From positions 1 to 61,383 of the forward strand of contig JBDRBF010000023.1 in the NCBI GenBank assembly GCA_043822925.1: a stretch of DNA of 61,383 nt, read 5' to 3'. The DNA is from a bacterium (GTDB lineage Bacteria; Babelota; Babeliae; Babelales; RVW-14). This document shows, piece by piece, positions 1 to 61,383 of this stretch (position 1 is the stretch's first letter; every line of letters begins with the position of its first letter). The position numbers and the translations under genes are program-made. The notes under the pieces are model-generated. The model was not told the origin of the DNA and did no database searches. It was given only the letters and a program-made list of their open reading frames with translations.

Positions 1-19589: not shown

Positions 19590-20913
19590 CGCTGCATTTT
19601 TTATTCCTGATTCGTGTGGTTTTTTGATTGTTTTTTCTGGCTTGCTTTTATTTTATATATTTTTAAAACAGCAAAATTTATGGCACAATTTTAGTGCAGG
19701 ATTTACGTGGGGGCTGGTGGCCTACGGATTGCACTTTATCTGGCTCCATGAGCTGCTTGCTAAAAAGTCGTGCGCTGGCACAGGGCTTTCTCTTTTTTTA
19801 TATATATTTATTGTCATATATTTTTCTTTTACGAGTGCTCTTTGGTTTGGCGCTAGTACTTTTTTTGTAAATTTAACACGTAAAATTTGTGTACTAAAAA
19901 CAATTATAAGTGTTTGCGTGATAAGTATAATTACAGGAATTTATTTTTGGTTTTTAGGTAATTACGCATTGTTTTTTATGGGGATCTGTGAAGGTTATCC
20001 ATGCCTAAATCCCGCAATACCATTAGCTCGCTATAAAATATTTTTACGTTTAGTTTCATGTTTATATGGGTTTATGCCTGGAGTAAGTCATATAGATTAT
20101 GCGAGGGATCTTCAATCACCATTTAAATTATATGATATTGTTTATTTAAAGCCTGCGCCAGCATTGCAAACACAAAATAAACTGGCGCTTGAGCAATATG
20201 TATATCATAAGATCGTGCAAGGGAGTACGAAACTTTTGCTTGCTGCAAATGGCGGAAAGGGCGAGGATGGATCCCAGATCAAGTCTGGGATGACAAGACT
20301 TTCAAAGCAAAGTCTTGTCATTTATGTCGCACCAGAAAGTTTTTTCCCATATCCGTTAAATACAAATCCAGAAATACTTAAATTTTGGAGTAACGCATTG
20401 CCATACTCAAGTCATTTACTTATGGGAAGTTTTTATCAAGAAGAAAATAAAAGTTTATGTCACTGCGTATATCATATATTTCATGGTAAAATTATTAATT
20501 GTTATAAAAAAAAACATAGTGTAATTTTTGTTGAAAAAATGCCACCATTCTTTAAAAAATGTATTATACTAAGGGACATGTTTTTGAAAGATTTGTCAGA
20601 GCTGAGTGTAGAAACAAAGTGTAATCAAAAAACTATTTTTACTATTGGATCAACGCAAATAATTTCGCAAATATGTTCAGATTTTTTTTTAAAAAATAAG
20701 GTACAAGATCTTTTATATAATATTCAATGTGATGGTAGTGGCGATTATAAAAATGTGTGTATATTTTTGTATGTAAATGATAGCTGGTTTGTTGATTATT
20801 TTAAAAAAATAATGGAAAATCTAATCTATCTTAAAGTAGCGCAGCTTAGAATTCCCATAGTTTTCATTAATCATACTAAGTGTAAAGAAATATGGTCAAG
20901 ATCCCCGGAATAA
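19516..20913 (+). CDS. lnt: Apolipoprotein N-acyltransferase-like protein
   Basis: N-terminal multi-TM domain, then nitrilase-fold triad motifs APESFF (E), YKKKHSVIFVEKMP (K), QICSDFF (C), and VNDSWF. Confidence 0.8.
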   Translation: MTYKTRRLTIFQLLSTTLLSALLFSAAFFIPDSCGFLIVFSGLLLFYIFLKQQNLWHNFSAGFTWGLVAYGLHFIWLHELLAKKSCAGTGLSLFLYIFIVIYFSFTSALWFGASTFFVNLTRKICVLKTIISVCVISIITGIYFWFLGNYALFFMGICEGYPCLNPAIPLARYKIFLRLVSCLYGFMPGVSHIDYARDLQSPFKLYDIVYLKPAPALQTQNKLALEQYVYHKIVQGSTKLLLAANGGKGEDGSQIKSGMTRLSKQSLVIYVAPESFFPYPLNTNPEILKFWSNALPYSSHLLMGSFYQEENKSLCHCVYHIFHGKIINCYKKKHSVIFVEKMPPFFKKCIILRDMFLKDLSELSVETKCNQKTIFTIGSTQIISQICSDFFLKNKVQDLLYNIQCDGSGDYKNVCIFLYVNDSWFVDYFKKIMENLIYLKVAQLRIPIVFINHTKCKEIWSRSPE

Positions 20914-20949
20914 AATAAGTATATGTACATAACGTAAGAAGGAGCACCG

Positions 20950-21393
20950 ATGCGTGTTTATATGCTCAAAGATGTTGAAAAAGTTGGAATGGCCGGACAT
21001 ATTATTGAAGTTTCAGATGGCTATGCTAAAAATTTTTTATTTCCAAAAAAATTAGCGGTAAATGCAGCTGGTGCACATGCGGCTAGTTATGAAAAACGTG
21101 TCGTTAAAGAAAAGATAGAAAAACAAGTACTTAATAGCAAAATGGACATGCTTGCTGAACGCATAAAAACATTACATATTACTATTAAAGAACGTAGCCA
21201 TGATGATGGTAAATTATATGGTTCAGTTGGAGCAGACGAAGTACTTGTACATTTAAAAGAAAAAGATATCTCAGTTAACAAGAAACAAATTGAATTTGAT
21301 AAAGCAATTAGAAATGTCGGTGAACATAAAGTTACTGTAAAGCTTTCATCGAAACTTAAACCTCAATTTACCTTAAAAGTGGTGGCAAAATAA
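20950..21393 (+). CDS. rplI: 50S ribosomal protein L9
   Basis: DVEKVG...VSDGYAKNFLFPK; GKLYGSV. Confidence 0.97.
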   Translation: MRVYMLKDVEKVGMAGHIIEVSDGYAKNFLFPKKLAVNAAGAHAASYEKRVVKEKIEKQVLNSKMDMLAERIKTLHITIKERSHDDGKLYGSVGADEVLVHLKEKDISVNKKQIEFDKAIRNVGEHKVTVKLSSKLKPQFTLKVVAK

Positions 21394-21394
21394 A

Positions 21395-22798
21395 ATGGCG
21401 GACAATGCACCTACTTTTCAAAAATTCAGACAAGATCAACCTAAACAACGAGAGACTGAAGGCATTTTGGGAAAAAGTTTGCCTTCTAATCTGGATGCCG
21501 AAAAGTCGGTGCTTGCTGCTATTTTGCTTAATGACGAAAATATTACATTAGTTTCAGATCAACTTAAGCCTGACGATTTTTATAGTAAAGCACACGCAGC
21601 ACTATTTCAGTCGATTTTAGAACTTGCTCAAGATTCTAAACGTATTGACCTGGTTGTTTTGCAAGATCATCTTGAAAAACATAATAGGCTTGTTACCGTT
21701 GGCGGTATTGAATATTTAATAGAACTGCAAGAAGACATTCCATCAATGGGATTAATTATTCAGCATGCAAAAATTGTACGTGATAAAGCTGTCTTGCGTA
21801 ACTTAATACATTCGGCAGCTGAAATTATTACAACGTGTTATGACCAAAAAATTAGTGAAATTGATTCAGTATTAGATCAAGCAGAAAGTAAGATTTACCA
21901 AATCTCGAATAAACTTGCGGCGCCAACGTTCGTACAGCTTGATATTTTACTCAAAAAAACTTTCAATCATTTGGCTCAAATTAAAAGCCATCAAGAGGGC
22001 GTTACCGGTGTTCCAGCTGGTTTTGAACGTTTTGACACCATGACATCTGGGATGCAAAAAGGGGACTTACTTATTTTGGCAGCACGACCATCTATGGGAA
22101 AAACAGCGTTGTCTCTTAATATTATGCTTAATGCTTGGAAAAGTGGTGCAGCAGTTGGTATGTTCTCTTTAGAAATGTCTTCAGAACAGTTAATCTTACG
22201 TATGCTTTCAGCCGAATCAGAAATACCAAATCAAAAAATACGTAATGCTCTTGTTTCGCCAGAAGAATGGGTAATTCTTACTAATCATGCTGCAGCATTG
22301 GCTGAAGCAAAGATTTTCATAGATGATTCTGCGACAATTAATATTATGGAATTACGCGCAAAAGCGCGTAAACTTAAAGCCCGTGAAAATATCCAACTAT
22401 TGATTATCGATTATTTACAATTAATTGGGTCTCATGGTCGGCACGAAAATAGAACACAAGAAATTTCAGCAATTTCGCGTGCCCTTAAATCTTTGGCTAA
22501 AGAACTGCAAATTCCAATACTTGCCCTTTCACAGCTTTCACGTTCACTTGAAGCACGTATAAATAAACGTCCCATGCTTTCAGACTTACGAGAATCTGGT
22601 GCGATTGAGCAAGACGCTGACGTCGTGTTTTTTGTATACCGGGATATTGTATATAATCCTGACACTGAATACCCAGATATAGCTGAAATAATTATTGGTA
22701 AACAACGTAACGGTCCGATTGGCTCGCTTAATGTCCGCTTCCGAAGTGACGTACAATTATTTGAAGAAGCCCCACCTGAATTACAAGATCCGTTTTAA
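21395..22798 (+). CDS. dnaB: Replicative DNA helicase
   Basis: AARPSMGKT, FSLEMS, IIDYLQL, LSQLSR, DLRESGAIEQDAD, KQRNGP. Confidence 0.98.
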   Translation: MADNAPTFQKFRQDQPKQRETEGILGKSLPSNLDAEKSVLAAILLNDENITLVSDQLKPDDFYSKAHAALFQSILELAQDSKRIDLVVLQDHLEKHNRLVTVGGIEYLIELQEDIPSMGLIIQHAKIVRDKAVLRNLIHSAAEIITTCYDQKISEIDSVLDQAESKIYQISNKLAAPTFVQLDILLKKTFNHLAQIKSHQEGVTGVPAGFERFDTMTSGMQKGDLLILAARPSMGKTALSLNIMLNAWKSGAAVGMFSLEMSSEQLILRMLSAESEIPNQKIRNALVSPEEWVILTNHAAALAEAKIFIDDSATINIMELRAKARKLKARENIQLLIIDYLQLIGSHGRHENRTQEISAISRALKSLAKELQIPILALSQLSRSLEARINKRPMLSDLRESGAIEQDADVVFFVYRDIVYNPDTEYPDIAEIIIGKQRNGPIGSLNVRFRSDVQLFEEAPPELQDPF

Positions 22799-22871
22799 TA
22801 TTTTTGAGACATAAATTCTGGCCTAAAATAGTTTTGTGCTCAGCATAAAAAATTTAAGAGGAGAGTTTTTA

Positions 22872-23459
22872 ATGTCGGGATTAGTAATGGAGCCTTCAAA
22901 AATCATTTTAGGTATCGATCCCGGCTTTGGCACGACTGGTTACGCAATTCTCAAAAAAGATCAAAATAAAGCAACGCTTTTAGATTATGGATACTTATCA
23001 CTGCCAACGCAAAAACATTTGTCTGAGCGCATTGGTATCTTCTATAATTTTTTTAATTCTAAAATTTCTGAGCTTAAAATAACCCAGCTTGCTATAGAGA
23101 CCCCTTTTTTAGGCAAAAATGTCCAAACGTTTTTAAAACTGGGATACTTGCGTGGCGCTCTGTATTTATTAGCAGACCAGCATAATATAAATCTCTTTGA
23201 ATTCTCCCCACGGGAAGTTAAAGCTGCCGTTACAGGTTTTGGTGGGGCTTCTAAAGACCAGGTTGCGAGTATGATACTTCGGTTTTTTCCCAAGATTAAC
23301 CAAGTAAAAGCTACTGCAAAAAGCGACGTCACTGACGCCTTGGCTGTTTGTTTGACAGGGTTTTGGATGAGTGAACGCAAGAAGTTACTTGCAGCTGTCC
23401 CTGACATGTCCGATAAGTCTAAATTAATTCAAAAAGCAGTTCCAGAGCCGAAATCCTAA
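22872..23459 (+). CDS. ruvC: Holliday junction resolvase
   Basis: ILGIDPG, LAIETPF, VKAAVTGFGGASKDQV, DVTDALAV. Confidence 0.95.
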   Translation: MSGLVMEPSKIILGIDPGFGTTGYAILKKDQNKATLLDYGYLSLPTQKHLSERIGIFYNFFNSKISELKITQLAIETPFLGKNVQTFLKLGYLRGALYLLADQHNINLFEFSPREVKAAVTGFGGASKDQVASMILRFFPKINQVKATAKSDVTDALAVCLTGFWMSERKKLLAAVPDMSDKSKLIQKAVPEPKS

Positions 23460-23481
23460 GATCAACAGAAGCTTAACCAAG

Positions 23482-23509
23482 TCGTCCGATAATGAATATT
23501 ATGTTAACT
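23482..23509 (+). other. dif: dif site (XerC/XerD chromosome dimer resolution site)
   Basis: tcgtccgataa-tgaata-ttatgttaact has the 11-6-11 layout and closely matches E. coli GGTGCGCATAA-TGTATA-TTATGTTAAAT; located where gene orientation converges. Confidence 0.88.
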
Positions 23510-24391
23510 TTTCAGCTTTCTCTTAACTTTGTGACTAAAATCAAAAAAATCTGCCAAACAAAATTTCACCTGTGGTTCATTTTTAGATTCGTCTTTATCA
23601 AAATTAATTTGTTTAAGAAATTTAGAAATGATTTTTTTATTTTTATTATATTTTGGTTTTTTAATTTCCAAATTTACTGTCTCAAAAATATTAAAAAGTT
23701 GAAGATCAATTAGTTCGTTAAAATATTCAATTAAACAGATAAGTGCATTTGAATTTCCATAGAGATATACATTCATCAAAATTTGATAAAAATTAAATTT
23801 TTTATCAATCGAATTTTCCATCTGCATAAGAGCAAAAACAAAATACTCAGGATCCATGGTTTTAACTATTTCAGAATGCTCATTAAAATAAGAACACAAT
23901 ATCCTTCGAGTTTCTTTATTTCCATATGCGGCAACTTCTTTTAGAATTATATCAAAATCGAAATTTTCTTGTTTTTTTTCACTGTATAAATCATTAATAC
24001 ATGATTTATCATGTTTCATAAATTCTTCTAACAAATCTTCTTTAACACGTTTAAGCTCTTTTTTGGGTATAAATCCCAAGAAATCAATCGATCTGAAAAA
24101 ATCCAAAACCTGCTCTCCATCCTGCCTATCTTCACATTCATCATTACAATCAAAATAGTCAGAATCAAGTAATCTTATAAAATTAATTTTTTTATCCGAT
24201 TCAAATTGTTTTTTCATTTGGTGCCAAACAGAAGCTCTTTCTTTCTCAAGACACTGTTTGAAACATTCAAGCGCTACAATAGTCTCTTTGCTCATACCTA
24301 ATTTTGTATGCCTCATGCCCAATAAATATACACTGAAAATCATTGCGATAAATAACAATAAAACAATACGAAAGCATTTGATCATCACCAT
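23504..24391 (-). CDS. Hypothetical exported protein, very AT-rich
   Basis: Signal-like N-terminus ending LLG-M; strong RBS; stop codon lies in the dif XerD arm. Confidence 0.7.
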   Translation of the reverse strand: MVMIKCFRIVLLLFIAMIFSVYLLGMRHTKLGMSKETIVALECFKQCLEKERASVWHQMKKQFESDKKINFIRLLDSDYFDCNDECEDRQDGEQVLDFFRSIDFLGFIPKKELKRVKEDLLEEFMKHDKSCINDLYSEKKQENFDFDIILKEVAAYGNKETRRILCSYFNEHSEIVKTMDPEYFVFALMQMENSIDKKFNFYQILMNVYLYGNSNALICLIEYFNELIDLQLFNIFETVNLEIKKPKYNKNKKIISKFLKQINFDKDESKNEPQVKFCLADFFDFSHKVKRKLKS

Positions 24392-24637
24392 ATCCCCTCC
24401 CCTTATGAGCCTTCTACTCTTTCTCTCCGATAAGTCTCTTTAATACATTTAAAATATTAAAACGCCCGAACAGCCCTAAAGAGAGCTCCAATAAATAACT
24501 ATTTTTTAATATCCTACGTAGCAATAAGTTTAATCGTCAATGATTTTAATATTTGAAGCTTTCTAGCGAACAAAAAGCTCGGAGAGAAGCTCTTTCTTAA
24601 ATAGATTTATAAGAATGGTTCACAGAAGGCGCAAACG

Positions 24638-24656
24638 GTGCGCCCGCTGGGCGCAC
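24638..24656 (-). mobile_element. Probable 5' remnant of a class C group II intron
   Basis: GTGCGCCCAGCGGGCGCAC starts directly after the T-tract of an intrinsic terminator, the target site of IIC introns. No RT ORF or domain V is visible. Confidence 0.5.
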
Positions 24657-24692
24657 AAAAAAAACGCCATGTGAGTGAAGTCCCACATGGCG
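24657..24692 (-). terminator. Intrinsic terminator
   Basis: 9-bp stem cgccatgtg/cacatggcg followed by T8 on the minus strand. Confidence 0.85.
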
Positions 24693-24847
24693 AAAAAGGA
24701 GAAAGGAGAGTAGTAATGAAGTCTTTTAATACTTACTTGATTAACTTTATTTCAATAATCTTCCAGGTCCTCTATTATTTATTACAGTTCTCGAACATTC
24801 CGGAGTCTTGTTTCAAGCTTCCGGGGAGTCGCATCCCATATTAAACT
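24657..24847 (-). ncRNA. Candidate small RNA (about 190 nt)
   Basis: TTGATT-16-TATGAT promoter-like pair (24881-24854), no credible ORF, and a strong terminator that no CDS lies close to. Confidence 0.45.
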
Positions 24848-25136
24848 AAGACCATCATAACAAATTCTAACAGAGAATCAAGTCAAATTTTCACTATTTA
24901 TAAAGCATTTTAAAAAAACACTAAAAAATACATTAAATCAACGAAATTCCTATGAGAATTGTTTCAAAGAGCATAAAAAGCTTCTCAGCCAACAAAACTG
25001 GCCCCTAGCAGAACCATAACTTACGCTGGGACCTAATAAACTATAGGTTTTAGATGGAAAGTCAAACTTTTAGAACAAAAAAACATAGTTAATTTATAGT
25101 TTTTCTTATGTAATTTACGGTGTTTTTTGAATTAGA

Positions 25137-26261
25137 TTACAATTCAATGAGAAACATTTTTTGTATATCTATTGATTTAAGCAAATTATCAGAGTTTATC
25201 GGGGAAGTTATAAAGATCTGGCAGTCTAATTGCTCTAATATTGCCAAGCACAAAGAGATCTTTTCAGGGTCAAAATCAGCTGTCAAAAAGTCGTCCAGAA
25301 GCAAGACCCCTGCATTATTTTGAGCCAAAGTTTGTTGTAACTGAGCTACTTTGATTAAAAACGTAATAAGCTTTTGTTGACCACGTGAAGCAAAAACGCG
25401 TGCACGCTTTTTTTGAAAAATAATAGCAAAATCATCAATATGAGCCCCAAACAAACTTCTTGAAAGTTTAAATTCTAGATCTGTTTTATGTTGATAATCG
25501 GCCCAAAACCGCTCAAAACTTTGTGTATCAGATTTATTTTTGGCTTGATACGTAAAAGATACGTTAAATTCATCTTCTAATTGTACGTTTTGTTGTGATG
25601 CATAGTTAAAATACGTACGTAATAAACTATTTACCTGAGTTTCTAGATATACCAAATAATCACAGCGGGCTTTTTGAATTACGCGGGTTTGTTGCCAGAG
25701 CTTTTCAGTCCAAATGCCCAATTCTTGAGCTACTCGATTTTCATTCCCATAATTGTTACTAATCAGGCTATTGCGCTGAGTAAGTATTTGTTTATACAAT
25801 TTGAGTTCCTGCAAAACAGCAGGATTCTGTAAAATTAACGAGAAATTTAAGAATTCACGCCGGATATCTGGAACACCACTAACCAGTAATAAATCTTCGG
25901 CTGTAAGCGTATATATACGGTAATTAGTGATAAGTTCTTTATATGATTGTATTGGCTTCTGATTAAGTTTAACCAATTTGCCCTCTTGGGCTGTATAGCC
26001 AACTTGAACAGTATCTGCCCCACCCTGCTCTTGCGTATCGAAATTAATACGAACAAAAAAATGTTCTTTTTCAAGATTTACTAAGTCTTTACTCAGGTGG
26101 CTTCTAAATGAACGCAAGTAACAACTATAATGTATAGCTTCTAATAAACTTGTCTTGCCTGTACCATTTTTACCCTTAATAACAACGAATTTGCCGTCAA
26201 TATCAAATGTTTTATTAGTAAAACAACGAAAATTATTAAGGGTAATAGATTTTATGAGCAC
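25137..26261 (-). CDS. recF: DNA replication/repair protein RecF
   Basis: NFR, GKNGTGKTSLLEAI, RSFR, GAHIDD, ASRGQQK, LLLDD. Confidence 0.93.
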   Translation of the reverse strand: MLIKSITLNNFRCFTNKTFDIDGKFVVIKGKNGTGKTSLLEAIHYSCYLRSFRSHLSKDLVNLEKEHFFVRINFDTQEQGGADTVQVGYTAQEGKLVKLNQKPIQSYKELITNYRIYTLTAEDLLLVSGVPDIRREFLNFSLILQNPAVLQELKLYKQILTQRNSLISNNYGNENRVAQELGIWTEKLWQQTRVIQKARCDYLVYLETQVNSLLRTYFNYASQQNVQLEDEFNVSFTYQAKNKSDTQSFERFWADYQHKTDLEFKLSRSLFGAHIDDFAIIFQKKRARVFASRGQQKLITFLIKVAQLQQTLAQNNAGVLLLDDFLTADFDPEKISLCLAILEQLDCQIFITSPINSDNLLKSIDIQKMFLIEL

Positions 26262-26270
26262 CAGACCCCT

Positions 26271-27389
26271 TTAGTTTTGTACCATAGATACAGGCATTAC
26301 TAAATATGTCAGATGGTACTCTTCTTCTTGTGCTTCAAAAATAATAGGCCTGGTACTATCTTTCACAAAAAAAGAAATATCTGCTTTAGGAAACACTTGC
26401 AAGCCGTTTAATAAATACGGAGAATAAAAACGACTTTCTACTTTATCGCCTTCGTACCCTTGCATATTTATAGACTCTTCAAGTTTTCCAACTTCTTTGT
26501 TTTGTAATTTTACCGTGACCGATTTTGGAGCAAACGTAAAATTTGTTGCAACAAATTGTCCTGCAAGCAGGCAACCGGTACGCTTGAGGGTTCTTACTAA
26601 TTGGTCTTTAGCCAGTTGTGCGGGGAAAAAACCATCTTTGTTTAAAACAGGCTGATATTGTGGAAATGGATCAGACACTAAACGAGTAAACAAATTAAAG
26701 TTTTTGCCCGAAAATACAAGTTGGTTACCACAAGTTCCTAAGAAAACTTTATCGTCTGTGTTGCTTTCAAGAAGTTTTTTAAGTTCAAGTGCTGCACGCT
26801 TAGGCAATAACCATTTTTTTTCTTCTTCTAACGTATATTTTGTAGACGTCAGTCTGGCCAGACAATGCCCATCAGTTGTCACAAATGACATTCGTGTTGA
26901 ATCAAATTCAATAAGCATGCCATTAAGGGCTGAGTTTGCGTTATTTTGTGGAATAAGAAACGCAATTTTATTAAGTGCGCCAAGTAAAAACGCAGAATCA
27001 AAGTTCATAAGATTTTCAATTTTTTCTGGGAATGGAGGAAATTCCTCAGGATCTTTGATATTAAGTGCAAGATCAATTCCATCAGCTTTTAAATGTAATT
27101 GATTTTCATGAATATCAAATTCAATTTGACCGTCCATTTCTTTAACTAATTCGAAAATGCGCTTGCCCGAAATTAAGAAGTTTTTATTTTCTTCAAAATT
27201 GCTTTCTATTGCCATATGGGCTTGAAGGCTAATTTCTAGATCTGTTGCTTTAAGTGTTAATTCTCGTGGTGCAACTTCAAACATAATTGATTCTGTGATA
27301 TCAAGAGATGTGCGTTTATTGCAAATAGGCTGCATTGATGCCAGAAGCGCCAGTAGCTCTTTTTGTTCAACGACAAATTTGCCTTCCAT
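26271..27389 (-). CDS. dnaN: DNA polymerase III beta clamp
   Basis: ATDLEI, TTDGHCL, FPQY, YLVMPV; 372 aa; directly upstream of recF. Confidence 0.95.
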   Translation of the reverse strand: MEGKFVVEQKELLALLASMQPICNKRTSLDITESIMFEVAPRELTLKATDLEISLQAHMAIESNFEENKNFLISGKRIFELVKEMDGQIEFDIHENQLHLKADGIDLALNIKDPEEFPPFPEKIENLMNFDSAFLLGALNKIAFLIPQNNANSALNGMLIEFDSTRMSFVTTDGHCLARLTSTKYTLEEEKKWLLPKRAALELKKLLESNTDDKVFLGTCGNQLVFSGKNFNLFTRLVSDPFPQYQPVLNKDGFFPAQLAKDQLVRTLKRTGCLLAGQFVATNFTFAPKSVTVKLQNKEVGKLEESINMQGYEGDKVESRFYSPYLLNGLQVFPKADISFFVKDSTRPIIFEAQEEEYHLTYLVMPVSMVQN

Positions 27390-27493
27390 GTGACCTTCCC
27401 ATCATATGTAATTGGTTATTGTTAATAATTGGTAAACTTCTACTTTTGAGCATACAAAGTATACTACAGGAAGCTTTTAAATAAAAATTTATA

Positions 27494-29263
27494 TTAAATA
27501 AAACCGCCAACCTGAGTGTTCCATAATTTTGTATAAACACTCGAATTTTTTATTAATTCATTATGCGTCCCGTCTTCAACAATTTGTCCCTGGTCAAACA
27601 CCAAAATTCTATCCATAGACATAAGTGTTGATAAACGATGCGCTATGACAATAACTGTTTTATTCTGCATGAGTGTTGCAAAACTATCTTGAATACATTT
27701 TTCTGTTTGAGAATCAAGCGCCGACGTCGCTTCGTCCATAATTAAGATAGGGGCGTTTTTTAAAAAAGCACGGGCGATTGCGATGCGTTGCCGTTGACCG
27801 CCTGAAATTTTAATCCCCCGCTCACCAACTACTGTGTCATAGCCATATTCTGTTGAAAGAATAAAATCATGTGCATAGGTCTTTTTAGCCGCCCAAATAA
27901 TCTCACTTTCAGCGGCAGAATCTAACCCATAGGCTATATTTTCTTTAAACGAACGGTGAAACAATATAGTTTCTTGAGGTATAAAACTTATATTTTGACG
28001 CAGCGATTGCTGAGTCACATTTTTAACATTATAACCATCAACCAAAATACTCCCCGTTTGCACATCAAAAATCCGTGTAATTAAGTTAACAAATGTACTT
28101 TTACCTGCGCCAGAAAAGCCAACTATGCCTACTTTTTGATTTTGCTCAATTTTAACAGAAAGATTTGAGAAAATATTTTGTTGCCCATAAAAAGCGAAAT
28201 TTACAGAATCAAAGATAATTTCGCCTCGCACATTTTTTAAAACATGAGCACGTGGTAAATCAATTATTTTATGCTCTATATTTATTAGCTTAAGCGCTTG
28301 CTTACATCTGCCAACAGATTCTGAAAACGTCACAAAATCTTCTGAGATATTCGAAATTATTTCAGAGATAGAAAGCGCTAACGATATGGTTAATGCAAAA
28401 TCTCCAATTGTTATGGCACTATTTTGCCGCGCATAGAGCAAAACAACTAATAATAGCGCAACCATACCAAAAACGGAGAGAGACTGGATGGTACGTATTT
28501 TTAACATACACCATTCTAATTTTTTACCCGCCTTAACTTGTTCATCAAGAGCACGCCGGACATCAGCCATTTCTCTTTGGTGTTGAGTAAAGAGTCTTAC
28601 CGTCATAACATTAGATAAGCTATCAACAATTTTTCCGGTAACCTGATTTTGTGTGCCAGAAAGGACTTCAGCCAACGCGCCAGATTTTTTTGATAACATA
28701 ACAGAAATTACCAAGAAAAATACAGTCCAAGATATTAAAATTAACGCTAATAATGGATGAACGGTAAACAACGTTACCGAGGCTATCAATAATGACAAAA
28801 AATGAGCAAAAAACTTATTAATTGTTATTTTTATTATTTCTTTAACACTTTGAGACATTTCTTTAATTTGAGAAGCAATCGACCCGCTCATATTATCTTG
28901 GAAAAAAGAGTGCGACTGAAATTCGACATATGCAAGCATGCTACTGGTTATATCAGCTTGTATTTGAGGCAACATAAACAACCGTACAGCATCATAAAAT
29001 CTAAATGCCAAAATCAACACTGCCATAGAAGCCAAATAACCAAGAATGGGAAATAATAATGCAATCACTAAGCTGCCCATATTTGGTTCATATTTTGCAA
29101 CGCCATCTATTATTAATTTCATCATGTATGGCCTGACTGACAAGTCAAAAGCCAAAACAACTGATACTAAAAGTAAACAGGCTATCTTAAACGTATGCCG
29201 TTTAAGAAAATACCAAATAAATGGTACTAATTTTTTTGGTATAGAAAATATGTCTTCGCTCAT
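27494..29263 (-). CDS. ABC exporter (fused TMD + NBD)
   Basis: Six-TM N-terminal half; GFSGAGKST, ISGGQRQRIAIARA, MDEATSALD, IAHRLST. Confidence 0.95.
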   Translation of the reverse strand: MSEDIFSIPKKLVPFIWYFLKRHTFKIACLLLVSVVLAFDLSVRPYMMKLIIDGVAKYEPNMGSLVIALLFPILGYLASMAVLILAFRFYDAVRLFMLPQIQADITSSMLAYVEFQSHSFFQDNMSGSIASQIKEMSQSVKEIIKITINKFFAHFLSLLIASVTLFTVHPLLALILISWTVFFLVISVMLSKKSGALAEVLSGTQNQVTGKIVDSLSNVMTVRLFTQHQREMADVRRALDEQVKAGKKLEWCMLKIRTIQSLSVFGMVALLLVVLLYARQNSAITIGDFALTISLALSISEIISNISEDFVTFSESVGRCKQALKLINIEHKIIDLPRAHVLKNVRGEIIFDSVNFAFYGQQNIFSNLSVKIEQNQKVGIVGFSGAGKSTFVNLITRIFDVQTGSILVDGYNVKNVTQQSLRQNISFIPQETILFHRSFKENIAYGLDSAAESEIIWAAKKTYAHDFILSTEYGYDTVVGERGIKISGGQRQRIAIARAFLKNAPILIMDEATSALDSQTEKCIQDSFATLMQNKTVIVIAHRLSTLMSMDRILVFDQGQIVEDGTHNELIKNSSVYTKLWNTQVGGFI

Positions 29264-29273
29264 GTCTTATGCT

Positions 29274-29798
29274 CTATTTAACGATATTTTTTGTTAATTG
29301 GGCTTCTTCTAATCTTTTTAAAATATTATCAATAACTGCATCCAGTGCTTCAGGAGTGCTTGCATTATATTTTATAACATTAGGATGGTCCAGCAAGCGA
29401 TGAAATTTGTTTTGAACAAGCTCTAGTTCATCATATGCAATTATTTGTTCAAAACTCCGCTCTTGATATCTTTTTTTTAAAACTTCAGGAGAAACATGCG
29501 TTAAAATTACAATAAAATGCTCATATACATATTTATTAAGACTTTGTAATTCCCAATCCTGAAAGCTACACCCACCGCGCCAAACATCTGAATACACACA
29601 TTCACTAAAATGTGCTCTATCAAAAACTATTTTATCTGCAAAAATATACTGTCCCATATATCTATCAAATTGATTCACATCTTGATGCCCCAGAGAAGCT
29701 AAATCCCAGCCGAACCAACTTAATTTTGCTTTAAGTGTTTTTATTAACGTTGTTTTGCCTGAGCAATCACAACCTTCTACAATAATACCCTTAATCAT
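29274..29798 (-). CDS. P-loop dNMP kinase-like protein (thymidylate-kinase superfamily)
   Basis: IIVEGCDCSGKTT Walker A and FDRAHFSECVY (DR motif). Confidence 0.8.
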   Translation of the reverse strand: MIKGIIVEGCDCSGKTTLIKTLKAKLSWFGWDLASLGHQDVNQFDRYMGQYIFADKIVFDRAHFSECVYSDVWRGGCSFQDWELQSLNKYVYEHFIVILTHVSPEVLKKRYQERSFEQIIAYDELELVQNKFHRLLDHPNVIKYNASTPEALDAVIDNILKRLEEAQLTKNIVK

Positions 29799-29814
29799 AA
29801 CCCCTCGTCTTAAT

Positions 29815-30366
29815 CTATTCTTTTACTAAACTACCCGGAAGTTTATTCCCAAATAAACCCTTAGGATTATACGCCTGAGGACCAACTCCACCCTGATATT
29901 TTCCAATATATTGGTCAATCTCACCGTAAGATTTAATAAAAACTATCTGGCCAATTTTTTGCCCCGGATATACTTTTACAGGCACCGTCGCTCTAAACTG
30001 TAATGTCCATTGACCCCTATACCCAATATCACCAAGTGGCGCTGTAATATGAACAAATAACCCTAACCGTCCAGTGGAAGACCGCCCACCAATCAAAGGC
30101 ACATGGCAACTACTGCCCATCTCTTCAAGTGTATGTCCCAGGTAAAATTTGCCCGGTTCAAGAACAAAGCCATCGGGAGAGAGTAAAATTTCTTTTATAG
30201 GCGCTTTAAATTGCGTATCTATTACATCCTGAACATCATACATAACAAGACGATCACCAAGTCTAAAATTATACGAATTTGGATTTAATAAATCAGGGTC
30301 GTACGGACTAATCAGAATATTTCCGTTCTTTACTTCGAGATCTATTTGGTTGCCCGTTAAAATCAT
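29815..30366 (-). CDS. dCTP deaminase-like protein (trimeric dUTPase fold), paralogue B
   Basis: MILTG..I, NPNSYNFRLG, GRSSTGRLG, GDIGYRGQWTLQF, GQKIGQIVF, YIGKYQ. Confidence 0.88.
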   Translation of the reverse strand: MILTGNQIDLEVKNGNILISPYDPDLLNPNSYNFRLGDRLVMYDVQDVIDTQFKAPIKEILLSPDGFVLEPGKFYLGHTLEEMGSSCHVPLIGGRSSTGRLGLFVHITAPLGDIGYRGQWTLQFRATVPVKVYPGQKIGQIVFIKSYGEIDQYIGKYQGGVGPQAYNPKGLFGNKLPGSLVKE

Positions 30367-30422
30367 TTTTTTCCTATTATCATCCCAGGCGCGATATGGG
30401 ATCTAAGCCTTATTTTTTCTCT

Positions 30423-30941
30423 TTACTTCCTAAATTCTTTCCACTGTTTGCCAGGCAAACTATGCGGCATATTCTGATAATCACCATTATAAGTAATTGT
30501 ATTCCCCGTAAGTTTCCAAAAAACCATCTGACCAATAAGTTGATACGGATATAACTTAATTCTATGATCTGTTGTTATTTCAAGCGTCCACTGCGTTATT
30601 GCCCCCGAGTGGCCAAGATCAGCCGAAATATGAATAAATATTCCGGTACTTCCAACATCACGCAATGCAAAAATTTGTTGCGCATAATCATGCGCCCCCA
30701 TCACTTCATATGTTTGAGCTAAATATAAAACGCCAGGTTCAAGCACATATCCTGTTTCTGGCATATCTTCAAAACATAAATCTGATGATTGCTTGGAATC
30801 AAGCGGCCCATAAATAGGACTTATTTTATTATTAATTCTGAATTTGTATGAAATTGTACCAAGATTGTTCTTATCGAATGGACTTAACACAATCTGTCCG
30901 GTAGATACGTTTTTTGCGATCTCATTTGCTGTTAAAATCAT
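30423..30941 (-). CDS. dCTP deaminase-like protein, paralogue A
   Basis: MILTA..I, SYKFRI, VLEPGVLYLAQTYE, WTLEI, LIGQMVF, YNGDYQ; the RSS motif is degenerate. Confidence 0.8.
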   Translation of the reverse strand: MILTANEIAKNVSTGQIVLSPFDKNNLGTISYKFRINNKISPIYGPLDSKQSSDLCFEDMPETGYVLEPGVLYLAQTYEVMGAHDYAQQIFALRDVGSTGIFIHISADLGHSGAITQWTLEITTDHRIKLYPYQLIGQMVFWKLTGNTITYNGDYQNMPHSLPGKQWKEFRK

Positions 30942-30959
30942 TTACTGCAATCTCGTCTT

Positions 30960-31027
30960 TTGTCATCCTGAACTCACTTGCACTTCGTAGCCACGTGGGG
31001 ACGAAGTAGTATTTCAGGAACTAAGCC
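30960..31027. repeat. Composite palindromic element
   Basis: ttgtcatcctgaa...ttcaggaactaagcc with cttcgtagcc...cgaag nested in the loop. Confidence 0.75.
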
Positions 31028-31338
31028 TGTTTTTTCTGTTTTATTTTATATACACATATTAATAGTCATTTTTTAGGATTCAAATTTTTACCATAAATAG
31101 GGGTACTTTGCAAGCTGTTTTCAGATGGTATATAAAATATAATTTTTTAAAGATTAATTCTTAAAAAAATTGTATAAAATTTGCTTTAAATTTATATAAA
31201 TTTTGAACGGTCTTTATTTCTTTAATCTTGAATTAACCACCAGCTTTTGTTTAAATTCAAACAAGTAGTAAGTGTACAATTTTCGTATCCTAGTCTTTTG
31301 TGCCCTATCAGTTTGGCCTTGTTTTTTCTGGAGAGAGT

Positions 31339-32459
31339 ATGATGAAGAATGGTGCTTGGAGCTCAAAGCTTCTTCTTGTAATTGTTTTGTTTTTTATGGG
31401 GGGGGGATCTTTACTACCTGTCAGGCAATGCTTGCGCCAGCAAAACCTACGGCTATTATAGGTTATGACAATGAGATTGCAAATACTACGGAAGATCAAG
31501 TACAAGAAGAGTTTGCAAAATATCTTAAAAAAAAAGAATCTGATTTAGGCTTGACCCTCGATTTTGCTAACGAAAAACAGTTTACGACAGAGAAGAAAGC
31601 TGATTTCTTATTTTATCTTACCTATAATTCGATCGCAATAAAAAATGAAGAAAACTTCACCAGGCTAAAAAATACAGCTAATTGTACTGTGGTGATAAAC
31701 GTAACACGCAAAAAAAAAATCGAACCTGATCAAATTACACCTATTATTTCAACTTTAAAAAACACAGATGGTAAAGATCTGCTTACAGCCAAATATTTCA
31801 TTGTCCAATTTGCATATGCTGATTATACATTTTGGAAAGATAATAAGAGTACAACCGATATAAAAGAAAGCGATAGTAACAAGGCGTGGGAAGCGTTAGT
31901 AAAAAAAATCTTGTTAGAAAAAATATCTAATAACCAAAATATAAGTAAATTAACTGAAACAGATTTAACAAATCTGCTAAATTTTGTTACCGCCAATAAT
32001 GGAGATTGTATCCTTCCAGCAATTAACGTAATAAAATATTATTTTGAGCAAAAATTAAACCTGCCGACTGAAAAGAAGACGCAAATTCTTAATATAAAAA
32101 GCGCATTACTCGCAAATGATACAGCTAAGAAAGAAATGTTAAGCACAGTAACCAACGTTACCGTGCTGCCCAAAGAAAAAAGCGACCAACGATACTTACT
32201 CTTTTTATGTAATAATTTATTTGATAAAGGCGATGATTATAAAACTGCAACAAAAAACGCCTACAATATTTTAAAAGAAACAAAAATTGATGATGAAAAA
32301 ATAAAAGAACGATTAAAATTATTTAAAGACAACATAGAAGAACCTGAAGAAACGCCTATGCAAAAACAAATAAACAAATTCTCGGCAGCCCTTGCCCATC
32401 TAAAAGATAAACTTGCAGCGCTTGCCACAAATATGAAACAAGTGAAGGATAAGTTATAA
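31339..32459 (+). pseudogene. Exported protein frameshifted at a G9 tract (phase-variable gene or sequencing error)
   Basis: RBS + ATG 31339 encodes MMKNGAWSSKLLLVIVLFFMGG, out of frame with the long body. G10 or G7 would fuse them into a signal peptide ending TCQA-M. Confidence 0.7.
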
Positions 32460-32468
32460 TCCAAAATA

Positions 32469-32524
32469 AAGCCCCGACTCTTCCCCCCTACGCATAAAGC
32501 AACGGAGGACTATGTCGGGGCTTT
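32469..32524. terminator. Bidirectional terminator with a repeat element in its loop
   Basis: aaagccccgac...gtcggggcttt between convergent genes. Confidence 0.75.
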
Positions 32525-32529
32525 GTTAT

Positions 32530-33456
32530 TTACGCCCGCGGGTGTTTGTCATCATAAATCTTACGTAATTCACTATTTTCTAGATGCGTATAGATTTGTA
32601 CGGTCGATAAGCTTTCGTGCCCCAAAAGCATTTGCAAAGACCTGATATCTGCCCCATTTTTTAGTAAATGGGTCGCCAGCGAATGGCGCAAGCTATGTGG
32701 GGATATATTTTTGAAAATGGCAGCACAGATTAAGATTTTCTTTAAAATCATCCAAAAAGATTGGCGAGAAAGGGCCTTAATATCATTGCTGTAACAAGCG
32801 AAAAATAGATAATTTTTTCGCTTGGCAATATCGTGTAAATCTTTAGGCACAAGCTGGAGATAAACAACATCAAGATATGTGCGTAATAAATCAAGAATAT
32901 TTTTAGGTAACGGGACAATCCGTTCTTTGTTGCCTTTGCCACTGAGTTTAATAAAACTGTCATCGAAACATATCTGATCAGTCGTCATAGAGACCAGCTC
33001 GGTCACGCGCATGCCGGTTGCGTACAGGACATATAACATAACCTTATTACGAAAACCCTTGAGACTCGTGTCTCGATTGGCGGCTAGTAAAAGCCGCTCA
33101 ATCTCCTGTTCAGATAAAAATGATGGTAAGTTCTTTTCACACTTTGGAAAGATAATCCCCTGAGCACAATTAGGCAACGCAAAGTACGACTGCAAATACT
33201 CGAAAAATAACTTAATCGACGATATTTTTCGTGAAACCGTTTTTGATTTTAATTTTTCTTCATATAACTTCTTAATAAACAATAATAAATGCTGTTTTTT
33301 ACATTCATCAATACTCAGGTTTTTTTTCTGCAGGAAAGCCATAAGTTGATCGATATCACTCTTATAAGCCATAAAAGTATTTTTAGACGCTCGTTTTTCA
33401 GCCAAAAGGTGCGCATGAAATTGGGCTACATAATCTATTTTTTGGCTTATCGACAC
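32530..33456 (-). CDS. xerD: Tyrosine recombinase XerD
   Basis: LYATGMRVTEL, GKGNKERIVP, LSRQSFW, SPHSLRHSLATHLL..GADIRSLQMLLGH..LSTVQIYTH, HPRA terminus. Confidence 0.9.
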   Translation of the reverse strand: MSISQKIDYVAQFHAHLLAEKRASKNTFMAYKSDIDQLMAFLQKKNLSIDECKKQHLLLFIKKLYEEKLKSKTVSRKISSIKLFFEYLQSYFALPNCAQGIIFPKCEKNLPSFLSEQEIERLLLAANRDTSLKGFRNKVMLYVLYATGMRVTELVSMTTDQICFDDSFIKLSGKGNKERIVPLPKNILDLLRTYLDVVYLQLVPKDLHDIAKRKNYLFFACYSNDIKALSRQSFWMILKKILICAAIFKNISPHSLRHSLATHLLKNGADIRSLQMLLGHESLSTVQIYTHLENSELRKIYDDKHPRA

Positions 33457-33468
33457 GTTATTTTACTC

Positions 33469-34902
33469 CTAATACGCTTTAGCTACCAAAATATCGTGGC
33501 AACTTTGCTTATCGCAACAAAAACATTTTTTATGTATTTGTTGATCTAAAACACAGCGTATTGTGCCTTTGCTCTCTTTCAATTTTTCTTCACACGCAGC
33601 ATCACCGCACCAGCCAATTTGATACATCCCATTAGCGTCTTCAAGCTTTTGGGCGAAATCCGTAAGCGTTTCAGCCTGGTGCCACTGAGCATCACGCTTA
33701 GCTTTAGCCTGTTCAAAGAGCATTGTATGTATAGTATCTAAAAGAGCTTTAACTGATTCAGTCAGATTATCACAGGAGACAAATTGTTTTTTAAGCGCTT
33801 TATCTTGCTGAGCTCTATTAACCAGTACTACTGAATTTTTCTCAATATCTTTAGGACCGATTTCTAAACGTACCGGGACGCCTTTGAGTTCCCAGTGAAA
33901 GAATTTAGCACCAGGAGTCATTTGTTCGTCTGTATCAATTTCTGCTCTAATATTTTGTGCACATAATTGTGCTTTTATTTCTTCAGCTTTTTTGAGTGTA
34001 ATTTCTTTTTGGTCTTCTGTTTTATAGATTGGAACAATAATAACCTGTATTGGCGCAATTCGTGGGGGCATAATAAGCCCGTTAGCATCCCCATGAACCA
34101 TGATTAATGCGCCGATTAAGCGTGTTGTTGCGCCCCAGCTAGTACAAAATGGAGCTTTGAGTGTGCCGTCTTCATCTTGAAATTGTACCCCAAACGATTC
34201 TGGGAAACTTTGGGCTAAAATATGCGTCGTGCACATTTGCAACGCTTTACCATCTTGCATAAGCCCTTCGACTGTATACGTATGAGTTGCGCCCGCAAAA
34301 CGTTCACTTTCAGATTTTTCACCAGTTATAACTGGGATAGCTAAATAATCTTGGGCAAAGTTTTTATATATTGCAAGCATAGCTTGAGCCATATCAAGCG
34401 CTTCTTGATAGGTTCTGTGAGCCGTATGTCCTTCTTGCCACAAAAACTCGCTCGTGCGCAAAAACGGCCTTGTACGCATTTCCCAACGGACAACGTTGGC
34501 CCACTGATTTATTTTAAGTGGCAAATCACGATACGACTTTATCCAGCGTGCAAACATAGCATATATCATGGTCTCAGATGTTGGACGGATAACGTATGGC
34601 TCTTCAAGCTTTTTACCGCCAGCATGGGTTACCACTGCTACTTCTGGGGCAAAACCTTCTATGTGTTTAGCTTCTTTTTTTAAGAACGCTTCTGGGATTA
34701 ATAATGGGAAATAAGCGTTTTGTGATCCTGTTGCCTTAATTTGTGCATTCAAAACAGTTTGTATTTCTTCCCATAGAGCATATCCATACGGACGAATAAC
34801 AAACGTGCCTTTTGTGGGCGAGACATCGATGAGTTCTGATTCTATTACAACGTCTTGGTACCAGTCGGCAAAATTTTGATTAATATCGGCAAGTTTTTTC
34901 AT
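33469..34902 (-). CDS. proS: Proline-tRNA ligase (archaeal/eukaryote-like type)
   Basis: RPTSET, NQWANVVRWE.RTRPFLRTSEFLWQEGHT, MVHGD..GL, C-terminal AKAY. Confidence 0.97.
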   Translation of the reverse strand: MKKLADINQNFADWYQDVVIESELIDVSPTKGTFVIRPYGYALWEEIQTVLNAQIKATGSQNAYFPLLIPEAFLKKEAKHIEGFAPEVAVVTHAGGKKLEEPYVIRPTSETMIYAMFARWIKSYRDLPLKINQWANVVRWEMRTRPFLRTSEFLWQEGHTAHRTYQEALDMAQAMLAIYKNFAQDYLAIPVITGEKSESERFAGATHTYTVEGLMQDGKALQMCTTHILAQSFPESFGVQFQDEDGTLKAPFCTSWGATTRLIGALIMVHGDANGLIMPPRIAPIQVIIVPIYKTEDQKEITLKKAEEIKAQLCAQNIRAEIDTDEQMTPGAKFFHWELKGVPVRLEIGPKDIEKNSVVLVNRAQQDKALKKQFVSCDNLTESVKALLDTIHTMLFEQAKAKRDAQWHQAETLTDFAQKLEDANGMYQIGWCGDAACEEKLKESKGTIRCVLDQQIHKKCFCCDKQSCHDILVAKAY

Positions 34903-34970
34903 CGATTCCCTTAAGTAATAAAATTATTAACGAACTTGTAAACTTTCTTTTTGCTATTCTGGACTGAGTA

Positions 34971-35003
34971 TTGTCATCCCAGACTTGATCTGGGATCCAA
35001 TCC
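34971..35003. repeat. Palindromic element, minimal copy
   Basis: ttgtcatcccagacttgatctgggatcca is the exact reverse complement of 20268-20296 inside lnt. Confidence 0.85.
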
Positions 35004-35069
35004 ATATATCCTATGATAGACGATAGTATAAAAGAGAACCTATAAATTGTCATCCTGAAAGGGGCCACT

Positions 35070-35663
35070 GTGTCACCAGAAAAAAGTAAACGCGGCAAGA
35101 TTTTTATAGTTTCCTCTCCATCTGGTTGCGGCAAAACAACAATAATTAGAGAGATTATCAGACGCCTTGGCTCTCAATATAAGCTCAACGTTGTCATAAC
35201 CTATACTTCCAGGCAGCCAAGACCTGGGGAAATAAACGGGCAAGATTACTTTTTTGTCTCACGTCAGGAATTTGAACAAAAGAAACAAGACAACTTCTTT
35301 CTTGAAACAACTGAATTTAATAACAACCTGTACGGCTCACCTGCCCACATCTTAGAAGAACTTAGAACAGGCCAGTCGTTTATATTTGTGATAGAGCAAG
35401 AAGGCGCACAGAGCTTACTTAAAAAAATAAAAAATCCCGTACTGATCTGGATCGCCCCGCCAAGCATACAGGCTCTCAAAGAACGTATTTTAAAACGCAA
35501 TTCAGAAACCCCTGAAAACATCGAAAATCGTTTAAAAATAGCCGAACGTGAAATAGCATTCGCTCAAAATTCACACATTTTTAACTATACAATCGTTAAT
35601 GATGCTCTCGAAATGGCGATACAAGAGGTTGCGAGGATAATTACATCAAGCATCCAGCATTAA
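35070..35663 (+). CDS. gmk: Guanylate kinase
   Basis: SSPSGCGKTT, YTSRQPRPGEINGQDYFF, NLYGS, IVND. Confidence 0.96.
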   Translation: MSPEKSKRGKIFIVSSPSGCGKTTIIREIIRRLGSQYKLNVVITYTSRQPRPGEINGQDYFFVSRQEFEQKKQDNFFLETTEFNNNLYGSPAHILEELRTGQSFIFVIEQEGAQSLLKKIKNPVLIWIAPPSIQALKERILKRNSETPENIENRLKIAEREIAFAQNSHIFNYTIVNDALEMAIQEVARIITSSIQH

Positions 35664-36069
35664 CAAAAAAACAGGAATCCAAAAACATACGGGCTTTTTC
35701 AAGCCCTTCTTGACGCACTGTATCTAAATTGCCTATGGTTAAAACCATAGGCTGATAACAAATATCAGGCGATTACGCCTGAGCACCAGAGCCATGCATT
35801 ATTTCCAGATCATCAGGCGTTTACGCCTGAAACTCTTTTACGAGCCTAGTATTTTAACACTAGGCATAAAATTGAATGTCTGAATCTACGATAAAAACAT
35901 ATAAAAACGCCAAAAAACACACTTTTATTGACCCTGGCAAGCTTTTCTCGCTTGACCAATTGCCTTAAATACGCTAATCTTGTTTCTATGTGCAATTAAT
36001 TGCATTGTTTTTATGTTCTAAAAAATGGAGTCCTGATAATTATTAATTGTCCTAAAATGGAGAAGATTT

Positions 36070-38157
36070 ATGAAAAAGAATCTAAGAATATTTGCACTCA
36101 GTACCGCACTTGTTCTTGGCCTAGGAATCACCCATAACATTTTTGCCATGGAAAAAGAAAAAAACAAAGTAAAAGAACAGCAAACAGAAAACGTTTTTGA
36201 AAAAATTTCTCACGACGTATTTAGTACCATTTTTTCAGATCACTTTAATAGACACGAGCTCGAAGACTTACGGCTTGTAAACAAAAAAAGCTTTAAAGCG
36301 ACTATAGATAACGAATACAACAACGCTTACACAAAAATAACCTATGCACCTCTCAACCACATTTATTTCAAAAACCTACTCAGCATTGCAACGTCTGATG
36401 TTATTTCCGATATAAACACCATTGATTTTACCAAACCACTAACGCCATTAACAGACCATGATAAAATAAAAATAGAAGATAATCTTGAAGCCATTTATAA
36501 CGAAAGCAACAAAGACAAAGCTCTTATATTGAGAGACCAATTTCGTAATACTTTTTCAGTAGCACAAAGGCTGCAATATTTTGAAAACAACGAAACCTGC
36601 GCACAATACCTTAAACATAAACTCAATAATCAAATACCATATTTTTTGTTACAAACCTTACAGGAAGCTAGCACCATAGCTTTTCACCCAAAGAACGGCA
36701 ACATAATCGTTGTGCACAGGAATGATTCGGCAATAATATATGACCAAAATGGCAAAAACCCTCAACAACTTGCTACAAATGTTAGAGACATACTTTTTCA
36801 CCTAAAAAACGACAATATAATCGTTGTGAACACTAATAGTGAGGCAATAATCTATGACCAAAATGGCCAAAACCCTCAAACATTTGCTACAAATGTTAGC
36901 TTCCTTGATCCAATCTTTTTTCACCCAAAGAGCGGCAACATAATCGTTGTGCACAGGAATGATTCGGCAACAATATATAACCAAAACGGCAAAAACCCTC
37001 AAACATTTGCTATAAATGTTAGAGACATACTTTTTCACCTAAAAAACGACAATATAATCGTTGTGAACACTAATAGTGAGGCAATAATCTATGACCAAAA
37101 TGGCCAAAACCCTAAAGTATTTGCAAATATTAAAAACATATTTTCTCACCCAAAAAACGACAATATAATCGTTGTGAACAATAATTGTGAGGCAATAATA
37201 TATGACCCAAAAAGCAAAAACCCTAACCAATTTGCTACAAATGTTCTTCGCAGAATATTTTTTTACCCAACTAACGACAATATAAATGGTCTCGTAAAAT
37301 TTTTTCACCCAACTAACGACAATATAAATGGTCTCGGAATAATTTTTCACCCAACTAACGGCAAAATTATTGTTCTGAACAATAATTTTAAGGCAATAAT
37401 CTATGACCAAAACGGCAAAAACCCTAACCAATTTGCTACAAATGTTCGCTTGCTTAATCCAAATGGTTTCGGAATATTTTTTCACCCAACTAACGGCAAT
37501 ATAATCGTTGTGCACGGGGATGATTTGGCAACAATATATGACCAAAACGGCAAAAACCCTAACCAATTTGCTACAAATGTTTACAACATATTTTTTCACC
37601 CAAAGAGCGGCAACATAAATGATCTCGGAATATTTTTTCACCCAACTAACGGCAAAATTATTGTTCTGAACAATAATTTTAAGGCAATAATCTATGACCA
37701 AAACGGCAAAAACCCTAACCAATTTGCTACAAATGTTCTCGGAATATTTTTTCACCCAACTAACGGCAATATAATCGTTGTGAACAATAATTATTGTGAG
37801 GCAATAATATATGACCAAAATGGCCAAAACCCTCAACAACTTGCTACAAATGTTCGCAGAATATTTTTTCACCCAACTAATGGCAACATAATCGTTCACC
37901 ACTCTAATGGCAACGTAGAAATAAAAAGTAATAATTATGCCGAGACACTAGTGAAAACCGTACTTGTTGCCAAATTGTTTAACCAGAAAAGCCGAAACCA
38001 GAAAATACAGTTGCATAGAGATTGGCTAAATATTTTTAAGAACCTGCCAGACTTCGTGCAAAAAGAACTTCAAACAGTAGTTGAAGAAACAGCAGTTGAA
38101 GAAACAACAGGTGAAGAATTTTCAGAAGATCTTTGGCCTTATTGCCAAATTCTCTAA
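36070..38157 (+). CDS. Exported repeat protein: signal peptide, F-box-like motif, beta-propeller repeats, C-terminal CaaX
   Basis: Leader ending IFA-M; FEKISHDVFSTIFSDHFNRHELEDLRLVNK; about 10 copies of FHPxxGNIIVVxxxxxAIIYDQNGxNPxxxATNV; ends CQIL. Confidence 0.85.
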   Translation: MKKNLRIFALSTALVLGLGITHNIFAMEKEKNKVKEQQTENVFEKISHDVFSTIFSDHFNRHELEDLRLVNKKSFKATIDNEYNNAYTKITYAPLNHIYFKNLLSIATSDVISDINTIDFTKPLTPLTDHDKIKIEDNLEAIYNESNKDKALILRDQFRNTFSVAQRLQYFENNETCAQYLKHKLNNQIPYFLLQTLQEASTIAFHPKNGNIIVVHRNDSAIIYDQNGKNPQQLATNVRDILFHLKNDNIIVVNTNSEAIIYDQNGQNPQTFATNVSFLDPIFFHPKSGNIIVVHRNDSATIYNQNGKNPQTFAINVRDILFHLKNDNIIVVNTNSEAIIYDQNGQNPKVFANIKNIFSHPKNDNIIVVNNNCEAIIYDPKSKNPNQFATNVLRRIFFYPTNDNINGLVKFFHPTNDNINGLGIIFHPTNGKIIVLNNNFKAIIYDQNGKNPNQFATNVRLLNPNGFGIFFHPTNGNIIVVHGDDLATIYDQNGKNPNQFATNVYNIFFHPKSGNINDLGIFFHPTNGKIIVLNNNFKAIIYDQNGKNPNQFATNVLGIFFHPTNGNIIVVNNNYCEAIIYDQNGQNPQQLATNVRRIFFHPTNGNIIVHHSNGNVEIKSNNYAETLVKTVLVAKLFNQKSRNQKIQLHRDWLNIFKNLPDFVQKELQTVVEETAVEETTGEEFSEDLWPYCQIL
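36682..37920 (+). repeat. Intragenic tandem repeats (about 38-41 codons each, plus 14-codon partial units)
   Basis: Near-identical DNA units such as ttttcacccaactaacggc and tatgaccaaaacggcaaaaaccct recur throughout. Confidence 0.95.
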
Positions 38158-38290
38158 CCTGAAAAGCCGAAACCAGAAAATACAGTTGCATAGAGATTGG
38201 CTAAATATTTTTAAGAACCTGCCAGACTTCGTGCAAAAAGAACTTCAAACAGCAGTTGAAGAAACAGCAGTTGAAGAAATTTCAGAAAAT
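37967..38290 (+). repeat. Direct duplication of the 3' end of the repeat-protein gene (175-bp period)
   Basis: ttgccaaatt...gaaaagccgaaaccagaaaatacag...gcagttgaagaaa begins at both 37967 and 38142. Confidence 0.93.
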
Positions 38291-38304
38291 AACCTATAAA
38301 TATT

Positions 38305-38346
38305 AAAGTCCCACGAAGTATACTTTCGTATATCTCGTGGGACTTT
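38305..38346. terminator. Bidirectional terminator
   Basis: aaagtcccacga...tcgtgggacttt between convergent genes. Confidence 0.8.
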
Positions 38347-38371
38347 GTTTTCGAACGCATAAAGCTTAAAC

Positions 38372-39283
38372 TCAATCTAATAAGTTTTTTACACGCAAGT
38401 TCTTGAGCTCTTCACGATAAAAGATATATAAACCCAAGATTATTAATACAAGCGATGCAAAATAATGCCACGTTACACTCCCACCCATAAAGAGCCAGTC
38501 GTATAACGTGGCAAAGCATGGACAGAGAAAACCTGAAAAAGAAAGAAACGTTACCGAGTATTTTTTAAGCATCCAGGCATACAGGTTATAAAAGATAAAA
38601 TTAGCACTAATTATCAGAAGAGTAAGCCAGCCCATAAACGGCAGAATTTGAGAGACAGGATGGGACAAGTCGCGTGTTAATATAGCCGTAATCATGCACA
38701 AAAGACCCCCAACAAGCATAGCAACACCATTAATAAAACCTAAATTATAGCCCCGATTCATGAGCTTAATCACAATAAACCAAGCATAGGCGCCTGAAAT
38801 AACAGCAAGAAGCAAAACGATTTCTGGCAAAGATATTCTGAATAATTCTAAATGAGCCTCTACCCCACTTGCCTGAGCTAGCAGCGTTGGAACAAGGCCA
38901 AAAAGACCCACGCAAATACCAATGAGCTTTATTTTACTAAGCCGTTCTTTAAGTAGAAAATAAGCTAAAAGAGCCGAAACGAATGGGGTTGCTGAAAATA
39001 TTATCGTCGTTTTAAGCGCAGAAACATATTGTAACGCCCAAAATTCAAACATAAATGCTAAATATATGTGAAATAAAGAAACTAAGAAAAACGTAAGATA
39101 ATCTTTTTTTTGTATTATAAATGCTTTTTTATTGTGCTTGAACCACTGATAGGCCAGCAAAAAACCTCCTGCAACAATCATACGAATGCCAATTAAAAAC
39201 GCAGGACTTGAGTATATAAGTGCTTTTTTTGCAAAAATAAACGTCGCGGCAAGCGTTGCCCACAAGAAAACGATTAAAAACAT
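38372..39283 (-). CDS. DMT/EamA-family transporter
   Basis: About 10 TM segments in two EamA repeats; likely start ATG 39283 after GGAG. Confidence 0.9.
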   Translation of the reverse strand: MFLIVFLWATLAATFIFAKKALIYSSPAFLIGIRMIVAGGFLLAYQWFKHNKKAFIIQKKDYLTFFLVSLFHIYLAFMFEFWALQYVSALKTTIIFSATPFVSALLAYFLLKERLSKIKLIGICVGLFGLVPTLLAQASGVEAHLELFRISLPEIVLLLAVISGAYAWFIVIKLMNRGYNLGFINGVAMLVGGLLCMITAILTRDLSHPVSQILPFMGWLTLLIISANFIFYNLYAWMLKKYSVTFLSFSGFLCPCFATLYDWLFMGGSVTWHYFASLVLIILGLYIFYREELKNLRVKNLLD

Positions 39284-39375
39284 GTTCTCTCTCCTATTTA
39301 AAATTTTTCCCCAACTCATCAGGCGTTTCTCACCTGATTTTTTCAAAGCCTGGTATTTTAATGCCCAGCAAAATA

Positions 39376-40419
39376 TTATAGTTTTTTTGAATAAAAATAA
39401 GAACAGATCATAAATAATAATACTGGAGGCACATAAAAAATTGAAAGCGCTATAAATGTATTATCGTTAAAAATTTGGCCTACAGAAGTACATAAGTACA
39501 TAAGTAAAAAAAATAACCCACTAGAAACAAACGATAAAATAAAATTATTTTTACCTTCACGGGCAAAAATAAACATACAAAAAAGAGCAAGAAACGGAAG
39601 AAACAAAAGCCAAATAATTTGGGCAAAACGTCGATGAAACTCTAAAAAAACATGCGTATCAAAAGCCTGTTCTTCCAAAAGATCTTTCCAGCGTAAAAAT
39701 TTAAGTTTTTTATGGTGCGAACGATCTGTGTGATCCTCAAGCAATTTGCCAATATTTATTTCAGCATTTTCAAATGTTGCTCGATAATGATCTTTGTTTT
39801 CTTGTGAATAAATAGTCCCATTTTTAAGATAAAGCATATCTTTATGCAGGCACGCTTGATTTGCGGTAAATATATATGCCCCATTGGTTTTATTTTTGAA
39901 TGCCAATAATAACGAATCAAAAAGGGTTGTCTCTGAAGCCGCCTGAGTCTTATTTTTAAAAAAAACCGTACAATCAGGATATGGAGTGTGAAACATTTTT
40001 GGAGCAAGCGTTGAAAACTGTTTTTTAGCCAGCTGTATGAGCTGTTTTTTGCCTATAGAATAACTTTGTGGGCTCCATTCAAAAATTAATGGAACATATA
40101 AGAAAAGTATTGTAAGCGTAAAAAACAACACAGCTTTATAGAGCGTCGTTCGAATAGACGATAAAAGATAAAACAAGAGTGTTTCGTTATGTATAAATAA
40201 AGAACCCAATGGTATCTGAATAGCCAGACAAATAGCGATTGGCATAGCAAAAAGGGCCATAAGAGGGAGCATAGTCCAAAAAACAACTAATACACTATCA
40301 AGCGATGGAACGGTTGAAAAACGAACAAAGAAATTACTCGACGCCAGAAGAAACGTCAAAAGAAAGAAAAGTGCGCCAAATGTGGCGTAAAATCGTTTAA
40401 GAAAAAAGCCGAATAACAT
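39376..40419 (-). CDS. LptF/LptG-family permease
   Basis: 3 TM + soluble domain + 3 TM; LFAMPIAI...HNET and EFHRRFA motifs. Confidence 0.7.
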   Translation of the reverse strand: MLFGFFLKRFYATFGALFFLLTFLLASSNFFVRFSTVPSLDSVLVVFWTMLPLMALFAMPIAICLAIQIPLGSLFIHNETLLFYLLSSIRTTLYKAVLFFTLTILFLYVPLIFEWSPQSYSIGKKQLIQLAKKQFSTLAPKMFHTPYPDCTVFFKNKTQAASETTLFDSLLLAFKNKTNGAYIFTANQACLHKDMLYLKNGTIYSQENKDHYRATFENAEINIGKLLEDHTDRSHHKKLKFLRWKDLLEEQAFDTHVFLEFHRRFAQIIWLLFLPFLALFCMFIFAREGKNNFILSFVSSGLFFLLMYLCTSVGQIFNDNTFIALSIFYVPPVLLFMICSYFYSKKL

Positions 40420-40502
40420 TTTTATTTTTGTTTTTTATCGTCCTGAAATTATAATTTATCATCCTGAACTTGTTTCAGGATCCAAGTCCAAAGCGCCTCT
40501 AC

Positions 40503-41357
40503 CTATTTTTTGGCGTTCTTATCGTCAGTAGTGAACGTCTGACAAATTTCAGTATCAGTAACAGAAATGCGTTCTATTTTAAGCGCTTTTCCCGTCTGAA
40601 CGTCAACTTCTACCCATATGCCAGAAAACACCATGGGGCCATATTTTTCAACCATAAATTTACCAAATTTATGGTGAATCATCATGCGTTTTATAACGCC
40701 ATCAAACTGAAAACCAATAACTGAAAATTGAGCCCCACTTGATCCAAGATCTGTAATATAACTCGTTCCTGCAGGTAAAATAACTTCGTCAGCAGTTTGT
40801 ACATGAGTGTGAGTCCCATAGACGCCCGATACTCGACCATCAAGAAAAAGTCCCATTGCTTTCTTCTCAGAGGTTGCTTCCGCATGAAAATCGACGAATA
40901 CTATTGGTGTTTTATGGCGCAAAAACGAAAGAAGAGAGTCTATTGCTTTGAACGGGCAATCAAGAAGATCTTTAGAAAAGACCCGGCCATGCAAATTAAC
41001 AACGGCAACCGTGTGGTTTTCGACCGTTAAAAGAGCATGTCCTTTTCCATAACACCCAGCCGGAAAATTGGCGGGACGAATAAAATCATCACGCTCATCA
41101 AATGCTCCATAAACATTTTTTTCGTCAAACGCATGATTACCAGTGGTAATTACCGTAGCACCCGACTCTTTAAGCTCTTTAATTTCTTGAAGTCCAATAC
41201 CATTACCTTTAGGCGATGAATTCTCACCATTAACAATAATGGCATCTATTTTAAATTTTGCTTTTAACTGAGGAGCCCACTTTTTAAAGAGGGCGACCCC
41301 GGGTTGCCCCACGAGGTCGCCTATAAACATAAAACGTAGTGTTTTCTTTTCTATCAT
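40503..41357 (-). CDS. ymdB: YmdB-family metallophosphoesterase
   Basis: FIGDLVG.PG, VNGEN, TTGNH, VDFHAEATSEK, GTHTHVQTAD; directly downstream of rny. Confidence 0.93.
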   Translation of the reverse strand: MIEKKTLRFMFIGDLVGQPGVALFKKWAPQLKAKFKIDAIIVNGENSSPKGNGIGLQEIKELKESGATVITTGNHAFDEKNVYGAFDERDDFIRPANFPAGCYGKGHALLTVENHTVAVVNLHGRVFSKDLLDCPFKAIDSLLSFLRHKTPIVFVDFHAEATSEKKAMGLFLDGRVSGVYGTHTHVQTADEVILPAGTSYITDLGSSGAQFSVIGFQFDGVIKRMMIHHKFGKFMVEKYGPMVFSGIWVEVDVQTGKALKIERISVTDTEICQTFTTDDKNAKK

Positions 41358-41462
41358 CTAGTCTTCCCAACCCAGACTTGCCTGTCCACCGAAGCCTTGG
41401 CGAAGGCTGGAATCTGGGATCCAAGCCTTATTGTTTTTTTAGCTATCATGTTATCTATCTAC

Positions 41463-43022
41463 TTATCGAGCTGACTGAATAAAGCGTTTTTCACGTATAA
41501 CATTTACTTTCACTTCACCTGGGAAAGAAAGTTCTTCTTCTATTCTCTTAGCCAAATCGTGTGCCAGCATCTCTGCTTTTTCATCATCAAGCGTATCTTC
41601 TTGAACAATAACACGTATCTCTCGGCCTGCTTGTAACGCATATGCTTTTTTAACACCATCAAAACTATTGGCGAGTTCTTCAAGCTGTTCTAAACGTTTA
41701 ATATAGGTTGATAATGTTTCTTTACGAGCCCCTGGACGAGAGGCTGAAATAGCATCAGCCAAATGAACAATAAAACCATAAATAGTATTCGATGGCACAT
41801 CTTCATGGTGACTCGCTATTGCATTAACGATTATCTTATCTTCGCCGTATTCTTTCGCCAAATCGCCACCAATAACAGCGTGTGGTCCTTCAACCTCTGC
41901 TGAAACAGCTTTACCGATATCATGCAATAGACCAGCGCGTGCCGCGATTTGCGGATTAAGACCTAACTCAGATGCAAGCATACGACAAAAATGTGCTACT
42001 TCTATACTGTGTACAAGTTGATTTTGCGTATAACTTGTTCTGAAATAAAGTTTACCGAGTAATTTGACCAACTCTGGATGCACGCCTGAAAAGCCAAATT
42101 CTAGAACAGCTTTTTGACCTGTTTCCATGATTGTTGCTTCAAGTTCAGCTTCACATGTCGCAACCGTTTCTTCTATACGAGTTGGATTTATGCGACCATC
42201 TTGCATCAGTTTGGTTAAGGCTCGTTTAGCTACTTCACGTCGAATTGGGTTAAAGCCTGAAATTGTAATAATTTCAGGAGTATCGCCAATCACAAACTCC
42301 ATACCTGTTGCCATTTCAAGCGCTTTAATATTACGCCCTTCTTTACCAATAATACGTCCCTTCATTTCTTCATTTGGAAGCTGAATGACAGAAGAAGAAT
42401 GAAGCGTTACTTGTTCAGGCAAGAACCGTTGCATAGCACTCGTTAAAATATCAACGACGCGCTGTTTGGCTGTTTCATGAGCTTCGCTTTCAATTTTCGC
42501 AATCCATTTTTGATTTGCAAGTTTAACTTCTTTTTGCAAAGACTCAAAAAGAATACGTTTTGCTTCGTCTTGTTTAATGTTACTTAAGCGTTCAAGCTTT
42601 AAAACAAGCTCATCATAAAGTTTCTTTATTTTTGTTTCATTAGAATTGAGAATGTCTAATCTACGTGAAATATCACGTTCTTTTTGTTGTAACTCTTTTC
42701 TCAATTCATCAAGCAAGACTTCACGATGATCTAACGTATCTTCTTTTTTTTGACATTTATTTTGAAGACGCTGCAATTCAATCCGGTCTTTTTTCATATC
42801 CAGATCAAATTCACTGCGTTTTTTATAAAGTTCGTTTTTTAGTTCGATTTGAGCATCTTGTCGCATCCGCTCTTCATCTTCTCGAGCTTTCTGCAACAAA
42901 CTTTGAACAGCATATTTTGTTCGTGCAAGTTGGCGTTTATTTAAAATTAAATAAACCCAAACACCGGCAGCGCCCAGAATACCGCCTAAAAGAAATGTTA
43001 CTAATCCTAGTGTACCATCCAT
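41463..43022 (-). CDS. rny: Ribonuclease Y
   Basis: N-terminal TM, coiled coil, KH domain (MKGRIIGKEGRNI), HD domain (LLHDIGKA), ADAISASRPGAR. Confidence 0.97.
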   Translation of the reverse strand: MDGTLGLVTFLLGGILGAAGVWVYLILNKRQLARTKYAVQSLLQKAREDEERMRQDAQIELKNELYKKRSEFDLDMKKDRIELQRLQNKCQKKEDTLDHREVLLDELRKELQQKERDISRRLDILNSNETKIKKLYDELVLKLERLSNIKQDEAKRILFESLQKEVKLANQKWIAKIESEAHETAKQRVVDILTSAMQRFLPEQVTLHSSSVIQLPNEEMKGRIIGKEGRNIKALEMATGMEFVIGDTPEIITISGFNPIRREVAKRALTKLMQDGRINPTRIEETVATCEAELEATIMETGQKAVLEFGFSGVHPELVKLLGKLYFRTSYTQNQLVHSIEVAHFCRMLASELGLNPQIAARAGLLHDIGKAVSAEVEGPHAVIGGDLAKEYGEDKIIVNAIASHHEDVPSNTIYGFIVHLADAISASRPGARKETLSTYIKRLEQLEELANSFDGVKKAYALQAGREIRVIVQEDTLDDEKAEMLAHDLAKRIEEELSFPGEVKVNVIREKRFIQSAR

Positions 43023-43029
43023 GTGTACA

Positions 43030-43143
43030 TCTTTCTCTTTAAAGTACCTATATTTATATACTCTTTATGGCGGGCATTAAAAAACACCCGCTAATTAAAA
43101 AAACTTATTGTTGCGAGAATATGAGAATATAGGAAGAGAAAGA
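43030..43143 (-). ncRNA. Rod-like structured RNA between zapA and rny (6S RNA candidate or rny leader)
   Basis: Nested pairings 43030-39/43134-43 and 43047-54/43126-33, apical stem gcgggcatt/aacacccgc, and an internal bubble. Confidence 0.4.
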
Positions 43144-43167
43144 AGAAAAAACAAAAAAATAAGACGT

Positions 43168-43434
43168 TTAGGACTCGTCTTTGGTAAGCAAAGAATTTAA
43201 ATGCAAAGATTTATCTTCGTAAGACTGTAAAAGGGTTCTTTGTTTAGCCAAATCAACCGCAAGTTCTAGTGCTACGACGACAGCCATTTTGTCATCATGT
43301 AGAATTCCCTTTTGAGTCTTATTATTTATCAATTCATTTACTATATCAACAGCCTGAACAACGATATTTTCGTCCTCAGTTGTCGCTATAGTAAAACTCT
43401 TACCAAATAACGATATTTTTAAATTCTTTTGCAT
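43168..43434 (-). CDS. zapA: Cell division protein ZapA
   Basis: ISLFGKSFTI...KMAVVVALELA; 88 aa; typical position upstream of rny. Confidence 0.75.
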   Translation of the reverse strand: MQKNLKISLFGKSFTIATTEDENIVVQAVDIVNELINNKTQKGILHDDKMAVVVALELAVDLAKQRTLLQSYEDKSLHLNSLLTKDES

Positions 43435-43533
43435 ATTCCCAACAACTTTATTAACTAAAAAAACTTTCTTGTCGTCCTAGGCGTTGAGCCTTGTCTCCCC
43501 GGACTCAATCCGGGACAGGATTCAATACGTGCT

Positions 43534-43791
43534 TTATTGAGCATTTTCCAAAGTTTCAATACTTGTCAGTAACTTGCGTATAGAATTCTTCATAGCTGTT
43601 TTTTCATCTTCAAGAGACTTTGCGAGTGATTGTAATGAACTTGTCTCTTTTAATAAAGACGTTTCAAGATGCATTTTTTCTTCACGCAATATACTATTTT
43701 CTCTGGAAACTTCTTCTACTGTTTTTGCTAACTCGTTGTTTTTCTGAATAATTCTAAGAATTTTTTGTTCTAATTCTTCTAACTGTTTCAT
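43534..43791 (-). CDS. Small coiled-coil protein (ZapB-like)
   Basis: LEELEQKI...LREE heptads; directly upstream of zapA. Confidence 0.65.
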   Translation of the reverse strand: MKQLEELEQKILRIIQKNNELAKTVEEVSRENSILREEKMHLETSLLKETSSLQSLAKSLEDEKTAMKNSIRKLLTSIETLENAQ

Positions 43792-43881
43792 CCTTTTCCC
43801 TTTTTCTCGCAAAAAGCTACCGTTTTTTATACTCTGTTATAAAAAAGAGTAACGAGTAGTCGGTAAAAAGTTCAACAGTTT

Positions 43882-44229
43882 TTACTTTTTAGCGAGTTCT
43901 ACAAGCTTGGTAAAGGCTTCTGGTTCAAAAATAGAAAGCTGACTAAGCATTTTTCTATTAATTTTAACGCTTAGCTTATTTAATGACCCAATAAATGTTG
44001 AATATGAAAGATCATGTTGCCGGCATGCAGCATTAATACGCTGTACAAAAAGTTTACGATACTCTCGTTTTTTATTTTTTCTGCCAACAAAAGCAAACGC
44101 AAGTGCGCGCAACATAGTTTCTGTTGCACGTCTAAATACATTACTACGTTGTCCCCAATATCCCTTAGTTTTTTTTAAAAGACGCTTATGTCTCTTTTTA
44201 GTTGCCATTCCGCGTTTAACTCTACTCAT
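43882..44229 (-). CDS. rplT: 50S ribosomal protein L20
   Basis: MSRVKRG...KGYWG...RINAACR...INRKMLS. Confidence 0.98.
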   Translation of the reverse strand: MSRVKRGMATKKRHKRLLKKTKGYWGQRSNVFRRATETMLRALAFAFVGRKNKKREYRKLFVQRINAACRQHDLSYSTFIGSLNKLSVKINRKMLSQLSIFEPEAFTKLVELAKK

Positions 44230-44385
44230 GATAGTACCTCATTATTTAAATCGGTTTTATTTACGTACATCCAGGAACTCAGTCCTGAGCACTGTCATCC
44301 TGCCTGTTCACCGAAGCTTCACTCGAAGATTGGGAACTTTTTCTGCCTCGGCATAGCGTTATGCCTTGGAGGGGTTCAGGATTAA

Positions 44386-44577
44386 TTAAGGGAGCAATAT
44401 TGAAATGTTCTTTTCATTAGCTCCAGTCAAAACTACACCAGATCTCAAATTACGTATTTGTTTCGCTGATTTTGCCCAAGCATGGTGCCTTTTATACGCT
44501 TTTGTTCTCTTAATTTTACCATTACCAAGTCTTTTAAATCTTTTTGTCGATGATGTGTGCGATTTCATTTTAGGCAT
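44386..44577 (-). CDS. rpmI: 50S ribosomal protein L35
   Basis: MPKMKSH...KRFK..G.GKIK; between infC and rplT. Confidence 0.96.
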   Translation of the reverse strand: MPKMKSHTSSTKRFKRLGNGKIKRTKAYKRHHAWAKSAKQIRNLRSGVVLTGANEKNISILLP

Positions 44578-44595
44578 ATTAGTTTTCCCTTAATT

Positions 44596-45174
44596 CTATT
44601 TACCTGTTTTTAAAAAATATGTTTTCGACCAATAAGAACTACCACGTTGTTCTTTTTCTTCTACAAGAGTTCCAATTTTTCGCTCTACCAGTAATTCATC
44701 GTTAATTTTTTTAAAGATCATGGGACCAATCGTGTCCATCATCCCAATTTCACGCCCCTTAAATTGAATCGTAAATTTTACGCGCTTACCATCAAGAAAA
44801 AACTGCTCAGTTTGTCTCATTTTGGTTTTAAAATCTTGATCTCCAATATGAGGCCGCAACTTCATTTCTTTTAAAACCATTACTTTTTGATGTTTTTTTG
44901 CATCATTTAATTGTTTCTTCTTGGCGTACACAAATTTACCAAAATCCATAATTTTTGTTACAGGAATCGAATCTTTAACCCCAACCTGCACAAGATCTAA
45001 TTCCGCCTGAACAGCGAGCGCAAGAGCTTGGCTTTTGGGAATTAAGCCATGATTCTGGCCTGTTTCATCAATAACAAACACTTTGTCCGTCTTTATTTGC
45101 TCATTAACAAGATATTTACCCTGTAACTCATTACCTGAATCTCTTGTAAATACTTTTTCTTTACTACTCACCAT
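44596..45174 (-). CDS. infC: Translation initiation factor IF-3
   Basis: VNEQI, LDLVQV, KIMDFGKF.Y, KEMKLRP.I...DF.TK, F.GRE. Confidence 0.95.
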   Translation of the reverse strand: MVSSKEKVFTRDSGNELQGKYLVNEQIKTDKVFVIDETGQNHGLIPKSQALALAVQAELDLVQVGVKDSIPVTKIMDFGKFVYAKKKQLNDAKKHQKVMVLKEMKLRPHIGDQDFKTKMRQTEQFFLDGKRVKFTIQFKGREIGMMDTIGPMIFKKINDELLVERKIGTLVEEKEQRGSSYWSKTYFLKTGK

Positions 45175-46199
45175 TACTTCCTTGCCCTCTGAGCATTACT
45201 AACTTTTTCTTGCACCAACACAAATACTCTATCAAACAATGCGCTATCCTCTTTCAATTTTTTAAGACAATTATCTCGTCCTTGCCCGAGCTTTTCATCA
45301 TTAAATGTAAACCAAGCCCCTGATTGCTCAATAACTTCATGCGTTATTGCCATATCAAGCAACTCTAGTTCCTGACTTATGCCTTCTCCAAAAATAATAT
45401 CTACTTCAACTTTTTTAAAAGGGGGCGCTACTTTGTTTTTTACCACTTTGACAGAAACTCTGTTTCCAAAAGCTTCTTCATGTCTTTTAAGTGTTGCTAT
45501 GCGCCGAACATCAAGTCGAACCGATGAATAAAATTTAAGCGCATTACCACCAGTTGTAGTTTCTTTATCGCCGAATGGCATCATATTAATCTTATGTCTG
45601 ATTTGATTAATAAAAATAAGCACAGTTTTAGACTTATTAACAACAGCTGTTAATTTACGCAATGCTTGAGACATAAGCCGTGCATGCAAGCCTACGTGAT
45701 GATCTCCCATTTCACCCTCAAGCTCCGCTTTGGGAACAAGAGCTGCAACAGAATCGATAACAAGTAAATCAATTGCGCCTGAACGAATAAGCACTTCTGC
45801 GATATCAAGAGCTTGCTCACCATAGTCAGGCTGAGAAATAATAAGATCATTAACTTTAATACCAACACTTTGAGCATACGCAGGATCAAGTGAATGTTCA
45901 GCATCTATAAAAGCACATGTACCGCCATTTTTTTGAGCTTGTGCTATTGCGTGAAGCGTAAGCGTTGTTTTGCCAGAAGCTTCAGGGCCAAAAACTTCTA
46001 TGATTCTTCCACGAGGATAACCGCCAACTCCTAAAGCTTCGTTTATCAAAAGAGAACCTGTTGAAATAACTTCAACATTCTGACTAGTTCTTTGCCCCAA
46101 GAGCATAACCGAACCTTTACCAAATTGTTTGTCAATTTGTGCAAAAGCAACTTCAAGAGCTTTTGATTTCTGTGTCGTTATCTCAGTGCTTTGTGCCAT
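45174..46199 (-). CDS. recA: Recombinase A
   Basis: [55 protein letters not shown]. Confidence 0.99.
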
Positions 46200-46276
46200 T
46201 GTCATAATCTCAATCGTTTTCTTTTTATGTTTAAATTATTTTACAAAATGTTCGTTTTTTATGCGCCCAAAACTTC

Positions 46277-48205
46277 TTATTGTCCGCCATTATAAACACG
46301 AAGCATCTTCTTATCTATGTCTATTTTAGCATTTCTTTTCAAAAACTCAATAAACACACCGAGTTGAACCCGACTATTCATCATTTTTTCATTTTTAATA
46401 GCTTCAAGCTCTTTTTCAGACGGTTTTACACCAGATAACACACAATTATCAAGCTGGGCCAAATAAAACTCTTTCCCATGCTTATACTGCAATAACTGCG
46501 CTTTATCAGATAATGCAAACAGTCTTGCTACAAAGTCCCCAGTCTCTTTTAATTGTACTGGGGTATCATTTTTTCTAATACTTTCAACCTGAATTATTCG
46601 CGCATTATATTTTGTAGCCAAGAGAGCTAATGTATCTTTTCCGGCAAAAACAGCAGCCTTAGCATCTTTAATAGCATTTTTTATTATCTCTTTAGTTTTT
46701 ACTTTATAGAAGTACTCAAGAACTTCTGCTTTAATATCAGTCAAAGAACGTATAAAACTTTCCTGGGTTCCAGCAAGTTTATACACAATATAAGTGTCGT
46801 CTTGAAAGAAATAACCATATTCTTGCTGGCCCTTAAACGTTGAATACAAGCGCCCCGCCATGTGACCATCTAATGTTTCAGCCGAAGAATCTGATTGTGA
46901 CAACCATTGCGTTTCTTTTTTCTCAAGATTATTGTCTTTAACAAATTGCATCAATGCTTCATCTGATGATTTCATTTTATGGACAACCATTTCCAAATCA
47001 CTCTTAAGCTTCGACAAAGCTTTTTTTGCCGTCAAAATCTTAACGATCTCTGGCTGAACCTCTTCAAATGTTTTCGAACTTGCTTTAATACGCTCTACCA
47101 ATTGTATAATTTCATAACCTTTTGCTGTTTTCACGATATTTGAAAGCTCGCCTGCTTTGTATAAACGAAAAGCAGCGTCATCAAATGCTGGATCAAAAGT
47201 CCCGCGCTCAAACATTTTAGTTAAACCACCTTGTGAAGCTGACGAATCTTCTGAGTGTTTTTTTGCTATTTCAGCGAAATTATCTGGATTCTCTTTCACT
47301 AATTGTAACGCCTCTTTTGCCTTGTCCATGGACTTAACAAAAATATGTCGAACTTGTAATCGAGGAGCTATTCTAAACTTAGATGACACATTTTTATCAT
47401 AATAACTATGCATCATCGCTTCATCTATAACGATTTTCTTTGCATATTCTTCTGCCGAGACTTGATAGTAAACAGCTTTGCGTTTTTCAGAAATACGATA
47501 TTTTTGCTTATTTGCTTCATAAAAAGCTTTTAATTCTTCATCTGTAACAGGTTTCTTTTTTGTTTCCTGTAAAAATTGATCATACCCAAAAACCAATATC
47601 GAAAAACTCTTTTGAGCCGTATCCTGCTGATATTCAGCCTCAACCTGGTACTGTGGCATATAGAACGCGTTGGTAACAAAACGACCAATAAAATTACGTT
47701 TAAATTCTTCTTCTTTCATATCTTCATATTGAGAAGGCGTCAATGAGAAATTTCTCAAATAAGCTTCGTATGAATTAAGATCAATACGACCACGCTCATC
47801 AATAAGTTCTTGTGGTAAAGTTCTAACCAGTTCTTCTTTGAAAAAATTGCTATCTACGCGTAAATTAAAACTATCTTTTACTTGATCAAGCAAAACTTCT
47901 CTGATACAAGAATCAAGTGCTATTTCACCCATGCTTGCTTTGCCAAAAAATTCCTTCATAAGGTCTTCTGCTGATAATCCAAAAGCTTTTGCATATCTTT
48001 GAAGTTCTCTCATGCGACGTTGAATATCAAGATAAGACTGCTTATAACGCTGCTCACTAATCGAAAACCCATTAACACGCGCAACGCCCGCTTTATCTTT
48101 ATCCATTCGCCACAGTATCGGCGCACTACCTATTACAAATGCAAAGAGCACTATCCATAAAACAGTGTGCCACTTTCTGATTTCTTTTCTAAATATGTAA
48201 ATCAT
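46277..48205 (-). CDS. PpiD/SurA-like periplasmic chaperone with a parvulin domain
   Basis: N-terminal TM, VARVNG..I, VRHIFV...FAEIAKKHSED..ASQGG...IVKTAKGYEII. Confidence 0.85.
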   Translation of the reverse strand: MIYIFRKEIRKWHTVLWIVLFAFVIGSAPILWRMDKDKAGVARVNGFSISEQRYKQSYLDIQRRMRELQRYAKAFGLSAEDLMKEFFGKASMGEIALDSCIREVLLDQVKDSFNLRVDSNFFKEELVRTLPQELIDERGRIDLNSYEAYLRNFSLTPSQYEDMKEEEFKRNFIGRFVTNAFYMPQYQVEAEYQQDTAQKSFSILVFGYDQFLQETKKKPVTDEELKAFYEANKQKYRISEKRKAVYYQVSAEEYAKKIVIDEAMMHSYYDKNVSSKFRIAPRLQVRHIFVKSMDKAKEALQLVKENPDNFAEIAKKHSEDSSASQGGLTKMFERGTFDPAFDDAAFRLYKAGELSNIVKTAKGYEIIQLVERIKASSKTFEEVQPEIVKILTAKKALSKLKSDLEMVVHKMKSSDEALMQFVKDNNLEKKETQWLSQSDSSAETLDGHMAGRLYSTFKGQQEYGYFFQDDTYIVYKLAGTQESFIRSLTDIKAEVLEYFYKVKTKEIIKNAIKDAKAAVFAGKDTLALLATKYNARIIQVESIRKNDTPVQLKETGDFVARLFALSDKAQLLQYKHGKEFYLAQLDNCVLSGVKPSEKELEAIKNEKMMNSRVQLGVFIEFLKRNAKIDIDKKMLRVYNGGQ

Positions 48206-48312
48206 ATACTCTTCCTTTATTAGTAATTAGTATTTACTACAAGTCTTCCTATCAAGTGTAAAAGTTTACCCTAGAACGCTGTTTTTTTCCAACTATAAAG
48301 CACACCCAATAA

Positions 48313-49269
48313 TCAATCGCGTATTTTTTTATATGCATTTATTATTGTTTCTACAGTGTTTTCGTCAACTTTATCAGTTTCAATAATTTCACAAATAAAT
48401 TGAGATGAAGCTCTCTGTTGCTCAAGATCTTGTATGAATTTTCGTAAAAACGTCTTTTGACGCTTGGCATACTGCAACGTATTTATCTGTATAGCTTCAA
48501 TAACAGCAGCAAGATCTTCTTGTTTTTTGCCTGCTCTAATCCAAGTAAATAGTTCTTTGTAGCCGATAAGCCCCTTTTGAACTATAAAATCTTCCCATGG
48601 AGTATCAATAAATTTTTGAGCTTCAACTATCCAGCCACCGTCTTCTATCATAGAAATAGTACGCAAGCAAATACGCTCTTGCAAAATGTGCTTGTCTGGC
48701 ACAATAATCACAACAAGAGAGTTCCACTCAGGTGCAAATTGTGGCTGAAATTCAGAAGGCTTTTTACCTGTTTTTGTCCATATCTCCAAAGCTCTTTGAA
48801 TACGATAAATATCGTTAGGATGAATCTGTGAGGCCCTTTTTTGATCTACGACATAGAGCTCTTGCCATAAGCTTTGATCGTGCTCCAATTTTTCAAGTTT
48901 TAGCGTTCTTATTTTAGGCTCTAAGCTGTCTTGATATAATACAGGGGGGAAAAAAAGTGATTTTACATAAAATAAAGACCCACCTGTAACAACAGGGGCG
49001 CAAGCACTATTACAAGCTTGTTCTATTGCAGCCAAGACTAACGCCCTAAACTGAACAACGCTAACATCTTTAGGCTCACACATGATATCAAATAAATGAG
49101 ACGTAAAGGGATCAGTTTGCCAATTCGGCTTGGCCGTTCCAATAGATAAAGGCTGATAGAATTGCCCAACATCTGCATTAATCACCTCAGACGGAATGCG
49201 CAATGCGATTTGCTTTGATAAGTCAGTTTTACCTGATCCTGTTGGACCAATAACAAATAGTGCCTTAAT
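48313..49269 (-). CDS. miaA: tRNA dimethylallyltransferase (start codon anomalous)
   Basis: Reading frame extends upstream of the ORF-track start to include LFVIGPTGSGKT; INADVGQFY..LSIGTAKP, VTGGSLFY, IHPND.YRI.RALE, YAKRQ.TF. Confidence 0.9.
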   Translation of the reverse strand: MKALFVIGPTGSGKTDLSKQIALRIPSEVINADVGQFYQPLSIGTAKPNWQTDPFTSHLFDIMCEPKDVSVVQFRALVLAAIEQACNSACAPVVTGGSLFYVKSLFFPPVLYQDSLEPKIRTLKLEKLEHDQSLWQELYVVDQKRASQIHPNDIYRIQRALEIWTKTGKKPSEFQPQFAPEWNSLVVIIVPDKHILQERICLRTISMIEDGGWIVEAQKFIDTPWEDFIVQKGLIGYKELFTWIRAGKKQEDLAAVIEAIQINTLQYAKRQKTFLRKFIQDLEQQRASSQFICEIIETDKVDENTVETIINAYKKIRD

Positions 49270-49292
49270 ATTGATCCCTTATGTTTTACTCA

Positions 49293-49847
49293 TTATAAAA
49301 TGTTTGATTCTGTTTTTTGTTGTAAAAAACCTTTATTACGAAAAAGAAACTGCTTAAATGGTGTTCTAATTTCCTGAATAACAAGTTCTTTATCGATATT
49401 TTTAACAACCTGAAGCTCTTGAACTATAAGATCTTCCGTCGACTGCAACAAAGTACGTTCACCAAATGATAATTCTTTTTGCTCAGAAACATGCATCAAG
49501 TCTCGATAAATTTTTGATATCTCAAGCAAATTACCACTTTGAATTTTTGACTGGTAATCTTTATTGCGACGATTCCATCCACTTGGCGTAAAATCAATAC
49601 TCTCAAGCCGACGATCTGGCTTGCTATAAAGCTCACTCATTACGGTATTAACAATTTGCATATCGCTTGGATGACGGATCCCTATTGAGTTAACGTTATA
49701 TAACGGCACAAGAATAGTCATGTCTTTAAATAAAAAGACAAGCTTTACTAATTTAACAGTTGAACCACTTATTGATTTCTCAATAATATCTCTGACTACT
49801 GCTACACCGTGGCCAGGATAAATTACTTTATCATTCCGTTCAAACAT
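49293..49847 (-). CDS. carD: CarD-family transcription regulator
   Basis: F...DKVIYPGHGVA, ILVP...GIR, WNRR, SGNLLEISKIYRDL, LSFGER. Confidence 0.93.
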   Translation of the reverse strand: MFERNDKVIYPGHGVAVVRDIIEKSISGSTVKLVKLVFLFKDMTILVPLYNVNSIGIRHPSDMQIVNTVMSELYSKPDRRLESIDFTPSGWNRRNKDYQSKIQSGNLLEISKIYRDLMHVSEQKELSFGERTLLQSTEDLIVQELQVVKNIDKELVIQEIRTPFKQFLFRNKGFLQQKTESNIL

Positions 49848-50071
49848 GTGCTCCCCTATTTCGGGAAATGATTACAAAATCAAAAGCAACACTTTTCCAC
49901 ACCCCATCGAAAGCATTAATAAAATGCATATAATTAGTCTATTATATCATACAAACAAGCAAACATAAACTAAAAAGACTACCCTTTTGACTCCTTTTAT
50001 TTTTCGGTAATACTAAGTGATCTAAGATAACAAAAATATACTTTAAATTATAATTAATGGGAATTTAATAC

Positions 50072-50626
50072 ATGCTGAAAAAAACTTTTTTTTTCTTACT
50101 TATAGTCTTTGCCCTTATATTAACACGATCTTTTTTCGCCGGACCACGAGAAACTGCCACTTACAAACTTTGGGACAAGGACGAAGATATCGATAATCTT
50201 GCATGGCAAGCCCAAGATTGGGATCCAAAACAGCAACCAATAAACATACAAACAATACAAACAGGAACAATTTCAACCACCAAAGCACCGGGCCTGACGC
50301 AACCAGTAACTCCAAGAACATCTCACCCAATACTAACACCACAGGAACAGGCAAAAGAAATAGAAAACAAAGTCATACATCTTAATAGTAAAATAGAAGC
50401 TCAAAAATTTTTCTTTGACCAACTCAATAATACAGGAACAGACCCATTTACAGGAAAAAAAGACAAACAAACAATTGCAAACAGCCTACGTAAAATACAA
50501 ACGAATCTCGAAAATATTGTAAGAGAAGCTCAACGGGAAAATATTTTAAATCTCATAGATTATGCCGAAATACAGGAAGTACAAAAAAATATTGATACCT
50601 ACCTAAAAATAGCATCTTACAAATAA
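50072..50626 (+). CDS. Hypothetical exported protein
   Basis: Signal peptide ending FFA, P/T-rich linker, helical C-terminus. Confidence 0.7.
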   Translation: MLKKTFFFLLIVFALILTRSFFAGPRETATYKLWDKDEDIDNLAWQAQDWDPKQQPINIQTIQTGTISTTKAPGLTQPVTPRTSHPILTPQEQAKEIENKVIHLNSKIEAQKFFFDQLNNTGTDPFTGKKDKQTIANSLRKIQTNLENIVREAQRENILNLIDYAEIQEVQKNIDTYLKIASYK

Positions 50627-50649
50627 CCAAACGACCAAAAGAAACAAAT

Positions 50650-50693
50650 AATAAAACGCAGACAAACACCTTAGCGTTTACCTGCGTTTTATT
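50650..50693 (+). terminator. Probable terminator
   Basis: aataaaacgcag...ctgcgttttatt hairpin downstream of 50626. Confidence 0.6.
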
Positions 50694-51248
50694 TGGCTTT
50701 CGCCCCCCTAACCCTTATTTCTAATTTTATTATAAACAAGACAAAAACAAAAAAGTAAGAGATTTGTAAAAAAATATTTTACTTTTTTTATTTTTACTTT
50801 TTTCACAACTTACCTAGCAATAGATTATGCCTGTGCCCATGCTTGTTTTCACCTAATCATGTAACTTAACAACGCAGGATAAAATTCTCACATGAGTAAT
50901 TTTTTTATAAAAGCTTCGACAAGATACGTCACGAGGCAAATAAATTTGGCTATAACAAAAAACCAATCGCCAAAATTTCAAATAAATAATTATCCCATCA
51001 GTGTCGACGCAAAAAAACATAAATTTGAAAAGAAACTCAAAAAAACGCGGTAAAACTCGCGCCAAAATCGCACGCGCACAAGCAGCCTCAAATTTGACCG
51101 ATTACCTCGCGTGACACCTTACAATAGCCCAAGTCCATTTCTTTTTGTTATGGCTAAATTTATTCCAGTTGTTTTTGAGTCCCGAAGCAGTATACTAGCT
51201 ATTTAAGGCCGAAAGCTCATGATTTAAACATGAAAACAGAGGTTACAC

Positions 51249-52622
51249 GTGGCAGAGATACAAAATCAAACAGATATGTATGACACGATAAAAAGTAAAT
51301 TTAAAAACGGCTTACGATGGAATTTTTCCGGAAGCATGATTTATGAAACAATCAAAACATTCCATCAACTTTTTTTGATCAAATTTTTATCAGTATCTCT
51401 TTACGGTCTGATTGGAAGCACCCTTTCTCTTATTTACTTAGCTACAAAAATTGCTGATGTTGGCACTACCTACTCATTACCACCATTCTTCCATTTATTT
51501 ACCAAGAACAAATTTAATTTTAAAAAACTTTTTTTTAAATATTTTTTACTGCCCCAACTTCCCATTATTATTATTACAGCTATCGCTACTACCTATATAT
51601 ACCGACAAAATTTTGTTCCCCACGCCCAACTTTTACTTATTGTTCCCATCATTATTATTTTAGAAACATTCAGATCTTTTTTGAGATATTTTTTAAATTT
51701 TTCGTTTAAAACAAAAACAGTCGTCATCTTAGAAGTCAGTACTTTTTTAACCTATGTCTCTTTTATTTGGTTTTGCGTCTTATACAAACATTCACCGGTA
51801 ACGTTAAAGCTCATTCTTTTAACACATGTAACTGAATCAGCAATCGTTGTTTCAGTTTTTTCAGGACTCGTTTATTCGATGTACAAAAAATTACCTGACA
51901 CTGAAAACGTACTTGATAGTACTATCTGGAGGCGGCTACTCAATATGCGCCTGTTCAATTATTTGATTCGACTGAGCAAGGACCTTTTTACAAGCAATTT
52001 TTTAACTCCATTTTTTGCTTTTAGATTCGGCTTTGAACAAGCAGGTTTTTTCTTTTTTGCTACAAACATTGCCTCATCAATTCAATCGATTTTCAAACAG
52101 TCTGTCGGATTTTCTGGGCATGCGCTTTTTGCAAACCTAAAAGAAAGCTCTCAAGCCGAAAAAAAAGAAGCTTTTGATTTATTGTGCCAAAAACTTGTGC
52201 ACTTTGTCGCCCCTCCCATTATTTTTCTTTTAATTAACTACAAATTCATTATAAAACTCGGCAACACTCAAGACCCAACGCTTTTAACCGGAGCTTTGGT
52301 GCTCATGTTCCTAACCATTATACTTACTGAATTCTTTCTCTTACTTTACGAGCAATTTTATATTATAGAAGAAGCGACGCAAAAACTTTTTTTCTTTAAA
52401 ATTTTCGAATTGGCCCTGCTTTATCTTGTTGTCATGTCCAAAGCCAGCAGCTCTCCCCTTATTATGCTCATTAACATTACTTTTATCAGACTTATTAGTT
52501 TTGTTATCATAGCTATCAACGCGTACTATCTTTGGAAAATAAAACCACGCCTAAAACCAGAAGCTAAATTCTTGACGCTCTGCGTCATTATCTCGATCTT
52601 GTTTTCACTGTTGTCATCATAG
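51249..52622 (+). CDS. Multi-pass membrane protein, polysaccharide flippase (MOP/Wzx)-like
   Basis: About 12 TM segments; GLRWNF...YGLIG...IADVGTT N-terminal pattern. Confidence 0.6.
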   Translation: MAEIQNQTDMYDTIKSKFKNGLRWNFSGSMIYETIKTFHQLFLIKFLSVSLYGLIGSTLSLIYLATKIADVGTTYSLPPFFHLFTKNKFNFKKLFFKYFLLPQLPIIIITAIATTYIYRQNFVPHAQLLLIVPIIIILETFRSFLRYFLNFSFKTKTVVILEVSTFLTYVSFIWFCVLYKHSPVTLKLILLTHVTESAIVVSVFSGLVYSMYKKLPDTENVLDSTIWRRLLNMRLFNYLIRLSKDLFTSNFLTPFFAFRFGFEQAGFFFFATNIASSIQSIFKQSVGFSGHALFANLKESSQAEKKEAFDLLCQKLVHFVAPPIIFLLINYKFIIKLGNTQDPTLLTGALVLMFLTIILTEFFLLLYEQFYIIEEATQKLFFFKIFELALLYLVVMSKASSSPLIMLINITFIRLISFVIIAINAYYLWKIKPRLKPEAKFLTLCVIISILFSLLSS

Positions 52623-52711
52623 ACTTGCCTGCCCTTCGACCTGTTCTCCGTAGCCACGTAGGGCATAGGGGGAAGCTACGTAGGGCGCAGTAGGGATCCA
52701 AGATCCAGGCC
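52611..52711. repeat. Triple-nested palindromic element
   Basis: ttgtcatc...gggatccaag shell containing gcccttcgac...aagct..agggc, which in turn contains ctccgtagcc..ggcatagggg. Confidence 0.7.
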
Positions 52712-52724
52712 TTATTTTCTAATC

Positions 52725-53339
52725 TTAAGAGATTACGCACCCAGTTATTTTATGAGTTGTCTTATAAAAAGCGTCGGCATACTCTTGAGCTAAAATATCT
52801 GAAAATTTATTTTCTATCAGCTCTGCTATCTCTTTTTTCTTTTCATTGTCATAGCATAGATTAAATGCTTTTGAAATTTCATATTTGCTTATATCATGTT
52901 CAAATCGATCAATTAACGTTCTGACTATTTCGACGTTCCCTATTTTTACCGTATCGACAAGAAACCCATTTTTATAAGTAATAAGCGTTATTAAAATTTT
53001 AAATGCCTCAACAATATTCTCATTCATACACATCTCAAGAATCAAACCCAATTGTTCATAATTTTCTGTTTCTAACAATATCTCAAGATACACTTTAAAA
53101 GTTCCATTTTTTACCATTCGCTCTATCTCCTCATGCATATCCCCACGAGTAAGAATTAATAAAGAAAGAGATAATGCCGTCTGCGCCGCTTCCAATAATG
53201 GCTTAAAATATTTTTTAAGAGATCCAACATGAAATAATTTTTTAGTTTGTTGAGCGCCAATAAGATTCTGTCCCTGACAATAAAGTCCAGTTATCAGACA
53301 TAAACTCAAAATAAACAAACATGCCAAAATCTTCTTCAC
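52725..53339 (-). CDS. Exported protein with an ankyrin-like repeat and a C-terminal CaaX (CVIS)
   Basis: GTG 53339 + signal peptide; LVDTVKIGNVEIVRTLI ankyrin-like helix pair; ends GCVIS. Confidence 0.7.
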   Translation of the reverse strand: MKKILACLFILSLCLITGLYCQGQNLIGAQQTKKLFHVGSLKKYFKPLLEAAQTALSLSLLILTRGDMHEEIERMVKNGTFKVYLEILLETENYEQLGLILEMCMNENIVEAFKILITLITYKNGFLVDTVKIGNVEIVRTLIDRFEHDISKYEISKAFNLCYDNEKKKEIAELIENKFSDILAQEYADAFYKTTHKITGCVIS

Positions 53340-53545
53340 TTTTTCCCCTTTTATTTTAAGTACCAAAACCCCTAGGTCCGACGTATCAAAATGTTACAAG
53401 AAAATTATAATCCTACAATATTCAGTGTAAGCAAGTAAGCTGACCAAATGCAATCAAAAACCATTGTTTTACATACATAATCTTTCTTTCTATAATCAAC
53501 CAACATTCAATTTTTTTTAGTACTCTCTTTTTGGAGGATTCTACA

Positions 53546-54172
53546 ATGAATAATAACATGAATACCAAAACAAAAAGCCCTCTTTTCAAAAAATTGAACA
53601 AAATAGCATTATTTTATTTAATTACAGTAACCCTTAGCTCAACGCCAAACATACAAAGCATGAAACCATCAGAAGACGACTTCCGGGAAGAAATAACGAA
53701 TCTTCGCCCCGAACTATTTTCTGAAGATGATTATTCTTCTCTCCTCACGCCAAAAAAATATAATGTGCCAAGTCTAAACCTCCAAAGACTTCAAGAATTA
53801 CCCATCCCAAAAGAGGCAGAAATCACAAGCTACAACAAAACTTCAAACAATTCTCCATATGCAATTTTTCAGGCTGTGTGGCAGAAGAAACACAAAAAAC
53901 TTACCAAGCTACTTAGTGACAATAATTTAAAAGAGACATTTAGCACTTACCAAGATGATAATGGCTCCTTAGCTTTTACAACACTTAAGTTTGCAATATC
54001 ACAAAAAAAACCCTTTAAATATGTCAAAATTCTTGTTGCCAACATTATTTACTCAAAAGAACAAATCACTGAAATCATTAAAGACCTCACTCAGTATATA
54101 ACCTATAGTGAAAACTACCGTCCAATCAAAGAATACTTACAAAATGTTTTAAAAGAAAAAACACAAAAATAA
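53546..54172 (+). CDS. Exported protein with degenerate ankyrin-like helices
   Basis: GGAGG RBS; leader ending IQS-M; IFQAVW...LTKLL and TTLKFAI...VKILV. Confidence 0.7.
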   Translation: MNNNMNTKTKSPLFKKLNKIALFYLITVTLSSTPNIQSMKPSEDDFREEITNLRPELFSEDDYSSLLTPKKYNVPSLNLQRLQELPIPKEAEITSYNKTSNNSPYAIFQAVWQKKHKKLTKLLSDNNLKETFSTYQDDNGSLAFTTLKFAISQKKPFKYVKILVANIIYSKEQITEIIKDLTQYITYSENYRPIKEYLQNVLKEKTQK

Positions 54173-54400
54173 GCACCCCAAAACTCTAAAGCTCTTCGAC
54201 CAAAGACAACAAGAACCAAAATTAAAAAGCAATTAAATTAAGACTTATCATACAAATATCAAACAGAAACCCCTATAAATAGTGGCTTTAGAGCGCTTTA
54301 AATACAAGCTGTTTACAAAAACAAACGTTCCTGCTATTATTATTTTCTATTGAGCAATTTACTTGAGTTTTGATTATTTTAACGCAAATAGGAGTTGAGC

Positions 54401-55218
54401 ATGAAACTTTTTACTAGAAAACTTACTTTAGCCATTCTATTAACCATAGCCCCATTAAACGTAGCCATAGAGCTACATGGAATGTTGGAACAGTCAGATG
54501 AGCATCTTTTTGCCAAAACAAGCTATGATTTAATTAAAAACCTCAAACAAGAAAAAATATCTCCAAAACAAATAAGAGATACTTTGAACAATCTTGTAAA
54601 TGATCAAACAACAAAAATTCTAACGCCATACCTCTGCGTAAAGTTTTTTTTAGAGATAAAAACAATGCCGCCCTCAAAATATTGTACTGAGGCCATTGGT
54701 GAAGTTTTATCATTTCTCGACGAGCATTTATTATCAGTTCTCTCAGATCTCACCGATTCTAGAATAACAATAATATCATGCTCGCAATAGACACTCATGC
54801 TGATCCAAAATTCGTCTCATTTGGTGGAATAAAACCTATATCACTTATTATTTCTTTTTTGCTCAAATACAACGAAGATCGCAATCCAATAAAGTTTCTT
54901 TCTAATGCTGTAGCATCAAATCATATTTCTATCGCTTCAGCACTCATTACTAATGGAGCACTAAACACCAATGATGTCATCGATTTTAACGAAAAAAACA
55001 CGTACCCTCTCCATTTAGTATTACTAAAAACAACTATAGATAAAAACTTTAAAGAAATCTGCTTGTGTCTCATAAATAATATTTACTACACAAAAAACGA
55101 ACTTAAATCGGCGATAAAACGCGCCAAATCAGAAGATTTCAAACAAATATTTATAAATAAAATAAACGATATCTACAGCCAAAAACACCACCAAAAACAA
55201 ACACTTATAAGGAAATAG
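54401..55218 (+). pseudogene. Exported ankyrin-like protein split by a frameshift near 54763-54790
   Basis: Two ORFs overlap by 13 nt: the first carries the signal peptide, the second the ankyrin-like motifs (LSNAVASNHISIASALITNGA, TYPLHL). Confidence 0.6.
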
Positions 55219-55256
55219 CGCATCTTTAATACTTTTTAAAAAAATGGAGTTATATC

Positions 55257-55793
55257 ATGAAAACTATGCAAAACAGTACAAGAAAACTTGTTTTATCATT
55301 AATTTTAGCGATAGCATCGCTCAATTTCACTCTTGTTAAGCCACTCAAAGATGCAATTTCAAGTAATCAGCCAGAAACAGTTAAAGAACGCCTGAACTGG
55401 TTGAACATCATAGAAAATTTTGACTGCACCCATGATGTTGCCGTAACTGTAGTTAAAAGCCTGGAAAAAAGCCATCTAGAAATTGCAAACCTACTCCTAG
55501 ATCACCCACATTTCAAGGATTCATTTACCTCTTTTAATGATGGATATTACGTTATGGTCTCCATTTGGAACGCTGCAAAAAAAGGCTGCATCAATACGCT
55601 TAAAACAATTTTAAGAGATGACCATATTATAGAATTATTTATAAACCGCGATGAAGGAAATGAAGCCAAACAAGCGATAGAACTTGCACAAAAAAATAAG
55701 TTCCAATCGGCAGCTGAATACCTCAAAGAACTTATACGCGAACACAAAAAAAAACTAGAAAAACAAGCATCAAGACCATTAGAAATTAAATAA
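55257..55793 (+). CDS. Ankyrin-repeat-like protein with a hydrophobic leader
   Basis: SLEKSHLEIANLLL, AAKKGCINTLKTIL, AIELAQKNKFQSAAEYL. Confidence 0.7.
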   Translation: MKTMQNSTRKLVLSLILAIASLNFTLVKPLKDAISSNQPETVKERLNWLNIIENFDCTHDVAVTVVKSLEKSHLEIANLLLDHPHFKDSFTSFNDGYYVMVSIWNAAKKGCINTLKTILRDDHIIELFINRDEGNEAKQAIELAQKNKFQSAAEYLKELIREHKKKLEKQASRPLEIK

Positions 55794-56191
55794 ACAGTTC
55801 AAAACATTAAAAAACGACGCTACTCGAAATAAATTCCCTAAAGCTCCCCTAGATATGTATGTATGTCTAAGGGAGCTTTGACATGCATTCACAAAACCAT
55901 TATGCGATCCTCCATAAAAAAACGGTAGCATTAAGAGGCCCCCGTTTTCCCTCTTTTTGGGGAGCACTAAAAAAGCATTTTTAAATTCTTAAGTTATAAG
56001 ATAAGTATTAAATTTGATTTTCATAACCTATTTATAGCAATACTCTAAACAACAGAATCACCTGTTTTTTAGAATAATTTTTTCGCAGGCTATTACTCAA
56101 ATAAATCGTATGATTGGTCTAAAAACGTCACTTAAGTAATATCGCGTGCTATTGGTTACGTAACCCGCATAAACTACTCATGTACCACTAT

Positions 56192-56247
56192 ATACACAAG
56201 CCCCTACTACATATACTTAATACACAAGCCCCTACTACATATACTTA
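56192..56247 (+). repeat. Perfect 28-bp tandem duplication
   Basis: atacacaagcccctactacatatactta at both 56192 and 56220. Confidence 0.9.
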
Positions 56248-56645
56248 TACTTAATATACTTATATGACTACGACTGCTACAACAATACTTTCGCTATTTA
56301 CTACATTTATTACTATCTATACACATAAGACATACACAATCACAAACACACAGACAAACAAGTAGGCAAACGCTCTTACTACTTAACTACCATCACTTAC
56401 ACCTCTATCAATTACATACAATTACATATACCCAAGCGACATCTATCTTTATCTATCTATTACGCTATCACGTTCTATCTCTTTTACTCCTAGACATACA
56501 CCATTACATAACATAACATATGCACTTACATATACTTATATGCTAACGCTAACAACTTTTTACTTCTTAATTCTTTACTCATCGTAACTCATCGTACGTA
56601 TGTACGAACCTCGTGATAGACCGGTATTTCAATGCCGGGCGCCGG

Positions 56646-56771
56646 AGGCCGCCCCATTGCGCCCCCTTGAAAAAGACCCCCACACCGCAACCCACAAGCC
56701 CCACGCTCACATACTTTCACCCCGAACCCATAAGCTCTCAAGCCCACGACAAAAGGCGCAATGGGGCGGCC
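56646..56771. repeat. GC-rich element with 17-bp inverted repeats
   Basis: ggccgccccattgcgcc ... ggcgcaatggggcggcc enclosing about 90 C/A-rich bases. Confidence 0.7.
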
Positions 56772-56978
56772 GGAGGAGGCCCAAAACAATTATTTGACCC
56801 AAAAAATACGCAGAGAAAAAACAAAATGCTCAAAACAACGACAATACAGCCCCAAAGAGCTCTCACCAGCTGGAACGACAATCTCCCAACAAAAAGCTTA
56901 AATTATCAGACGAAATAATTGAAAATTCAGACTGAATACCTGAGTGCTTGCGACTAAGATTTTATATGTAAAAAATAA

Positions 56979-57007
56979 TTGACAAATCTTCATCAAGAGA
57001 CTAAGCT
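56979..57007 (+). promoter_or_regulatory. Sigma70-type promoter upstream of dnaK
   Basis: TTGACA-17 bp-TAAGCT. Confidence 0.55.
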
Positions 57008-57191
57008 AATCTCACGTTTTATTAGTATGGCGCCGTGAGATTGTGCTATCTCTCCATACGCTTCTGTCCTATCATCGTGCGAAAAAGCACGAAGCTTTTC
57101 TTAGACCGGGGTTTCAGCCCCGAGACTTGACTTTGAACTGTATTTTGAAACAAAACTTGATATGTTTTAATATAAATCTAGAAGGAAACTC

Positions 57192-59132
57192 ATGGGAAAA
57201 ATTATAGGAATCGATTTAGGAACAACAAACTCAGTAGTCTCATTCATGGAAGGCGGATCACCAAAGGTAATCCCTAACCAAGAAGGCGCAAACACAACTC
57301 CATCAATCGTTGCTTTTACCAAAGATAATGAACGCTTGGTCGGTGCAATTGCAAAACGCCAATCAGTAACCAATCCAGAAAATACTATCTCTTCAGCTAA
57401 ACGATTAATTGGAAAAAAGCTTAAAGATCTAAAAGAAGAAAGTAGCTTTATACCATACAAACTTGTAGAAGGCCCAAATGGCGACGCAGTTATAAAAGTT
57501 AAAGACCGTAATTATTCTGCTGAAGAAATCGCAGCCGCTGTTTTACAAAAATTAAAACAAGCAGCAGAAGATTACTTGGGCGAAAAAGTAACTGAAGCTG
57601 TTATAACCGTTCCAGCCTACTTTAACGATGCCCAACGTCAAGCGACAAAAAACGCAGGACAAATCGCTGGTCTAGATGTAAAACGTATCATCAACGAACC
57701 AACAGCCGCAGCATTAGCCTACGGGATGGACAAAAAAACAAACGAAATAATCGCCGTATTCGACTTCGGTGGCGGAACATTTGATATTTCTATATTAGAA
57801 GTTGGCGACGGCGTAGTCGAAGTTAAATCCACTAATGGCGACACAATGCTCGGTGGCGATAATATCGATGAAAAATTAATTGAATATTTAGCCCAAGAGT
57901 TCCAAAAAGAACAAGGCGTCGATCTTAAAAAAGACAAAATGGCCCTACAACGCTTAAAAGAAGCTGCAGAAAAAGCAAAAGTAGAACTCTCATCTGCAAC
58001 AGAAACTGAAATCAACTTGCCATACATCACTGCAGATGCCAGTGGACCTAAACACTTAGTTATAAAAATCTCACGCGCAAAACTTGAAAATTTGTGCGCA
58101 GACATTTTTAAACGTCTACTTGTCCCATGCGAAAAGGCATTATCAGACGCAAAATTAAGCGCAAGCGATATTCAAGAAGTCGTGCTCGTCGGTGGATCAA
58201 CACGCATTCCTAAAGTATACGAAATCGTCAAAAACTTCTTCGGCAAAGAACCAAATAAGTCCGTAAATCCTGACGAAGTCGTTGCTATGGGTGCAGCTAT
58301 CCAAGGGGGCGTACTTGCCGGCGACGTAACCGATGTCTTATTATTAGACGTTTGCCCGCTATCTCTTGGCATTGAAACTATGGGTGGCATTGCAACCAAG
58401 CTCATCGAACGCAATACAACTATTCCAACAAGAAAATCTCAAGTTTTCTCAACAGCAGAAGACAATCAAGCAGCCGTAGACATTAACATTGTTCAGGGCG
58501 AACGTGAATTTGCTAAAGACAACAAATCACTTGGACGCTTTAGACTCGATGGTATCCCAATGGCTCCACGTGGCGTACCTCAAATTGAAGTCAGCTTTGA
58601 CATCGATGCCAACGGTATCGTAAACGTTACAGCCAAAGATTTGGGAACAAAAAAAGAACAACATATCACAATCACCAGCGCATCCGGTTTATCAAAAGAT
58701 GAAATCGAGAAATTTGTTCGTGAAGCAAAAGCTCATGAAGCAGATGATAAACAACGCAAAGAAGCAATAGAAAAACGTAATCATCTGGATGGCATGATCA
58801 TGAACATAGAAAAAACATTAAAAGAAAACAAAGACAAGTTGCCGATGGCTGAAGTCAGCACCGTCGAAGCTGCGCTTGAAAAAGCAAAAACAGCACTTAA
58901 AGAACAAGAAAATAATGCTGAAGAATTGCAAAAAGCTACTGACGAACTCATGCAAGCATCACACAACTTAGCTGAACTTATGTACAAAGAAAAACAAGCC
59001 AGTGCCGGCCAAGCAGGTCCTGACGCTGCTCAAGGTGCTACTGGTCCAGAACAAAATACAGGCCCAGAATCTTCTGAAAAGAAATCTGACGGACAAGGTC
59101 CTATTGACGCTGAATTTAGCGAAAAGAAATAA
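57192..59132 (+). CDS. dnaK: Chaperone DnaK (Hsp70)
   Basis: [62 protein letters not shown]. Confidence 0.99.
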
Positions 59133-59160
59133 GATCACTTATTCCTAACCGTAAACCCGA

Positions 59161-59188
59161 GGGCAGGCGTAAAAACCTGCCCTTTTTT
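59161..59188 (+). terminator. dnaK terminator
   Basis: gggcagg-cgtaaaaa-cctgccc followed by a T-tract. Confidence 0.85.
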
Positions 59189-59380
59189 CATCAAAACCAC
59201 TCAAAAACAGCATATCTTACTAAAAAACCACTTTTCACGCCATTTAAGTTGACACATTGCACTATTTATGAGAAAATATTTAATATATATTTTCCATACT
59301 AAATTAACGTTCTTCATATTCTCATCATACTTTCGAGGTTATAGTACTAAAAATAGTTCTAAAAAATGGGGGCCTTTATT

Positions 59381-61383
59381 ATGAAAAAGCTCATCATACT
59401 TCTTACTTATTTGTCGCTTGCAATCTCAATATTTGCTAGCCCGATTGCATATAGCATGAAAAACAAATTCTCTCCACAAGAACACAAATTCAAGCATCCA
59501 AAAACAAAATTTAAGCGGAAAAATATAAAATTAGCTTTGAAAAAAGAGCTACAAAGTCATCAAAGTATACTTAATCAAAAGACACTGAGGCATATGGCGG
59601 CTGAAAAAGAGCGTGAAAACAAGCAACGAAAAGCTCAAACAAATGGACAGGAATATGTAGAGCATTTTAATATAAAAAATTCAAAAATTCTTATGGCTGT
59701 TTTTTTCTTATCTTTACTTGTTACTCAAGTAAGAGCGGCTGTTGAACCCGCTGCAAACCACTTGAATACGCTTCAAGCTGGCAACTGCGAAGCTGACATT
59801 AAAGCTGCAAAATTATTTTCTTATCCTGTGTGCGGACCCAAGCCGATTAATTTGGCTGAAGTTTCGTTGGAAGAGTTACTGAAAGATCCAGCACGCATAT
59901 TGGGTTTTGATCCAGAAATAAAGACACCAACGCTGGTACATTTAAAGTTCCCTGAAACACGCCAAAACTTACTAACGATGTGTTCAGATAGCGAAGAAAC
60001 ATGTAAACAAACTACGGCATGGGCGCTTACAAACGAAATAAAATATTATAAAAATCATATCGCTCTCTACCATGGCATGACAAAAAAACTTCTCTTATTT
60101 CAAAATATTTTCCGTGGTTTATATGAAATAAAGAATAATAAAAATATGGGCGATTTTATACCTTTAAGAGTCCCAGATGAAGATCTTGGGAAATTTAAGG
60201 ATGTTACAAGTTTTTTAAAAGAAAAAACAAAAAATAATGATATTTTACTTGATCACTTATTGTTAGATGATATTTCATTTGATCACTCCTGGGATATAAA
60301 AAAACATATTTTATCCACAAATGTAGCTCTTTTTGGGAATTCAAATAATCGTGGAGAAAGCACCTTCAATTATTTTATAAATTCAATATCTAATATTGAC
60401 TCAGCTGAAAAAACAAAAGTTATTAGAGAAGTTTTTGATTACTTCAACGTCCCTGTCTGTTTTGATGTCTATAAAAAAAAGCTTGAAACCCTTTTTAATC
60501 ATTTAATATCTTCAAATAAAAGCACTGGTATTTTATTACAAATATTTATCCCAAAAGATCTTATCGATTCGCTAACCTATCAAAGTAGAGCATACGGCAA
60601 CTATGTAGCCGGAAGCTCATCAAGTAAATTATTATCCGATTTTATAAATATCGAGCAGGATTTTCAGACTCTAGATAATGTCCAATTTAGACTTCTTTTA
60701 ACAAAAGATGAAATGCTTAATCCACATAGTGGATTAAAAACTCTCCGTCACTATGAAAAAACAAAAACCAACCAAAAACATAAGCAAATATTAAAAAATA
60801 TTTTAAATAATTGTGAAACAATACAATCAATTGAAGAAGACCAAACAAATGCTTTTAACAACGCTCTAATAACCGCTGAAAAAACAATCGACGTAGAATT
60901 ACTCCAATATTTAATCAAAAAGTACCCAACAAATTTAAAAGACCCTGAAGCGCAAAAACTCATCCTCACATTCATAAATCAACACATGGCAAGCACCGAT
61001 GGGCAGATAAACGACAACATAAAAGACCTTATAACAAAGCTTCACGACCTCAAAGACCCTGAAGCTCCAAAGCGCATGCTCGCATTCATAAATCAACACA
61101 TGGCAAACACCGATCAGCAGATAAACTACAATGTATATTCCTTTATAACAAAACTTCTCGACCTCAAGGACCCTGAAGCTCCAAAGCTCATGCTCGCATT
61201 CATAAATCAACACATGGCAAGCAACAATTGGCAGATAATCTCCAATGTAAAAGACGTAATAACAAAACTCCTTGAGAATACACATTTTATAAATAACGCA
61301 ACCGAAAAACAAATTGCTGATCTTGATGAAAGCTCATCTAAATTAGAATTAAAAGACGAGTTTATTAAAATATTCCCGCAGAA
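59381..61383 (+). CDS. Large exported protein (partial) with an ART-like central domain and 38-aa repeats
   Basis: Manual translation from ATG 59381 (MKKLIILLTYLSLAISIFASPIAYSMK) stays open to the window end; contains ALYHG, LSTNVALFGN, GILLQIFIP and VQFRLL. Confidence 0.85.
   Translation, partial: MKKLIILLTYLSLAISIFASPIAYSMKNKFSPQEHKFKHPKTKFKRKNIKLALKKELQSHQSILNQKTLRHMAAEKERENKQRKAQTNGQEYVEHFNIKNSKILMAVFFLSLLVTQVRAAVEPAANHLNTLQAGNCEADIKAAKLFSYPVCGPKPINLAEVSLEELLKDPARILGFDPEIKTPTLVHLKFPETRQNLLTMCSDSEETCKQTTAWALTNEIKYYKNHIALYHGMTKKLLLFQNIFRGLYEIKNNKNMGDFIPLRVPDEDLGKFKDVTSFLKEKTKNNDILLDHLLLDDISFDHSWDIKKHILSTNVALFGNSNNRGESTFNYFINSISNIDSAEKTKVIREVFDYFNVPVCFDVYKKKLETLFNHLISSNKSTGILLQIFIPKDLIDSLTYQSRAYGNYVAGSSSSKLLSDFINIEQDFQTLDNVQFRLLLTKDEMLNPHSGLKTLRHYEKTKTNQKHKQILKNILNNCETIQSIEEDQTNAFNNALITAEKTIDVELLQYLIKKYPTNLKDPEAQKLILTFINQHMASTDGQINDNIKDLITKLHDLKDPEAPKRMLAFINQHMANTDQQINYNVYSFITKLLDLKDPEAPKLMLAFINQHMASNNWQIISNVKDVITKLLENTHFINNATEKQIADLDESSSKLELKDEFIKIFPQ
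60935..61276 (+). repeat. Three 114-bp (38-aa) intragenic repeats
   Basis: LKDPEA.K..L.FINQHMA....QI..N....ITKL units; gaccctgaagc at 60941, 61055 and 61169. Confidence 0.92.

What the first reader, a model, noticed from the sequence alone, without database searches (positions are those of the whole stretch)
27494..30941. Operon of two complementary-defective dCTP deaminases, a dNMP kinase and an ABC exporter
Seen: four tightly spaced, co-oriented genes. Paralogue B (29815-30366) keeps the GRSSxGR motif but has Gln at the catalytic Glu position (WTLQF). Paralogue A (30423-30941) keeps the Glu (WTLEI) but has lost RSS (ALRDVGSTG). Known: E. coli Dcd needs the Ser/Arg of the RSS motif and the Glu of TLE, and trimeric dUTPase-fold active sites form at subunit interfaces. 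Inference: the two proteins form an obligate heterotrimer with an asymmetric active site, possibly for a non-canonical pyrimidine. With a kinase and an exporter alongside, the operon could make and export a modified nucleotide (host-directed or antimicrobial), or deplete dCTP as antiviral defence.
Basis: partly seen in the sequence, partly recalled or inferred. Interest (0 to 1): 0.85.

Follow-up and report, generated by a model that had tools for sequence, protein, structure and literature searches.

The report
Two-subunit dCTP-deaminase-like enzyme with kinase
Two neighbouring, mutually incomplete copies of a dCTP-deaminase-type protein, always found side by side and usually with a nucleotide kinase, probably build one mixed enzyme that converts or modifies pyrimidine nucleotides; such natural mixed enzymes seem undescribed in this well-studied family.

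Summary
Four co-oriented, closely spaced genes lie at 27494-30941. B has GRSSTGR and WTLQF; A has WTLEI but ALRDVGS instead of the Arg/Ser motif.

A and B are not a local oddity. They belong to two sister clades of DCD-fold proteins, separate from canonical Dcd.
- A-type keeps the Glu but replaces the motif-III Asp with His/Asn/Gln, and usually the sugar-stacking aromatic residue too.
- B-type keeps the Arg/Ser motif and Asp but has Gln or Met for the Glu.
- A- and B-type genes are adjacent in Dependentiae-like loci and on Streptomyces, Nonomuraea, Nocardiopsis and Rhizobium plasmids.

Natural two- and three-domain fusions show the same complementarity. A B2A model places B's motif against A's Glu (score 0.90, best control 0.00, possibly from memory of solved homotrimers).

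Kinase linkage is solid: 5 of 5 loci with flanks. ABC linkage is weak: 3 of 5, and the transporter subfamily is common elsewhere. In two relatives B is fused to a SAM methyltransferase.

No defence-system match was found. Substrate and physiological role remain inferred.

The parts
30423..30941 (-). Paralogue A. A-type DCD-fold subunit that donates a pocket. It keeps WTLE (Glu121). It has lost the Arg/Ser motif (ALRDVGS), has His for the motif-III Asp and Ala for the sugar-stacking aromatic residue, and has Asp for the C-terminal Lys.
   Evidence: ORF. PF22769 at 68.6 bits, and TIGR02274 at 46.9 bits, below its 92.8 cut-off. Motifs. It falls in the A clade of the tree.
29815..30366 (-). Paralogue B. 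B-type DCD-fold subunit. It keeps GRSSTGR, the motif-III Asp113 and the aromatic Tyr116, and has Gln123 in place of the catalytic Glu.
   Evidence: ORF. PF22769 at 132.2 bits, and TIGR02274 at 98 bits, just above its cut-off. Motifs. It falls in the B clade of the tree.
29274..29798 (-). P-loop nucleoside-monophosphate-type kinase. It is Tmk/dNK-like and is not the housekeeping Tmk.
   Evidence: Thymidylate_kin at 37.9 bits and dNK at 24.2 bits. TIGR00041 at 42.3 bits, below its 83.25 cut-off. phrog_761 at 61 bits. Best solved relative is SPbeta YorR, 2axp, E 1.9e-6. A canonical Tmk lies on contig C2 at 162 bits. The kinase is linked to A and B in 5 of 5 loci with flanks.
27494..29263 (-). Half-size ABC exporter (TMD-NBD, MsbA/NdvA-like). 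It is co-oriented and starts 10 bp after the kinase. Whether it belongs to the functional unit is doubtful.
   Evidence: ABC_membrane plus ABC_tran. It falls below every NCBIfam equivalog cut-off. It is adjacent to the module in the window, L003 and L035 but absent from L037 and L038. Homologues of 40-45% identity occur in many Dependentiae genomes without A/B and with no DCD or kinase gene within 1.5 kb.

Best explanation
A and B are the two subunits of a mixed (heteromeric) trimeric-type enzyme of the dUTPase/dCTP-deaminase fold. They belong to an old A/B paralogue pair that travels as a unit through several phyla.

In this fold each nucleotide site lies between two subunits. One subunit gives the base/sugar pocket: the motif-III hairpin with its Asp and aromatic residue, followed by the TLE Glu. 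The neighbour gives the Arg/Ser motif.

Here A gives a pocket that still has the deaminating Glu but has a rebuilt sugar site (His for Asp, Ala for the aromatic). That pocket can only be completed by the Arg/Ser motif of a neighbouring B.

B gives that motif and also has its own pocket with Asp and the aromatic residue but Gln for Glu. That pocket could bind or hydrolyse a nucleoside triphosphate but could not deaminate it.

Together with the adjacent phage-type P-loop kinase, the pair forms a cassette that interconverts the base and phosphate state of a pyrimidine, probably cytosine, nucleotide. In relatives this cassette is extended by a SAM methyltransferase.

Shown: the motifs, the clades, the linkage and the fusions. 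Modelled: the A-B contact geometry. Inferred: that catalysis occurs, what the substrate is, the direction of flux and the stoichiometry (a B2A arrangement would give one A-type and one B-type site).
For: 1. Motif states. In 333 DCD domains collected here, Asp and Glu are lost in a mutually exclusive way. There are 145 B-type domains (Arg/Ser motif, Asp, Gln or Met), 77 A-type domains (His/Asn/Gln at the Asp position, Glu kept) and 93 canonical domains.
2. The Arg/Ser motif is dispensable only in A. B-type keeps the first Ser in 145 of 145 domains and the downstream Arg in 145 of 145. A-type keeps them in 32 and 34 of 77. The remaining core of the A pocket stays conserved: Trp 76 of 77, Leu 77 of 77, Gly 76 of 77.
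3. Tree. A-types form one clade (62 tips, support 0.936) and B-types one clade (144 tips, 0.897). The two are sisters (0.647) and lie apart from canonical Dcd, including the single-copy Dcd of other Dependentiae.
4. Adjacency. A and B lie in one gene block (directly adjacent, or separated only by the kinase gene) in the window, L003, L035, L037 and L038. In 12 of the 14 plasmid records with two or more matching places, the best A place and the best B place are distinct and lie within about 100 bp of each other, or 1.2 kb in Embleya.
5. Natural fusions. P0144 and P0168 have three DCD domains: the first has Asp and Glu but no Arg/Ser motif, the second is degenerate, and the third has GRSS but a dead pocket. 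P0182 has two domains: the first has GRSS and a dead pocket, the second has no Arg/Ser motif but His and Glu.
6. Complex model B2A. Score 0.90 in three runs, best of 3 controls 0.00. The mark was reached by 58 of 80 solved complexes and 2 of 110 mismatched pairs. The runs agree in at least 88% of contacts and the partner's pLDDT is at least 84. In the model B Gly99, next to Arg100, touches A Glu121, and B Gln123 touches A Gly97 and Ser98.
7. In trimeric dUTPases motif III of one subunit and motif II of the neighbour build one site (passage read in PMC1802613). An Asp-to-Asn change in motif III abolishes hydrolysis without loss of binding (passage read in PMC4827122).
8. Kinase theme. One or two tandem kinase domains sit with A and B, inside or directly after the pair, in 5 of 5 loci with flanks. 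P-loop 'ATP-binding' genes precede the pair in Nocardiopsis and Nonomuraea. B-type domains are fused to PPDK_N plus PEP-utilizers domains in P0143, P0149 (PPDK_N only), P0158 (PPDK_N only) and P0165.
9. Methyltransferase theme. B is fused to a class I SAM methyltransferase in L037 and L038. Separate methyltransferase genes lie in the Rhizobium and actinobacterial clusters.
Against: - No biochemical datum exists for any A- or B-type protein that I could find.
- The complex model may pass merely because solved homotrimeric DCDs resemble it. I could not run A3, B3 or A2B models for comparison because the cap is one job, so preference for a mixed over a pure trimer is not shown.
- In 30 of 77 A-type domains the Arg/Ser motif is intact, so in those lineages A could work alone.
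- The tree rests on sequences gathered with A and B as queries. It is a FastTree with midpoint root, and the A+B sister node has only 0.647 support.
- A few Asn-for-Asp proteins sit inside the canonical clade as single or unlinked genes (G162 and G188). That change alone therefore does not prove a need for a partner.
- The kinases and methyltransferases of the actinobacterial and Rhizobium clusters are not detectably orthologous to those of the Dependentiae-type loci.
- G000 has no methyltransferase homologue detectable by tblastn at E 1e-4.
Confidence: 0.5

Rival explanations
1. Housekeeping role. The pair, mixed or not, simply supplies dUMP for ThyX. The A-type site deaminates dCTP to dUTP and the B-type site hydrolyses dUTP to dUMP. 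It stands in for the single Dcd of other Dependentiae, and the kinase feeds it by phosphorylating imported dCMP or dCDP.
For: - G000 has ThyX but no ThyA, no PF00692 dUTPase and no DCD-fold gene other than A and B.
- 95 of 201 sampled Dependentiae genomes have a DCD match. In 22 of the 28 loci fetched from other genomes, my motif filter found a canonical gene with both GRSS and WTLE; L013 had WTLE but no Arg/Ser motif by the filter, and the remaining five gave no ORF that passed it.
- G000 and G059 carry the pair and no canonical copy.
- No RNR large subunit was found, and several NTT-like transporters are present, so nucleotides are imported.
Against: - 21 of 23 sampled genomes of G000's own family have no DCD match at all, and only 1 of 28 in G059's family has one. 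The pair therefore looks like an addition, not a replacement.
- G000 has two PF00383 deaminase genes, one of which could give dUMP from dCMP.
- The A pocket has lost both residues that hold a 2'-deoxyribose.
- The same pair sits in plasmid clusters with methyltransferase, cytidine deaminase, glycosyltransferase, Nudix and metallophosphoesterase genes, and is fused to a methyltransferase in L037 and L038. None of these has a place in plain dUMP supply.
- A canonical Tmk exists elsewhere in the genome.
Confidence: 0.22
2. No mixed enzyme. B works alone as a homotrimeric NTP pyrophosphatase of dUTPase or dCTPase type. A is a non-catalytic regulatory or scaffold paralogue, or a separate homotrimer that binds a nucleotide without turning it over.
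For: - B has every motif except the Glu, and it scores above the TIGR02274 cut-off.
- The B clade is much larger in my sample: 144 against 62 tips, and 1110 against 19 hits in the word-based searches.
- A has lost several phosphate-binding residues, namely the Arg/Ser motif and the C-terminal Lys.
Against: - A keeps WTLE and the hairpin glycines invariant over 19 homologues and across the whole A clade. That is hard to explain for a pure scaffold.
- Every B-type gene I could inspect in its context had an A-type gene beside it.
- The fusions join a motif-donor domain to a pocket-donor domain.
Confidence: 0.15
3. The four genes make a modified nucleotide that the ABC protein exports, to act on the host or as an antimicrobial. 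Alternatively, the cassette depletes dCTP as an antiviral defence.
For: - The ABC gene follows the module with gaps of about 10 bp in the window.
- It also follows the module in L003 and L035, whose other neighbours differ from the window's.
- Relatives carry methyltransferases.
- The organism is a Dependentiae-type intracellular bacterium.
Against: - The ABC gene is absent from L037 and L038.
- Its subfamily has 40-45% identical members in many Dependentiae genomes without A/B and with no DCD or kinase gene beside them.
- ABC exporters of this MsbA type are known for lipids, glucans, peptides and drugs rather than nucleotides (recalled, not tested).
- A and B have no PADLOC match.
- No close A- or B-type gene was found in viral contigs.
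- G000 itself lacks the methyltransferase.
Confidence: 0.08

Closest known systems
[quoted passage not shown] Examples are the E. coli, M. tuberculosis, M. jannaschii and B. halodurans enzymes (PDB 1xs1, 2qxx, 1ogh, 4xjc).
   Same: - Same fold and family (PF22769).
- Same N-terminal MIL(T/S) start, hairpin glycines, WTL core and C-terminal GxYQ segment.
- The sites lie in clefts between subunits (passage read in PMC4827122).
   Different: - The known enzymes are built from one kind of chain that carries the Arg/Ser motif, Asp and Glu together.
- Here the features are divided between two chains of two sister clades outside the canonical clade.
- The A pocket lacks the residues that hold deoxyribose.
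- A scores 46.9 bits against a cut-off of 92.8 for TIGR02274.
Engineered covalent pseudo-heterotrimers of human dUTPase (Sci Rep 2016, PMC4827122).
   Same: Asymmetric trimers of this superfamily in which single sites are switched off by changing the motif-III Asp or other residues. The remaining sites keep working independently (passages read).
   Different: Those are laboratory constructs. The three-domain proteins P0144 and P0168, the two-domain P0182 and the A/B pairs are natural. They combine loss of motif II in one unit with loss of the pocket in another.
Two-domain '2'-deoxycytidine 5'-triphosphate deaminase' (Pfam DCD_N PF06559 plus DCD_C PF22569, NCBIfam PRK07559, about 368 aa).
   Same: A tandem duplication of the DCD fold within one chain, and so another non-equivalent pair of DCD units. 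B gives a weak DCD_N match (24.3 bits).
   Different: It is a fused pair, not two genes. A and B match the single-domain model far better. I did not examine its motif states or its function.
Phage T4-type nucleotide modification logic: a dCTPase/dUTPase, then a base-modifying enzyme, then a dNMP kinase. This is recalled, not tested here.
   Same: The same set of activities is plausible: an NTP pyrophosphatase-like B pocket, a methyltransferase in relatives, and one or two NMP-kinase domains of a phage-like family (phrog_761 and YorR).
   Different: No close A- or B-type gene turned up in the viral contig scans. The methyltransferase is a class I SAM enzyme, not a thymidylate-synthase-like one. 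No modified base is known for these organisms.
Defensive dCTP deaminases that carry an N-terminal kinase domain and deplete dCTP on phage infection. The literature here is recalled.
   Same: A kinase-type domain is combined with a cytosine-nucleotide deaminase.
   Different: Those are zinc-dependent CMP/dCMP-deaminase-fold proteins (recalled). A and B have the DCD fold and give no PADLOC match.

Membership tests
dCTP deaminase Dcd (TIGR02274 / PF22769) | DCD fold domain | tested here: met
   PF22769 scores 68.6 bits for A and 132.2 bits for B, against a cut-off of 27.
dCTP deaminase Dcd (TIGR02274 / PF22769) | Equivalog score cut-off of TIGR02274 (92.8 bits) | tested here: inconclusive
   A scores 46.9 bits, so the feature is not met. 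B scores 98 bits, so it is met, but only narrowly.
dCTP deaminase Dcd (TIGR02274 / PF22769) | Arg/Ser motif (GRSSxxR; E. coli Ser111 and Arg115, numbering recalled) | tested here: inconclusive
   B has GRSSTGR, so the feature is met. A has ALRDVGS, so it is not met.
dCTP deaminase Dcd (TIGR02274 / PF22769) | Catalytic Glu of the TLE motif (E. coli Glu138, numbering recalled) | tested here: inconclusive
   A has WTLEI, so the feature is met. B has WTLQF, so it is not met. No single chain carries all the features.
dCTP deaminase Dcd (TIGR02274 / PF22769) | Homotrimer of identical chains | not testable with these tools
   Only a B2A model was run. No homotrimer models were run because the cap is one job.
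Bifunctional DCD-DUT / trimeric dUTPase | Motif-III Asp and the aromatic residue that stacks on deoxyribose | tested here: inconclusive
   B has Asp113 and Tyr116. A has His and Ala at these positions. The roles of these residues come from passages read in PMC4827122 and PMC1802613.
Bifunctional DCD-DUT / trimeric dUTPase | Match to the dUTPase model PF00692, with C-terminal motif V | tested here: not met
   PF00692 gave no match in the whole genome. The archaeal dUTPase model NF002598 scores only 15.8 and 22.1 bits against a cut-off of 130.
A/B paired DCD-like system (defined here) | An A-type gene (His/Asn/Gln for Asp, Glu kept) next to a B-type gene (Asp kept, Gln/Met for Glu), each in its own clade | tested here: met
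dTMP kinase Tmk (TIGR00041) | Equivalog score cut-off (83.25 bits) | tested here: not met
   The operon kinase scores 42.3 bits. A canonical Tmk-like gene with 162 bits to PF02223 lies on contig C2.
MsbA / NdvA-type ABC exporter | Fused TMD-NBD half transporter that scores above an equivalog cut-off | tested here: inconclusive
   The domain architecture is met. The best models, at 358.7 and 352.9 bits, fall far below their cut-offs of 733 and 780. The protein is a member of the type but of no named equivalog.
Known anti-phage defence systems (PADLOC-DB 2.0.0) | Match of the core proteins to a defence model | tested here: not met
   A and B match 0 families. The kinase and the ABC protein give only generic P-loop or ABC matches.

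The most novel reading that the evidence does not exclude
The A/B pair is the catalytic core of a widespread, uncharacterised pathway that makes a sugar- or base-modified pyrimidine nucleotide. An obligate heterotrimer, for example B2A, would have one deaminating site with a rebuilt sugar pocket and one hydrolysing site. It would act with kinases and, in many lineages, with a SAM methyltransferase, a zinc cytidine deaminase and sugar-transfer enzymes. In the methyltransferase-fused forms (L037, L038) this could amount to a folate-independent route from a cytosine nucleotide to a methylated uracil nucleotide and back to the triphosphate. In the Dependentiae with the ABC gene, the product could be released into the host cell.
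Probability: 0.15. Interest if true: 0.85.

Novelty: new variant of a known kind. Interest (0 to 1): 0.62.

Why it matters
The dUTPase/dCTP-deaminase superfamily is a textbook case of identical chains sharing active sites across subunit clefts. Asymmetric trimers have so far been made only by engineering (PMC4827122).

A natural system of two genes, or of two or three fused domains, that splits the motif donor from the pocket donor would show how shared-site oligomers evolve into obligate hetero-oligomers. It would also offer a ready-made model for division of labour between deamination and hydrolysis.

The pair is wrongly named 'dCTP deaminase' in public annotation. It sits in plasmid clusters of Streptomyces, Nonomuraea, Nocardiopsis and Rhizobium that look like pathways for modified nucleosides. 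Its chemistry may therefore uncover a new nucleotide-derived metabolite.

For the Dependentiae host, it is an accessory nucleotide module in an organism that seems to import its nucleotides.

Tried and rejected
- Antiviral defence. PADLOC gave nothing for A, B or a PPDK-fused relative. I rejected this as the leading idea.
- Phage origin. Two viral-contig scans found only distant DCD genes (25-32% identity) for A and none for B. A tblastn of A against phages gave 11 distant hits.
- The kinase as the housekeeping Tmk. Rejected, because a canonical Tmk lies elsewhere.
- The ABC protein as a module-specific transporter. Weakened.
- Orthology of kinases and methyltransferases between the Dependentiae-type and the plasmid clusters. 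BLAST gave only P-loop-level or 20-27% matches, so the partners are analogous, not shown to be orthologous.
- Promoter and terminator scan of 27000-31500. Promoter-like sites were no more frequent than in shuffles (19 against 18.2). There was no minus-strand terminator inside the block. This is compatible with one operon but is not evidence for it.
- ESM Atlas. It returned only generic 'dCTP deaminase' clusters.
- Literature. Nine full-text searches were run. Searches returned no paper at all. Searches returned 9 to 34 papers (12 listed). Judged from the listed titles and abstract starts, none describes a natural heteromeric DCD or this gene pair. I read only passages of PMC4827122, PMC10733785 and PMC1802613. 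Subscription papers, including the primary E. coli and M. jannaschii structure papers, and all supplements were not visible, so 'undescribed' is limited to that library.
- Homotrimer-against-heterotrimer comparison. It could not be run because the complex prediction cap is one job.

Full report
**What is there**

- A: 30423-30941, 172 aa.
- B: 29815-30366, 183 aa.
- A kinase: 29274-29798, 174 aa.
- An ABC half-transporter: 27494-29263, 589 aa.

The gaps between them are 56, 16 and 10 bp. dnaN (26271-27389) and recF (25137-26261) follow on the same strand.

A and B both match Pfam PF22769 (DCD). The kinase matches Thymidylate_kin and dNK weakly. The ABC protein is MsbA/NdvA-like.

Alignments to solved Dcd and DCD-DUT chains confirm the motifs. 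B has GRSSTGRLG and WTLQF. A has ALRDVGSTG and WTLEI. A also has His where all canonical enzymes and B have the motif-III Asp, and Ala where they have an aromatic residue. A and B are 37% identical to each other. That is closer than A is to any solved Dcd.

**The organism**

The window is contig C23 of a 1.52-Mb genome that is 92% complete. The only named relative of A in the genome collection is a 'Candidatus Babeliaceae' MAG. The organism is therefore a Dependentiae-type intracellular bacterium.

What the genome search found:
- Present: ThyX, a canonical Tmk on another contig, two PF00383 deaminase genes, and several NTT-like transporter ORFs.
- Not found: ThyA, a PF00692 dUTPase, an RNR large subunit, or any DCD-fold gene other than A and B.

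**Not a private oddity**

The word-based search with B returned 1110 proteins. Among the best 120, the Glu position is Gln or, in Streptomyces and its kin, Met. The same search with A returned 19 close relatives in which WTLE, AQQIF and SADLG are invariant or nearly so. The exhaustive search found 1452 relatives of A.

I cut 333 DCD domains out of everything collected and read three alignment columns:

| Class | Arg/Ser motif | Asp position | Glu position | Domains |
|---|---|---|---|---|
| Canonical | present | Asp | Glu | 93 |
| B-type | present | Asp | Gln or Met | 145 |
| A-type | present in 30, absent in 47 | His, Asn or Gln | Glu | 77 |

The sample is redundant and was gathered with A and B as queries.

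The family-wide complementarity is therefore Asp against Glu. Loss of the Arg/Ser motif is an additional change, and it happens only on the A side:
- B-type keeps the first Ser and the downstream Arg in 145 of 145 domains.
- A-type keeps them in 32 and 34 of 77.
- The aromatic residue is kept in 95 of 96 canonical domains and in 129 of 145 B-type domains. It is Ala or Ser in 55 of 77 A-type domains.

**Two sister clades**

I built a FastTree (LG+gamma, midpoint root) of 303 non-identical domains.
- All inspected A-types fall in one clade (62 tips, support 0.936).
- The B-types fall in one clade (144 tips, of which 139 are B-type, support 0.897).
- The two clades are sisters (support 0.647).
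- Canonical Dcd lies elsewhere, including the single-copy Dcd of other Dependentiae.

A few Asn-for-Asp proteins sit inside the canonical clade.

**Linkage**

In the phylum scan 95 of 201 genomes have a DCD match. Only G000 and G059 have the A/B pair. In 22 of the 28 loci fetched from other genomes, my motif filter found one canonical gene with GRSS and WTLE; L013 lacked the Arg/Ser motif by the filter and the other five gave no ORF that passed it. In G000's own family 21 of 23 genomes have no DCD match at all.

All five loci with flanks hold A, one or two kinase domains, and B in one block:

| Locus | Gene order | Notes |
|---|---|---|
| Window | A-B-kinase-ABC | |
| L003 | A-kinase-kinase-B-ABC-kinase | |
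| L035 | A-kinase-B-ABC | |
| L037 | A-kinase-kinase-B | No ABC; 43% G+C |
| L038 | A-kinase-kinase-B | No ABC; 50% G+C |

L036 is cut off after the start of the kinase. In L037 and L038 B carries a C-terminal class I SAM methyltransferase domain.

On plasmids, tblastn with B found 64 records and tblastn with A found 19. In 12 of the 14 records with two or more places, the best A and B places are distinct and lie within about 100 bp, or 1.2 kb in Embleya. The single-place records I inspected are canonical.

The annotated neighbourhoods are:
- Streptomyces NBC_01562: MurA-like, metallophosphoesterase, B, A.
- Rhizobium etli and R. sullae: A, B, SAM methyltransferase, a protein with a cytidine-deaminase domain, Nudix, metallophosphoesterase.
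- Nocardiopsis, Nonomuraea and Streptomyces F12: P-loop protein, A, B, with a cytidine deaminase in F12 (the corresponding Nonomuraea gene is annotated only as hypothetical; Nocardiopsis has none), then SAM methyltransferase and sugar-nucleotide and glycosyltransferase genes.

B-type domains are also fused to PPDK_N plus PEP-utilizers domains.

**Do they form one enzyme?**

Four lines of evidence point that way.

1. The asymmetry of motif loss described above. B's Arg/Ser motif is never lost and A's often is, while A's pocket core stays conserved.
2. Natural fusions. P0144 and P0168 chain three DCD domains. The first has Asp and Glu but no Arg/Ser motif. The second is degenerate. The third has GRSS but a dead pocket. 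P0182 chains a GRSS domain with a dead pocket to an A-type domain without the motif. Such designs make sense only if motif and pocket meet across units.
3. Published structure. In trimeric dUTPases the motif-III hairpin of one subunit and motif II of the neighbour build one site (passage in PMC1802613). DCD sites likewise lie in inter-subunit clefts (passage in PMC4827122).
4. A B2A model.
   - It scored 0.90 in three runs, against 0.00 for the best of three controls.
   - The mark was reached by 58 of 80 solved complexes and 2 of 110 mismatched pairs. These counts hold only roughly here, because I used my own alignments and three chains.
   - The runs agree in at least 88% of contacts, and the partner's pLDDT is at least 84.
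   - In the model B Gly99, next to Arg100, touches A Glu121. B Gln123 of the other copy touches A Gly97 and Ser98, the degenerate motif.

Because homotrimeric DCDs are solved, the pass may reflect memory. It shows compatibility and geometry, not preference for a mixed trimer.

**Likely working**

In a B2A ring there would be three sites:
- The A pocket plus B's motif: Glu present, sugar site rebuilt. This would be a deaminating site for a cytosine nucleotide whose sugar is not recognised like 2'-deoxyribose.
- A B pocket plus B's motif: Asp and aromatic present, Gln for Glu. This could bind or hydrolyse a triphosphate but could not deaminate it. An Asp-to-Asn change abolishes hydrolysis in dUTPase. 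I recall that the Glu-to-Gln variant of the M. jannaschii enzyme loses only deamination; that variant sequence appears.
- A B pocket facing A's degenerate motif, which would be dead.

The kinase or kinases could feed the triphosphate or re-phosphorylate the monophosphate product. Their best solved relative is the SPbeta prophage protein YorR, and they match phrog_761. In relatives a methyltransferase would act in between.

All of this is inference from motifs and neighbours. The substrate is unknown.

**The rivals**

- A plain housekeeping role (dCTP to dUMP for ThyX) fits the lack of Dut and of a canonical Dcd. It does not fit the absence of any DCD in most of the family, the rebuilt sugar pocket, or the company the pair keeps elsewhere.
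- B alone with A as a scaffold is not excluded.
- Export by the ABC protein, and antiviral depletion, have little support. The ABC gene is present in 3 of 5 loci. Its subfamily has 40-45% identical members in many Dependentiae genomes without A/B and with no DCD or kinase gene beside them. PADLOC and the viral scans were negative.

**Novelty and limits**

Nine full-text searches found no description of a natural heteromeric DCD or of this gene pair.

I rate this a new variant of a known kind. The fold is known. What is apparently unrecognised is a two-subunit architecture with conserved partners, widespread and mis-annotated as 'dCTP deaminase'.

Noticed in passing
G000 whole genome (contigs C13, C32, C41, C55, C83): No RNR large subunit (PF02867), no ThyA and no classical dUTPase were found in the 92%-complete genome. 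ThyX, two PF00383 deaminase genes and several TLC/NTT-like transporter ORFs are present. The organism probably imports its nucleotides, deoxynucleotides included.
   Followed up: partly
window 18000-27400: Ribosomal protein L9, DnaB and RuvC lie on the plus strand up to 23459. ORF295, recF, dnaN and the four-gene block then lie on the minus strand. GC skew changes sign near 22 kb, from positive to negative, at this convergence of gene orientation. No dnaA gene lies next to dnaN in the part I looked at.
   Followed up: no
window 31272-32459 (+) and 23504-24391 (-): Two ORFs of 395 and 295 aa flanking the region have no Pfam match. The 395-aa one is Lys/Glu-rich with a hydrophobic N-terminus. 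They may be lineage-specific secreted or host-directed proteins.
   Followed up: no
L003 4538-5215: In the Babeliaceae MAG a third paralogue of the operon kinase follows the ABC gene. It is 50% identical to the window's kinase and carries a hydrophobic, signal-like N-terminal extension.
   Followed up: no
L100 (G188:C22) and L013 (G162): Some Dependentiae carry a DCD gene inside the canonical clade with Asn for the motif-III Asp. In L100 it also has Ser for the aromatic residue. In G188 the gene is unlinked to the canonical copy on another contig. A-like pocket changes have therefore arisen more than once.
   Followed up: partly
P0143, P0149, P0158, P0165 (database proteins): These B-type DCD domains are fused to a PPDK_N ATP-grasp domain. 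P0143 and P0165 also carry a PEP-utilizers mobile domain (proteins of about 611-840 aa). This is an undescribed architecture and suggests a phosphotransfer step coupled to the DCD-like pocket.
   Followed up: partly
L035 4437-7898 and 11472-12869: In the metagenome relative the module is flanked by a 1153-aa ankyrin-repeat protein and a clostripain-family peptidase. Both are typical of host-associated Dependentiae. These flanks are not shared with the window.
   Followed up: no

Follow-up and report, generated by a model that had tools for sequence, protein, structure and literature searches.

A WD40-derived protein of an uncultured Babeliales bacterium whose CaaX-type end arose by a frame-shifting tandem duplication

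Does a bacterial protein that ends in a eukaryotic lipidation motif carry a signal meant for its host, and how does such a signal come into being? These questions are raised by a 695-residue open reading frame in the window (the whole stretch of 61,383 nucleotides of DNA that was analysed), which a sequence-only reading had presented as an exported F-box/beta-propeller protein with a prenylation tail. The source is an uncultured Babeliales (Dependentiae) bacterium, whose neighbouring ProRS shares 65% identity with its counterpart in a 'Candidatus Babeliales' genome; its genome (G000) is metagenome-assembled and consists of 86 contigs. The phylum Dependentiae is large, consists of protist parasites that are almost all uncultured, and encodes very many signal-peptide proteins with no assigned destination; host-prenylated bacterial effectors are already established for Legionella. 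That the frame is more than a product of chance is indicated by the length over which it stays open (695 codons, at a G+C content of about 34%), by a paralogue in the same genome (L003, 32% identity, E 2.2e-12) and by relatives of its C-terminal module elsewhere in the order. The features of the gene are collected in table 1.

Table 1. Features of the gene and of its 3' flank, in window coordinates
Feature	Position	Strand	Remarks
ORF P0001	36070..38157	+	695 aa; coordinates include the stop codon
Signal peptide, Sec-type, residues 1-26	36070..36147	+	MKKNLR, 14-residue hydrophobic core, NIFA/ME; heuristic call
Orphan helical N-terminal domain, residues 27-202	36148..36675	+	No Pfam family, no homologues; AlphaFold all helical, pLDDT 40-50
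F-box-like stretch, residues 40-82	36187..36315	+	Sub-threshold resemblance only
WD40-derived repeat region, residues 203-619	36676..37926	+	10 full and 3 partial units
Two partial 14-aa units, residues 396-423 (about 396-409 and 410-423)	37255..37338	+	From 42-nt tandem repeat; low pLDDT at 389-420
Third partial 14-aa unit, about residues 507-520	37588..37629	+	Low pLDDT at 497-513
Conserved three-helix C-module, residues about 620-672	37927..38085	+	Family hallmark, nearly invariant LP; alignments A1, A4
Duplication copy 1	37963..38137	+	175-bp tandem repeat; in frame: module and acidic tail
15-nt repeat AAACAGCAGTTGAAG	38072..38118	+	3.1 copies; encodes acidic tail; one unit fewer in run X2
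Duplication copy 2	38138..38299	+	First 20 nt out of frame: (P)YCQIL-stop
CaaX box C692-Q-I-L695	38143..38154	+	Cys at -4, aliphatic a2, fitting X
Hairpin, likely intrinsic terminator	38304..38347	+	Followed by UUUGUUUU; downstream of duplication copy 2

Repeat region, C-terminal module and family

The repeat region consists of ten full units, each of 37-45 residues, and three partial units, and thus bears out the propeller-like repeats, about ten in number, that had been recognized by eye. At the DNA level Tandem Repeats Finder resolves a 114-nt period (5.2 copies, 77% matches), a 237-nt period (1.9 copies, 94% matches) and a 42-nt period (2.7 copies, 90% matches). The protein's own Pfam matches are weak (Vps16_N at 33.2 bits; ANAPC4_WD40 at 22.1 bits, below its cut-off of 22.9), and the GH and WD signatures have been lost from its repeats. 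The paralogue L003 joins canonical WD40 repeats (PF00400, E 1e-58) to the same C-terminal module. An AlphaFold model built from 45 family rows places strands across residues 200-619 at pLDDT 65-80, and Foldseek matches this model to tandem propellers with an E value of 1.6e-13 but a TM of only about 0.2, which leaves the number and closure of the predicted propellers unsettled. Because the paralogue has canonical WD40 repeats and the model matches propellers, the repeats are recognized as diverged WD40 beta-propeller blades. With the signatures lost and the partial units modelled at low confidence, the propeller may be an imperfect one. The further suggestion that the repeats are being reshuffled survives as a hint, in that five different joints occur within 37700-37900 among the contigs of four sequencing runs, but no contig spans the whole stretch and ambiguity of assembly may explain the joints.

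Directly after the last blade comes the module that is the hallmark of the family, with helices at residues 623-641, 650-657 and 661-670 that AlphaFold predicts at pLDDT 92-94. Its profile matches the protein at E values of 1.2e-25 and 1.1e-25; of the 261 genomes from the order, 40 contain relatives that it detects, with up to 12 matches per genome that often stand in tandem arrays. Sixty-four family ORFs were recovered at E<1e-3, a count that omits matches with E>1e-3 as well as three at 6e-4 to 1e-3 (G129, G130:C103 and G258). The family is order-wide and multi-copy, and its members consist of a signal peptide, a variable N-terminal domain, WD40 repeats, the conserved three-helix module and a variable tail. 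F-box-like matches were obtained in 3 of the 45 members scanned, at 25.4, 18.7 and 26.7 bits, two of which exceed the Pfam cut-off of 24.3, and other members give weak matches to Skp1_POZ. The signal peptide first proposed for our protein holds by a crude heuristic rule and by reading of the sequence; the same rule is passed by 35 of the 42 complete family members and by 516 of the 1317 ORFs of G000 (39%).

The module itself has no match in Pfam or the PDB, and no description of the family was met in the literature searched. In the ESM Atlas the C-terminal part gave no usable feature match, and its structural neighbours are generic helical proteins. A reading of the module, and of the N-termini of some relatives, as a SOCS box or BC box, made by eye, found no support in Pfam and was dropped. 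DNA polymerase iota and REV1 carry a ubiquitin-binding motif (UBM), and in the Pol iota version it is VFYELPEAVQKEL with which the stretch IFKNLPDFVQKEL of the module aligns, Leu-Pro core included, and the positions that a passage of PMC8468184 names as ubiquitin contacts fall within the alignment. This likeness is not significant with a 9-sequence profile (E 0.19-1.0), its matches vanish with a 62-sequence family profile and Pfam reports nothing, and it was set aside as an identification and kept as a lead; the module might be a UBM-type ubiquitin-binding element. A search for homologues of similar length returned none among 8000 candidates at E<=0.001, its word index having probably been swamped by the Asn-rich repeats, and a scan of genome contigs with the protein gave 58 pattern matches, none of which was confirmed.

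Origin and recurrence of the CaaX-type end

The protein ends in ...EEFSEDLWPYCQIL-stop, so that its acidic tail and terminal CQIL are as first described. What had been missed is a tandem repeat with a 175-bp unit, which Tandem Repeats Finder places at 37963-38279 (1.8 copies, 96%). CQIL arose when a 175-bp stretch of the C-terminal module was duplicated in tandem with a shift of frame. In its native frame copy 2 would give LIAKFSNLKSRNQ...AVEEISENNL-stop, and copy 2 is therefore the remnant of an older 3' end. The two copies differ at 5 of 142 nucleotides, and 4 of these differences lie within the first 23 nt of copy 2 (Fisher p 0.0024). A sequence like that of copy 1, read in the shifted frame, yields CQIV-stop, and it is the present CTC codon that yields CQIL.

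In an independent metagenome, run X2, one contig extends across the duplication junction and is otherwise unchanged except for one 15-nt unit. In run X3 a contig has 37985 joined to 38161 and represents a single-copy form that would end in ISENNL. Runs X1 and X4 are uninformative on the junction, as their contigs leave 38078-38212 or 38051-38320 uncovered. The CaaX box has a very recent origin and is possibly polymorphic.

Is such an end an isolated accident? The terminal cysteine is not conserved among homologues. Cysteine is missing at position -4 in 57 of the 64 family ORFs, but it recurs there far above chance, in 7 of 64, whereas each of the eleven remaining positions among the final twelve has it in 0-3. 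A terminal C-x-[ILVMF]-x is found in 4 of 64, whereas offsets 1-39 average 0.13, and the canonical ends (CAIL, CQIL, CSIM and CTIQ) are spread over four genera. Likewise, 6 of 94 Babeliales F-box ORFs, picked regardless of their ends, terminate in C-x-[ILVMF]-x, whereas the other offsets average 0.44, in a count that omits most matches weaker than about 1.2e-4 and nine F-box ORFs running off the locus. The genome-wide baseline shows no excess (6 of 1317 ORFs, with a mean of 5.7 at other offsets). Relative to the genome baseline, ends of this class are enriched by a factor of about 14 or more in both protein sets, which were defined independently of each other, with p-values that are optimistic because related sequences are not independent. 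Given these counts at the terminus, set against those at other offsets and genome-wide, the CaaX ends look selected. Ends of the form C-x-[ILVMF]-L also exceed expectation within G000 (4, compared with 0.38), for a class that was delimited only once the data had been seen; among the four proteins is a PPP-type phosphatase, in whose family cysteine occupies position -4 in 1 of 26 members.

The proposed CaaX tail is borne out in its sequence: CQIL is a canonical CaaL box, and a passage of PMC11152559 describes the CaaL/I/M class as the target of GGTase-I. The composite design that had been read into the protein, a signal peptide followed by an F-box, repeats and a CaaX end, exists in the order, though its F-box is unsupported in the present protein. 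L087 combines a signal peptide with an F-box (49.9 bits), LRR and the end CQIL, and L091 combines a signal peptide with an F-box (31.8 bits), ankyrin repeats and the end CAIQ.

Destination of the protein and known parallels

We suggest that this is probably a host-directed WD40 protein that is geranylgeranylated by the host. The full scenario that we favor, in which we place somewhat less than even confidence, is that of a Sec-exported WD40 protein of an obligate intracellular associate of protists that is released, geranylgeranylated by the host and employed as a membrane scaffold. Sec export would be followed by release from the bacterium through a type II secretin pathway or in vesicles, and G000 has three secretin genes. 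The released protein would then reach the host cytosol, where geranylgeranyltransferase I of the host could lipidate Cys692 of CQIL. The lipidated cysteine would tether the propeller to a host membrane, and the propeller so held might act as a protein-binding scaffold or adaptor. Against prenylation stands the acidic stretch before CQIL, since many prenylated GTPases have a polybasic stretch there. Of the membrane-anchored, SCF-hijacking effector that had been envisaged, the host-directed part accords with an exported protein of eukaryote-like appearance in an intracellular bacterium, whereas the SCF-hijacking part loses its footing, as no F-box was detected.

The closest functional precedent would be AnkB of Legionella pneumophila, which, according to PMC2916131, PMC5506055 and PMC13081727, belongs to a group of CaaX ('Pel') effectors whose C-terminal box is prenylated by the host and anchors them in membranes; AnkB carries an F-box too. 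Both AnkB and the present protein, the latter known from sequence alone, are eukaryote-like repeat proteins of intracellular bacteria of protists and end in a CaaX box. They differ in phylum, in export signal (Dot/Icm type IV for AnkB, a Sec signal peptide here), in repeats (ankyrin in AnkB, WD40 and a new C-terminal module here) and in the box itself, which is of the farnesyl type in AnkB and of the CaaL, or geranylgeranyl, class here; and AnkB has an F-box where our protein has a sub-threshold resemblance to one. One AnkB allele has a tail altered by a frameshift, as PMC5506055 reports, and there the frameshift destroys the box, whereas here it creates one. Host prenylation is also reported for Salmonella GtgE (PMC13423502).

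Closer in descent are the ankyrin, WD40, F-box and LRR proteins of other Dependentiae (Babela, Chromulinavorax and TM6), which belong to the same lineage and follow the same signal-peptide logic. Passages of PMC6561590 state that signal peptides occur on 44% of coding sequences and 78% of ankyrin proteins in Chromulinavorax and that most putative effectors of a cultured member of the Dependentiae bear them, and WD40 and F-box domains of TM6 genomes are noted in a passage of PMC4776705. In the literature searched, no paper connected Dependentiae, Babela, TM6 or Babeliales with CaaX boxes or with prenylation.

A bolder extension of the favored scenario, possible but doubtful in our view, holds that CaaX tails arose repeatedly on Sec-exported mimics of cullin-RING adaptors, namely proteins pairing an F-box with LRR, proteins pairing an F-box with ankyrin repeats, and the WD40/C-module family. 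The Babeliales would then routinely exploit host prenylation, the present gene would have caught the birth of a tail (from CQIV to CQIL by two substitutions in one codon), the C-terminal module might be of UBM type, and a CaaX end would mark those that act in the host cytosol among hundreds of signal-peptide proteins. If CaaX ends are real lipidation signals, they provide a simple and checkable marker of host-cytosol proteins, architectures like those of AnkB and FBXL2 have evolved independently in another phylum with a different export route, and a four-residue lipidation motif can arise in one step through a frame-shifting duplication. If they are not, the protein takes an ordinary place among eukaryote-like repeat proteins of a sort known from the phylum already.

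It is also conceivable, albeit unlikely, that the protein is an envelope or periplasmic beta-propeller with a bacterial role and that CQIL is an accidental by-product of the duplication which is never prenylated. A signal peptide implies passage across the inner membrane only, and 39% of the genome's ORFs look signal-bearing. Moreover, the shifted copy 1 already gives Cys-Gln-Ile-Val-stop, so that the box needed no selection to appear, and the single-copy form may coexist with the duplicated one. Yet in this family eukaryote-type F-box and POZ-like domains are joined to the propeller, and to our knowledge these domains have no periplasmic partner. Its patchy, multi-copy distribution and its tandem arrays are unlike those of a housekeeping envelope protein, and the enrichment of terminal CaaX boxes in two protein sets and the concentration of substitutions in the newly translated 20 nt also speak against an accidental box.

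The N-terminal domain and the F-box question

The scenario of a host-lipidated scaffold leaves room for an addition, namely that residues ~40-82 form a working F-box that recruits host Skp1/Cul1, in which case the protein would be a prenylated SCF substrate receptor in the manner of AnkB or FBXL2. The surrounding N-terminal domain is an orphan. It has no Pfam family at E<=0.1 and no match among 1.84 billion representatives, phmmer --max against the family and the genome's own ORFs returns the self match only, and BLASTP against the corresponding domain of L003 gives an E value of 0.5. Its single-sequence AlphaFold model, at pLDDT 44, is too low in confidence to interpret.

The F-box had been proposed from the stretch FEKISHDVFSTIFSDHFNRHELEDLRLVNKKSF, which corresponds to residues 43-75. 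Several observations are in keeping with it. The stretch occupies the same place as the bona fide F-boxes of three family members and of L087 and L091. An HMM of 30 Babeliales F-box sequences aligns over its positions 4-45 at 5.3-6.3 bits (E 4e-4 for a single target), a score reached by 4 of 2000 shuffles, and the top feature match in the ESM Atlas is an F-box cluster (score 0.92). The remaining evidence is adverse. Neither Pfam F-box model (PF00646 or PF12937) matches the whole protein or the N-terminal domain alone at E<=10, and the ORF is not among the matches when both are searched genome-wide. With the 30-sequence HMM it ranks 9 of 1317 own ORFs at an E value of 1.5, and with a richer HMM of 103 sequences the score drops to 5.1 bits, which 23 of 2000 shuffles reach. 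The hhalign probability for the N-terminal stretch against the F-box is 28.5%, and the ESM match shares 120 of 256 features, compared with 170 typical of true family members. AlphaFold models the stretch at pLDDT 30-50, and signature residues are missing, with Ile-Ser in place of Leu-Pro and Ser/Phe at the position of the Trp of helix 3, although the LP dipeptide is also absent from several genuine Babeliales F-boxes (L091 and L097). The earlier assignment of an F-box is accordingly left unconfirmed; a role in SCF is possible but unproven, and we judge the SCF-receptor reading improbable.

Eukaryotic F-box/WD40 receptors and FBXL2 have the same order of parts, an adaptor box and then a repeat domain, and in the former the WD40 blades are homologous to those described here. 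FBXL2, with an F-box and a geranylgeranylated CaaX box, is listed among CaaL/I/M proteins in a passage of PMC11152559. The present protein differs from these receptors in its signal peptide, in its C-terminal module, in blades devoid of GH and WD and in having no detectable F-box.

It is very improbable that the gene is decaying or its repeats mis-assembled, with repeat number, partial units and duplicated tail being artefact or functionless wreckage, since the metagenomic source in 86 contigs, the near-identical DNA units (94% over 237 nt), the five joints that no contig spans and the low-confidence partial units, all of which would fit such an account, are opposed by a frame that is open for 695 codons in AT-rich DNA, by the X2 contig across the junction and by the confident prediction of the C-terminal module. 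Downstream of copy 2, the hairpin that likely serves as an intrinsic terminator is absent from the list of a pattern scan, though folding detects it at -26.5 kcal/mol (z -6.6), with 0 of 200 shuffles equally stable.

A WD40 family of predicted exported proteins in Babeliales

Judged from its sequence, the protein is a real, exported WD40-family member of a Babeliales bacterium, and the open reading frame described by the sequence-only reading was recovered with the same length, position and strand. Its N-terminus (MKKNLR, a 14-residue hydrophobic core, then NIFA|ME) resembles a Sec signal peptide by inspection and heuristic. There follow a stretch predicted to be helical (residues 27-202), 10 full repeats of 37-45 aa with three partial units of 14 aa (residues 203-619; DNA periods of 114, 237 with 94% matches, and 42 nt), and then a helical region, an acidic tail and CQIL-stop. 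The flanking genes are housekeeping (ProRS, guanylate kinase, an EamA transporter and LptF/G), and the adjoining ProRS shares 65% identity with its counterpart in a 'Candidatus Babeliales' genome. The assembly comprises 1.52 Mb in 86 contigs and is 92% complete. Two papers describe the Dependentiae phylum as intracellular parasites of protists, with numerous eukaryote-like repeat proteins bearing signal peptides, WD40 and F-box proteins included (PMC4776705, PMC6561590).

Features of the window discussed in the text
Feature	Position	Strand	Description
ORF	36070..38157	+	695 aa; sequence reading
Tandem repeat	37963-38279		175-bp
Duplication copy 1			in-frame module and acidic tail
Duplication copy 2	starts 38138		entered out of frame, giving Pro-Tyr-Cys-Gln-Ile-Leu-stop
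IFKNLPDFVQKEL	38021-38059		residues 651-663, inside the C-module
15-nt unit AAACAGCAGTTGAAG	38072-38118 and 38247-38279		encodes the acidic tail
ORF ending in CVIS	52725-53366	-	213 aa; lipoprotein- or signal-like N-terminus; no Pfam family; canonical CaaX end
GC skew sign switch	about 20000-24000		positive to about 22 kb, then negative; cumulative peak near 20-22 kb

The skew switch may mark a replication origin or terminus. In a Babeliales relative (locus L010, 727-4856), a 688-aa protein replaces the ORF between guanylate kinase and LptF/G, and a 463-aa signal-bearing ORF lies beside ProRS; its GAECGLH stretch is a Cys-protease-like motif by eye only.

Pfam propeller matches on the protein are weak (Vps16_N, 3.2e-8; ANAPC4_WD40, slightly below its cut-off). 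The genome also encodes a paralogue, L003 (429 aa), which carries a canonical WD40 domain (1e-58) and is 32% identical across residues 429-671 (E 2.2e-12). The AlphaFold model, built with 45 family rows (mean pLDDT 66), places strands at 200-619, the partial units being of low confidence, and Foldseek gives tandem propellers as its neighbours (lowest E 1.6e-13, with a low TM of about 0.2). Through L003 homology, modelled strands and Foldseek matches, the propeller-like repeats proposed earlier can be read as WD40 blades; the predicted blade fold is supported, whereas propeller number and closure are not. Contigs from four public runs differ inside 37700-37900, where five distinct joints are seen (114-nt skips; steps back by 42, 97, 111 and 146 nt); these represent either polymorphism in repeat arrangement or assembly ambiguity.

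The 50-60 residues past the last blade are common to the protein, L003 and proteins of relatives. This C-module, modelled as three helices (pLDDT 92-94), has no match in Pfam or PDB; its profile finds matches (E<=0.01) in 40 of the order's 261 genomes, up to 12 per genome and often in tandem. The family set, 64 ORFs at E<1e-3 recovered from fetched loci, has the layout signal peptide, variable N-domain, WD40, C-module and variable tail, with a signal peptide called by heuristic in 35 of the 42 members that are complete. Tandem arrays holding 3 to 6 family genes, some truncated, occur at L045 (G016:C7:1-12500), L049 (G155:C17), L054 (G155:C14) and L057 (G015:C19), where G and C denote genomes of the order and their contigs, and suggest rapid copy birth and death. 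IFKNLPDFVQKEL is similar to the Leu-Pro motif with which DNA polymerase iota binds ubiquitin (PDB 2ktf_B, E 0.19; motif described in PMC8468184), but the likeness was lost with a 62-sequence family profile and is no more than a lead.

The F-box question

The F-box idea is reasonable for the lineage because F-box-like matches lie between signal peptide and WD40 in three family members of one genome (25.4, 18.7 and 26.7 bits; cut-off 24.3) and because, of the order's 261 genomes, 59 carry an F-box-like domain (39 above the cut-off), as opposed to 0 of the 14 control genomes. Other family members give weak Skp1_POZ matches. In the protein itself there is no Pfam F-box match at E<=10, and its N-domain has zero homologues among 1.84 billion representatives. 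An HMM of 30 Babeliales F-box sequences aligned residues 40-82 at 5-6 bits, equalled by 4 of 2000 shuffles, and placed the ORF ninth among the 1317 of its genome (E 1.5); the hhalign probability was 28.5%. A 103-sequence HMM scored the protein lower, at a level attained by 23 of 2000 shuffles. The best ESM Atlas feature match is an F-box cluster (0.92), with 120 shared features, fewer than true members usually have. Given the missing Pfam match, the marginal lineage HMM and hhalign values and the drop with the richer HMM, we doubt that the protein contains a genuine, working F-box, and we regard the F-box/SCF element of the first reading as unproven.

Recurrence of the terminal CaaX box

Most homologues lack the CaaX tail on which the proposed prenylation depends, yet the tail recurs well beyond chance expectation. 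Of the 64 family ORFs, 7 have Cys at -4, compared with 0-3 for each other position of the last twelve, and 4 end in C-x-[ILVMF]-x (CAIL, CQIL, CSIM, CTIQ; from four genera), where the mean over offsets 1-39 is 0.13. Among 94 Babeliales F-box ORFs picked without regard to termini, 6 end in this way against 0.44 at other offsets, two of the six being tandem paralogues; both enrichment counts include related, non-independent sequences. The genome baseline is 6/1317, the same as at other offsets. The full blueprint is present in L087 (G147:C29; signal peptide, F-box of 49.9 bits, LRR, CQIL), whose tandem paralogue L140 also ends in CQIL, and in L091 (G157:C1; signal peptide, F-box of 31.8 bits, ankyrin repeats, CAIQ), and other signal-peptide F-box proteins (L146, G064; L173, G251; L157, G243) end in CLLS, CIIS and CSLQ. 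The signal peptides of L091 (NVNIFAMQDDE) and the protein (THNIFAMEKEK, window 36070-36160) end alike, a charged linker coming next in both; by sequence this leader type may be common to these and such exported proteins.

The GGTase-I class is CaaL/I/M (PMC11152559), and our literature search found no paper tying CaaX or prenylation to Babeliales/Dependentiae. We tentatively favor, as the most likely reading, a host-directed protein that is lipid-anchored via a newly born CaaL box. The recurrence above chance argues against a strictly bacterial, periplasmic role in which the tail is accidental, a serious rival that we hold less likely. Against the CaaX reading, Cys at -4 is present in just 1 of 26 members of the phosphatase family to which one of four own-genome proteins ending in C-x-[ILVMF]-L belongs, and the narrower excess of such ends in this genome (4 vs 0.38) was defined post hoc. 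Signal-bearing proteins with C-x-[IL]-L ends are encoded at G000:C9:13656-15203, G000:C11:10367-11587 and G000:C73:5975-7234 of this genome; the one ending in CCHIL is a calcineurin-like phosphoesterase, and those ending in CNLL and CSIL are orphans.

Birth of the CQIL tail

Copy 2 of the duplication represents the old 3' end, because in its native frame the module is still readable to ISENNL-stop at 38299 and a strong hairpin terminator, predicted by folding, lies downstream. Copy-1 sequence in the shifted frame gives Cys-Cys-Gln-Ile-Val-stop; therefore the frameshift by itself made the Cys at -4. Over 142 nt the copies show 5 differences, four of which lie within the first 23 nt of copy 2 (Fisher p 0.0024), and among these early changes GTT to CTC made X = Leu, the direction being set by LVAKLF, which L003 has in common with copy 1. 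Contigs of an independent metagenome run, X2, span the duplication junction exactly but carry one 15-nt acidic unit less. In a second run, X3, one low-depth contig has 37985 joined to 38161, either because the assembly collapsed there or because a single-copy form exists. The 15-nt unit AAACAGCAGTTGAAG is unequal in copy number between the duplication copies.
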